64,000 bases of DNA from an uncultured Gammaproteobacteria bacterium (lineage in GTDB: Bacteria; Pseudomonadota; Gammaproteobacteria; UBA9214), in the NCBI GenBank assembly GCA_963773065.1, contig CAVYZN010000023.1:115493-179492 (forward strand), written 5' to 3'. The notes beneath the pieces are model-generated. The model did no database searches, had not been told where the DNA came from, and worked only from the letters and a program-made list of their open reading frames with translations. The number at the start of each line of letters is the position of its first letter. Within the stretch, counting starts at the first letter, position 1. A program made the position numbers and the translations under genes. This document shows positions 1 to 64,000 of the stretch, in pieces.

Positions 1-1728
<1,728 letters not shown>

Positions 1729-1811
1729 ACCGGATACCTCATCTTGTCAGTGGAGCGACTGCCTGCGTATTTCCACAATCAATGGACGGGTTAAAAAGTG
1801 CATCAACTACA

Positions 1812-2444
1812 TTATGACACATTAGCCGGATTGCGGTGCTTTGCCAACACATACACCTCGCGGCTTTTGGGGCGCGAAGCCCTGGGCTTGCGTATCCTGA
1901 CCGCATGGTAATGCGCGCGCAACGTCTTGACCAGTTCGTCAAACCCCTCGCCCTGGAAGGCCTTGAACAACAACACCCCGCTATCGCGCAGGACCCGGTC
2001 GGCAAAATCCGCCGCCAGTTCCGCCAGGTAGATGCTGCCCGGCTGGTCCACCGCATCCATACCCGTGATATTGGGGGCCATGTCGGACATTACAAGGTCG
2101 ACCCCGCCACCGGTGAGCATCCCCAGCAGCCGTTCCAGCACCGTGTCTTCGCGAAAATCCCCCTGCAGAAATTCCACTCCGGATAACGGTTCCATCGGCA
2201 GGATGTCCATGGCGATGATGCGGCCGGTGCCCTTGAGAAGCTGCGCGGCATACTGCGACCACCCGCCGGGCGATGCGCCCAGGTCGACGAGCGTCATGCC
2301 GGGCCTAAGAATACGGTCCTTGCGCTGGATTTCCTCGAGCTTGTACACGGCGCGCGAGCGGTAACCCTCGCGTTGCGCGCGCTTGACGAACTCGTCATCG
2401 AAATGCGATTTGAGCCACTGGTGGCTGCTCTTGCTTCTGCCCAT
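1812..2444 (-). CDS. rlmE: 23S rRNA Um2552 methyltransferase RlmE
   Basis: MGRSKSSHQWL, YRSRAVYKL, DLGASPGGWSQ, SDMAPN; upstream of ftsH as usual. Confidence 0.96.
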   Translation of the reverse strand: MGRSKSSHQWLKSHFDDEFVKRAQREGYRSRAVYKLEEIQRKDRILRPGMTLVDLGASPGGWSQYAAQLLKGTGRIIAMDILPMEPLSGVEFLQGDFREDTVLERLLGMLTGGGVDLVMSDMAPNITGMDAVDQPGSIYLAELAADFADRVLRDSGVLLFKAFQGEGFDELVKTLRAHYHAVRIRKPRASRPKSREVYVLAKHRNPANVS

Positions 2445-2460
2445 GTTCCTGAACCTGTTA

Positions 2461-2917
2461 TCAATCGATCCGGGCATCCCCATCCCTGCGCCCGACCGCC
2501 ACCAGGAGCAGGCCAAGCACACAGTTGACGAGATACACCCCGCTCGCCAGGCCGTGCGCCTGGGCAAAACGGGCGCTTTCCGTCAGTCCCGCGGCACGCA
2601 GTTCCGCGATCCACGGGGCGAGGACGAATTCTCCGAGCAGGATCAGGGCCAGCATCGCCACGATCACGATCGCACGCCAGGCGCGGGAAGCGCCGCTGCC
2701 GGCGCAGGTACCCGTTGATCGCCAGCAGGCCGCAGCCGCAGGCAAGCCCCGCATAGCTCATCACGCCGAAGAGGGCCCCGGCCAGGGTACCCGCCAGCGC
2801 CCGGTCCTCCAGTTGCGAAAACAGGAGCGGCGCCACGACGAACCCGGCCGTCCACAGGCCGCCGACCCAGAAGGTCAGGAGCGTGCGTTCCACCGCCTGC
2901 AGGTAGGGATTGGTCAT
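2461..2917 (-). CDS. DUF4149-like membrane protein (frameshift near 2690)
   Basis: Two ORF halves: LLTFWVGGLWTAGFVVAPLLF ... FAQAHGLASGVYLVNCVLG. Confidence 0.75.
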
Positions 2918-3130
2918 GGATCAGAACTCCTGGAATTCGGTTCAGCGCGTCGTTACAAGCCGCGGCGCAACGCGTTTAACAGGTTTTGTGGCAAGAATAG
3001 CGTGGGACTTGCCGTAAATCCGTTCTAGGTACACTGCATCCATGCGTCGATGACCGCCTAGCCGTTCCGACATCCCTGGTAGTCGTGCAGCTCTGTAGCG
3101 GTGAGAACAGGTTTACAGGGACGGCCACTT

Positions 3131-3603
3131 TTAGATGTAACGGACCTCGACGATCTCCAGGCTGCGCGCGCCGCCCGGGACCGTGACCGTAACGACATCG
3201 CCTTCCATCTTGGCGATGAGCGCCCGCGCAATCGGGGAATTGATCGAAATCTTGCCGGCCTTGATATCGGCCTCGTCCTCGCCGACGATCTGGTAGGTCA
3301 CGGACTCGCCCGTGTCCTCGTCCGCCAGCACCACCGTACTGCCGAACACGACCTTGCCGCCGGCATTCAAGGTGGTGACGTCGACGATATGGGCATGGCT
3401 CAGCTTGCCCTCGATCTCCTTGATGCGTCCCTCGGTAAAACTTTGCTGTTCGCGGGCGGCATGGTATTCGGCATTTTCCTTCAGATCGCCATGCGCGCGC
3501 GCCTCCGCGATGGCCTGGATGATGCGGGGGCGATCGAGCGTCTTCAACCTGAGCAGCTCCTCGCGCAATTTTTCCGCGCCTTTTGCCGTAATGGGGACCT
3601 TGG

Positions 3604-3607
<4 letters not shown>
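3131..3607 (-). CDS. greA: Transcription elongation factor GreA
   Basis: [25 protein letters not shown]. Confidence 0.97.
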
Positions 3608-6825
<3,218 letters not shown>

Positions 6826-6835
6826 GGGAATTCCG

Positions 6836-8023
6836 TCAGTGGCGCGATTTGCCGCCCGCCGCGCTCCCGACGATACCGCCGGCGGCGGCGACATACTGCC
6901 TGATCTGTTCGATGAAACGGTCGAACAGCGGCGCCACATCATGCGGCCCGGGACTCGCCTCCGGATGACCCTGGAAACAGAATGCCGGGCAGTCCGTGCG
7001 CGCGAGGCCCTGCAGGGAACCGTCGAACAGGGAGCGGTGGGTGGCCACCAGGCAATCCGGCAGGCTGCTCTCATCGACGGCGAAGCCGTGGTTCTGGCTG
7101 GTGATCATGACCCGCCCGCTCTCGAGGTCCTGCACCGGATGATTGGCCCCGTGATGGCCGAATTTCATCTTGACGGTCCGCGCCCCGCTCGCCAGCGCGA
7201 GCAACTGGTGCCCCAGGCAGATGCCGAACACCGGGATACCGGTCTTGAGCAGTTGCCGGATGGCCGCGATCGCATAATCACAGGGCTCCGGATCGCCCGG
7301 TCCATTGGAGAGAAAAACGCCGTCGGGCCGCATCGCCAGCACCGCATCGGCCGTGGTCCTGGCGGGCACCACGGTAATCCGGCAGCCGCGCGCGGCGAGC
7401 ATGCGCAGGATGTTGCGCTTGACGCCATAATCGTAGGCCACCACGTGATAGGGATACGCCGTCGCGGCATGGATCGCGGGCAGGCCCTGGTCCAGTGACC
7501 AGAGTCCCTGGCGCCAGTCATAGGCATTGGCGGTGCTCACGACCTGCGCGAGATCCATCCCCACCAGGCCGGGAAACTCCCGGGCCATGGCGATCGCTTC
7601 GGCCGTGTCGATATCCTCGCCGGCGACCAGGCAGCCGTTCTGGGCGCCCTTCTCGCGCAGCAGGCGCGTGAGGCGCCGGGTGTCGATATCGGCGATGCCG
7701 ATGACACCGCGCTGCCGGAGGTAGGCGTCGAGGGTCAGGCAACTGCGCCAGTTACTGGCGCGCGCGGGCAGATCGCGGATCACCAGTCCGGCACAGTGGA
7801 TCGATCCGGCTTCTTCATCCGCGGCGTTGGTGCCGACATTGCCGATGTGCGGGTAAGTCAGGGTGACGATCTGGCGGGCATAGGAAGGGTCGGTAAGAAT
7901 CTCCTGATAACCCGTCATGGCGGTGTTGAATACCACTTCACCGGCAATCCGCCCCTCGATACCGATCGATGCACCCCGAAACAGGCTGCCGTCTTCCAGG
8001 GCCAATAGGGCCGGTTTCCTCAA
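6836..8023 (-). CDS. carA: Carbamoyl-phosphate synthase small subunit
   Basis: [36 protein letters not shown]; TTG start inferred. Confidence 0.97.
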
Positions 8024-8047
8024 GAAAACCTCCGCGTCTGGACGTAG

Positions 8048-8079
8048 AAAACGGGAGGGTTCCCGCGGAACCATCCCGT
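8048..8079 (-). terminator. Intrinsic terminator/attenuator hairpin between dapB and carA
   Basis: Minus strand ACGGGATGGTTCC-GCG-GGAACCCTCCCGT followed by a T run. Confidence 0.6.
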
Positions 8080-8149
8080 CTCTTGAAACTGATGTGAACT
8101 GCTCGCTAGCGTGCTGCGAATTGTACTGGATTGTCAACGGGGCTGTCTA

Positions 8150-9013
<864 letters not shown>

Positions 9014-10150
9014 CTACATCTTCATGCCATCGAAGAACTTCTTCACGCCATCCAGCCAGGAATGGGTCTGCGGGCTGTGCCGGCTGCCGCCCTCGTCCAT
9101 TTCGCCGGCAAACTCCTGCAGCATCTCCTTCTGCTTGCGGCTCAGATTCACCGGGGTCTCGATAGTCACCTTGCAGATCAGGTCGCCGACCGGCCCGCCC
9201 CGCACCGGCTTTACCCCCTTGCCGCGGATACGGAACATCCTGCCGGTCTGGGTCTCCGGCGGGATCTTGAGATTCACGCGCCCATCGAGCGTGGGCACCT
9301 CCAGTTCACCGCCGAGCGCCGCCGTGACGAAACCGATCGGCACCTCGCAGTAGAGGTTGTTCTCTTCGCGCACGAAGATGGGATGCTGCCTGACCTGGAT
9401 CTGGACGTAGAGATCGCCGGGCGGACCACCGCTCTCACCGGCCTCGCCTTCACCGGCCAGGCGTATCCGGTCCCCGGTATCGACGCCGGCCGGGACCTTC
9501 ACCGACAGGGTCTTGCGCTCCTCGACGCGACCCTGGCCATGGCACTTCTGGCACGGGTCGGAAATGAGGGTGCCCTTGCCATGACAGCGCGGACAGGTCT
9601 GTTGCAGTGAAAAAAAGCCCTGCTGCATGCGGACCTGCCCGTGGCCTCCGCAGGTAGCGCAGGTCGTCGGAGTGCTGCCCTTGCGCGCCCCGCTGCCGCC
9701 GCACTCATCACAGGCCACCCGGGTCGGTACGCGGATCTTGACGCTGGTGCCGGCCACCGCGTCCTCCAGCGACAGGTCAAGGTTGTAGCGCAAGTCGGAA
9801 CCGCGGTAAACCCGCTGCCCGCCGGCGCCGCCGCGTCCGGCGCCGAAGATGTCGCCGAACACGTCACCGAAGATGTCACTGAAACTCGCCCCCGCGCCCG
9901 CCGATCCGCCACCGCCCATGGAGGGGTCCACGCCGGCATGGCCGAACTGGTCGTAGGCGGCGCGTTTGCGGGAATCGCTGAGCACCTCGTAGGCTTCCTT
10001 GCACTCCTTGAATTTGTTCTCCGCCCCCTTGTCGTCCGGATTGCGGTCCGGATGGTGTTTCTGCGCGGCGCGGCGATAGGCCTTCTTCAGTTCGGCTTCA
10101 CTGGCGTTTTTGGAAACACCGAGGACTTCGTAGTAATCACGTTTTGACAT
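9014..10150 (-). CDS. dnaJ: Chaperone DnaJ
   Basis: J domain HPD motif, four CxxCxGxG repeats. Confidence 0.98.
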
Positions 10151-10418
10151 AAGGTCGGCAGTTAGTCTGGTTGCAGCCCGGATTGTTTACCGCAAAGAGG
10201 CAAGGTGCATCATGCCGCCGTAAAGTGCGGCAGGTCTTACCGGAAATTTCGACCGGGAATCCTCTCGGCATCCGTCAATCCGCCCTCAACCCCGCGTCCT
10301 GTCCAGTGACGCGGCTGCTCGTCTGCATTCGGCCTCGTGGACACGCCATCCACGACGAATGTCCGCCACCGGCACAAGCCGATGGCGGAGCTGGCGTCCG
10401 CGCACGTCAATCACACCG

Positions 10419-12362
10419 TCATTTGCGGCCGGCGTCTTTCACCTCTTCAAACTCCGCATCGACGACATCACCCTCCGCCCCGGCGCCAGCCTCGCCGGCC
10501 GCGCCACCCGCGGCGCCGGTACCCGCGGCTCCCTGCCCGGCCTGCTGCTCCTTGTAAACACGCTCGGCGAGTTTTCCGGATTTCTCACCCAGTTCACTGG
10601 TGCGTGCCTCGATGGCGCCCTTGTCGTCACCCTTCATGGCTTGCTGCAAGGCTTCGATGGCCGCCTTGATCTCCTTCTTCTCGGACTCGGTCACCTTCTC
10701 GCCAAGGTCCTTGAGCGACTTGTTGGTGGCATGGATTAGTCCATCCGCATGGTTGCGCGCATCGATCAGCTCATGGAACCTGCGGTCTTCCTCGGCATGC
10801 GCCTCGGCGTCCTTGACCATCTGATCGATTTCCGCATCCGACAATCCGCTCGAGGCCTTGATCTGGATCGACTGCTGCTTGCCGGTCGCCTTGTCCTTCG
10901 CCGAAACGTGCAGGATGCCGTTGGCGTCGATATCGAAGGTCACCTCGATCTGCGGCACGCCGCGCGGGGCCGTCGGGATATCGCTCAGATCGAACCGCCC
11001 CAGCGACTTGTTCGCGGAAGCCACGTCGCGTTCACCCTGCAGCACATGCACGGTAACCGCCGTCTGGTTGTCGTCCGCCGTCGAGAAGACCTGGTTAGCC
11101 TTGGTCGGGATGGTGGTGTTCTTTTCGATCAGTTTGGTCATCACCCCGCCCAGCGTCTCGATGCCGAGCGAGAGCGGCGTCACGTCGAGCAGCAGCACGT
11201 CCTTGACATGGCCCGACAGTACGCCGCCCTGGATCGCCGCACCGACCGCCACGGCCTCGTCGGGATTGACGTCCTTGCGCGGCTCCTTGCCGAAGAAATT
11301 CCTGACCACCTCCTGCACCTTGGGCATGCGGGTCTGGCCGCCCACCAGGATGATGTCATCGATCTGGCTGGTCGACATCCCGGCATCCTTGAGGGCGATC
11401 TTGCACGGCTCGATGGTCCGGTCGATCAGGTCCTCGACCAGGGCTTCGAGCTTGGCGCGGGTAAGCTTCATGTTGAGGTGCTTGGGCCCGCTGGCATCCG
11501 CGGTGATATACGGCAGGTTCACGTCGGTCTGCTGGCTTGAGGACAGCTCGATCTTGGCCTTTTCGGCCCCTTCCTTGAGTCGCTGCATGGCAAGCGGGTC
11601 ACCGCGCAGATCGATACCCTGATCCTTCTTGAACTCGTCCGCGAGGTAGTCGATCAGCCGCTTGTCGAAATCTTCACCGCCGAGGAAGGTATCGCCGTTG
11701 GTGGATAGCACTTCGAACTGGTGTTCGCCATCCACATCGGCGATCTCGATGATGGAGATATCGAAGGTGCCGCCGCCGAGATCGTACACGGCGATCTTGG
11801 AGTCGCCGCGCTTCTTGTCCATCCCATAGGCGAGCGCCGCCGCCGTCGGTTCGTTGATGATGCGTTTCACCTCCAGGCCGGCGATGCGTCCGGCATCCTT
11901 GGTGGCCTGACGCTGCGAGTCGTTGAAATAGGCCGGCACCGTGATGACCGCCTCGGTCACCTTCTCGCCCAGGTAATCCTCCGCCGTGCTCTTCATCTTC
12001 TGCAGCACACGGGCGGAGATTTCCGGCGGCGACATGCGCTTGCCGCCCGCTTCAACCCAGGCATCGCCGTTGTCCGCCTTGACGATCTTGTACGGCACCA
12101 GCTTGATGTCACGCTGGACGACGTCTTCCTGGAAGCGGCGGCCGATCAGGCGCTTGATCGCATTGAGGGTGTTGCGCGGGTTGGTGACCGCCTGGCGCTT
12201 CGCGGACTGACCCACCAGGATTTCATCATTGCCGGTGAAGGCCACGATGGAAGGCGTGGTGCGGTCCCCCTCGCTGTTTTCAATGACCCGCGGTTTACCC
12301 CCCTCCATGATGGCCACACAGGAATTGGTGGTGCCCAGGTCAATGCCGATAATCTTTGCCAT
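10419..12362 (-). CDS. dnaK: Chaperone DnaK
   Basis: [22 protein letters not shown], acidic [10 protein letters not shown] tail. Confidence 0.99.
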
Positions 12363-12428
12363 TTTTTCAAGTCTCCATGTAACTTCATGAATAATCGGAT
12401 GATGCATCCAGACTGCCGCTACCCTCCT

Positions 12429-12457
12429 ACATGGGGACGGCAGGCAAATAAATCAAG
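12429..12457 (-). promoter_or_regulatory. Sigma32-type promoter for dnaK
   Basis: CTTGAT-N15-CCCCATGT on the minus strand. Confidence 0.65.
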
Positions 12458-13060
12458 CCTGAGGATTGGTGCTGGCGCCGCCGGAGTCCTCGGGCAACCG
12501 TGACACGATCACCATCGCCGGTCGCAGGAGGCGCTCGTTCAGCAGGTAGCCTTTCTGGACCACGGTCACCACGGTATTCGGTTCGATGTCCGCGCGCTCC
12601 TGCAGGGACACGGCCTGGTGAAAATCCGGATTGAACCGCTCGAGCTGCGGATTGACCTCCGTGATGCCGAATTTCCCCAGGACGGTCGTGAGCATCTGCA
12701 GGGTCAGTTCGACGCCCTCCTGCAACCTCGACCGGATCGACCTGCCCGCCCGCGAGGGCGGCGAGACCCATTTCCAGGCTGTCGCGCACCGGCAGCAATT
12801 CCTGCGCAAAACGTTCCAGGGCAAACTTGTGGGCGTTGGCCAGGTCACGCTCGGAACGCTTGCGCAGATTGTCCATTTCGGCCTGCAGACGCAGACACAG
12901 GTTCCAGTTCTCATCGACCTTGTTGCGGGCATCTTCCAGCAAGGTGGCCAGTTCCGGTTCCTGCGGCGGCGGGCGCCATGGCGGCCCCTGTATCAGGGGG
13001 GATCTCCGCCCCGGCCTGCTCAGCCGATTCCTCGGCGAGGTTATTTTCCTTATCCGACAT
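12453..13060 (-). CDS. grpE: Nucleotide exchange factor GrpE (frameshifted)
   Basis: [47 protein letters not shown] split across frames. Confidence 0.93.
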
Positions 13061-13147
13061 AGTGATACTCCATATTCCTCATCTTGTCGCAGACACGGAA
13101 TGGCAGGCGTATCGCCTGAAATGAATTCCGGTGACTGAATGTATGGG

Positions 13148-14191
13148 TTAATCTTTCTGTTTCAAGGCCGCGCCGAGCAAGCGCGCGGTCGCATCCACGA
13201 TGGGGATGATCCGTTCATAGGCCATGCGGGTGGGCCCGATGACCCCGAGCACACCCACGATACGGCCATCGATCTGGTAGGGGGCGGTCACCATACTGCA
13301 TTCATCCAGCGTCTGGTAGCCGGATTCATCGCCAATAAAAATCTGTATGCCCTCCGCCTGTACGCACTGGTCGAGGAGATGGAGGATTTCCCGCTTTTTA
13401 TTGAAGGCTTCAAACAGGTTGCGCAGTTTATCAATATCGCATAACTCATGGAATTCCATCAGGTTGGTCTGGCCGGCCATGACGTAACCCTCAGTCCGGT
13501 TCTGCTCCAGAATCTGATCCGCCATCTGCATCGCCGTCACCATCATGCGGTTCATGGTGGAACGCGTTTCCTGCATTTCACGCAACAGGATATCGCGTAC
13601 GGCCGCCAGATCCTTGCCGGTGAAATGCTCATTCAGGTAGTTCGATGCCTGCTGCAGTTCGGATGCACTGCATTGGCGCTCAATTGCGATGATGCGGTTC
13701 TGTACCTCACCCTTGCTGGTCACCAGGATCGCCAGCACCCGATTTTCCGACAATGGCAGAAACTCGACACGCCGGAAAATCGCCTGCTCGTGCTTCGGCA
13801 GCGTGACCACACCGGCCAGGTGAGTAATCCCGGACAACAGGCCGGACGTGGCCTCGATCAGCTCCTTCGGCGCCATCCCCACGTCGAACTCGGCACGCAA
13901 CTCCTCGATCGACAGGGTATCCAGTGGCTGCACCTTGAGCAGGATATCCACGAAAAAACGATAGCCCTGCACCGTGGGAACCCGTCCGGCCGAGGTATGC
14001 GGCGAGCGGATATACCCTAGCTCCTCCAGATCTGACATGACATTGCGGATGGTTGCCGGGCTGAGGTTAAGCCCCGCTTCCCGCGCCAGGGTTCTGGAAC
14101 CCACGGGCTGGCCATCGCGAATATAGCGGTCAATCAGCACCTTCAGCATATGCTGAGCACGTTCCGATATGTCGTGCGTCGTCTCTGTCAT
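13148..14191 (-). CDS. hrcA: Heat-inducible transcription repressor HrcA
   Basis: PVGSRTL, SPATIRNVMSDLE, PHTSAGRVPT, GVIGPTRMAY. Confidence 0.97.
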   Translation of the reverse strand: MTETTHDISERAQHMLKVLIDRYIRDGQPVGSRTLAREAGLNLSPATIRNVMSDLEELGYIRSPHTSAGRVPTVQGYRFFVDILLKVQPLDTLSIEELRAEFDVGMAPKELIEATSGLLSGITHLAGVVTLPKHEQAIFRRVEFLPLSENRVLAILVTSKGEVQNRIIAIERQCSASELQQASNYLNEHFTGKDLAAVRDILLREMQETRSTMNRMMVTAMQMADQILEQNRTEGYVMAGQTNLMEFHELCDIDKLRNLFEAFNKKREILHLLDQCVQAEGIQIFIGDESGYQTLDECSMVTAPYQIDGRIVGVLGVIGPTRMAYERIIPIVDATARLLGAALKQKD

Positions 14192-14240
14192 CGTCGTGAA
14201 AGGTGTGTGCCGCGAAAACATCGGCAGATGCGCTATCCGG

Positions 14241-14267
14241 CTGGCACTCTCAAATATAGAGTGCCAG
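14241..14267. promoter_or_regulatory. CIRCE operator
   Basis: CTGGCACTC-N9-GAGTGCCAG, 50 bp upstream of hrcA; consensus TTAGCACTC-N9-GAGTGCTAA. Confidence 0.9.
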
Positions 14268-14408
14268 TGCGCCGCATGCAACCGGCGCTTTGTCTGCCGC
14301 AGGAACAAGAAAACGGTTTCAGACCGCCGGCAACGGGTGGACTCGCGGGAGTTGGCGTACCTGTACCGTCATGATAGCTTTCCAGTCTGTCCATCCGAAA
14401 AGGCATCC

Positions 14409-15286
14409 ATGAATACTCCCTTCGAGCGCGTCGGCCTCATCGGCAAGTCCGGTGACCGCAACGTTTCGGCCGCCCTGCAGGCGCTGACTGCGCTGCTCGA
14501 ACGTCATCGCTTGCAGATCCTGCTGGATGAGGGCATTGCGGATATGCTTGCCGGGCGCCGCCTACCCGGTGGTTACGCCGTGACGTCATGGCCATGCAAT
14601 GCGACCTCGCCATCGTGGTCGGCGGCGACGGTACCCTGCTGAATGCAGCGCGCAGCCTGGTCGAGCCAGGCTGCGCCGTGCTGGGCGTCAATCTCGGGCG
14701 TCTCGGCTTTCTGGTGGATGTCTCGCCGGAAGAGATGGACACGCAACTCGACAGGATCCTCGACGGCGAATTCATCGAGGAGCAGCGTACGCTCTTGCAT
14801 GCCACGGTGACGAGAAAACGGGAACCGGTCGATGTCAGCACCGCCCTGAATGATGTCACCATACACAAGAAAGACATCGCGCGCATGATTGAGCTCGATA
14901 CCTGGATCGACGGGCATTTTCTGAACAGGAACCGCTCCGACGGCCTGATCGTCGCCACACCGACGGGTTCAACCGCCTACGCCCTGTCGGGCGGCGGGCC
15001 GATCCTGCACCCGAGCCTCGATGCCATCACCCTGGTACCCATCTGCCCGCATACACTCAGCAATCGCCCGATTGTCATCAACCACAACTCGAGCATCGAG
15101 ATCGTCATCCACGAGGGTACGCTGCAGGGCCAGATCTCCTGTGATGGCCAGATCAACCTGACGCTCAACCCCGGCGACCGGGTCACGGTGCGCAAACATG
15201 ATCATACCCTGCGTCTTGTTCACCCTCCCGGCCATGACTACTTTGATATGCTGCGCAAGAAACTGCGCTGGAGCGAACAGCCCTGA
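14409..15286 (+). CDS. nadK: NAD+ kinase (frameshift near 14570)
   Basis: GGDGTLL, GVNLGRLGFL, ALND, TPTGSTAY. Confidence 0.95.
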
Positions 15287-15430
15287 ACCATCGAATGCAT
15301 TCACCGCTGCCAGAACCTGTGGAACGACACGTCCGGACAAGCCGATACTACCGGAGTTCGAATTACGTCATTCGCGACACTCATCATCGCGACATCCGCG
15401 CGACGTGGTAGACTCCCTGGCTGAAACAAC

Positions 15431-17149
15431 ATGCTCTCGCATATCCATATCCGCAATTTCGCCATCGTCGACGAGATCGATGTCGAATTTGATGTCGGCC
15501 TGACGGCATTGACGGGAGAAACCGGCGCCGGCAAGTCGATACTGATCGACGCGCTGGGGTTGGTCCTTGGCGATCGTGCCGACAGCAATGTCATTCGACA
15601 CGGCTGCGAGCGCGCCGAGATCTCGGTCGGCTTCGCGATCCAGGACCTGCCGGCAATCGCCCGCTGGCTCGAGGACAGGGGGCTGCAGGCGGACGGTGAA
15701 TGCCAGTTGCGCCGCATCATCAATCAGGATGGCCGCTCACGCGGTTTCATCAACAACCTGCCGGTTCCCCTGCAGTCCCTGCGCGAACTGGGTGAACAAC
15801 TGGTCGATATCCACGGCCAGCATGAACACCAGTCCCTCCTGCATGCCTCCATCCAGCGCCAGCTGCTGGATGATTTCGCCGCCCACGAAACATCGCTGGC
15901 CGACATCGCCCGTCTCTTCAGGGACTGGAAATCGACCCGCGATGAACTCGAAGCCGTTACCCGCACCGAGCAGGACCGCGAGGCGCGCCTCGATCTGCTG
16001 CGCTACCAGTTGCAGGAGCTGGAGGCGCTGCATCTGGATGTGGATGAAATTACACACCTGGCCAGGGAACACAGCCGGCTGGCCAATGCCGGTGAGCTGT
16101 TGAGCGCCTGCCAGCGGGGCCTGGAGCGTCTGTATGACGATGAAACCGCTTCCGCGTATCGACAGATCAGCCAGACACTCACTGAAACGGAGCAACTGGT
16201 CAGGTTCGATGAACGCCTGATGGCAACCGCGCAACTCCTGGGCGAGATCCTGGTCCTGGTGCAGGAATGTGCCGACGGTCTCAGGCGCCAGGCGGAAGGG
16301 CTGGAAGTGGACCCTGAGCAGTTACGCACCCTGGAAACCCGCATCGGCATTATCCACGACCTGTCCCGCAAGCACCGCTGCGCCCCGGAACGACTGCCAT
16401 CCGTACAGGAAGCGATGCGCCAGGAACTTGCTTCCCTGGAAGCCGCCGATGAGCGGCGCGCCGGGTTGCAGTCCAGGCTGGCCACGCTGGAAAGCGCCTA
16501 TCTGGGGGCCGCCCAGCAGTTATCGGTGCGCCGCCGCAAGGCAGCCGGGCAATTTGGCAAACAGGTCACCGAGGCCATGCAGGCACTTGGCATGCCAGGT
16601 GGAATCTTCGGGGTCGATGTCCAGTACGACAAGAACAGGCCGTTTGGTCCGCACGGACTGGACAGCATCGCGTTCCTGGCGAGCGCCAACCCCGGACAGC
16701 CTGCGGGCGCGTTAGCCAGGGTGGCCTCCGGTGGCGAGTTATCGCGCATCAGCCTCGCCATCCAGGTCATGTCACCGCGCAGCGCCTGCATACCCACCCT
16801 GATCTTCGACGAAGTGGACAGCGGGATTGGCGGCGGGGTCGCCGAAATCGTCGGTCAGAAACTGCGTGCACTGGGTGCAGACCGGCAGGTATTCTGCGTC
16901 ACCCACCTGCCCCAGGTTGCCGCCCTTGCGCATCACCAATTACAGGTCACCAAACTCACGGGAGAGGACACCACCCGCACCCGTATCCGCAAACTGAACC
17001 AGGAAGAACGCGTCGACGAGCTGGCGCGCATGCTGGGCGGCATCGAGATCACCCGGCAGACCCGGGAGCATGCGCGCGATTTGATGGAACGCGCCCAGAA
17101 TGCCAAACCACCCGGAAGGAAAAAGAAATCCACACCGCGCGCCGGTTGA
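15431..17149 (+). CDS. recN: DNA repair protein RecN
   Basis: GETGAGKS, DIHGQH, ASGGELSR, FDEVDSG. Confidence 0.97.
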   Translation: MLSHIHIRNFAIVDEIDVEFDVGLTALTGETGAGKSILIDALGLVLGDRADSNVIRHGCERAEISVGFAIQDLPAIARWLEDRGLQADGECQLRRIINQDGRSRGFINNLPVPLQSLRELGEQLVDIHGQHEHQSLLHASIQRQLLDDFAAHETSLADIARLFRDWKSTRDELEAVTRTEQDREARLDLLRYQLQELEALHLDVDEITHLAREHSRLANAGELLSACQRGLERLYDDETASAYRQISQTLTETEQLVRFDERLMATAQLLGEILVLVQECADGLRRQAEGLEVDPEQLRTLETRIGIIHDLSRKHRCAPERLPSVQEAMRQELASLEAADERRAGLQSRLATLESAYLGAAQQLSVRRRKAAGQFGKQVTEAMQALGMPGGIFGVDVQYDKNRPFGPHGLDSIAFLASANPGQPAGALARVASGGELSRISLAIQVMSPRSACIPTLIFDEVDSGIGGGVAEIVGQKLRALGADRQVFCVTHLPQVAALAHHQLQVTKLTGEDTTRTRIRKLNQEERVDELARMLGGIEITRQTREHARDLMERAQNAKPPGRKKKSTPRAG

Positions 17150-17166
17150 AATACCCGGCAGGGGTA

Positions 17167-17586
17167 TTAACCCGCCTTGGTGCGACAGGCGGAACAGATC
17201 CCGTACATGTAGAGACAGTGGTCGGTCATTTCATAGCCGAGACGGACGGCAATGGCTTTCTGCCGCTCTTCGATCATTTCATCGATAAATTCATCGACCC
17301 GGCCGCATTTCACGCACAAGATATGATCGTGATGAACCCCCTCGTTGAGTTCGAACACGGAATGGCCCCCCTCGAAGTGATGGCGCTTTACCAGACCGGC
17401 TGCCTCGAACTGCGTCAACACCCGATAAACGGTCGCAAGTCCGATGTCCTCGCCGGTATCCAGCAAGGCCTTGTAGACGTCTTCCGCGCTGTGATGTCGG
17501 CTGCTGCTTTGCACCAGGATATCCAGAATCTTCACTCTGGGCAGGGTAACCTTCAGTCCGGCCTTGCGTAACTCACTGGATTCCAA
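17167..17586 (-). CDS. fur: Ferric uptake regulator
   Basis: [22 protein letters not shown], CxxC. Confidence 0.96.
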
Positions 17587-17673
17587 TGCGTACTCTCCTT
17601 TGCTAATGCCATCGTAGGCAGACTTGGGGTATCATGCAGCCGGCCATTCCGAGAGAATCCGACGGGTCTGCGG

Positions 17674-18135
17674 ATGAAAAAGCTTCTCATTATTATCACT
17701 TGCTTTGCAAGCCTGTTTACAGCGGCTTGCACCGCGTCACGGTTGCACCTGGTTCACAAGATAGATGTCCAGCAGGGCAATGTCGTCACCCAGGATATGG
17801 TCAACCAGTTGAAACCCGGCATGACCCGCAGCCAGGTCCAGTTCATCATGGGGTCTCCCTTGGTGGTCGATACCTTCCACCAGCATCGGTGGGATTACGT
17901 TTATTACTTCAAACCGGGTTACGGCGACGCCACCGAACAACGGGTCACGCTGTTATTCAATGATGACTCCCTCGCCAGCATCACCGGATCGGTACATCCC
18001 GAGGCGGGCGTTATCGTGGCGGGCGATAATAGCGCGCCGGTAACGGTGGTCGTTCCACCGTACGAGCGGGTGGAACCCGGATTATTGAACAAGATCTGGC
18101 ACTGGATAACCTTTCGCAAGCCCCCGGAATCCTAG
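17674..18135 (+). CDS. bamE: Outer membrane protein assembly lipoprotein BamE
   Basis: Lipobox [24 protein letters not shown]; divergent from fur. Confidence 0.93.
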
Positions 18136-18443
18136 CCCGCGCCTTTTTTCATGTCCTTGCCCCTGGCCGCGCGTTGTTTCCTGATTTCCTTGGGATCTGC
18201 GATCAACGGCCGGTAGATCTCGACGCGGTCACCGTTGCGCAGGGTGTCGGCGAGCTTGCACGGCTTGCCGAAGATACCGACCTTGTTGCTGTCGAGATCG
18301 ATTTCCGGAAATTGCTGCAGTATCCCGGAGTCGCGTATGGCCTGTTCCGCCGTTGTTCCTTCGTCAACCCGCAGTTCCAGAATCAACTGCCGCCGCGGCA
18401 AGGCGTAGGCAACTTCGACCGTGATTTGCTCAACGTTTCCCAT
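18132..18443 (-). CDS. ratB: RnfH/RatB ubiquitin-like protein
   Basis: [28 protein letters not shown]. Confidence 0.9.
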
Positions 18444-18867
18444 AAATCTCGACTGCTCGCTGCTGAAAGGCATCGACCAGCGTATTGGCGATCTGCCCGA
18501 ATATAGGCCCGACCACCAGGCCAAGCACGCGGTTGGAGAAACCGTACTCGAGAAACAGCGCGATCTTGCTGCCTTCATCACCGAGGGGGTCGAAACGCCA
18601 GAACCCGTCCAGCCGGCTGAAGGGACCATCTACCAGGTGCATCTCGATCATTTTGTTCACCTGATGCCGGTTGCGCGTGGTGAATGATTTGGTCAAGCCA
18701 CCGACCGCAAACTCGATTCTGGCGCGCACCTCGTCGATATCACGGGTCAGTATCAGCGCCCCCTTACACCAGGGGAGAAAACGCGGATATGACCCGATAT
18801 CGCTCACCAGTTCGAACATCTCCTGTGGGGTATAGGGCACCAGCGCCGAACGATCAACCGATTCCAC
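18430..18867 (-). CDS. ratA: RatA/PasT START-domain protein
   Basis: [27 protein letters not shown]. Confidence 0.9.
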
Positions 18868-18895
18868 GACAATGACCCGTTAATGCGATCCGCAA

Positions 18896-20280
18896 TCAGA
18901 TAATGCCGATGACATCCAGGAATACAATCATCACCGCGACCGGCGTGATGTAGCGCACCAGGAAACGCCACCAGCGGTAGAAAAATCCGTCACCCATGCC
19001 CAGTTCATCCACGCTGGAATCCCGGCGCAGGTACCAGGCGGCGAACACGGCGATCGACAGCCCGCCAAGTGGGACCATGACATTGGTGGTGAGGTAATCG
19101 AGCAGGTCAAATACCGTATGGTCATGAAAAATCGGCACCCAGGAAAGCAGCTTCACTTCCGACCAGATATTGAACGAGAACACCGTGAGCAGCCCGCACA
19201 GCCAGGATACGACCCCGGCCAGCGCCGAGGCATGGATACGACTCAGTCCGTGATTCTCCACCAGCCAGGCAACGGCCGGCTCGATCAGCGAGATGGCTGA
19301 GGTCCATGCGGCGAACACGAGGAGGACAAAAAACAGCATGCCAAAGAACGCCCCGCCAGCCATATGGCCGAAAGCGATAGGCAGGGTCCGGAATATCAGC
19401 CCGGGACCGGAGGACGGCTCGAGCCCGTTGGCGAAAACGAGGGGGAAAATGGCCAGGCCGGCCAGCAGGGCCGCCACCGTGTCCATGACGGAAACCGCGA
19501 TGGAAGTCCTGGCGATGGAGATGTTGTCAGGCAGGTAGGAACCATAGGCCATGATCGCACCCATGCCCAGGCTGAGGGTGAAAATGGCATGCCCCATGGC
19601 GATCAGGATGCCATTGACGGAGATCCGGCCGAACTCCGGCCGAAACAGGAATTCCACTCCCTGCGCAAAGGATCCGCTGTTCCACGCATAACCGTCCAGC
19701 ACCAGCAGTAAGACAAACAGGGTGGGTATGAGCACGCGCGTGAGCCGCTTCCAGACCGCCACGCACACCCCGCGCCACCACCATCATGGTCATCACCATG
19801 AAGATCGTATGCCATGCGATGAGACGTTCAGGTTCGTTGACGAGGTTGGAAAATATGCTTTGCACGCCATCGGCCGTCAGCCCGGTAAACAGACCCGCTG
19901 CCGGTGCGGAACACATAGGCCAGCGCCCAACCGGCAATCACACTGTAATAGGAAAGAATCAGGAAACCGGCGAGCATCACTCCCCACCCCAGCCACTGCC
20001 AGTGCGGACTGAGTTTTTCTTCCGACGCTAGGGTACGCATGGTATTGACAGGGCACTGGCGGCCACGGCGTCCCAGCATTACCTCGGCCATCATGATGGG
20101 GATGCCGATGATGGCGATACATACCAGGTAAACCAGCACGAAGGCGCCGCCGCCGTTCTCGCCGGTGATATACGGAAACTTCCATATATTCCCCAGGCCC
20201 ACGGCGGACCCCGTGGCGGCCAGCACAAACGCCATCCGGCTGGACCACTGGCCGTGTATCGACACTCGCTCGGTTGGCAT
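18896..20280 (-). CDS. Sodium-dependent transporter, NSS/SNF family (frameshifted)
   Basis: [33 protein letters not shown] across three frames. Confidence 0.9.
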
Positions 20281-20391
20281 ACTTACCCCTATGTTGCGGA
20301 TGCCCGGGCATTGTCCGTGAAATGGCCGCCCACCTCAACACCAGTAATCCCGCGGCATACGAGCGGCGAACAGGGTTGCTATACTGCGCCG

Positions 20392-20871
20392 ATGAACAGC
20401 AAGAAATCCGGCGGCAAGGGCTCATCCGGCACCATTGCGCTGAACAGGAAAGCCCGTCACGACTTCTTCATTGAAGAACAGTTCGAAGCGGGACTCGCAT
20501 TGCAGGGGTGGGAAGTGAAGAGCATTCGCGAAGGCCGGTCACAACTGAACGAAAGCTACATCCTCATCAAGAACGGCGAGGCTTGGCTGTTTGGCGTGCA
20601 TATCACGCCGTTGACGAGCGCATCCACTCACATCAGACCCGATCCGACCCGCACCCGCAAGCTGCTCCTGCACCGCCGTGAACTGGACAAGCTGATCGGC
20701 GCCGTTGAACGCAAGGGCTATACGCTAGTGCCACTGGCCATGTACTGGAAAAACGGGCTTGCCAAGCTGGAAGTCGCCCTGGCCCGCGGCAAGCAGAGTC
20801 AGGATAAGCGCGCCACCGAGAAAGCCCGTGACTGGGAACGCGAAAAAGGCCGGCTACTGCGCAATCGCTAG
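20392..20871 (+). CDS. smpB: SsrA-binding protein
   Basis: [29 protein letters not shown]. Confidence 0.97.
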
Positions 20872-21132
20872 GCCGATATTCCACCGAGTGGAACGCCAGG
20901 TATTCCCAGATTTGCTATCCCGGAATCAACCAGTAGTTACCGAACAGACAATACGGACTCTTACGCAGGATACCGCACGAATGGGTGAGATAAAAAATCG
21001 CTGTACAAAATCTTGATCCTATTGGGTCCGTTGCTACGCTCTTTTGACCCAACTAAGCTACGTGTTAATTTTTTTCGCCCCTCAGTCAACGGGCATGGCC
21101 GAATGCCGCCCGACTGGAGGAAAAAATGCGTC

Positions 21133-21814
21133 TTATTGCTTGGTGGCCGGCTGCTGCTTGAACGCCGCCTGTTCGTTCCTTTTATTATTGCGATCTTCCA
21201 GCATGGCGATCAGGCCATCCAAGCCCTTGTCACGGATAATGGATGAAAAGCTGGAGCGCTGGGTAATGACCAGGCTGACGCCCTCGGCGCTCACATCGTA
21301 GACCTTCCAGTCGTTTCCCCTGCGGTACATGCGAAACTGCGCATGAATCAAGCGGACCATTCGGCTGCTCGATTTCCGCCTCGACCTCCGCCCTATCACC
21401 ATTGGGCGGATTACGCATCGGAAGATACTTGATGGATTGTCCATGGTAATCGGCCCTGGAGATGGATGACAGATAGGTGTTGATTAACAGTTCCCGGAAC
21501 TCCCGCTCGAAAATCTCACGCTGCTGGGGCGTTGCCTTGCGCCAGTTGATTCCCAGAACCGACTGGGACAGGGCCAGGAAATCGACATTCGGAACCACGA
21601 CCTCATTGGCGATTGAGCGCAGGCGCGCCTTGTCGTCCAGTACGGTGGGGTCTTGCTTGATGATCTCAAGCACATGGTCGGACATCCCCTGCAGCACTTC
21701 TATTGGACCCTGTCCGGCCAGAGCAGCGGTACTGGATACAACCGTAGCGGTCAACAACATGAAGTTGAGCCAGAATCTATGTAATAGATTGTATACTGTT
21801 GTTTTATATTCCAT
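21133..21814 (-). CDS. MlaC/Ttg2D-family periplasmic lipid-binding protein (frameshifted)
   Basis: Signal peptide, VLGINWRKATPQQR, WKVYDVSAEGVSLVITQRSSF. Confidence 0.85.
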
Positions 21815-22436
21815 TGTCTATGCTTTCCGATGGATGCATACCATGAATCATCTCCGCCTGGACGGTCGGTTATAGCTTCATGCGGTTCGGCAACGTCTGC
21901 AAATTCTTAAATATATTATCTGAATGGTAGTCAGTGATGATTAATTTTACAGGTATTTCCTGTTCTCTGCGGTGTTACTAACGACCTCTCAGAGCCTGCT
22001 GTCATGGCGCACCGGCTGGCAGGCTTACCGGTTCTGAAACCAACGCCTTTCTAACCGCACGCATTATTATAAATATTATTACAATCATAAACTCACACGA
22101 GATACCTTGCGTGAAGAAACAGGTTAACCAAGCGCCGGCACGAAGACACGCCAGTCCGGTTACCGCCATGACTGACTGGCATTGCGGCTACACACACGAT
22201 GGGTGCCAAAGCCGTGGTTTCATTACCTCATCAACCGACGCCGATCATCAGGGTTCCGGGCAGTCTGCGTTTCCCCAGCCCGCCTAAACCCTCGTTTACA
22301 GACCGTTACCCTGTCTACCTTCGCCGGATTATGATGATCAAGTCGACGATGATTGACGTGCGGACCGGCAAGATCCCATCCACGCGATGATCGGATGACA
22401 GTAACGACACCTCGAGTACACCAATATCACGTCCAC

Positions 22437-23252
22437 ATGCCAGACACTGACTCTGATGAACGGATGAGGCAAGCGGAACCTTCGCTTGCCTGGTTCCGCT
22501 TCTATGAAGAGCTGAACGATTTCCTTCCGACGGCCCGCCGGAAACGGCGCTTCCCTCATGTCTTCACCCGCCGCGCGTCCATCAAGGACATGATCGAGGC
22601 GCTCGGCATACCGCATACGGAAGTCGAAGTGATACTGGTCAATGGCGAAAGCGTCGATTTTACCTATATCGTTAACGACGGCGATGACGTCAGCGTGTAC
22701 CCGATGTTTGAAAGCCTGGATATACGGCCGTTGCTCAGATTGCGGCCGGAGCCACTGCGGCGACCCGGCTTCGTGCTCGACACGCACCTGGGACGCCTGG
22801 CGCGCTATCTGCGGCTGCTGGGCTTCGATTCCCTCTATCACAACGATTTCCCTGATGAGGACCTGGCACGGATATCAAGCGAACAACACCGCACTCTGCT
22901 GACCCGCGACCGGATATTGCTGCGGCGCAAGATCATCACCCGCGGCTACTTCATCCGCGCGACGGAGCCGCTGCAGCAGACAGTCGAAGTCCTGCGGCGG
23001 TTTGACCTGTCAGGGGACATCAAGCCGCTCGGTCGCTGCATCCGTTGCAATGGCATGCTGGAGGATGTCGAAAAGGACATGATCATCGACCGGCTCGAAC
23101 CGAAGACGCGCCGCTATTACGAGCATTTCCGGATTTGCCGCGATTGCGGGCAAATCTACTGGCGGGGAAGTCACTTCGGGAAAATGACCCGGTTGATTGA
23201 CGCCATCGCGGCGGCATCGGCAGGGGAAATCGCCCCTGGCAGTCACTCCTGA
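22437..23252 (+). CDS. Mut7-C ubiquitin-like/RNase domain protein
   Basis: FRFYEELNDFL, IKDMIEALGIPHTEV, DTHLGRLARYLRLLGFD, LTRD, CxxC...CxxC, YWRGSH. Confidence 0.88.
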   Translation: MPDTDSDERMRQAEPSLAWFRFYEELNDFLPTARRKRRFPHVFTRRASIKDMIEALGIPHTEVEVILVNGESVDFTYIVNDGDDVSVYPMFESLDIRPLLRLRPEPLRRPGFVLDTHLGRLARYLRLLGFDSLYHNDFPDEDLARISSEQHRTLLTRDRILLRRKIITRGYFIRATEPLQQTVEVLRRFDLSGDIKPLGRCIRCNGMLEDVEKDMIIDRLEPKTRRYYEHFRICRDCGQIYWRGSHFGKMTRLIDAIAAASAGEIAPGSHS

Positions 23253-23492
23253 ACCGGCCGGGCTGCGGCAGCATCTGCCATCGACCAGACAACGGCAGGA
23301 CGGTCCCGCGTTTCACCGACACCGCAAGCATTACCCGCGCCCAGACACCACGGCACCTTCCGGCATGGACCGCACCCCCGGTCGGCACGGCAAGGCGAAA
23401 TCGGCAATATCCTGCAGCAATTCATTGACATGCCTCCGGTACTTGTTAACATCCTGTCTTCTCTGGACAAAATTGCCCGCATCGATACCCGC

Positions 23493-24278
23493 ATGAAAAT
23501 CCTCCTGCCTCTCCTGCTGACGGTCTGTTCCCTGTCGACCAGCGCCGCGGAAATTCCCCAGGCAATCGAATCGTGCCTACAGCGGAACCTGCCGGAGACA
23601 ACCTCATCCCAGTCGATCGAGCTGCACGCACGGGACCGCAGCGGCTACGAGCAGACACTTGAAGCCGATGTTTACTGGAAACGCTACGCAGCCGATCAGG
23701 CGAGCGTCATGATGTATTTCCGTGAACCCGCCGATATCCGGGGCGCCAGGTTTTTGATCGTGGGAAAACAGCCCCAGAACGACATGTATATCTACATGCC
23801 CAGCCTGTTCAAGGTCCGCCGCGTTACCTCAAGAAATATCTCCAATTCCATCATGGGCACGGACTTTTCCTATGAGGATTTTGAGCGCATCCAGGGAATA
23901 CTTTCCGATATTCACGCCGAACAGTTCCCCGACGACACGCTAGCAGGGAGAGCCGTGTACGTCCTGATGAGCTATCCGGATGAAAGCTCGGGCTACGTCA
24001 AGGTGGCCACCTACATCGACAAGGAAACCTGCATTCCGCTCAAGACCGAGCTGTATGAACGTGGACATGTTTTGCGCAAACAGTTGACCGTCGACCCGGC
24101 GGCCATCCGGCACCAGGCAGGCATTTTCTACCCGAGCGAACTGGTGATAAAAGACCTGAAAGACAAGACGGAAACCCGGCTGATTGTCCGAAACGTCAGC
24201 ATCGGAACGCAACTGAGTGATGACCTGTTTGATGCAGAGAAACTGAAACAGGCGGAAATCCCGGCCATAGTCCCCTAG
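23493..24278 (+). CDS. Outer membrane lipoprotein-sorting (LolA-like) protein
   Basis: Signal peptide, FREPADIRG, YMPSLFKVRRV, MGTDFSYED. Confidence 0.8.
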   Translation: MKILLPLLLTVCSLSTSAAEIPQAIESCLQRNLPETTSSQSIELHARDRSGYEQTLEADVYWKRYAADQASVMMYFREPADIRGARFLIVGKQPQNDMYIYMPSLFKVRRVTSRNISNSIMGTDFSYEDFERIQGILSDIHAEQFPDDTLAGRAVYVLMSYPDESSGYVKVATYIDKETCIPLKTELYERGHVLRKQLTVDPAAIRHQAGIFYPSELVIKDLKDKTETRLIVRNVSIGTQLSDDLFDAEKLKQAEIPAIVP

Positions 24279-24281
24279 GCG

Positions 24282-27027
24282 ATGGGTATACTCGAGAAAT
24301 TCTCCAACCTCATCTCGAGGTCTACCGGCCTCGTCCTGCTGCTCTCTGCGGCCCTCACCATTCTGGCCGTCACCCGACTGGTCGACCTGCACACGGGTCA
24401 TTTCCGCCTGGAGATCGACCCATCCGCCAACCGGCTGCTGTCCGAGCACAACGCCGCCAAGCAGTTCTATGACCAGGCGCGGCGCACCTTCGGCAGCGAC
24501 GAGATACTGGTCATCACGCTGACATCCCCGGATGTTTTTACACGCGACACCCTTGAGCGGATTGACAGGATGACCGCGCGCATCAGCGCCGTCGAGGCTG
24601 TCGACCACGTGGTGTCACTGGCCAACGCGATGGACATACGCAACGTCGAAGGCGGACTGGACATCGCGCCCTTCATCGACAACCTGGGGGAAGGTCCCGA
24701 GGCCATCAAGGCAATCCGGCAGCGGGTACTCGACAACCCCATCTACAGCGGCAGCCTGGTTTCGAAAGCCGGCGACGCCACCGCGCTGATCGTTTATTTC
24801 CAGGATATCGACGATCGTGAATTCATCCGTCGCGGCATCCACGACAGTATCGTCGCCATCGTCAACGAGGAGAAAGGCGCCAACGAAGTCTGGTTCACCG
24901 GCACGCCGCACTTCAAGGTCTCGGTCATCAAGATCCTGATCCACGATCTCCTGTGGATGCCACCGCTCATCACCCTGGTCCTGGCCCTGGTGCTGATTGC
25001 CTGCTATCGATCGGTGCTCGGCGTCATCGTCCCGTTGCTAACCGTCGGTGTCGGCGTGGTGCTTTCACTGGGGATCATCACCGCGCTCGGGTATTCGCTC
25101 AGCATGATCTCCGTGCTGGTGCCTCCGCTCCTGATGATACTCGGCCTCTCCTATTCGGTGTACGTGGTGTCCGATTACCAGCAGCATCGGCTGGAGACGC
25201 CTGACAAGACCGTCCTGGTCAGAGACACGTTGAAGCGCAGCCTGCTGCCTGTCCTGTTGGCAGGATTGACGACCGTTGCCGGCTTCATCTCATTGATGGC
25301 CAATCCGATCGAGGCGATCAGCGAATTCGGCCTGCTCTCGACCATCGGCGTCATCGTGATCAATCTCCTGTCGGTCACCCTCACCCCCGCCCTGCTCAAA
25401 TTTCTGGACAGGCGAGACCCTGCCCTCACACGGGCAAGGGAAGCGCGGGCATCGTTATTCGAGCGTTTCATCGACCGCATCGCGCGCTTCGACCTGAACC
25501 ATAGAAGAAGCATCTTTGTCTGCTTCGGTGTCGCCCTGGCGCTGGGCCTGGCTGGCATACCCAGGATCCACGTCAGCGCGGATATCATGTCGAGTTTTCC
25601 CAGGGATTCGGAGGTGCGCAGGTCCTTTGAACTGGTCAATGAGAAACTCGGGGGAGCAAACCCGCTGTATATCGTCATCGATGGCGGCCACCCCGATGCC
25701 TTCAAGGACCCGGCCACCCTGGAAATCATCAGGGAACTGCAATCCTGGCTGGGCAAGCAAGCGGATATCGGCGGTTCGGTCTCCATCGCCGACTACCTCA
25801 TGCTGGTCAACAAGGCCCTGCACGACGACGACCCCGCCTTTTATGCCATACCGGACAACCGCCGGCTGATAACCCAGTTGCTGTTTCTCAGCTTCCAGCG
25901 ACGAACTGGACAGGATCGTCGATAGCCGATACCAGACCGCGAATGTCATCGTGCGCGCCAGGGTCATCAGCTCGGACGACATGGCCAAACTGATTGACCG
26001 CATCAACGCAAGACTCGCCGAATTGCCCTCCCACCTCAAGGCGACGGTCACCGGCAATCCGGTGCTGATCACGGAAGCCCTGACGCAGATCATCCTCGGC
26101 CAGGCAACGAGTTTTGGACTCGCGCTGCTGATCGTCTATGCCATCATGTCACTGATGTTCATGTCCCACCGTATCGGGTTCATCGCGCTGATCCCCAACC
26201 TCATACCGATAGTGGTCTTCTTCGGCTCGCTGGGATTCTTCGGCATCAGCCTCAACCCCAGCACCAGCCTGATCGCCCCGATGGTGCTGGGTATCGCCCT
26301 CGACGACACCATTCACTATTTCGCGCACATCAACCACGAAGTCAGGCGCCTGGCGGATGACAGGAAGGCCACTATTGCCACCCTCAAGGCCGTCGGCCGG
26401 CCCATGACCTATACCGCGGCAGGCCTCTGCCTCGGCTTTCTGGTCCTGACGACCAGCGAACTCAGCATGCAGGTGCAGGTCGGCCTCATGGCCTCCTGGG
26501 CGCTCGTGGTAGGCTGGCTGTGCGAATTCCTGCTCACCCCCGCGCTCTGTTCCAGTGTCCGCATCACCACCCTGTGGGACGTGCTGACCCTCGACCTCGG
26601 AGAAAACCCGCAGGAGTCCATCCCCCTGCTGAACGGCCTGCGCAAATCGCAGGCGCGGATCGTCGCCCTCATGTCGAGAGTCACCACCGTTCCGGCCGGC
26701 ACCCGCATCATCACCGCCGGGGAAAAGGGCAAGGAAATGTACGTGGTGATCGACGGCCGGCTGCGCAGCTCGATTACCGGGGAAAAAGGCCGCGTCGAGG
26801 TCGCCACCCACGCGCGCGGGGACGTGGTCGGCGAGGCCGGCCTGTTCTTCGAGAAGCGCACCGCCGATGTGGATACGCTGGAAGACAGCCGGCTGCTGTG
26901 TCTGAGCCAGGACAATCTTGACCGGCTCAGCCGGCGCTACCCCTACATCGCCACCAAGGTGTTCAGGAATCTGAACCGGATCCTGGCCACCCGCCTGTTC
27001 ACGACCACCCACAGGCTGACGACCTGA
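24282..27027 (+). CDS. MMPL/RND-family exporter with C-terminal cyclic-nucleotide-binding domain (frameshift near 25890)
   Basis: FGSDE, LTTVAGF, GIALDDTIHY; C-terminal GEKGKEMYVVIDG..GDVVGE..RTADV. Confidence 0.85.
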
Positions 27028-27187
27028 TGCTGGAACAGATTGACCACATGAACGGTAACGTCGCGGCCATGACAGCCAGTATGCAGTTGCTCAACCGGCA
27101 GCTTGTCGACATGAACCTGAACGTGGGGAGCATGTCGGCAACATGCACCAGATGGCGGAACCGATGAAGATGTTCCCGTTCCAGTAA
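27027..27187 (+). CDS. Small Met-rich heptad-repeat peptide (one frameshift assumed)
   Basis: TGATG overlap with the MMPL stop; MLEQIDHMNGNVAAMTASMQLLNRQLVDMNLNVGSMS/NMHQMAEPMKMFPFQ. Confidence 0.45.
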
Positions 27188-27309
27188 TGCGGAAAAGCGG
27201 GAGTAGCGGTTTACCGAAATCCCGCTCCCCGCTATTCGCGGGGATGGCGTGTTCAGAGCCTCTCTTCACTCCCTTGAATCCGATCAGGCGGCTGACTGAA
27301 ATTGGGCAC

Positions 27310-28035
27310 CTATTTTCGATCGTAATCGGCTGCTGCTTTCAATCCAACCTGATCGAGCAAGGCAGCCCGCTGGGCACGCAAACTTGCATCCCCCGGGTTA
27401 TACTGGATAGTGCGAGATATCGAATCAATGGCGTCATACCAGATCCCATCCTCTGCATAGGTACGTGCCAATGTGCGCTCGTTTGCTTTGGCGATCCGGC
27501 TCTTAAGAGCAGCATCGGGCATGATGTACTGAATCGTGCCACTGGCAACGATATCGTTGGAGCGTTGTTTCTCATCCGGCGTCAAGGAGACGAACCAGCG
27601 ATACTCAATTCCCGGCTTGAGTGTTGCGCCAACCGTTGCCAGATCCAGACTCTGAATTCCTGCACTTTTCGGGATACCGATGACCTGCTCGAGAAGCGGA
27701 TCAATTTTCTCGTCATTGATCACCGTCACATCCAGCCGGGCGTTTGCGGGCTCGGAGAGGTACCAGTAGAGCGTTGGCTGGCTCCTGGTGGTCAGCCCCG
27801 TGTGATCAGGCGCCAGCACAGACAGCTTGCCTGTTATTTCTCCTGCCCCGCGCGACCCGCCACCTACTCGACTGGCCGGCGCACCCCGTACGGGAGGGAT
27901 GGTAGGTGAAACCGGCGGAATCGGTGCTGCTCTTTGTCTCTGAAGAGCCGCTTGTTTCTTCTGCGAATAGCAGGCAGGAAAATGGTAAAAGAACCAGTGC
28001 TAGCAACAGAATCCAATTACCGAAATCATTTTCAT
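27310..28035 (-). CDS. DUF928 domain secreted protein (frameshifted)
   Basis: Signal peptide, GAPASRVGGGSRG, LAPDHTGLTTRSQPTLYWY, YAEDGIWYDA, LLDQVGL. Confidence 0.85.
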
Positions 28036-28342
28036 GACAATCCCTCCCCGTTGGTTTAAGTGATATTCATCGTTGCGATCTGCATCCAAGATACCGCACG
28101 TATGCCCACCTCAGATAGCCAACATTGGCTCATCTGCCAAAACGTGCCGGGGAGATCGTTCGCCCACCTTATTGAGATTTATGCACCCATCAATAACTAA
28201 ACAGACTACGGCTGTTTATAGCGGATCAAGGGCGACAATACAATTGGGAAACATACTTACCAGGAAATCCAGAGGCAAGGTCCCGTACCAGGCGGCAGGT
28301 GTTGGAGTGAAGCTGCAGGACTGTGGCAAACGTCCGCCGGCC

Positions 28343-30314
28343 TCAGCTATTGGCGGCGATTGATGGAGCGAAATCGCCCGCATCCACCTGCGTTTTTTCT
28401 CCAAGCAGGCGGTAGACCATCACACCCTCGGACTTGCCTTTCAGACTGCAGACCCCGACATGTTCGAGTTCGAACCGGTCCCCGAGACACTCGGCCGTAT
28501 TGGCGGACAGCAGGACTTGGCACAAGCTGTCCGGAGAATTCCCTGGGGCCTCCTTGCTGAAACTCTCGAGCCTTGCAGCCGTGTTGACCACATCACCGAT
28601 GGTCGTATATTTGATGCGTTGCGTGCTGCCCAGACAACCGGCCACCACCGGCCCGGTGGCAATGCCAACACGAATCCTGACCAGCGGGGAACCCTGCGCG
28701 GACCAGAACTCATTCAGCCGCTCCATTTGCCGCCGCATCGCCAACGCGCAGGTCACGGCGTTGATGGCGTCCTGGCGAATCTCCTCTTCGGTCATCCGCG
28801 GGACGGGGACGCCGAAATCGGCCTTGATGGCGTCGCCGATGTAGTTATCGACCACACCGCCATACTGCGTGACCAGACTTGCCATCGCTTCCATGTACTC
28901 GTTGAGCCAGTTCAGCAATTCCGGGGGGGTGAGCCGTTCGGCAACCGGGGTAAAGTTGGCCAGGTCCGAAAACAGCACGGTGATCGTCATGGTCTGTGCC
29001 TCCAGACGCCCACCATGCATGAAACGGTCCCGATGTTTCCACAACTCATCGGCAACGGCAGGCGAGACGTTCTTGGAGAACAGGTCCATGAGGAGCTTTT
29101 TCTCGGCCTTTTCGTAATTCGACAGGTACGCCGCGACCACCCCGGAGGCGGCCAGCCAGGCGAGTCCGGTGGGGGCGACCGGCAACCACCAACCCTGGAC
29201 GAAGGCATAAAACGTGACCGCGACCATCACCGCCAGACCGCCGACAGCGAAAAGGGTAAAGCGCAGGCCTGAGCGGGCAAACCGTCCGAGAATCGCCGCC
29301 AGCCCGCCCCACAGCAGCACCCACAGATGTTCTATCCGGTCGTCCACCACCCGGATGGGGGTATCGCCCGCCAAGGCCGCCCGCAGCAACTGGTTGGTCT
29401 CGTAGGCATGGACCGCAATACCCGAGGTGGTTTGTCCGGGGCCGGCAAATCTGATCGTACGGGGTAAGAAATTCATCCTTGACGCTATCGGAATTGACAC
29501 CAGCAATGACGATATTGTCCCGGATGAGCGCCGGATCCACGTGGCCATCCAGGACATCGGCCATCGAGTAGGTCGTAAAGGGTTTGACGCCGCCCCGGTA
29601 GTCGAGCAGATATTGATACCCGGCCGCATCGGCCGCCACATAGCCACCGTCGTTGGCCTCGAATGGGATAAAGGTCGTCGGACCCAGGCGCAGGTACTCG
29701 GGGTTCGGCTCCCCTGCCTGCGGCGTAATGCCCGCCTTGGCCAGATAGGCCAGGGCGAGCCGCAGTGGCAGTGACATGGAGAAATTCTGGCCATCATCGA
29801 GAAACAGCAGCCCACGCCGCGCCACACCATCGCTGTCGACGGTGACATCGGAGAATCCGATCCGCTGCGTGCCTCGCAGGACCGTGGGGCCGAGCACCCG
29901 GCCTGCCACGGGCATCACCGAACTTTTCTATACAGATAATCGACTCGTTGTCGGCGAGCAGCGCATTCAGCCGTTCCGTACCAGGCGGCACGGGGAAATC
30001 CCGGTAGAGATCGACGCCGATCACCCGCGGGGAATAGTCGAGGAGCGTCTCAATCAGGTCGGCCAGCCGGTCGTCAGAGGGCGGCCATTGCCGGATCCGC
30101 TGGATGTCCTCCTCCACAATCTGGACCAGTATCAGGCGCGGCTCGGGCACGGTGTGGCGCTCCTTGACCCGCAGAAAGACATCGTAAGTGGCCAATTCGA
30201 GGAACTGGAGATAGCCGGCGCTCCGAACCCGACCACGAGCAGGCAGGTGAGAATGCCCAGCCCCAGACTCACCAGTGTCGGTGACCGAAGCCGTGCCAGC
30301 CACTCAGCCTTCAT
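28343..30314 (-). CDS. CHASE2 sensor / class III nucleotide cyclase (frameshifted)
   Basis: WPPSD..LA, PRVIGVDLYRD, DSDGVARR, TM helices, LFSDLANFT, IGDA, IGDVVNTAARLE. Confidence 0.88.
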
Positions 30315-31441
30315 GCGCCCGCCTCTCCGGAAGTCATAAAAAGCCCGGAACCATGGACCGCAAATAATCTGATAGTGTCATATTGTCTTAAATGACGGTT
30401 TTTCAGGACTTCAGGACAAGGTGTCCTGAGTTCCTGCTGACCTGTAACAATCCGGTAACAATGGGTGGGTACGATAGGACATACGATCAGGCGATTATAT
30501 GCCACCATGGCAGCTACCCAGGTTAAAATGGGACAGCCGGGTTGCAATAAACATGAGCCGGCTTCCTGGCCGGTAAACTATCATGGCAAGCAATGCCCAC
30601 TACTCATAGATAGTCCCCAATTGTGTGCAATTAACATCCAAGCGCACCTTAGAAGTGCACTTTATAAAGGCGAGTAACCGGAGATTGCTGAATATACTTA
30701 TTGTCAGTATAGCTTTATGAAGGTATACTCAATGTTAGCATTTAAGCTTTTGCTGATGCGACGGAGGTCGGTGCGCGCACCACGTGCGAAAGCCGTTTTT
30801 GCAAGATTTCCTTGATGAGATTTCTGCGGAAATACAAGTTGACCCTATCGACGGACTTTGCCGGACAACCGGCAAAGAAAGTTCGGCAGGCAAACGCGGG
30901 CGCCGCACCGATTGGACTGATTGGGATCATCCTGGTTAGTGATTACCGGTAGCAGACATAGGCAAGTGGTCTATTATTTGCTTAATGTCTGTCGAGGTAA
31001 AATCGCCGCGGAGTAGCATCGACCGTTTTTTTTAGTTCGCTGGGTTGCACGGAAGGTACTCAGGGAAACAAATGCACTTAACAATAATCCGGAGAGACGC
31101 CGTCCATGATTGACCTAATCAATCCACACTCCCACCTCGAGTGCCATTACGACGCACCGCCAGGCAACTCACAACCCGCTCCCAGGCAACGTCGCGCCAG
31201 TTGTAGGGTGAAAAGTTGAAGATCGCCGTTGCATTATTTTCGACGGAGCACTCCAGGCTCTGTTGTAACCCATCTGAAACCCCGTCCCGGGTATCGTGGT
31301 TAAGCGGGTTACCCAATAGAATCCTGGCCGATGACACCAGGGCTCCACGCGCCATCAGAGGAAACCAACACTTAACGACGCGAGCGGCTGCTTATCTCAG
31401 CCGTTCACGCAACTGTCATCTATTACGGAGGAGTTATAGCC

Positions 31442-33014
31442 ATGTCTCATAGCAAGTCACCAACAAGATTACCTACCATGCTGGCTTTTGTGGCGCTGGG
31501 CCTACTCTTGGTGCACGACGCCTTCGGCGCCATAACCTGTAGAAAGAACACGACTCTCGCAAGGGCATGCAGCTTACAGTACCTCCTGCCCTACCGGCTG
31601 GACGAAAATTTCCTCCAGCTGCAGCACCCAGACGGTTGGCGGCAGCATCACCTACATCAATCATCATGGAATAGGCATCAAATGCACTTGGCAGGAATTT
31701 CAGGGCGAGTGGTCGTCCAATCCCGGCATTGCCCCAGACCCGATCAGCGTGTCTCAGACGGTGGAAGGAGAAGGCAATTACGCCACTTGTGGTGGCTGGG
31801 ATACCGCTTCCGTCCCTCCCGGAGCCCCAGATTTCAGCACGGCGCCGTACGGTTCTGGCAAATTCTTATTCAAGGTCAAGTACGAATCCGCGGCTCCCCT
31901 GACATGTATCGAAGACCCCAATGCGGGGATCGGCAACAACTGCATCAAGACCGACGCGCAGAATCCCAAGCACGGTGATAGTGGCGGCACCACGCCCCCC
32001 GGGGCCAGCCGCGCCTGCGCGCTCAACAGCCCTGGGGGCGGTACCACGCTTACATACACGTTCGCCTGCGCGGACGGCGTGAGCGTGAGGGGATTTCTGA
32101 CGCTGGTACCAAGACTTGACGGTAACCCGCAATCGAACCCGAGTGGTTGGGCTGGAAGCTTTACGAACTGTAGCGATGCGCGCATCGCCGCCGGCGCGTG
32201 CACGATGCAGCTCGGTGGAATCCCCACGAAGACGGTGAAAGTAAAAGGACAGAACGTGACGGTCGTCGACTCCGCCGCGTGCGAGGCTGCTTTTCCGGCG
32301 GGATCGGTGGTTAACGCATTGGGTACGAGTCAGACGCAGAATTTGGACCTGAAGGAAATACTCTTCTATAAGGAAGTCGCCTCTGAGGGAATCTGCGACG
32401 CCACCACCCTACTGCCCACCGTGGTCGGTCTCCCGGCGGCGGCATACGGGCGCTATTGCCAGTCAGACCTCGGCGTGTTCTACGACAACGTGACCGGCAA
32501 TATATTCACTGGTGATTCGTCGATCCTCGAAGGTTTTGACAATGAGTTACGCGTATGCCCACCAGGGCCTGACGGGGTGCGTCACACGGCCACCCAAGAT
32601 GTAGAGCAGGTTAAGCTGAGCGGCGTCACACTGGAACCACAAGGTCCTCTGAACCTGAACTGCACTTCAGGCGGTAATACCGACTCGGGCAATTACAAGG
32701 TCAAGATTCCCGACCAATCCCCATTGTTATCGGTGGACATCGACACTAGCCCACTGAGCACCGACGCGCCAAAACTTGAGGGCGTTTCTCCGACCAGTGC
32801 CGCTATTATTGTCGACACCGACGGGGTAAGGAAGCTGGAGTTGACCTACCCGACATGTCCGGATTTGTCGGCAAACATCATAAGCAGGTATCAGCCGACG
32901 AATAATTCCAACGTCACGTTGCATCTGGAGGGCCAGACCAACGGGGCGGGCGCCGGAAGCCTTGGCCCGGTACTTTTCGAGGGCGAATTCACCATCAAAG
33001 TGAACGGCCTGTAA
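31442..33014 (+). CDS. Secreted Cys/Gly/Thr-rich hypothetical protein (frameshift near 31550)
   Basis: GGAG RBS, signal peptide; the 31749 ORF frame stays open upstream (TSCPTGWTKISSSCST). Confidence 0.7.
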
Positions 33015-33020
33015 TTATAA

Positions 33021-33159
33021 CTAGGGAAGCTCTGATTAAGTCCGTTCGTGGTGAGCCTGTCGAACCATGAACGGACAAATCGCCTGACATTTATGGCATT
33101 TCCCGTTCACCCTTCGACAAGCTCAGGGCGAACGGGAGACTTGATCAGAGCTTCCCTAG
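33021..33159. mobile_element. MITE-like element with terminal inverted repeats and internal REP-like palindromes
   Basis: CTAGGGAAGCTCTGATTAAGTC ... GACTTGATCAGAGCTTCCCTAG; internal CCCTTCGACAAGCTCAGGGCGAACGG. Confidence 0.75.
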
Positions 33160-33260
33160 CGAGGGAAGGGTCGCATTACTGCGCCCTGCACCCCGGGGCC
33201 TCATGCGGCGCAGGGTCGTTTCTTTGACTATGCGCGGCCTAAGAGGTTGAGGTAGAGATT

Positions 33261-36200
33261 ATGAGCACGCGAGGATCCCACGGCTATTTTTCCGGTGTGC
33301 CGGCTGGGGTATTACTGTTCGCGGCCGGCACCGTTCTTTCAGTTGCCCATGCCGACGTCACGTCCAGCGGCCTGGGTACCGTCGTCAATCAACCGGCTGC
33401 CGGTGTCTTCGATATCACCGGCGGCACGCGGCCGGGCGGCGGAGCCAATCTGTTCCACAGCTTTGGCGACTTCAGTCTGGATGCAGGCCAGAGCGGTAAC
33501 TTCATCAACAATTCCGGTCTGTCCACCACGAACGTCATCGGGCGCGTCACCGGCGGAAATCCATCGAATATCTTCGGGACGATTCAAACCACGGGTTTTC
33601 CGGGCGCCAATCTGTATTTAATGAATCCCGCCGGCATCCTCTTCGGACCGACGGCTCAACTGAACGTCGAGGGATCCTTCCACGCCACAACCGCCGATTA
33701 CATCAAGCTCGGTTCTGACGGTATTTTCTACGCAGATGCGGCAAATGCCAGTGTCCTCAGCGCATCCCCACCCTCGGCCTTCGGCTTCCTCAGCGCCAAT
33801 CCCGCTTCGATTGAGGTTCAGACGGGTGGAATAGACTTCGACACATTCCAGCCGGCAGCGCTCCTCCAGGTCCCGGAAGGCCAGACGCTCTCGCTGGTTG
33901 GCGGCAACGCGCCGGGAAGTGACATTCCGGGTGTCAGCATCGGCGCCCTGGATGGCAGTACGCCGGGTTACGTGCTGGCGCCGGCCGGCCGCGTCAACCT
34001 GGTGAGCGTGGCGTCTGCCGGGGAGGCGACGTTCGATGGGGTGGGATTCAATGTCGATGGCTTCGCCGAGTTGGGTGGCGTCAAGGTCGGGACCGGCAGC
34101 CTCGTGGACGGCAAGGAGATTTTCATCCGCGGTGGACGGCTGGTCATCGACGACGGCGTCGTGTTGCCCGGGGCATTTGCGTTCGAGTTGTCGTTCGTCG
34201 GTCTGTCGCCGCTGCCGGACGGCGGCCAGGTCAATATCAAGGTTACCGATGACGTGACCATAAGAGGAACGTCGTTCGAGCCGCTGACTTTTGCGGCTCC
34301 GGGGATCTTTGTCTATACGGGGGACCCTTTGGGCAACTCCGTATCGCCCGAGGCCAAGCTGCCTGACGTGAGGATCGACGCGGGCTCCGTGTCGATATCG
34401 GGATTCGCGGCCATCCAGGCGCAACGCAATGCGCCCGATAGGTTCGGCGAAAAAACCGGAAATGTCGAGATCAACGCGAACAAGGTGACGGTGGAAAGCG
34501 GTGGATCGATCGTGCTGATCAACGCCATTCAGGGCGACGGCCCCAGCCTGACGATCAATGCCAAAGAGGTGGACGTGTCGGGCGACGGCAGCTTCAGCGC
34601 GTTCGGCTTCGAGGGGTTTGCGGCCCAGGGTCTGCGCAATCCCGCCTATCCGTTCAGTGCCATCGCGGCCGAACTCATCACGGCCGACAGCGGCAACATC
34701 ACGATCAACGCCAGTGACAGTCTGAGCGTTCGCGGTCTGGGCCAGGTCACGACCGACAGCCTCAATTTCGGGCGCGCCGGTGATATCACGATAAACGCCG
34801 GCAATGTCCTGGTGGCGGGGACCGGCGACCCGCAGAGCGCCCTGATCGGCTCGCAGAGCAACTTCGCCGGCGATTCCGGCAACATCGTGATCAACGCAAC
34901 CGGAACAATCACGGTCAAGGACGGCGCCCGCGTCACTAGCGCGTCACTCGGCTCGGGCAACGCGGGTAATGTCACCTTGAGCGCCGGCGGGCCGGTCACC
35001 CTCTCCGGCGCCGACGCCCGCATCGTGGGCGCGACTTTCCAGCCGCCCGACGATCAGTTGAATGCGCTGTTCGAGTCGGTGTTTTTCGAGAGCTTCGATT
35101 CCCTACGCGCTGAAATGGGAAATCCCAACGCCAGCCTCATGGAGGTCCTCGCCTACCTGCGGGACGTGCGCGGACTGGTGCCGATCCCCGACCTCGACCT
35201 CATCCCCGGCGATGGGGGCGCGATTACGATCACTACGCCGGAGTTGACTATGAATGCCAGGACGAGAATAGAAACGTCGACAGGTTGGGAAGGTAATGCG
35301 GGCAGCGTGGAGGGGAATGTGGGCTCCTTGTTCGTGAATGCCGGCGCCGCGATCCGCAGTCGCAGCGGCGTTGAGTTTCTCGATGGCACGGCCGCCGTCG
35401 GTCCTGGCGACGGTGGCGCAATAAATATCAATGCCACCGACACCGTCTCGATCTCAGGCACAGACAGTACAATTTCGACGAGCACATTCGGCGATGGCAA
35501 CGGCGGCGATATTCTTATCAACGCTGGCAAGGGTGTGAAGATACTCAACGGTGGACGCGTGGCAGCTGATAGCGGCGGAACGCTAGCGGATCAACAGTTC
35601 TCCGGCAGCGGGCTCGCCGGCAACATCAGTATCACGTCCGGTGGTTCGATCAACATGGACAATGGCACCATGTCGACGCGGGCGATCACCTCAGATGGCG
35701 GCAACATCGCGCTGACTGCCCCGGAGCGGGTTTACCTGCTTGACTCGGAAATCACTACCTCGGTCGAGAGCGGCTTCGGCGGCGGCGGCAACATCAACAT
35801 CGATCCGCAATTCGTGATCCTCAACCAGAGCAACATCCTCGCGAATGCCTTCGGCGGGCCTGGCGGCAACATCAACATCGTGGCGGACAACTTCATCATT
35901 TCAGCGCAAAGCCGGGTTGACGCCTCTTCCGCGCTCGGCATCGACGGCACGGTCAATATCAGCTCACCGGACGCAGGATGTCGCCCAGGAACTTGCCGTA
36001 CTGCCCGAGAACTTCCTGGACGTGACCGGCCTCATCAGCGACCGCTGCGGTGCAACAGCCGGCGCGAGCAGTCTGGTGTCTGCGGGCCCCGGCGGGCTGA
36101 CGATCGATCCGGACGGTTATCTGCCGAGTTTTGTGGCAATGACCAACGCGGGATACAAGGAAAAGGGAAAAGCAGCGCGGTCAACAGCGGTAAACCCTGG

Positions 36201-36261
36201 TGGGCGCTGGCTGCGGATCACGTCAGCGATACAACTCGCCCAGGTGACCTGCACGCGTTAA
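33261..36261 (+). CDS. Two-partner secretion TpsA exoprotein, filamentous haemagglutinin N-terminal domain (frameshift near 35978)
   Basis: NLFHSFGDF, RVTGG, NPAGILFG, repeated GNAGNITI beta-helix motifs. Confidence 0.9.
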
Positions 36262-36352
36262 AAATACTGTCATTACAGAAACGATCAGCATGCCGGCTTG
36301 CCATGCAGAACCGGCAGTGGGAGTATTGCGCCATGGATGCGGGACTACGGCC

Positions 36353-38090
36353 ATGTCAGCCCTCTCGCGGGCGTATCGTGCTTGCCTGCTGGGTCTAGGG
36401 CTGTGTGGCGGTCCGGCCTACGCACAGAACCGCTCGGCCCCGGCGCACCGGGCGAGACGGCCCCCGGTGGTATCCCCAGGCCGGGTGAATTTCGACCGCA
36501 ATTGCCTCGAGCCCGGCGCACCACCCCAGGCGCCGGTCGAAGTCCCTCGGGAAGCCCCGCTGCCCAGGAGGAGAAAAGACGCCCTATGGCGTCAGGGTCT
36601 TCGTCAAGGAGATTCGTCTCACGGGCAACACGGTCTTCAGCACCGAGGAGCTCAAGAAAATCACGGCGCCTTACGAAGGCCGCATCGTGGCCAGCAGCGA
36701 GCTCGAGGATCTCCGCGTTGCCCTGACCCGCTATTACATCGACCACGGCTACATCAATTCCGGCGCCGTGATTCCCGACCAAAAGGTTGTCGATGGGGTC
36801 ATCCAAATGGTGATCGTCGAGGGCCGTCTGACCGACATCGAGGTCACCGGGAACAAGTATCTGAATTCCGACTATATCAAGGACCGGCTCAGGCTCGGCG
36901 CCGGGCCACCGCTCAATGTCAAGGATCTGCAAGAGCAGATCCAGATAATGCTCGAGTCGCCCGTGATCGAAACCATGAATTCGCAACTGCAGACCGGGCG
37001 ACCGGCCGGGAGAGGCCAACCTTACCACCCGTGTCAAGGAGGGCCCGCGAGTCCAGTTCATTCCGGTTATCGACAACCGGCTGTCACCGCCCCTGGGCGA
37101 TGTCCGGGTGCTGCCGCAGGTCTATGTCTACGACCTGACCGGTCGCGGGGACGTGCTCAGCACTAACGTTGGTTATGCTGAAGGACTGACGGATGCCAAT
37201 GCCAACTGGGCCGTTCCCCTGAATGCCCATGACACCACACTCACCCTGCTCGCCGAGCACACGGACTCGCAGGTTGAAAACGGGCCATTCCAGGATCTGG
37301 ACATCAAAAACAAGACCCAAACCCTCGGCTTCAGGCTGGGTCATCCCTTCTACCGCACCCCGAGCCAGAACTTCAGCATGGCGCTGGGGCTGGATCTCCG
37401 CAAGAGTCATTCCGAACTGCTCGGCGAGGACTTCGCCTTTACGCCGGGCGTACCCTCGGATGGCGAGGTGAAGGCCAGCATCATCCGATTCTCCCAGGAC
37501 TGGACAAAGCGCGGGGCGAAGCAGGTGCTGGCGGCGCGCTCCCAATTCAGTGTAGGTATCGATGCACTTCGATGCAACGACCAATTCGGACAATCTCCCC
37601 AGCGGGAAGTTTTTTGCCTGGCTCGGCCAGTTCCAGTGGGTGAGACGTCTGGGAGAGGACTGGGGAGAGCTGATTTTTCGAACCGATACGCAACTGACCA
37701 ACGACGACCTCTTCACGATGGAGCAGTTCTCGGTCGGAGGGGCGCTCAGTGTGCGCGGCTACCGGGAAAACCAGATTGTGCGCGACTACGGCTTATGACA
37801 TATCGCTGGAGTACCGCTATCCGCTCATCAAGGATCCGAGTGGCCGGAGCATCCTGGCGCTGGCGCCTTTCGTGGATGGCGGCGGCGCCAAGAACAACGA
37901 TCTGCCCAATGGTCCGAACCCGACGTTTCTGTACAGCGCCGGCGCGGGCCTGCGCTGGGATCCGATACCCAAAATTCACGCGCAGGTCTATTGGGGCCAC
38001 GGGTTCCGCAGTGTAGACAATGACGACCACACCCTGCAGGACGACGGCGTTCACTTCCTCCTGAGCGCCAACCTGTACGAGTGGCCCTAA
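36353..38090 (+). CDS. ShlB/FhaC/HecB TpsB outer-membrane transporter (several frameshifts)
   Basis: POTRA GNTVFS..YIDHGYINSGA, SVRGYREN motif, SAGAGLRW. Confidence 0.88.
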
Positions 38091-38102
38091 ACGTAAAATT
38101 GA

Positions 38103-38162
38103 CCACGGAAATACACGGACAAGACACTACTGATTTCAGTGCAGTTCCGTGTGGTTCCGTGG
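38103..38162. repeat. Palindromic repeat between convergent genes
   Basis: CCACGGAAATACACGGA ... TCCGTGTGGTTCCGTGG. Confidence 0.65.
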
Positions 38163-38194
38163 CTATTATCAGGACTGCAGCTACCCCACTGGTC

Positions 38195-40507
38195 CTAGAG
38201 CCAGTTTCCGATTAACAGAAACGGCGACCAGTAGCTTGGGTGGTCGTAACGGCGATCCTTGAGCAGCTTGAGCTGTGCCTGCTGCAGTGCCTTGGCCTTG
38301 GATATGCCTGGTTCCTTGAGGTCCTCGTAGAAATCGGCGACGAGAATCGACGATGCCTGGTCGTTGATGTACCACAACGTCGCCAGGGCGCTCCTCGCGC
38401 CGGCCTTGACGGCGATGCCTCCGAGACCCAGGGCGGCCTTGTCATCCCCCACCGCGGTCTGGCAGGCGCTGAGCGTCAGCAGTTCGACCGGTTGCTTACG
38501 GTACGTCGTGCTGGCCATATACCCTTGAAGCGTATCCATGTTCAGTTTGCCGTCGTAGGTCAGCAGGAAGGTATTCTGCGCATCCTTCTCAAATTTCCCG
38601 TGCGACGCCACGTGGACAATCGAGTAAGGCCGTTCATCCAGATCCTTCTCGAAATTCGACAGGGTAAACGTGCTGTTCTCCAGCATGGCCCCGTCGTAGA
38701 GCCTGTGGATCCGGGTAATCTCTTCTGCGACATTGGGCAGGGGCGGAAAGCCCTGCACGCTGTCCGTCAATCCCGCCGCCAGCAACTCGATATGTTCCCG
38801 CGGCAGCGGCCGGGGGTCGGTCAGCGTCAGGCCGGGTATGGTCGCCACGGCATACCGGGCAATGAGAAAGTTCTTACCGTCGTAGAGCGCGGCGAGGGGA
38901 ATGGTACGCAGCGCGCCGTCAGGGATAAAGACCAGCGTGTCGATATTCTGCGCTTCCAGATCCTTTTCCAGCGGTTGAATCAGCCAGGCGTAGATCTTCA
39001 TCGCATTCCGCCGGTACTGGTTCGTCGTGCGCTTCTCCAGGAGCGCGCGGAAGTTGTTGACCTCCTCGTTCAGCACTTGCGCGCCGACCGGAACGCTGTA
39101 GCGCTTCATGCCGTCCGGCAAGCTGAGCAGGATTTCGAGACGATCCGGGAGGACGATCGGGTAAATAGCCGCCGTGCGTTCACCCAACGAGTCGATACCC
39201 GTTGTCTTGGCCTTGAGCGCGGCGACGCAATCGTCCCGGAAGTAATCTTCCAGTTCTGCGCCCTTGAGCATCTCCACCGTGGAGCGCACCTCGCGCAGGT
39301 CTGCCTCGGCTGCCGGCGTGCCGGCACGGGCAGCCGCTCTTTTCAGCAGCAGATCGGCCAGATCCAGATACAGCTGCCCTGCTTCCTCACGGAAATCAGC
39401 CGTGCCTGCCCATGTAGCCCGCCACCAGTTCCGGTCGAATCGACTGCAGGTCGCTAACGGCGCGCTGGTAGGCATTGATCGCCGCATCGGTATTGCCCTC
39501 GGCCCGTAACAGGCGCGCCTCCTGCCATTCCCAACGATAGCGGATCTCCGGCGCCTGCGTCTTTTCCAGTCTTTGCAGGGCCTTGACGGTATATGCTCAT
39601 GGCGTCTTCGGTACGCCCTTCCTGTTCGTAGAGCGCACCCAAGTAACCATAGGCATAGGACATTGCCCGATTATCGTCGACCGATTCAGCCACGGTGGCG
39701 GCCTCGTTCAGGGCCTGATACGCAAGCCGCTGCAATTCGTCCGTCGCAGCCCCGGGACTTGCTGGCCAGGCGCAAATAAAGCCGACCGATACTGGTCAGT
39801 ACAAATGCCTTTTCGTGCGAGGCCGGAAGCGCCTTCGCTTGTCCCGCCGCACGATTCAGCTCTACCAGGGCTTCCTTCTCGCGCTTGCTTTCGACCAACG
39901 CCCTTGCAATATTGACCGATCCCTTGGCGGCCAGGCCGTTATTCCCGGCCGCTTGCGCATCGGACACGGCCTGTTGATAGACCGGAATGGCTGCATCGTA
40001 ATCACCCTCTGACGCAAGCAGACTGCCCAGATTGTTACCGGCTACAGCGGCCGAAGCCGGCCGGCCGGCCGCGCGTTCTTCCGCTGTAGCCTTTTCGAGC
40101 AGCGTTCTCGCCTCGTCTGTGCGATTGGAGAGTAAATAGGCCGTGCCCAGGCTGCTCGCCACCTGGGTGGCAAGCTGTTCATCACCGGCTGCCTGCGCCA
40201 GCTTCAATCGCTGATTGAAGGCTACTGATCGCCTGGTAGGAATGCCCATGGACAGATAGGCTTCGGCCTTGTTCTGAAGTACACGCGCCTGGCCACCCTT
40301 GTCGTTCGTCCGTCGATATTCGTCAAGCGCGACATTCCAGGCCGCCAGGGCTTCTTCGAACTGGCCATCGTTAAAATACTTCTTCCCGGTATTAACCTGT
40401 TCTGCGGCCGATGCGCTGGTCGAGGGCTCGGCAGCAGCCAGTACCGTAGCGGTAAAGAGGAAACAGACAGTGATGCACAAGACTTTCAACTGGAAGCTCC
40501 GTTCCAT
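38195..40507 (-). CDS. Signal-peptide TPR + CHAT (caspase-like) protease (frameshifted)
   Basis: TPR-like helices, AELEDYFRDDC, PDGALR, HVASHG, LSACQTA, ATLW, HPSYWSPF. Confidence 0.9.
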
Positions 40508-40684
40508 TTTCTAATCTCCTAGTGGCTGCGCCGCACGGAATGCCCGAAGTATTACATACTCTGGCAGGTGTACCTATGCCTCAATGGATTCTTGGAAGCC
40601 TGCCCCTCATTTTCTGGCATCACCTCCGGTTCTTCAATGCTGGCTGACCCGGCTGCATGAGCTGCACGAGCGCCTGGTCTAGAA

Positions 40685-40780
40685 ATAAAGCGCTCAATGC
40701 CAGGCGTAAATCCAGCCTGGAAACGGTGTTCGGTATCATCAAGGAAATGCTCGACTTTCGGCGATTTCACCTGTGCGTGG
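40685..40780 (+). pseudogene. IS1182-like transposase C-terminal remnant
   Basis: KALNARRKSSLETVFGIIKEMLDFRRFHL resembles the YxxRKxxVEPVFGxIKxxxGFRRF motif. Confidence 0.6.
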
Positions 40781-40816
40781 AAGCCACGGCACCGCCCGAT
40801 CTGATATGTTTACGAC

Positions 40817-41035
40817 ATGGCCGGGAAACTCAAGGAGCCCATGGTGATCACCGACTACCGGCGAGAACCGGTGTGTATCTTGCCGGTCGGGTTCTATTTC
40901 GACGATGACCGCTGGGAAAAGATCTGGCGGCGCTTCGATGAAAAGGGCGCGCCGCTGACGCGCGATGACCTGGTCGAACTGTTTCCGGAAGAACCGGTCC
41001 TGCAGCACAACCGGGTGAACCCCGATCACGGCTGA
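40817..41035 (+). CDS. Small hypothetical protein, 72 aa
   Basis: ORF with host-like GC3 codon usage. Confidence 0.6.
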   Translation: MAGKLKEPMVITDYRREPVCILPVGFYFDDDRWEKIWRRFDEKGAPLTRDDLVELFPEEPVLQHNRVNPDHG

Positions 41036-41064
41036 TTACGCTTCACTGTCGGGATAGACCATTC

Positions 41065-41085
41065 GGTGCGCACGGCGCATCCTAC
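41065..41085 (-). repeat. GTAG-type REP palindrome
   Basis: GTAGGATGCGCCGTGCGCACC on the minus strand. Confidence 0.6.
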
Positions 41086-41168
41086 GTCACCCGCGGCTTA
41101 ATACGGATTTGTTATTCCGTGTCCTTCCCAGTGATTCCATGCCCATTCGATCTTATAGGCGAAATCCA

Positions 41169-42054
41169 TCACCGCCCCGCCTGCAGGGCCGCGATGCGTT
41201 CCTCCAGCGGCGGGTGGCTCAGGAACAGTCTCCCCAGCCCGGCTCTCAACCCGCCGCTGATGCCGAAGGCGGCGAATTCGCCCGGCAGGTGCCTGTGGTT
41301 CATGCGCCCGCTGCAGCGCCTGCAGCGCGCCGATCATCTTGCCGCGGCCGGCGAGCGAGGCGCCGCCGGCATCGGCGCGGAATTCGCGCCGGCGCGAGAA
41401 CCACATCACGATGATCGTGGCGAGGACGGAAAGAAATATCTGGGCCACGATGGAGGTAATGTAATAGGCCGGACCGTAGCCGCGTTCGGTCTTGAACACC
41501 ACCCGGTCCACCACGTGGCCGATGACGCGCGACAGGAAGATGACGAAGGTATTCACCACGCCCTGCAGCAGGCCCATGGTGACCATGTCGCCGTTGCTGA
41601 CGTGGGTAATCTCATGCCCCAGCACCGCCTCGACCTCATCGGCGTTCATGTTCTGCAACAGCCCGGTGCTGACCGCCACCAGCGCATTGTTGCGGCTCAT
41701 GCCGGTGGCGAAGGCATTCGGTTCCGGGGCGTTGAAGATACCGACCTCGGGCATGCCGATGCCGGCCTGTTTGGCCTGACGCCGCACGGTCTCGACCAGC
41801 CACTGCTCCGTTTGGCTTCGCGGCTGCTCGATGACCTGCACCCCCATGGAATGCTTCGCCATGAACTTGGATAGGGCCAGCGAGATGAAGGAACCGCCGA
41901 AACCGATCACGGCCGACATCACCAGCAGGGCCTGCAGGTTCAGGTCCACATGGTTCGCCTGCAGGATGCCATCGATCCCGAGCACCTGGAAAACGATGCT
42001 GATCAACACCAGCACCGCGGCATTGGTGGCCAGAAACAGTAAAATTCGCATCAT
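41169..42054 (-). CDS. htpX: Protease HtpX (frameshift near 41290)
   Basis: [32 protein letters not shown]; [12 protein letters not shown] in another frame. Confidence 0.95.
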
Positions 42055-42096
42055 GGGGTTTATCTCCTGGTCGTAACGAAAATCCGCACACCCCTT

Positions 42097-42124
42097 AGAT
42101 GGTGGCGGGGGAAAAAAATTCAAT
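42097..42124 (-). promoter_or_regulatory. Sigma32-type promoter for htpX
   Basis: ATTGAA-N13-CCACCATCT. Confidence 0.5.
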
Positions 42125-42131
42125 CCCGCAC

Positions 42132-44537
42132 CTAGCCCGCCTTGTGAAAGACCACCGCCTCCACCTCGGGATAACGCGCGACGAAATGCACCGTCATGCC
42201 TTCCCGGATAGGCTCCTGCAACTCCTCGAAATCCCCCCGGTTGGCCTCCGGCAGGATCAGTTCCCGCAGGCCGGTGCGTTTCGCCGCGATCACCTTTTCC
42301 TGGATGCCGCCGACCGGCAGCACGTCGCCGGTCAGGGTCAACTCCCCGGTCATCGCGAGCAGGCGCACCGGGCGCCGCCCGCGCGCCGTGGACAGGATCG
42401 CGGTGGCCATGGTGATGCCCGCGCTGGGACCATCCTTGGGCGTCGCCCCGGCGGGCACGTGCAGGTGGATGAAGGCGTTCTGGAAATAATCCGGCCTGAT
42501 GCCGAACTTCTCCGCGTTCGACAGGATATAGCTGTAGGCGATCTCGGCCGACTCGCGCATCACCTCGCCCAGTTGCCCGGTCAATTTCAGGCCGCGGCTG
42601 AAGCTATGGATGCGCGTCGCCTCCACCGTCAGCGTGGCCCCGCCCATGGCCGTCCACGCCAGTCCGGTGATCTTGCCCACCCCGCTGTTGCGCTTCTCCT
42701 TCTCGAAGATCACCTTGCCGAGGTAAGCCTCGACATCGGCGGCCCTGACCACGATCGGGGCCGGCTCCCCTTGCAGCAGCTTCACCACCGCCTTGCGGAC
42801 GATGGCGCCCAGGTATTTCTCCAGCCGGCGCACCCCGGCCTCGCGCGCATAGTCGTCGATGATCTTGCGCAGGGCGCCTTTCTCGATGCGCAACTGGCCG
42901 CGTTTCTTCAGACCCGCTTTCACCATCAGCTTCGGCAGCAGATGTTTCTCGGCGATCGCCAGCTTTTCATTGGCGAGATAGCCGGAGAGCTTGATGATCT
43001 CCGTGCGGTCCAGCAGCGGCGCCGGGATGGTGTCGAGCTGGTTGGCGGTGCAGATGAACAGCACCTTGGACAGATCGAAAGGAACGTCGAGGTAGTGGTC
43101 GAGAAAGTCCACGTTCTGTTCCGGATCCAGCACTTCGAGCAGCGCCGAGGCGGGATCGCCGTGGAAGGAGGCGCCGATCTTGTCGAGCTCGTCCAGCATG
43201 ATCACCGGGTTGGCCGAGCCGGTGCTCTTGATGGCCTGGATGAACTTGCCGGGCATGGCGCCGATGTAGGTGCGGCGGTGGCCCTTGATCTCCGCCTCGT
43301 CGCGCATGCCCCCGAGCGAGAAGCGAAAGAACTTGCGCCCCAGGGCGCGCGCGATGGAATGGCCGAGCGAGGTCTTGCCGACGCCCGGCGGGCCGACGAA
43401 CAGCAGAATGGAGCCTCCCACCGCGCCTTTCATGATGCCGACGGCGAGAAATTCCAGGATGCGCTCCTTGACGTCTTTCAAGCCCTCGTGGTCCTGGTCG
43501 AGGATGCGGCGGGCCTGCTCCAGGTCCAGCGCATCCGGGGTGTGCTTGCCCCATGGCAGTTGCGTCAGCCAGTCGAGGTAGTTGCGGGTGACGGCGTATT
43601 CGGGTGAACCCGTCTCCAGCAGGCCGAGTTTTTCCATCTCCTCGTTGAGCCGTTGCTGTACGGGTTCCGGCACGGTGAGCGCGGCGATGCGCTCGCGGAA
43701 CTTGTCGACTTCGGCGGTCTTGTCGTCCTTCGACAGCCCCAACTCTTTCTTGATCGCCTTCAACTGCTCGCGCAGGAAGAACTCCTTCTGGTGCGACTGG
43801 ATCTCCGCCTCGACATGCTGGCGGATCTTCATCTGCGCTTTGGCGACCTCCAGTTCCTTGTTGATCAACCGCAGCACCTTCTCCAGGCGCGAAAGGATGT
43901 GCGTGGTCTCCAGCACTTCCTGCAGTTCCTCCTTGCCGGCCGTGGTCAGGCTGGCGGCGAAATCCGCCAGGTGGGAGGGATCATTCGGGCTGAAGTGCTC
44001 CAGGAAGACCTTGAGTTCCTCGCCATAGAGGGGATTGAGCGGCACCAGTTCCTTGATGGTGTTGATGATGGCCACCGCATAGGCTTTGACCTCCTCGACA
44101 TGCTCGTACTGGGTCTCCGGGTAATAGCTGACCCGCACGCTGTACGGCGGCAGCTTCGAGGTCCACTGCTCGACCCGGAAGCGCTGCATGCCTTCCACCA
44201 GCACCTGCAGCTTGCCCTCGTCCTTCGTGACCCGGTGGATGCGGCAGGCCGTGCCCATGGTGTAGAAATCCTTGACCGTGGCCTCGTCCACGCGCTCCGG
44301 CCTGACCAGCAGCAGGCCGACGATGTCGTGGGGCGAGTCATGCACCGCCTTGATGGTCGCCTCCCAGGGATCGCTGTCCACCAGCAGCGGGGTCACCTGG
44401 CCGGGGAAGATGGGCCGGCTGCTCTGCGGCAGGATGTGGATGATGCCGGGAAGTACATCCCTGGCCCGGACGATCTCACCGGCAGGCGTCGCCTGCTCCG
44501 TTTCCTGGGACGGGTTATTGTCGTCTGCGGTTTCCAT
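42132..44537 (-). CDS. lon: Lon protease (endopeptidase La)
   Basis: [27 protein letters not shown], catalytic Lys in GIQEK. Confidence 0.96.
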
Positions 44538-44748
44538 CGTTGAATTTATCTCCTGTCCAGCCTTGCAGCCCGGGGGGAACAAGCGCATTGGCGACGTGAG
44601 GGAGGATACACCGCAACGGTGCCGACATCTGCAAAAAGGCGCGGGTCCATGATATACAGACCATTTCAAGCCCTGCTCCCGGGTTCCGAATTTTTCCCAT
44701 CCCCCAGCCAAAGAGGCGCGGCAAGGTATCACGGCCCTTCGTACAACC

Positions 44749-44774
44749 ATGGGGGTAAGGCGGCGAAATTCAAG
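44749..44774 (-). promoter_or_regulatory. Sigma32-type promoter for lon
   Basis: CTTGAA-N14-CCCCAT. Confidence 0.7.
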
Positions 44775-44823
44775 TGCTGCCGGGAATCTTGCGCCAGGGT
44801 ATACTGTCACAGTAGTTACTATC

Positions 44824-45185
44824 GGGGGCGACCTGGCTTCGACGCGGGTTGCGAAACCGGAGGTGCATGCCGAGGCGCAGAGGACCTCGTTAATCCAGCT
44901 GCAAAACTATAGTTGCCAACGACGACAACTACGCACTCGCCGCCTAAAACCCGGTAGGGTGCCGTCTGACTGGAGCCGTGCTTGTGCGTCCAGATTCCAG
45001 GCGTCGATTCTCACAGGATCGCGGTGAAGCTCTCCCGGGGCGGATCCGTTAAAACCTTACCGGGATCGCCACCTGTCTTCCCTGCCCGTCGGGTAGCAGG
45101 CGGTTAAATCAATAGACCGGCTATGCATGTAGTACCGATGGCGGAGTTCTCGCGGACGCGGGTTCGATTCCCGCCGCCTCCACCA
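44824..45185 (+). ncRNA. ssrA: tmRNA, tag peptide ANDDNYALAA
   Basis: GGGGGCG..TTCGAC 5' end, tag ORF 44915-44947, GGGTTCGATTCCC T-arm, CCACCA end. Confidence 0.98.
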
Positions 45186-45192
45186 ATACCCT

Positions 45193-45222
45193 AACCCCAA
45201 CCGTTTTCGGTTGGGGTTTTTT
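45193..45222 (+). terminator. Intrinsic terminator of ssrA
   Basis: AACCCCAACCG-TTTT-CGGTTGGGGTT plus T tract. Confidence 0.85.
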
Positions 45223-45299
45223 CTTGCCCGCTCGCGCCGGCTCCCGCGTATTGACGCGACGTTCCAGCGCAACCCAATAGCAGCATGCAGGCCCCCCAG

Positions 45300-48200
45300 T
45301 CATGCCACCCACTTCCGACCATGGCTCGCATAGTCCAGCATCATTTCGAAGACGTTATCGCATTTCTTTCTGAAGAGGATGCGGTCGTAGCTGTCGGGTA
45401 GATTTTTATCCAGAACCTCTTCGACGGCGGAGCGGACAATCTTCTGGCTTTGAGTATCCTTGTACCAGTCCTGCACCAACACCTTGGGGTGTTCCTCCAA
45501 TAAACGATGCAGCAGGGTCTTGGCCGCCAGCTTGACCTTTTCCGTTTCGGCCTGGGTCATCTTGTCCTTCTTGAGCAGGTCGAAGAGCTCCAGTTCATCT
45601 TCCGTCAGACCCTCGCGGATATGCCGCTCATCCTCGGCCTGCATGTCCCTGGCGAACTTCATCAGCTCTTCGAAGTAGTTTTCGGTTGCCGAACCGCCCG
45701 CATTGTAGGTGTCGATGATTTGTTGCAGACGCTGAGCGAAGTCGGTGCGAGTCGTGTTCTGCTGGAGCATCTGGTCCAGCTTGTGCTGAATGAATGCGCG
45801 CAGGTCGGCGATCTCGATGTTCTTGTAGACCGCCTGCTGGAAGTCCTCTTTCAGCTTGTCGAAGTTGATCTTGCTTAGGTCCCAGACCTTGCCCTGCTTG
45901 ATGATCCGGTACTCCGCCGCGTGCTCCCTGGCGGCGAATTTCTCGGCGTCGTCCACCACCACGCTCTCGTCCAGCAGCTCGCCGATGCGCAGGCTGACGG
46001 CATCCACGTCCACCTGCTCGATGATGCTGTCGATCACGCCGCGCAGGTACTGGAACACCGCCACCACACGGCCCTTGCCCTGTCCCAGCACCTCCGGCTT
46101 GCAGGCTTCATACAGCGAGGTGACGGTGTTCTCGTAGACGTTGAACGCCTTGCGCCATTCGTCGTTGCCCAGCAGGGTATCGGCGTAGTCGTTGAACCGG
46201 CCGATGTTCTTGAACACATCCGTCGCTGCCCAGCACTGCGTCGAGGTCGATGCCCCGTTCCCGGCAAAAAGCCATGCCCTGTTCGATGGCGTCATCCAGC
46301 AGCCTGAACAGCTCCTTCTTTTCCTTGCACCGGCGCGTCGTCCAGCCCATCCTGGCCCTGGGCGTAGTCCTTCAGCGCCTTCTTCATGTTACGGAAGACG
46401 TTGTAGTAATCGACGATCTCGCCGTTCGCCTTGGTCACTGCCGTTGATCTGGTGTGACGTCACCCGGTTGGCGCGCGCGATGGTCTGCATCAGCGTGTGA
46501 TCCTTCATCGGCTTGTCGAGATACAGGGTCGATACCGTCGGCGCGTCGAAGCCGGTCAGCCACATGGCGCAGACAAACACCAGTTGCAGCGGGTGATCCG
46601 GGTCCTTGAAGTTGTATTCGATATCGTGGCCGTGCTCGTCCAGCTGGTTCATGCGCTCGCGGTGCGGCTTGATGTCCAGCTTCTGGCCTTGGAACTTCTC
46701 CTCCTCGCCGGCCTCCTCGCTGACCACCACGGCCATTTCCACCGCGCGCATATAGTCGACGATCTTCTTCAGCCGCGCCTTCTCGATGTCGTTCTTCGAT
46801 TTGCCGATTCGCCCGACCAGCGTCCTTGATCTGCTGCCTTCCAGAGCCTGCACCTTGTCGTACATCTTCACGGCGGTGAACTTGTCCACCGCGATCACCA
46901 TGCCCTTGCCCAGGTAGCCGCGGCGCGGGAAGTGGTAGACGATATCGCGGGCGATGGTCTCCAGGCGGTCGTCGCGCTTGATGACCTCGATCTCCTGTGG
47001 CGAACTGCTTCTCCAGCTTCTCCTGCTGGGCCTCGTCCAGGTTCTCGTCTTCCAGGATTTCGTAGAACTCCTCGCTCAGGTCCTCGTTCTGGATCAGCAC
47101 CTCCGGCACCCGCTTCTCGTAGAACAGCGGCACGGTCGCGCCGTCGTCCATGGACTGCTGGAAGTTGTATTCCGCTGACGTAGTCGCCGAACCAGGCGTT
47201 AGTCTTGCGCTCGCGCCCCAGAGCGGCGTACCGGTGAAGGCCAGGTATTGCGCCTTGCGGCAGGCCCGCGCGCATGTTCTCGGCCAGGGACTGCGTACTG
47301 GGTGCGGTGGGCCTCGTCCACGATCACGACGATGTCGTCCCGGTCGGAGAGCAGCGGGTATTCCTTGCCCTTGTCGCCAGCGGAACTTCTGGATCAGGGT
47401 GAACACGATGCGCTTGTTTTCTGCCCGAGGAATTTGCGCATCTCCTCGCTGTCCTTGGGCTGGGCCGCCTCGTTCTTCTGCACCGTGCCGGTATTGAGGA
47501 AGTTGCGGTAGATCTGCCCGTCCAGGTCTTCGCGGTCGGTAACCACCACGAAGGTGAAGTTGCCCGTCAGCTTCCGGAAGATCTTGCGCGCATAGAAGAT
47601 CATCGAGAAGCTCTTGCCCGAGCCCTGGGTGTGCCAGAACACGCCCAGCCTGCCCTGCTTCTCCTGGCGCTGGAGGAACGCTCGATAGGCATTGTTCACG
47701 CCGATGAACTGGTGGTTCTGGGCGATGATCTTCTGGGTGTCCTTGTGGTAGAGGACGAAGTTCTCGACGTAATCCAGCAGCCGCAGCGGCGCGCACAGAC
47801 CCGCAACCGCCCGTTCCAGGCTGGTGCCCTCGCGCCGGATGGCGTCGCGGTCCACCTTCTCCTTCTCGTCCTCCACCCGCAGCCAGTTGAAGAAATGCTC
47901 CCACCCGGCGGTAATGCTCCCCACCTTGGTCTCGATGGCGTTGGAGAGCATGCAGAAGGCGTTGGTCAGGAAGAGCTGCGGGATGTCCTGCTTGTAGTTG
48001 GTGAGGTTGTCATCGAAGGCCGTCTTGAGCTTGACGTTGGAGTTCTTCAGCTCGATGAACACCAGCGGCAGGCCGTTGACGTAGAGCAGGACGTCCGGCC
48101 GGCGGTAATTGCGCTCGCCCTTGATCCAGAGCTGGGATACCGCCAGGAAGCGGTTGCCGTCGCGGGTCGTCGAAGTCGATCACCCGGACCCGCTCCTGCT

Positions 48201-48542
48201 CCTTCTTGCCTTGGGCGTTCTCGAACTCCACCGGGATACCGTCGCGGATCAGGCCATCCACCTCGCGGTTGGCGGCGATGGGCGACATGGCCTGGCGCTT
48301 TTCCGTCAGCCGGGCCAGCGCCTCGTCGATGGCCGTCTCCGGAATGTCCGGATTCAGCCGCAACGCCGCCTCCTTCAAGCGCTCGCCGAAAATCACGTCA
48401 CGCTTGTCGCTCCGGCCCGGAACCGTCGTTCGGGTCGTCCGCGTCCGCCGTGTAGCATTCGAGCACGTCGATAGCCGTGCAGATGCTGCAAGCGTTGCAG
48501 CAGCGCCTGTTCGATGTGGTCTTCGGAGATGAAGTTGGGCAT
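45300..48542 (-). CDS. hsdR: Type I restriction enzyme R subunit (multiple frameshifts)
   Basis: [49 protein letters not shown]. Confidence 0.92.
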
Positions 48543-48605
48543 GGTCAATCCACAGCCGTTGTGCTAATTTCTAGCCAGTCTGGACAGATTTCGAGAGAGG
48601 TTATC

Positions 48606-48860
48606 ATGCACCGCGAATGGCAATTGCAGGAAGCGAAAAACAACTTGAGCCAGCTCATCAAGCAGGCGACGGGCGGTAACGCCCAGGTGGTCACCGTGCA
48701 CGGCAAGCCAACGGCGGTGGTGATATCGGCGGAGGAATACGCCCGGCTCACCCGCCCGCGCCGGGGCAAACTCTCCGCCGCGCTGCTGCGCCCCGATATC
48801 GCGGGCGAGGACCTGGATTTTACCCGTGAGCGCGACACCGGCCGCGACGTGGAACTATGA
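48606..48860 (+). CDS. Phd/YefM family antitoxin
   Basis: WQLQEAKNNLSQLI, VTVHGKPTAVVIS. Confidence 0.9.
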   Translation: MHREWQLQEAKNNLSQLIKQATGGNAQVVTVHGKPTAVVISAEEYARLTRPRRGKLSAALLRPDIAGEDLDFTRERDTGRDVEL

Positions 48861-49279
48861 GCTGGCTGCTGGACACCTGCGCCCTGTCCGAATTCGTCAA
48901 GAAGGCCCCCGCGCCGGGGGTAATCGCCTGGCTGGACGAACAGGACGAAGCCAGCCTGTACCTCAGCGTTATCAGCCTGGGGGAGATCGAGAAGGTCATC
49001 GGCAAGCTCCGCGCCGTCGATCTGCGCCGCAGCCAGAAGCTTACCGCCTGGCTGGGCAAGGTAGAGCAACGCTTCGCCGGCCGCATCCTCCCCCTCGATG
49101 CCGCGGCCCTGCACGCCTGGGCGCGGCTCGCCGCCCAAGCCGAGCTGGCCGGGCACATTCTTTCGGTGATGGACGGCCTCATCATGGCCACCGCCCAACG
49201 CCACGGCCTCACCGTGGTCACCCGCAACGTGCAGGATTTCGCGCTTTTTCCCCCAGTGTTCAACCCCTGGGCCTTGTAA
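48857..49279 (+). CDS. VapC family PIN toxin
   Basis: LLDTCALSE, SVISLGEI, DGLIMATA, VTRNVQDF; ATGA overlap with the antitoxin. Confidence 0.92.
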   Translation: MSWLLDTCALSEFVKKAPAPGVIAWLDEQDEASLYLSVISLGEIEKVIGKLRAVDLRRSQKLTAWLGKVEQRFAGRILPLDAAALHAWARLAAQAELAGHILSVMDGLIMATAQRHGLTVVTRNVQDFALFPPVFNPWAL

Positions 49280-49298
49280 CCCCGCCGCCCCGAAGGTT

Positions 49299-50544
49299 TC
49301 AAATTTCATGGGCGGGCTCCTGCATGCCGGGCGGGAAGCGGATGTCGAGGTTTTCGACGGGGAGTTTGCCGGAGATCAGGCGGGGTAGTAGCGCATCTCG
49401 GCACGACTTCAAGTTTTCGGTCGCCTGCATGATCGCAGCAATTTGCATATCGATTTTTGAAGCCATGGCGTCGAACCTTACAACAAGACTTGGTTCTGGC
49501 TCAAAGATGGGAAACCTCGCCAATTCATCCTTACCAACCGAATTGAAAGATTGCAACCGTTGCCAATAATGTCTTCATCCGCGAAGGCTGTCTTGAGCAG
49601 GTAATACAAGTAGGAGTTCTTCTCGCTCTTCTGACTGACGGCTGCGAGGCCACGGCCAATAATCATTTCCCGATCTGCGATGTTCAGACGCCCCACCGGG
49701 GCACGTACGCTGAAGAGAATGTCACCCTTGTGGGCTCGCCTCCCTTCTTCGCTGCAATAGGTCACGGTGCGAGGAAAGCGCTCGCCGTAGGTGCCAACAC
49801 CTTGATGGAATCGGCAACCCATTCCCGGCCTCGTTGTAGAACTCTGAACTCGGGCTCTGGCCCATAGTGAATTTAGCGATGTTCCCCAAACTCGAAGTCC
49901 GCCACCCCTCCGGCACCCCCTTCTCGAACTTCGCCTGCTCATGTCCGGGAAAGCGCATTCGCACAAACCACTCGCGGTAGATTTCCTCGGCCATTTTTTC
50001 CAGCAGCGCGATGCGGCGCCGGTTGTTTTCGATCAGGTCGTCGTAGGCGGATAGGATGGCGGCGATTTTTTCCTGAACCGCAAAAGGTGGGATTCTGAAT
50101 CGCATGCTAAGCAGTTTCTCAAGGCTCAAGTTGTCTTGTGTCGTCCCTTGTGAAAGGGACTGCATTTTCTGCTTGTAGGTATCAAGGCAGTACTTAACGA
50201 ACTTTACATCCGAAATGCCTTTTTTCGGTATGAAGCCAATGATGCTATCCGGGAAGCAAGCGGAAATACCAAGGATCGCAGTGTCAGCAATGTTTGCGGC
50301 AATGGTGATGCACAACGTGCCCGGCTGCCAGAGCTTGCTTTGCGCCAAACCCTTTTCATTGTATGTCTGGGTGTAGCTGTTGAGATAGAAATTGGCGTGT
50401 TTCACATCACCCGTTTGAACAAACGGATATCTCCCTCCATACAAAACAGGGTCGTTTCGCGGCCGGTGTTTTGATTTCCCACGGCCAACAGTACCAATGT
50501 CCGTTCAGCTTCTTGAACTGCTCTTCGTAGTGGATCGAAGTCAT
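49299..50544 (-). CDS. hsdS: Type I RM specificity subunit (frameshifted)
   Basis: Two TRDs with spacer QEKIAAILSAYDDLIENN..VPEGW; RDALLPRLISG. Confidence 0.9.
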
Positions 50545-52614
50545 TCGTCACCCACGATCAGCGCTACGTTACGGGTAATCACCGCCTCCAACCCCCGCGC
50601 CCCATCATTCAGCCGGGTCAACTCGTCATTCATCGCCAGCAGCTCGGCGACAAATTCCTCTTCGGTCTTGCCGTCCTCCTCGATGACCACGCCGACGTAG
50701 CGTCCCGGATTAAGTGACCAGTCCTGCTCCTTCACCTCTTCGATGGTCGCCAGCTTGCACAGACCGGTGACGTCTTCGTATTCCGCCTTGGGGAAGCGCT
50801 CCTGCAGCCAGTGGATGTATTTGAAAAAGCTCTCGGCGTTTTTCACTTCCGTGTGTAAAGCCTCCAGGGCGGTCTTCAGGGCCTTGGTCTTTCTGTCCGG
50901 GGCGGTGCGCTTGCCTTCGTCCTTGGCTTGTTCGGCCTGCTGTTTTTCGTGGTAGCGGACGATCTTGTCCAGGCGCTTGAGGCCCTCGTGCAGCGCGGCG
51001 AAGAAGGGATCGAAGGCTTCGCGCAGGGCGTGCTGCGCGGTGTTTTTCTTGCCGAAGTTCGGTTCCCTGGCGTGCTTGTCCAGATAGGTCTGGTATTTGC
51101 CTTGCAGGTTTTTCAGGCCGGACCATTGCTTGAGCAGGTCTGCCACCGCCTGTCTGCCCGCCTGGTCGTCCAGCACATCCAGCAATTGCTCGGCGACCGG
51201 CTCGACCTGGGCCTGGTTCTCGGCCAGCCGCTCCATGCCCTGGGCGAAATAGCGGTCGATGAGTTGGACGAATTTTTCGCGGCAGCCCTTGTGTAGGTGG
51301 CTGATGACGGCGATGTTCTGGATCTGCTCCTCGCTGAACTCGCGGTGGGCGCGGTCGATCTGGGTGAAGATGTTGCGGGCGTCGATGAACAGGATGCGCT
51401 CGTCCTCCTTGTCCTGGTCGAAGAACCACAGGGTGGCGGGCAGGGTCACGGTATAGAACAGGTTCGACGGCAGGGTGAGCATGCCGTAGATCAGGTTGTT
51501 CTCGATGAGGGTGCGGCGGATGTCGGCCTCGGAGTGACGCGCATCCGAGGCCGAATTGGCCATGACCAGGGCGGCGCGGCCTTCTGGCTTGAGCGAGGTG
51601 GCGAACAGATTGATCCACAGGTAGTTGGCGTTGGGCACGGTTTCCTTGCCCTGCTCGCTTTTCTTGGCCTTGCTCTTGTTGCGCGGGATGCCATAGGTGT
51701 TGAAGCGCTTGTCCTTCTCCACGGTGCTGATGGGCACGTCGTCCACGTTGAAGGGCGGATTGGCCAGGACGTAGTCGAAGGCGCCGAAGCTGCCGAAGGG
51801 GTCTTCGGCGTAGGTGTTGGCCTGCCTGATCTCGCCGCGCAGGCCGTTGACCGCCAGGTTCATCTTGGCCAGCTTGACGGTTTCCAGGGTCTTTTCCTGG
51901 CCGCAGACGTAGATGCCGCCGTCGTCCCCATTGGCCAGTTCGTGGCGGTGCTGTGCGATGAAATGGGCGGACTGCACGAACATGCCGCCGGAGCCGCAGG
52001 CCGGATCGAACACCTTGCCGCGATGGGGCTCGATGATCTCCACCATCAGGCGCACCACGGAACGCGGGGTGAAGAATTCGCCCCCGCCCTGCCCTTCGGC
52101 CATGGCGAAGTTGCCGAGGAAATATTCGTAGATCTGCCCGAACATGTCGCCGCGCGGCGTTTTCCGGGATGTCGGCGAAGTTCTTGAGCAGTTGCTTGGG
52201 GATGCGTCTTGTCGGTGCGGGTGAGACGGAAGTACTCGTCCTGGGGCAGCACGCCCTGCAGCTCCGGTTTGTATTCCTCGATGGCCTTCATCGCCTCCTT
52301 GATGGCCTTGGCGATGTCCTTTTCTTCCGGCAGTTTCAGCAGGTAGTCGTAACGGGCGTGGTCCGGCAGATAGAAACCGCATTTCTCGATGGCGATTTCC
52401 GAGATCGGCTTCTCGCGGCGCGTGCCCTTGAGCCTGGTACTTCCTCCAGGATGGCTTTTTCGTGCTGGCGGTATTTGTTGTCGGCGAACTTGAGGAAGAT
52501 CAGGCCCAGCACGGGCGTGGAGTATTCGCTGGCCTTCAGGTCCGAATTGGCGCGCAGGGTATCGGCGCTGCGCCAGAGGTCGGCTTCGAGTTGTTTCAAT
52601 GCTGCTGGGGTCAT
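50541..52614 (-). CDS. hsdM: Type I RM N6-adenine methyltransferase (frameshifted)
   Basis: LWRSADTLRA, GEFFTP, DPACGSGG, NPPF, SLNPGRYV. Confidence 0.93.
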
Positions 52615-52846
52615 GTCTTGCTTGTCCGGGGGTTCCAATCGGGATTCCGAACACGGTGCCGCAAGCTGGTCATTCGACATCCCGGTCGGCCCGTCAGGGT
52701 AATCAATGTTTTGCGGGCAATTGTTGCGGATAGTATCTGGATTGCCATGGGATGTGTACTTTCAGGCATCGTGATCGGCCATTGCGCGGTATCATGATTA
52801 CCCTACACGCGCGAACAAGCACCCGACACACAAAGGAGGGCGTCCG

Positions 52847-53396
52847 ATGGAAACCACAGCCGATATAACAGGCACGCTCATCAAGGCGGTGGCATTTGCC
52901 GCCGAGAAGCACCGCAACCAGCGACGCAATGACGCCGCACGCGTCTCCCTACATCAACCACCCCATCGCGCTGGCCAACGTCTTGGCGAATGAAGGCGGC
53001 ATCGACGATCCGGCAGTCCTTTGCGCCGCCGTGCTGCACGACACCATCGAGGACACGGAAACCACGGCAGCCGAGCTGGAGAAGCTGTTCGGTCGAAAGG
53101 TAACCTCCATCGTCCTCGAGGTGACCGACGACAAGTCGCTGGAGAAGCACGTCCGCAAGCAACGCCAGATCGAGCACGCGCCGCACATCTCGCCGGAAGC
53201 CAAGCTGGTGAAGCTGGCCGACAAGATCTGCAATCTCCGGGACATCCTCGCGTCACCGCCGACGCACTGGTCAGCGGAGCACAAACAGGCCTATTTCGAC
53301 TGGGCGGCGCAGGTCGTCGCGGGCGTGCGAGGTGTCCACCCGAAGCTGGAAGCCGTGTTTGACGGCTTGCTTGCGCGCCATGCGGAACTTCGCTGA
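52847..53396 (+). CDS. Mesh1-like HD-domain small alarmone hydrolase (frameshift near 52935)
   Basis: FAAEKHRNQRR, PYINHP, LHDTIEDT, EVTDDK, VKLADKICNL. Confidence 0.88.
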
Positions 53397-53451
53397 GCAA
53401 ATAGATCGAGCCGGTGAACCCGACCGGTCCGATTGGGGCTGGTCCGGGCAA

Positions 53452-53809
53452 TCAGATCAACAACACCACCAGGAGCACGACCAGCACGATGGCGATGACT
53501 TGGTTGTTGCTCAAATTGCCGCCCGCGGGGAGGATATCGAGCTTCTGCGCCAACGCGTGGACTTCCTGATCTGTGAGCCCCGCCACCCGATCCTTGGCCA
53601 CCAGGTCATCGACGCCCATGGCCTGCAGCTTCTCCCGCGCGTCCGCGCGATCCAGAAAAGCCTGAACCCGGGCCCGGTCCTGGTCCGCCGCGCCATGATC
53701 GATGGCCTGATCGGTCGACACCATCGCCGCGCCCACCAGCGGCGGCAGTACGCACAACACGAGCCGCCGTCGCGATAACACCCCACAAGCGTTTCAGTCC
53801 ACTGTTCAT
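53452..53809 (-). CDS. PA2779-family small protein (5' end frameshifted)
   Basis: LQAMGVD..RVAGLTDQEV..LPAGG plus hydrophobic tail. Confidence 0.7.
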
Positions 53810-54024
53810 CGGGCCTCCTCTGGCCGTTGGTCGTGTACGGGATGGATAAAGCGAACGGAAGCATAAAACGCAGCGCCCGATTTGTGAAGTGCGCCACTGG
53901 TGACCCCTGTTTGACGGTTGCGATGTGGATTCCAGCGCGCAACGCGAGTCCGTCATCGCCGTACGCTCGGCGGCAGGTGTCGTGACGGTGTGATCACTGG
54001 TCGGGATATCGCCGGGGTAGCGGG

Positions 54025-57000
54025 CTAGAACTCGTCTTCTTCCCGACGGCTGGTGTTCCGGCGGCGCAGCCGCTCGATCGCGAGGCGCTTGGCTTCCGGC
54101 GTGCCCCAGGGTGGATCGGCGGCCGGACGGATCCTGGTGCGTGGCCGCCGCCCGCCGCCGACTTTCCAGCGCCGCGCGTAGCGTGGCTTCCTGCTCCGCC
54201 AGTTCGCGCGCCTGTGTCTCCACGCGCTGAACCCAGCGTTCCGCGGCAACCGGTACGCTCGGCGGCGGCAGGTTCGCCCGCGCCAGAAAATCCCGCGCAC
54301 GGTCCCAGTGGAAATCGGGGGTGAATTCATGGATGAGAGGCAGGTTGAGGGCCTGATAGAGGGGTTGCCAGATCTCCTCCTCCGCCACCCGCCGGCGCAC
54401 CGCCAGGGCCGGATTGAACTGATACCAGCCCTGCGCCACGCGCCAGAAGAGCGCCCGGTTGTAGGCATATTCCCGGTCGACCTCGTTGCGGGACAGCACG
54501 CTGGAGACGTGCGGCCGCTGGTTGCGCTCGGGGCGCACCACGTTGGCCGGCATATACTCCCAGGCTGACAGCACGGCGGCGGTGTCGAAAGCGCAGTAGG
54601 GCCGGCGCCCCGCGTGGGTGAAGCGGGATTTGAACAGCACCCAGAGCGTCTGGAACAGGAAATATTCCGCGAGATGGCGGTCGATGCGGACCAGTCGTTC
54701 CCCCGCCTGTACGTCGATGCTGGCCGGCGCGACCAGCTCATGGATCGCGGCGAAGGGACCGCGCGCGAACGCAGGCGTATCGAAGGCCTCCTGCATGGCC
54801 CAGTGCAGGGCATTGCGGCCATAGTGGTCGGTGGCCAGGGGATCGGCGCCGCGCGCAAGCAGCGCCTCCAGCAGGGGCACGTTGCCGGCGCGCGCCGCCG
54901 CCATTAGCGGCGTCTGATTCATCGGCGTGCGGTGCTCGACGCCGTGCTGGTCACACTGGCGCAGGATGTCCTTGACGTTTTTCGCGTAATAGGCAGCGAA
55001 AGATTTGCGTCCCAGGCTGGCGAGTTGCTTCTCGTAGCCGCGCGCCGCGCCGAAACCGGCCTCGCTCGCCAGCCAGCCGGCCAGCGCCGGTTCCTGGTAA
55101 CAGGCGGCATATTCATAGAGCTGCTGCTTCTGCTTGCTCCCCGGCGCCTGCTCGCGGAACACCCTCGACCAGGGTCTCCCGCAGGCGCGCTTCGTCGAAC
55201 ACCGGCCAGGGCGGCGGCGTTTGCCTGAGGATGTCGCGCCGGATCGCCTCCGCCTGCTCCTGCTTGCCCTGCAGCTCCAGCCGGTGGGCCTCCTTCTGCC
55301 AGTCCTCGCGGGAAGACGCCTTCGCCTCGACCTGCGCCGAGGCGCCCGCGCCGAGGTCGAGCAGGGCGAACAGGGGATGCGCGGTGTCGGACTCGATGAG
55401 GTAGAGGTTCTTCACCGTCCGGGTCAGGGCGACGTACAGGGCGTTGACGAAGAACTTGTACACCTCCAGGGACTTGTCGGCTTTGTCCTTCGCCCGGCGG
55501 TACTCCAGGGTCTCGGCGGCGAGGTCTTCCCGGCGGACGCCGGCGACGAGCTCCGCGAATTCCGCCCGATGATCCGAGACGAAGCGGTAGAGAACGATAT
55601 TCTCGTACTCCAGCCCCTTGGCCTCATGCACCGAGAACAACAGCGGCGTGCCGAAAAACCGCCTGGCCGCCGCCTTGTCCTCATCGCGCATCACCAGCAC
55701 GGCCACCTGCGCCGACTGACGGGTCTTATGGTCGATGTCGCGCGTGACCGCCTCCGTGTCGGGCAGCAGGACACCCTGCCCCGGCTCGCCGCCCACGGCC
55801 TGGACCAGGAAGTTGCTTTCCCGGTCGATGGAGCCGAAACGCCGGTGCTTGATCTTGAGCAGCGTGTTCGCCAGCCGCGTCGTCTCGGCGCCGTTGCGGA
55901 AATTGGCGCTGAGCACGCGCAGCTCCTGTTTCGCGGCCAGTTCCGCGTCCCGCCAGAACAGGCCCTTGACCTGGCTCCAAGAGAAGAAGTTCGGGTGGAC
56001 GATCTGGTTGGAATCGCCGCAGAGCAGGAAATGGCCGGGCCGGGCGAGCGTCTTCAGCACCAGGGCGAGCTGCACGATGGTGAGATCCTGCACCTCGTCG
56101 ATGACGATGAAGTCATAGCGCGGCGCGGCCAGCGCCAGCCGTTCGTGGGCGAGCAGGTTGAGATCGTACAGTCCGCTTGCAGCCAGCCAGGCGCGGTATT
56201 TCTCATACAGGTCGTAGAGACTGTCGCGCATCGCCTCCGGGAAAATGGACTGGCGCACGCCGAGCGCCTGGTACTGCGCGCGGCTGAGGATGCCGTCGGC
56301 GCTCGCGGTGATGACCCCGCGGATCTCCTCGAAGGCCTGGTGCGCGTCCACCCCCTTGAAGCTCTGGCGCAGGCGCGCGAACCAGCCGGCGAACGCCTGC
56401 CAGCTCGCCTCGCGCCCCGCCGGGACGCGCAAGGTCTCGAGGAATTCCCGATAGGACAGGAAGGTGGCCTCCTGCCCCGGGTGCTCGAAACCGTTGGCGT
56501 AATAGAGATCGCGCGCGTTCCGCGCCAGGTAGGCCGAATGGGTGACGTAGAGCGCCTCGCCTTCGGCGTGCTTCAGTTTTTCCAGGGTCAGCGCGGTCTT
56601 GCCGCTGCCGGCGCTGCCCACCACGATCAGCGGCGGTGGCTTGAGATACACCGCCTGCTGCGCGTCGTCGAAGGAGATCGGCTTGTCCAGCAGGTGGATC
56701 TGCGTGCGCTCCGGATGCAGGTAGCGCAGCGGCTGCGCCTCCCGGGTCGCCTCGGTGACATCCATGTCCGGAATCTTTGCTTCGTCGATGGCCGCGCCCC
56801 GCAAGAAGCGCGACTTGTCGTACGCATGGTGTTCGATCACCTCGAGCATCAGCGCGCAGATCTCATTCTCGTGGCGCACCAGCACAAACAGCAGCCGGTT
56901 GGCGTAGTCGAGCTTGGCCCGATAGAACTTGCCATGGGTGAGACCGGCGAGCTTCTTGACCTCGGCCGTACGGAAGTCATCCCGGGCGATGGCGTCCACC

Positions 57001-57062
57001 ACCTTGCGGTACTGGGCGTCGACGCGCGTGGTGTCGAGACCGGTGTACTCAAGTATCTTCAT
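54025..57062 (-). CDS. SF1 (UvrD-like) helicase with RelE-like N-terminus and ankyrin repeats (frameshifts near 55165 and 54130)
   Basis: GSAGSGKT, DEVQD, GDSNQ, NFRN, VHEAKGLEY, YVALTR; TPLMAAARAGN..LLARGAD. Confidence 0.82.
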
Positions 57063-57681
57063 GGCGTGCGCGGCAGAATCTCGATGCGATGATCGCCTGG
57101 CGGGTCATCCGTCCGCGCCGGGACCGGGCGTGACGGCAGGCGAGACCGGCCGGGCGGCACGGAAAACCATAGGAAGAGGATTGAGCGGGAGACTCGCCAT
57201 GGGGACGCTCCGTGACCAGAGGGGGGACATTTTGTCATCGCACCCTCGCCGTCACAAGAACCTTCCTGGCGCCGCCTTGCCGGTAAACCGAAAGGCGTAT
57301 GGGGTGCCTTGGGTTGGCGCCAGAGCGCCGTGTCCGGCAGCTGCCTCTGGCAATTTGACAACCGGTTTCAACGTCAGATATCTGGCGTCCAGATTGTACC
57401 TGCCGCGCAACTTATACCAGGAGGCTGCATTAACACCTTCTCCCGAATGCCGCGGCTATCCCCATCATGGTTCACGGCACGGCATGATTTATAATGGAAC
57501 TTAACAAGGATTTATTAAGGACCATCGATGACTCACGATGACCTGGCAATGCATTGCCACGCAACGATAAACCCCATGGGCAGGCGTGCATTCATCCCGC
57601 TTCGAAGCGGGGTACCGACGAGAGCGGATTCCCGCCAGGTAGCGGGTGACGGATCGCGCCGGGCGCGGATGGCTGCCTGAC

Positions 57682-57933
57682 ATGATCCGGCTGCGCTATT
57701 TCGCCAGTCTGCGCGAGCGCCTGGGCATGGCCGACGAATCGATACCCCTGCCCGAGGCGGTCACGGATGCCGCCGGACTGAGGCACTGGCTGCAGGGTCG
57801 CGGGGGGATCTGGAGCGAGGCGCTGTCCGATCAGCGGCTGCAGGTGGCCATCAACCAGGAAATCGGCAAACCCGGCACCCCGGTCCGCGATGGCGACGAG
57901 GTCGCCTGGTTCCCGCCGGTCACGGGAGGCTGA
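57682..57933 (+). CDS. moaD: Molybdopterin synthase sulfur carrier subunit
   Basis: YFASLRE, VAINQE, FPPVTGG C-terminus. Confidence 0.95.
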   Translation: MIRLRYFASLRERLGMADESIPLPEAVTDAAGLRHWLQGRGGIWSEALSDQRLQVAINQEIGKPGTPVRDGDEVAWFPPVTGG

Positions 57934-57938
57934 TAACC

Positions 57939-58361
57939 ATGATACGCATTCAGCACGAGGACTTCGACCCGGGTGAGGAACTCGAAAAACTGCGCGAGCA
58001 AGCCGGCGGGCAGGCCGGCGCCCTCGTGAGCTTCATCGGCCTGGTCCGCGACCTCAACGCGGGTGAGCCCATCGAGCAGATGACGCTGGAGCATTACCCC
58101 GGGATGACCGAGAAGGCCCTCGCCGGGATCGAACGGGAGGCGCGAGCGCGCTGGAACCTGACCGGCGTCGTCATCATCCACCGCGTCGGCCCGCTGCACC
58201 CGAATGACCGCATCGTCCTGGTGGCCGCCGCCAGCCCTCACCGCCGCGAAGCATTCCAGGCCTGCGAGTTCCTGATCGACGCCCTCAAGACCGGCGCGCC
58301 GTTCTGGAAAAAGGAACTCACCCCGACCGGTATGCGCTGGGTCGACACCAACAACCCATAG
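57939..58361 (+). CDS. moaE: Molybdopterin synthase catalytic subunit
   Basis: FIGLVR, LEHYPGMTEK, HRVG, APFWKKE. Confidence 0.96.
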   Translation: MIRIQHEDFDPGEELEKLREQAGGQAGALVSFIGLVRDLNAGEPIEQMTLEHYPGMTEKALAGIEREARARWNLTGVVIIHRVGPLHPNDRIVLVAAASPHRREAFQACEFLIDALKTGAPFWKKELTPTGMRWVDTNNP

Positions 58362-58550
58362 TGGCGTTCCCCCCATGTTACTTAAATGGGGGACCGTAAT
58401 TGATCACCAGCAAGCCTATTTATGACCCCATTCCTCTAGGGTACGAACTCACGTAGCTACTTTAGCGGCATCATTATTAAAGGTGTAGTGAGTGCGTGCG
58501 GCCACCCTGGCGTTCGCTCTGCAACGAGCCGCTCACGCCAGGGCGTCTTT

Positions 58551-58627
58551 CCGCGCAACAGCAGCCTTGAAAGGTCGAGGTAAGCGCGCCGCGCTTTCCG
58601 AGGTCTTCTCAAAGGTTTAGTTAGGGC
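58551..58627 (-). other. attC-like site after the DUF4145 gene
   Basis: GCCCTAAC containing the stop codon, CCTTTGAG / TTTCAAGG boxes, central palindrome, GTTGCGC end. Confidence 0.45.
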
Positions 58628-59244
58628 TTTCTCCCTGTCTTTATTTCCTTTGACAGCTCGGGCAAAACATATATGGTTCTCAAAACCGTTTCTGCAATTT
58701 CAAGTGCGGCCACCAATTCTTTCGGCTTTGCTGAGACCACCTCGTGAGCTGCAACATTACCGAGAAATCTATGTCCGTGAAGAATATCTGCCTGTGCAGC
58801 TGACAATACTCCATTGACTGCCAATCCATCAATTAGCTTTTCAAGACTCGTTCCAGTAATTCCGCGATCCCTGCATACTGCTTCAATAAGTGCTCTCAAT
58901 CCTATAGCGGATAATACGGAGAGTTGTGCGTTCATTGCTCCAATAATTTCTAGGTATACTGAGCGAATCTTTGCCGGCAACTGATCATCATCCGTCATAG
59001 GCTGCCGCTCTGTTGCCGATCGCGGATAGGTCTTCCACGTCAAATCTGTTTCGCCCGTATGTGGGTTCCAGTCGTCCTCATTCCAACTTGAGATTGCATA
59101 GGTGAACGAATCACACCCAGCGCACTGTGCAAAGTAATGGTGTTCGCCCCGAGGATCTTCGTATTCTGGATCGAAGCTAACACTCTTTTCAGCAATCACT
59201 GTATGGTTCGTGTGAGTACCGCAACGATGGCAGAATAGCTTCAT
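58621..59244 (-). CDS. DUF4145 (HEPN-like) protein with N-terminal Cys pairs
   Basis: CHRC..CAGC, LRALIEAVC, RFLGNVAAH; AT-richer than host genes. Confidence 0.8.
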   Translation of the reverse strand: MKLFCHRCGTHTNHTVIAEKSVSFDPEYEDPRGEHHYFAQCAGCDSFTYAISSWNEDDWNPHTGETDLTWKTYPRSATERQPMTDDDQLPAKIRSVYLEIIGAMNAQLSVLSAIGLRALIEAVCRDRGITGTSLEKLIDGLAVNGVLSAAQADILHGHRFLGNVAAHEVVSAKPKELVAALEIAETVLRTIYVLPELSKEIKTGRKP

Positions 59245-59593
59245 GTCTTCTTTCCTTTGACCTATGTCACAATTCAGCGTCTGCTAGGTTTCAAAATTAC
59301 GCTCTCTCAGCTCTTCGCAAGCACCATCCAGACCGGGGAATAGCGATCCGGCGGTTATTCCCATATAGCTGAGTTCTTGCACCACTGTTCGTCGTTCGGA
59401 CACCGGCAAATCGATTGCCCATAGGTACGTCTTCCTGTTTGCTTCTATTAACTTGATGTAACTCTCAATGTCGTCGATGTTCGTTACCGTTGAAGCGGCC
59501 TGTTGCGGGATCATTCTTTCATTCTCAATAGCCAAGTACTCGCCGATACTTAGGTGCGGCACTGAGAGCAAGATTTGATGAAATTGTCTCAAG

Positions 59594-60220
59594 TTAAATG
59601 ACCCCCGGCAAAGCCGGGGGCTTATTGGGCGAGCGCCTCAAAGGCGCCGATAAACCCATGAGCCGCCTGAAGGCGGCCAACTACTCCACCAACTTCATCT
59701 GATCGTACCGCTCATCTTCGGCTTCCTGGTTGCGAATGTACGCCCGCACCATCGCCTCATCCAGCCCGACGGTGGAAACGTAGTACCCGCGTGCCCAGAA
59801 ATTCTCCCCGGTGAAATTGCGCTGCCGGCCTCCGTACTTCCGCGCAATCTGGATCGCGCTCTTGCCCTTGATGTAACCCACCACATTCGATACCGCATAC
59901 TTCGGCGGAATGCTGATGCACATGTGGATGTGATCCGACATCAGATGCCCCTCAACTATCTTCGATCCCTTGTGCCCAGCAAGCTCGTGCAGCATCTCAC
60001 CCAGGTGCTTCCGAACAGCGCCAAAAATCCGTTTCTTCCTCCGCTTCGGAATGAATACCACATGGTACTTACAATCCCACCTCGTATGGCTAAGACTCTG
60101 GTACTCTTTCATCGGTGAACCTCCTTCTCTTGGCAGAGATCGGAGATTCACGGATGACCGCCGTATAGGTCAAACCCCGGTGAGTCCCCCGGCAGAGCCG
60201 GGGGCTTACCTCATACTGAG
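59594..60220 (-). mobile_element. IS200/IS605-family element (tnpA only)
   Basis: CCCCCGGCA(A/G)AGCCGGGGG hairpins at both ends; removing it restores the FRG reading WKAD-LRQF. Confidence 0.9.
59681..60112 (-). CDS. tnpA: IS200 Y1 HUH transposase
   Basis: CKYHVVFIPK, DHIHM, IKGKSA, FWARGYY, YIRNQ. Confidence 0.95.
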   Translation of the reverse strand: MKEYQSLSHTRWDCKYHVVFIPKRRKKRIFGAVRKHLGEMLHELAGHKGSKIVEGHLMSDHIHMCISIPPKYAVSNVVGYIKGKSAIQIARKYGGRQRNFTGENFWARGYYVSTVGLDEAMVRAYIRNQEAEDERYDQMKLVE

Positions 60221-61210
60221 TCAGCCTTCCATTGCGCTTGGTCCAGTACGTGAATTCGTACCCTATCAGATGCAGGGGCATTCGTCGCGGTCTGGTTCGA
60301 TACCCCACGGTAGGCAAAAAACGCGGCGACATATGGTGAGTACGTCCAATCCAGCAAAGGTGTGGGATAACCGTGATGTTGTACGAGGTTGAAAAATGCA
60401 CCGTTCTCATTCGGAATTTCCAGATTGAACACGTGCCGAGTTCGAGCGCTTAGATGTTTGTGAAGTATCTGAATGTCTTCATTGAGAAAACGGTGCAAGT
60501 GTGCTCGACCTAAGCGGTGAAACGACGTACGGAGTCGCCACGGCTTGTTTCTGACCTCGAAACAAGTGACGACGCCCCTCCAAATGGGACACATAGTTCT
60601 TGAAACTCGCCCAGTCCACGACCTCTGGGAGCGGTATAGATCCGAGGCGTCGGCGGCCTTCGAGCGCGGAAGTTCGCATGAGCCTTGTGTACCAATATTT
60701 GTCGTCCACGTCATTTTTATTGTGGTTTCTGACCACTCGCCATTAGCGTCAGCGTATTGCGGAATTACGACATCTTGTCCGAAGTGCCTCTTCACGTTCT
60801 CCCAGGAATCCGTGACTCCGGTGTTTGGATCGACGGAGAAATAAAGCCGGTTCGAAACGAGAACATGCGGCCTTTACTTGTGGTTTTAAACCATGCCACG
60901 AAACTTGGGAGAGCACCGTTCTTGTCGTTGACATATGCTTCCCCCTCGAAACACGAGGGCCGCTCATCAACATTGATGAGCATTTGTCCTGCATTAGTTC
61001 CTGAGTATTGTCCGATCCAATGCCCTTTCATGCACGCACCTAGAGACTTCTGAAACCTAATATGCGGATTATGTGGTATTGGGTAATAGGTCGTTTCCAC
61101 CTATTGCCGTCACAGACGCAGATTACTAGAGAATCGGACCCCGAACCATCCTATGGCGATCAGCTCAGGCGTGTCGAAATCAGACTCACAGATTATGTAC
61201 GTAGAAATAC

Positions 61211-61733
61211 GGATCTTCAGCGGAATTAGTGGGCCGAATTGCTAAGACATGAGAAATTTGTAGAGTTTTTTACAGGTGCTGTCAAAGGGTTTCTGATCTT
61301 CGGGATGCAGGGGATTACGTAGCAACGGTCCGCCTTCCGCATCAATGGCATTGATCACCAGATCCTTGGCGGAGAGTTTGCGTAGCGACTCATCCCAGTT
61401 GATGGCAGTGATAATCTCTCCGCCCAAGGCCCAGAGGTTATCGACATGGCGCTTGAGGGTGCGTTTGGTAAGACCCTGCTTGATCAGGTGCTCGATAAAG
61501 GGCGTCAGGACGGTGACAATGGCTTTTCCGATGGTCCGGTCCGGTTGGTCGATCATCCAGCTATCGGGCCATTCATCGAGATCCGGGACATAGGCCAATA
61601 CCTCCGGGGATGAGGAGGACTCGGCGGATATTTTCTCAGCAGGCGTAGACTTGCTCATGGGCGTTCATCCGATGCTGGAGGGAGGACCATGTTGTTGACC
61701 ACGATACTCAATCAATGCTATCGGTTCAAGGGG
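61211..61733 (+). mobile_element. Truncated ISL3-like element
   Basis: End-like GGATCTTCAGCGGAATTAGTGGG at 61211; GGAGG RBS then MLLTTILNQCYRFKG from 61689. Confidence 0.5.
61242..61658 (-). CDS. Hypothetical protein, 138 aa
   Basis: Intact ORF with protein-like composition. Confidence 0.75.
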   Translation of the reverse strand: MSKSTPAEKISAESSSSPEVLAYVPDLDEWPDSWMIDQPDRTIGKAIVTVLTPFIEHLIKQGLTKRTLKRHVDNLWALGGEIITAINWDESLRKLSAKDLVINAIDAEGGPLLRNPLHPEDQKPFDSTCKKLYKFLMS

Positions 61734-61815
61734 GGAAATGGGGACATTCTGGTTTAACGCCCATGGCGCTGCAGGCGCGGATGGATATCGAAAAACCAGA
61801 ATGTCCCCATTTCCC
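61733..61815. repeat. 23-bp perfect inverted repeat hairpin
   Basis: GGGAAATGGGGACATTCTGGTTT ... AAACCAGAATGTCCCCATTTCCC. Confidence 0.85.
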
Positions 61816-61817
61816 GC

Positions 61818-61947
61818 ATGCCTGACTAGCGGCGCGTATGGCAAGCGGGCGTGACGTATTTCTTCACGGTCAACCTGCTGCAAAGGACCGGCAACAATCT
61901 GCTGACACGGCAGGTGGCGTTGCTGCGCGAGGTAGTGCGTGCGGTGG
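61818..61947 (+). pseudogene. REP-associated tyrosine transposase (RAYT) 5' remnant
   Basis: MPD*RRVWQAGVTYFFTVNLLQRTGNNLLTRQVALLREVVRAV. Confidence 0.8.
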
Positions 61948-61982
61948 GGGGAAGCGGTGGTTGTATGGGTATGATCGAGAAG

Positions 61983-62008
61983 TTGACAGAGTGTACGTCA
62001 TTGACGTA
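61983..62008 (+). promoter_or_regulatory. TA promoter/operator
   Basis: TTGACA followed by the palindrome TACGTCA-T-TGACGTA just upstream of the toxin ATG. Confidence 0.6.
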
Positions 62009-62018
62009 GTGTTATTCC

Positions 62019-62347
62019 ATGCTGACCGTGGCCGAAACGGAATTATTCAGCCGCTATGCCGCCGACTATTGGACTGAGGCGGAACACGAGAGTTCGTCGC
62101 CTGGAATGCGATGAATACCGAAGCGGGCGACGTCATCCCTGGCACCGGTGGTCGCCGCAAGCTCCGCTGGACACGCAGCGGCATGGGCAAGCGCGGAGGT
62201 GTCAGGGTGATCTATTTCAATCGGCTGAACGAAGGCATGCTCTGGTTGTTGCTGATCTCCGGCAAGAGCGCCCGGGACAACGTTCCCGCGAATGTCCTTC
62301 GAGCCATACGCGATAAACTCATTATGACTAAATTCACCAGCAAGTAA
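62019..62347 (+). pseudogene. HigB-2/RelE-like toxin (frameshifted)
   Basis: MLTVAETELF; AGDVIPGTGGRRKLRW..GKRGGVRVIY. Confidence 0.8.
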
Positions 62348-62634
62348 CTCCAGAAGCGTGACGCCGCGCGCGACATCGGCGAGGAACTGTTGCAAGCGGT
62401 GCGCGACATGAAGCGCGCCGCGCGGCGCGTACGCATAAAGTGGGAATGCCCGTCGCCGCCGCCGCACGCGCCAGGACCGGCCTGACCGAGGCGCAGTTCG
62501 CGACCCTGCTCGGCGTGTCGGTGCGCACCCTTCAGGAATGGGAACAAGGGCGCCGCGAACCCAGCGGCTCCGCCAAATCGCTTCTGCTCATCGCATTGCG
62601 GCATCCGGAGGTGCTGCGGGAGTTGGCGGCGTAG
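62323..62634 (+). pseudogene. HigA-like HTH antitoxin (internal stop and frameshift)
   Basis: RDIGEELLQAVRDMK; ARTGLTEAQFATLLGVSVRTLQEWEQGRREPSG. Confidence 0.8.
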
Positions 62635-62673
62635 ACATTTCAAAAAATGCGCGGGTGTTGCTGCGCAACGCCT

Positions 62674-62705
62674 GGTGGGTTACGCAAGATACGCTAACCC
62701 ACCCT
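62674..62705 (-). repeat. GTAG-type REP, interrupted by IS110
   Basis: GGTGGGTTACGC..GCTAACCCACCCT, continued by ACAT after the IS. Confidence 0.8.
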
Positions 62706-62719
62706 TGTATCTTAATCCC

Positions 62720-62900
62720 GTAATGGTTAGCTACCATTACCCGAGACGGAAAGAGCCTGAGCCCACCCTGAGACGGTTGAGTCTGGGATGTAGATGAGGC
62801 CTTCCGTCTCCCTTTAATGCCTTCTGAACACTGAACGGTATCCAAGGTCCCGTCGAGGCGCGGTGAACCTGCATGGACAAGGAAAGTGGGGATTGAAGGC
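62720..62900 (+). ncRNA. Predicted IS110 bridge RNA
   Basis: 5' hairpin, target loop in GAGACGGAA/TTCCGTCTC stem, donor loop in GCCTTC/GAAGGC stem; guides match target and donor. Confidence 0.85.
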
Positions 62901-62925
62901 GGGTGGTTTCTGCTAAGGAGTGATC

Positions 62926-63918
62926 ATGATTTACCTCGGAATTGATGTTTCCAAAAAGAAACTGGACGCGAAGCTGTTGCTTGACCCGGCGCAGGTGAAA
63001 TTCAAATCCAAGTCGGTCACCAACACGGCGCAAGGTGTCGCGGAGCTCTTGGCGTGGACGCTGCGACACGGCGGTTGTGGGGTTGATGGGGTGCACGCGC
63101 TGATGGAGGCGACCGGTGTCTACCATGAGCTTGCCGCCACGGCCCTGTTTGATGCCGGGGTGCGGGTGTCGGTGGTCAATCCGGCGCAGCTCAAGGAGTT
63201 TGCGCGTGGCCTGGCGGTCAAATCGAAAAACGACGGCATCGACACGGCGGTGCTGGCGCGTTACGGGGCGCTGCTCAACCCCGCTCCCTGGCAGCCCGAG
63301 CCCCGGGAGTTGCGGGAGTTGAAGGCGCTGCTGGCGCGCCTCGATGCGATCGAGGCGGATCCGCGCCGGGAGTCGAACCGTCAGGAGAAAACCGAGCACG
63401 CCACCGTGCCCGCCGAGGTGTTGGAATCGCTGGCAAAGAGCGTGGCGTTTCTGCGTGAAGAACAGGCACGCCTGCAACAGCGCATCAAGGATCACATCGA
63501 TGGGCATCCCACGCTGCGCCAGGACCGGGCGCTGCTGCAGACGATCCCCGCCATCGGGGATAAAACCGCGTTTCGCATGCTGGCATTGCTGCGCAGCCGC
63601 GCCTTCGCTTCGGCGACCCAGGCCGCCGCCTACGTCGGCTTGGTGCCGGTGGAGCATCAGTCGGGTAGCAGCGTCTGTAAACGCCCGCGCCTGTCCAAGG
63701 CCGGCAACGCCCGCTTCCGGGCTGCCTTGTATATGGCCGCCGTCGTTGCCACACGCTATAACCCGGACGTCCGCGCCCAATATCAACGCTTGCTGGCAGC
63801 GGGGAAGTCCAAAATGAGCGTGCTCGGTGCCGCCATGCGCAAACTGGTACATATCTGTTTTGGCGTGCTCAAGCATCAAACACCTTATGTCGCTCACTGC
63901 GGACAAAAATACCCTTGA
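62926..63918 (+). CDS. IS110 DEDD recombinase
   Basis: GIDVSK, MEATG, KNDGID, QSGSS, SKAGN, AAMRKL; AAGGAG RBS. Confidence 0.96.
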   Translation: MIYLGIDVSKKKLDAKLLLDPAQVKFKSKSVTNTAQGVAELLAWTLRHGGCGVDGVHALMEATGVYHELAATALFDAGVRVSVVNPAQLKEFARGLAVKSKNDGIDTAVLARYGALLNPAPWQPEPRELRELKALLARLDAIEADPRRESNRQEKTEHATVPAEVLESLAKSVAFLREEQARLQQRIKDHIDGHPTLRQDRALLQTIPAIGDKTAFRMLALLRSRAFASATQAAAYVGLVPVEHQSGSSVCKRPRLSKAGNARFRAALYMAAVVATRYNPDVRAQYQRLLAAGKSKMSVLGAAMRKLVHICFGVLKHQTPYVAHCGQKYP

Positions 63919-64000
63919 CGGAAAAGACGGTATCTACATTTCTGACAGACGCCGACCCGCCACCGGATATGCTCACGGCGGAGCGCAGCGACCGGAAAGC

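Follow-up and report, generated by a model that had tools for sequence, protein, structure and literature searches.

The bridge-RNA recombinase systems were founded on IS621 from Escherichia coli (PMC11208160), for which the structures 8WT6-8WT9 are available (PMC11208158), and since 2024 thousands of IS110 orthologues have been published with the bridge-RNA architecture (PMC11208160). The discontiguous pairing of the right donor guide was described in PMC11208160, while the handshake guides were defined in PMC11208158, from which the roles of the IS621 catalytic residues are also taken. Here, a window of 64,000 nucleotides, i.e., the whole stretch of DNA that was analyzed, was found to carry at 62706-63935 what is, with high confidence, an apparently intact IS110-family insertion sequence (IS110 subgroup, IS621-like) with a left-end bridge RNA.

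The element, its recombinase and its insertion site

The features of the element and its flanks are as follows.

62674-62703, + strand: REP-like palindrome with arms GGTGGGTTA (62674-62682) and TAACCCACC (62695-62703) and a 12-nt loop
62697-62705, + strand: left target ACCCACC (62697-62703) with the left copy of the CT core (62704-62705)
62706-63935, + strand: IS element, 1,230 bp with one CT core counted; ends placed from paralogous empty sites and from contigs leaving at 62705
62706-62712, + strand: right donor TGTATCT, bases 1-5 pairing with ACAAG and bases 6-7 with AU of the right donor guide
62915-62920, + strand: Shine-Dalgarno-like AAGGAG, 5 nt ahead of the ATG, read from the sequence
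62926-63918, + strand: recombinase gene, 330 aa, with DEDD RuvC-like and Tnp domains
63927-63935, + strand: left donor ACGGTAT (63927-63933) with the right copy of the CT core (63934-63935)
63936-63939, + strand: right target ACAT

The assignment to IS110 made in the preliminary description of this DNA is borne out by both Pfam domains of the recombinase, namely PF01548 (N-terminal DEDD RuvC-like; residues 4-153, E 1.2e-22, 80.8 bits at a cut-off of 29) and PF02371 (C-terminal Tnp; residues 202-287, E 3.1e-24, 85.6 bits at a cut-off of 21.3), as well as by phmmer matches of residues 3-323 to the PDB entries of IS621 (8wt6_A, E 1.7e-58) and ISCro4 (9t56_A, E 6.7e-55). Similarity to IS621 is moderate (201.7 bits). 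Nevertheless, all five catalytic residues are kept: D7, E61, D103, D106 and S246 align with D11, E60, D102, D105 and S241 of IS621 (the numbering of chain 8wt6_A is +2 relative to IS621 residue numbers), and G247 aligns with the conserved G242. Proteobacterial MAGs, among them those of Thiobacillaceae and Gallionella, hold the closest relatives of the element. As judged from the sequence, the element indeed appears intact, as had been proposed: the frame is open, the catalytic residues are present and seven of the eight family RNA helices are in register, helix 6 being replaced.

All coordinates and strings of the preliminary description were found in the sequence and mapped by alignment, and the target ACCCACC-CT-ACAT and donor ACGGTAT-CT-TGTAT that it placed at the CT cores match the flanks and the junction, respectively. 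The cores lie at 62704-62705 and 63934-63935; the left flank ends in TAACCCACC and the right flank begins with ACATTTC, and the termini of the element read TGTATCTT on the left and GACGGTAT on the right. The layout is that of the IS110 subgroup, with a long non-coding left end preceding the gene (62706-62925, 220 nt) and a very short right end past the stop codon (63919-63935, 17 nt). The reconstructed empty site ACCCACCCTACATT occurs in the same genome in 8 exact copies and in 17 with at most one mismatch, and each of the 17 listed matches is placed where a REP-like palindrome ends. Moreover, metagenome contigs matching the REP sequence as far as 62705 then read ACAT or ACAA, as empty sites. 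The boundaries are thus independently supported by uninterrupted copies of the site in the genome and by contigs continuing past 62705, and the repeated CT core together with a target existing uninterrupted elsewhere is in accordance with the IS110 subgroup. Own-genome searches detected one copy only in this assembly, which gives no indication of recent activity in this genome; the best further candidate was a 28%-identical IS110-like stretch on contig C32. Comparison of the whole element with 20,395 E. coli records (blastn, distant setting) returned no match.

Metagenome matches to the stretch comprised 23 rows, all of them DNA contigs and none an RNA run, with a best share of 0.41; this has no bearing on expression. 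Relatives of 80-99% identity were located mostly on contigs of IS length. Three apparent contig skips (sides of 21-28 letters, single contigs, 90% likeness) were read as cross-matches from related IS copies and were rejected as deletions or circles. A junction of right end and left end was not seen among these contigs, which cannot show its absence.

The bridge RNA, its guides and a predicted junction promoter

Aligned with 58 orthologous left ends, the 220-nt left end shows a 5' hairpin followed by two stem-enclosed loops. Their structures, the left and right target guides (LTG, RTG), the left and right donor guides (LDG, RDG) and the hexamers of a putative junction promoter are located as follows.

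62720-62740, + strand: 5' stem-loop of the bridge RNA, 7 pairs (62720-62726/62734-62740)
62743-62810, + strand: target-binding loop module, outer stems 62743-62751/62802-62810 and 62755-62758/62797-62800, inner hairpin 62771-62774/62781-62784
62761-62769, + strand: LTG GCCCACCCU (GCCCACCCT in DNA), in the same sense as ACCCACC-CT and identical at 8 of 9 positions
62785-62793, + strand: RTG, with AUGUAG (62788-62793) the reverse complement of CT-ACAT at 6 of 6 positions
62794-62795, + strand: target-loop handshake guide AU, complementary to donor positions 6-7 (AT)
62819-62901, + strand: donor-binding loop module, outer stem 62829-62832/62885-62888, inner stem 62845-62848/62867-62870
62819-62824/62896-62901, + strand: further stem of the donor-binding loop module, GCCUUC/GAAGGC
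62835-62843, + strand: LDG ACGGUAUCC (ACGGTATC at 62835-62842), in the same sense as ACGGTAT-C(T) and identical at 8 of 9 positions
62873-62881, + strand: RDG AU-GG-ACAAG, nine RNA bases pairing discontiguously with the seven-base CTTGTAT, 2-nt bulge
62882-62883, + strand: donor-loop handshake guide, G62882 complementary to target position 7 (C)
63915-63920, + strand: -35 hexamer TTGACG, overlapping the stop codon (63916-63918)
62708-62713, + strand: -10 hexamer TATCTT; the promoter forms only across the circle junction

The 37-pair family structure was paired in 90.0% of cells as compared to 67.7% when shuffled (with 0 of 500 shuffles attaining 90.0%) and 36-46% when slid, and compensatory changes were found in 35 of the 37 base pairs, including 7 of 7 in family helix 1, the 5' stem-loop. 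Hence, the two internal loops are enclosed by stems with covariation support, as in bridge RNAs, and the IS621-type two-loop RNA, the hairpin at 62720-62740 and the stem at 62743-62751/62802-62810 of the preliminary description can be retained. Folding, which it had suggested as a check, gave the single sequence only a modest edge over shuffles (z = -2.1, with 7 of 200 equally stable). Helices 1-5, 7 and 8 of the eight family helices are fully paired in the window and in family register; helix 6 (outer donor loop) is absent in that register, and a 6-bp stem in another register is present instead. RNAalifold alone overlooked the outer donor-loop stem, which was added by hand and then tested. 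When 62500-64000 was compared with Rfam, 0 matches were obtained at E up to 1, which is uninformative, since a match presupposes a curated family.

The guide matches to target and donor reported earlier hold, the one exception in the LTG being position 1, where rG faces dT of the bottom strand as a wobble. For the RTG, GGG at 62785-62787 could lengthen the pairing by two G·T wobbles and one G-C pair; family covariation backs RT positions 1-5 only, and the 9-nt RTG was without such covariation at RT positions 6-7 (0.28 vs. 0.26 and 0.34 vs. 0.35). On the donor side, LDG and RDG are complementary to the reconstructed circle junction ACGGTAT-CT-TGTAT. Position 9 of the LDG is a C opposite the core T and unpaired, as in 38 of 44 family members, and CTTGT and ACAAG (62877-62881 here) are complementary in 59/59 aligned left ends. 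The target-loop handshake AU accompanies donor AT in 39/44 family rows, and the donor-loop handshake is complementary to target position 7 in 52/57, with A62883 here lacking pairing to target C6. Overall, the window scored 6/7 plus wobble for LT, 4 for RT, 7/7 plus C for LD and 5 + 2 for RD.

Covariation of guides and flanks was analyzed in two sets of loci. For set 1, 80 loci were fetched, of which 8 had no TTGTATCT-like left end and 5 more, with 2 mismatches, were left out of the alignment; 66 loci (window included) with a full 7-nt left flank yielded 42 distinct LTGs, and 47 right ends were kept after those with more than one mismatch had been dropped. For the metagenome set, 67 of 80 fetched loci had the motif, and 40 distinct LTGs remained after omission of 5 loci identical to set-1 left ends. 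IS621 is not among the 160 fetched loci, none of which has the IS621 LTG. The covariation of loops with flanks that the preliminary description had named as a check was evident in both sets: LT/LTG identity was 5.69 of 7 as compared to 2.85 ± 0.18 after shuffling (maximum 3.52 in 2,000 shuffles) and 5.92 of 7 as compared to 3.19 ± 0.18, with perfect 7/7 matches in 19/42 and 23/40 distinct LTGs, respectively. Contiguous RT matches amounted to 3.45 vs. 1.81 shuffled in set 1 and 3.39 vs. 1.77 in the metagenome set. The LD match is partly circular, since the LDG served to locate the right-end positions on which the LD and RT tests relied. In the genome, only 18 of 386,160 CT sites (4.7e-5) combine at least 6/7 left-target matches with ACAT. 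A chance match is excluded by this rarity and by the fact that the guide positions are the columns covarying with the flanks in orthologues.

Circularization of the element would build a sigma-70 promoter across the junction. This candidate, a consensus match only, shows 9/12 consensus positions with a 17-nt spacer and meets the scan criteria, and the same scan listed no promoter-like site in linear 62400-64000. The arrangement recurs in 22/44 distinct elements; a TTGACA-like hexamer at 16-18 nt is missing in the other 22, of which 18 have ATGGTAT-type right ends. By analogy with IS621, the recombinase would excise the element as a circle, in which the joining of right to left end would bring TTGACG 17 nt upstream of TATCTT. 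The promoter would then fire at about 62720, the transcript start predicted from the -10 position, giving a bridge RNA of about 180 nt with the recombinase mRNA probably behind. Following this, we propose that the first internal loop of the RNA pairs with the target and the second with the circle junction, and that a recombinase tetramer exchanges strands at the two CT cores via Ser246 phosphoserine intermediates. Transcription, excision and RNA-guided insertion of the element are presumed from the described systems, and the same holds for the potential reprogrammability put forward previously, which would follow from IS621 and its relatives. As a speculation after ISPpu10, the REP hairpin and the T-rich left end might act as terminator; the terminator scan does not list them, the 12-nt loop being the reason.

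The discontiguous RDG, the handshake dinucleotides, the junction promoter and the wobble at LT position 1 are features beyond those of the preliminary description.

REP-like repeats as targets and alternative readings

The genome contains 46 REP-like palindromes (regex, both strands counted) in 30- and 36/37-nt classes, and the motif was found in 5/5 same-genus genomes searched. The REP doublet family is common to the genus and IS occupancy only sporadic, a tidy natural case of safe-site targeting. Insertion took place at the CT at the 3' foot of the hairpin. In two metagenome runs, copies of the element of about 96% identity are inserted at the same ACCCACC-CT-ACAT motif in REPs of the other class; the lineage has therefore moved from one such site to another.

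It is conceivable, if doubtful, that recognition of the REP DNA hairpin by the recombinase mainly sets the target and that guide complementarity is secondary or permissive, i.e., structure-gated 'dual-match' targeting. The left target coincides exactly with the 3' arm of a hairpin of 9 bp, the observed insertion sites (window, X2 and X3) all lie within REP-type repeat sequence, and the targets are arranged as convergent pairs about 117 bp apart, like those of ISPpu10, for which a hairpin 5' of the core is reported to raise efficiency (10.64898/2026.03.19.712850). However, the guide tracks the flank base by base in orthologues, as seen from the perfect LTGs in both sets, and hairpin recognition alone is therefore insufficient as an explanation; in the ISPpu10 report, too, sequence complementarity still 'dictates the genomic address' (10.64898/2026.03.19.712850). 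Hairpin recognition would consequently be an addition to the RNA-guided mechanism and no replacement of it.

A second reading, which we regard as unlikely, takes the element as a genuine IS110 with a bridge RNA that is a dormant resident, derived from a host with GCCCACC-CT repeats, poorly matched locally and effectively immobile. It would account for the single copy in the assembly and for the finding that the recombinase was not found in 4 other same-genus genomes despite the REP motif in all of them. Furthermore, the perfect guide-specified site GCCCACCCTAC occurs 0 times in the genome as compared to 15 ACCCACCCTAC sites, so that every available site needs the position-1 wobble, and several orthologues with an identical LTG (L012, L041, L046, L047 and L080) are inserted at GCCCACC-CT, the 79% relative L090 having ACCCACCCU instead. 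Excision of IS621 has also been reported as inefficient (PMC13626964). Contrarily, an rG·dT wobble is pairing, the active ISPpu10 is reported to have a G-U wobble at LT (10.64898/2026.03.19.712850) and a wobble would fit 18 of the 49 LT mismatches seen among cognate family pairs; in addition, the ORF and RNA helices are intact, and the 96% copies present at this motif in REPs of another class argue against immobility.

A bolder reading of the RNA-guided element, to which we assign a low probability, combines deliberately relaxed pairing (rG·dT at the first target position, and two G·T wobbles within a right guide of 9 nt) with gating of sites by the REP hairpin. If true, one guide could cover all of a diverged repeat family, with both of its REP classes, in several species of the genus, and, together with the kept 5' stem-loop, the element would combine two features that the ISPpu10 preprint treats as an evolutionary trade-off.

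Finally, that the left end is a mere 5' untranslated leader or promoter of the transposase gene with fortuitous flank complementarities, as the lack of a matching Rfam family and the single-sequence z value might suggest, is extremely improbable given the fraction of CT sites that the guides fit, the covariation of guides and flanks in two independent locus sets (a value as high as that observed arose in 0 of 2,000 shuffles), the stem covariation and the experimental demonstration that homologous RNAs guide IS621 (PMC11208160).

Comparison with described systems

The bridge RNA could be read base by base from the raw sequence, and target, donor and handshake guides as well as the predicted junction promoter were recovered. 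In the IS1111 subgroup, the non-coding guide RNA lies downstream of the gene and the inverted repeats are subterminal, whereas here the RNA is upstream and the non-coding right end short. The recombinase family and the RNA-guided logic are shared with that subgroup (e.g., IS4321/IS5075, cited in PMC11208160). The Pseudomonas putida elements ISPpu10 and ISPpu9 likewise belong to the IS110 family and are inserted in REP sequences (10.64898/2026.03.19.712850; PMC12288879), and ISPpu10 likewise has its left target in a hairpin arm, tolerates LT wobble and has convergent target pairs (10.64898/2026.03.19.712850). Compared by description, the ISPpu10 bridge RNA is reported to be without the 5' stem-loop present here (10.64898/2026.03.19.712850). 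The ISCro4 transposase (PDB 9T56) is the second solved homologue, similar in protein sequence over the same residues.

IS621 agrees with the element in domain order and size (330 aa here, with the IS621 Tnp domain ending at residue 326), in the five catalytic residues, the CT core, the REP-type targets and the -35 box in the right end. A left-end bridge RNA with 5' stem-loop, target-binding loop and donor-binding loop is common to both, as are the 9-nt LTG in target top-strand sense, the RTG as reverse complement of core and RT, the discontiguous 9-on-7 RDG and the handshake dinucleotides. By contrast, the wild-type IS621 target is ATCAGGC-CT-AC (PMC11208160) instead of ACCCACC-CT-ACAT, its RTG pairs over 4 bases as compared to 6 here (possibly 9 with wobbles), the register of the outer donor-loop stem differs, and the host is E. 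coli, to whose genomes the element has no DNA-level match, instead of an environmental bacterium. The raw material for genome-editing screens is enlarged by one natural orthologue that resembles IS621 moderately, comes from an environmental proteobacterium and has a target defined over 13 nt, an incremental gain given that thousands are already catalogued; the clade may already be among the orthologues or predicted bridge RNAs in the supplementary data of PMC11208160. Taken all together, the element is a further example of the system described in 2024 and no new kind.

Insertion site and host repeats

Both CT cores, which the preliminary description had placed at 62704-62705 and 63934-63935, proved exact on reading the sequence 62400-64000 (window base 64000 is the last of the contig), where the left side of the element reads ...GGTGGGTTA-CGCAAGATACGC-TAACCCACC-CT-TGTATCTTAATCC... 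and the right side ...CTTGACGGAAAAGACGGTAT-CT-ACATTTC.... The empty site rebuilt by joining both flanks, ACCCACCCTACATT, was searched in the host genome and occurred 8 times exactly and 17 times at ≤1 mismatch, all 17 printed matches lying at the 3' foot of a REP-like palindrome (e.g., AACGCCTGGTGGGTTACGCAAAAAACGCTAACCCACC-CT-ACATTTC). Since the uninterrupted site recurs in the genome, the element is an insertion between left target (LT) ACCCACC and right target (RT) ACAT, with CT repeated. Only 18 of the 386,160 CT sites of the genome (4.7e-5) combine ≥6/7 LT matches with ACAT. Empty sites were also present in four metagenome runs, in which several contigs follow the REP to 62705 and then read ACAT... 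or ACAA....

Counting both strands, the host genome contains 46 REP-like palindromes, which corresponds to about half that number of elements; they fall into a 30-nt and a 36/37-nt class. REP doublets of ~120 bp carry TAACCCACC-CT-ACAT at both outer ends, i.e., convergent targets. In each doublet a 36/37-nt palindrome is combined with a 30-nt one (e.g., C5:152157-152278 and C26:3236-3356 of the host genome), with outer ends TAACCC(A/G)CC-CT-ACAT as convergent sites; window 62655-62703 holds the 30-nt half only. In five same-genus genomes TAACCCACCCTACAT occurred 22, 20, 5, 2 and 14 times at ≤1 mismatch (reversed-pattern control: 0), and the recombinase query gave no match in the other four same-genus genomes (completeness 88-100%). 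Because the motif is in all five genomes and the recombinase was not found in those four, the repeat family is resident in the genus and the IS a sporadic occupant.

Two further observations concern these loci. One REP copy (C16:131398-131450) ends ...TAACCCACC-CT-TGTAT-TGTGAAATTGTAGG, that is, with LT, core and five bases of the IS left end without the IS after them. Chance could account for this (~1 in 1,000 per site), as could a scar or a variant end of the repeat. Directly upstream of the window's REP, a small gene pair (62111-62347 and 62440-62634, both + strand) gave a weak RelE-like match (E 0.0012, under the Pfam cut-off) and an HTH_3/Xre-like/MqsA-like antitoxin match (E 1.4e-8), and by these matches looks like a toxin-antitoxin module.

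Recombinase gene and bridge RNA

A single long + strand frame lies between the CT cores (ATG 62926, stop 63916-63918, 330 aa), with AAGGAG five bases ahead of the ATG. The Pfam domains DEDD_Tnp_IS110 (E 1.2e-22) and Transposase_20 (E 3.1e-24) were recognized, and the PDB sequence search returned two matches only, the IS621 transposase (8wt6_A, E 1.7e-58, residues 3-323) and the ISCro4 transposase (9t56_A, E 6.7e-55). D7, E61, D103, D106, S246 and G247 align to the catalytic residues D11, E60, D102, D105 and S241 and the conserved G242 reported for IS621 (PMC11208158), the 8wt6_A chain numbering being shifted by two in the printed alignment. As both domains, the catalytic residues and the glycine are kept, the gene looks intact.

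The protein search scored 8,000 candidates, 5,196 of them at E ≤1e-40. The nearest among the matches listed are 99, 92, 90, 89 and 88% identical, most on 1.2-1.8 kb contigs, and the best match in species-representative genomes is 63% identical. No named IS record was among the matches listed in these protein searches, the nearest proteins being unnamed or labelled 'transposase'. A distant IS110-like open frame of 379 aa elsewhere in the host genome (C32:198803-199204, - strand) showed 28% identity over residues 187-319 (E 1.4e-4).

Structural conservation was analyzed with 80 loci coding for relatives at 36-63% identity in species-representative genomes (set 1). Of these, 72 have the conserved left end C|TTGTATCT upstream of the gene, at a distance of 183-260 nt (183-246 nt in the rows retained for alignment), and the alignment comprises 58 distinct left ends plus the window. 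RNAalifold recovered the 5' hairpin, the target-loop stems, the inner hairpin and the inner donor-loop stem, to which the outer donor-loop stem was added by hand. In the resulting 37 pairs 90.0% of cells are paired, compared with 67.7% for shuffled columns (0/500 reached the observed value) and 36-46% with partners slid by 1-3 columns; compensatory changes were found in 35/37 pairs. Helices 1-5, 7 and 8 are entirely Watson-Crick in the window. In place of family helix 6, which the window does not form in the family register, GCCUUC (62819-62824) pairs with GAAGGC (62896-62901), as also in the single-sequence fold; that fold by itself is only modestly better than shuffles (z = -2.1; 7/200 equally stable).

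Guides and their agreement with the flanks

In the IS621 description (PMC11208160), the 9-nt left target guide (LTG) has the same sense as top-strand LT plus core, and the right target guide (RTG; 4 nt, or up to 7 when extended) reads as the reverse complement of core plus RT; the donor guides LDG and RDG are defined analogously, nine RDG bases pairing discontiguously with seven donor bases. Guide columns were set by the family alignment, none being picked by eye, and at these fixed columns all four guides fit target and circle junction, in agreement with the preliminary description.

Guides of the bridge RNA and their partners
62761-62769, LTG, GCCCACCCU, pairs with ACCCACC-CT, 8/9
62788-62793, RTG, AUGUAG, pairs with CT-ACAT, 6/6
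62835-62843, LDG, ACGGUAUCC, pairs with ACGGTAT-CT, 8/9
62873-62881, RDG, AU-GG-ACAAG, pairs with CTTGT-AT, 7/7, GG bulged

The sole LTG difference places an RNA G opposite a bottom-strand T, a G·T wobble and no clash. The perfect guide-specified site GCCCACCCTAC has 0 occurrences in the host genome, and ACCCACCCTAC has 15. With handshake dinucleotides defined as in PMC11208158, AU (62794-62795) complements positions 6-7 of the donor; in the donor loop G62882 is complementary to target C7, and A62883 is unpaired with C6. Across the family, 52/57 rows have a donor-loop handshake base that complements target position 7, the rare G7/C and A7/U among them.

The proposed covariation of loops with flanks was found in set 1 and replicated in metagenome contigs (set 2). 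In set 1, the LTG agrees with the real left flank at a mean of 5.69 of its 7 non-core bases (42 distinct LTGs, 19 perfect), compared with 2.85 ± 0.18 (maximum 3.52) in 2,000 shuffled pairings, and contiguous RT matches after the core reach 3.45 vs. 1.81 ± 0.17, with a per-position signal at RT 1-5 and none at RT 6-7. Set 2, with the left-end motif in 67/80 loci and 5 loci with left ends identical to set-1 rows removed, gave 5.92/7 over 40 LTGs (23 perfect) vs. 3.19 ± 0.18, 5.86 vs. 3.18 for the 29 LTGs absent from set 1, and 3.39 vs. 1.77 for RT. Wobble-compatible LT mismatches (18/49 in cognate family pairs vs. 8 for reverse transitions) give only a modest hint of wobble tolerance. The left donor (LD) comparison is partly circular since right ends were located by LDG; even so, 26 rows show C/C and 18 show T/T at position 2. 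At LD position 7 a match is often lacking (T faces G or A in 12/44), and LDG position 9 is C opposite core T in 38/44; both are family habits and not defects of the window copy.

When right and left end are joined, TTGACG (63915-63920), which overlaps the recombinase stop codon, comes to lie 17 nt before TATCTT (62708-62713). The promoter scan accepted this junction (9/12 matches) and found no promoter-like site in linear 62400-64000. A start ~7 nt past the -10 hexamer would coincide with G62720, where the 5' hairpin begins. The arrangement is present in 22/44 distinct elements, and 18 of the 22 printed rows without it have ATGGTAT-type right ends. Most elements with an ATGGTAT right end have no TTGACA-like hexamer 16-18 nt away from the hexamer of the left end (L021-L026, L030, L033, L040-L044, L056, L058, L075, L081 and L082), and the printed rows show TTGA/TTGT-like strings further upstream in its stead; in this subgroup the junction promoter may be differently built. 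The arrangement fits the natural -35 box in the IS621 right end (PMC11208160) and the weak expression of integrated IS621 loci (PMC13626964).

Other copies and comparison with known systems

In metagenome run X2 a 1,407-nt contig spans 62677-63940 with 50 differences and then continues with sequence resembling that beside a 36-nt-class REP at another place in the host genome, and a contig of run X3 passes from a 36-nt-class REP into the element at 62694. From these flanks, the ~96% identical copies lie in REPs of a different class, again at the ...TAACCCACC-CT-ACAT motif, so that insertion at unrelated sites, which would have spoken against the proposed specificity, was not what the other copies revealed. 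The guides are free of the differences listed inside 62720-62905 (34 further differences are outside that list, and only ~1 would be expected in the guides at ~4% divergence). The 79%-identical relative L090 has LTG ACCCACCCU and RTG GUAG, then CT-ACATTATT after the element; it also has ACGAG at the place of the window's RDG ACAAG, its left terminus being cut by the contig end (1-205, 1180-1215).

Some enterobacterial and gut-metagenome relatives have left flanks ACGGTGG (L059, L062, L128, L129, L131, L134-L136 and L155), ACAGTAT (L150) or CGGTATC (L064). These 7 nt left of the core mismatch the LTG (CCCTTCCCT or CCCAGCCCT) and resemble a donor left half, suggesting that IS ends are tandem or nested there or form a junction-like arrangement. 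In run X4 a contig joins window-like sequence after 62868 to another orthologue's typical donor-loop sequence (ACGGTAGCCAAGGGCC...); it stems either from a related IS of the community or from a chimeric assembly of IS relatives.

Both the preliminary observation and its reading as an IS621-type bridge RNA were right: the element is very probably a true IS110 member with a bridge RNA and the mapped guides. By analogy with IS621-type systems, the element would be transcribed, excised, inserted and reprogrammable. Its REP-hairpin targets, convergent target pairs and LT wobble are as in ISPpu10, for which all three, the wobble being G-U, are already described (10.64898/2026.03.19.712850). The kind of system is fully known, and the element adds a new orthologue that has a target of its own.
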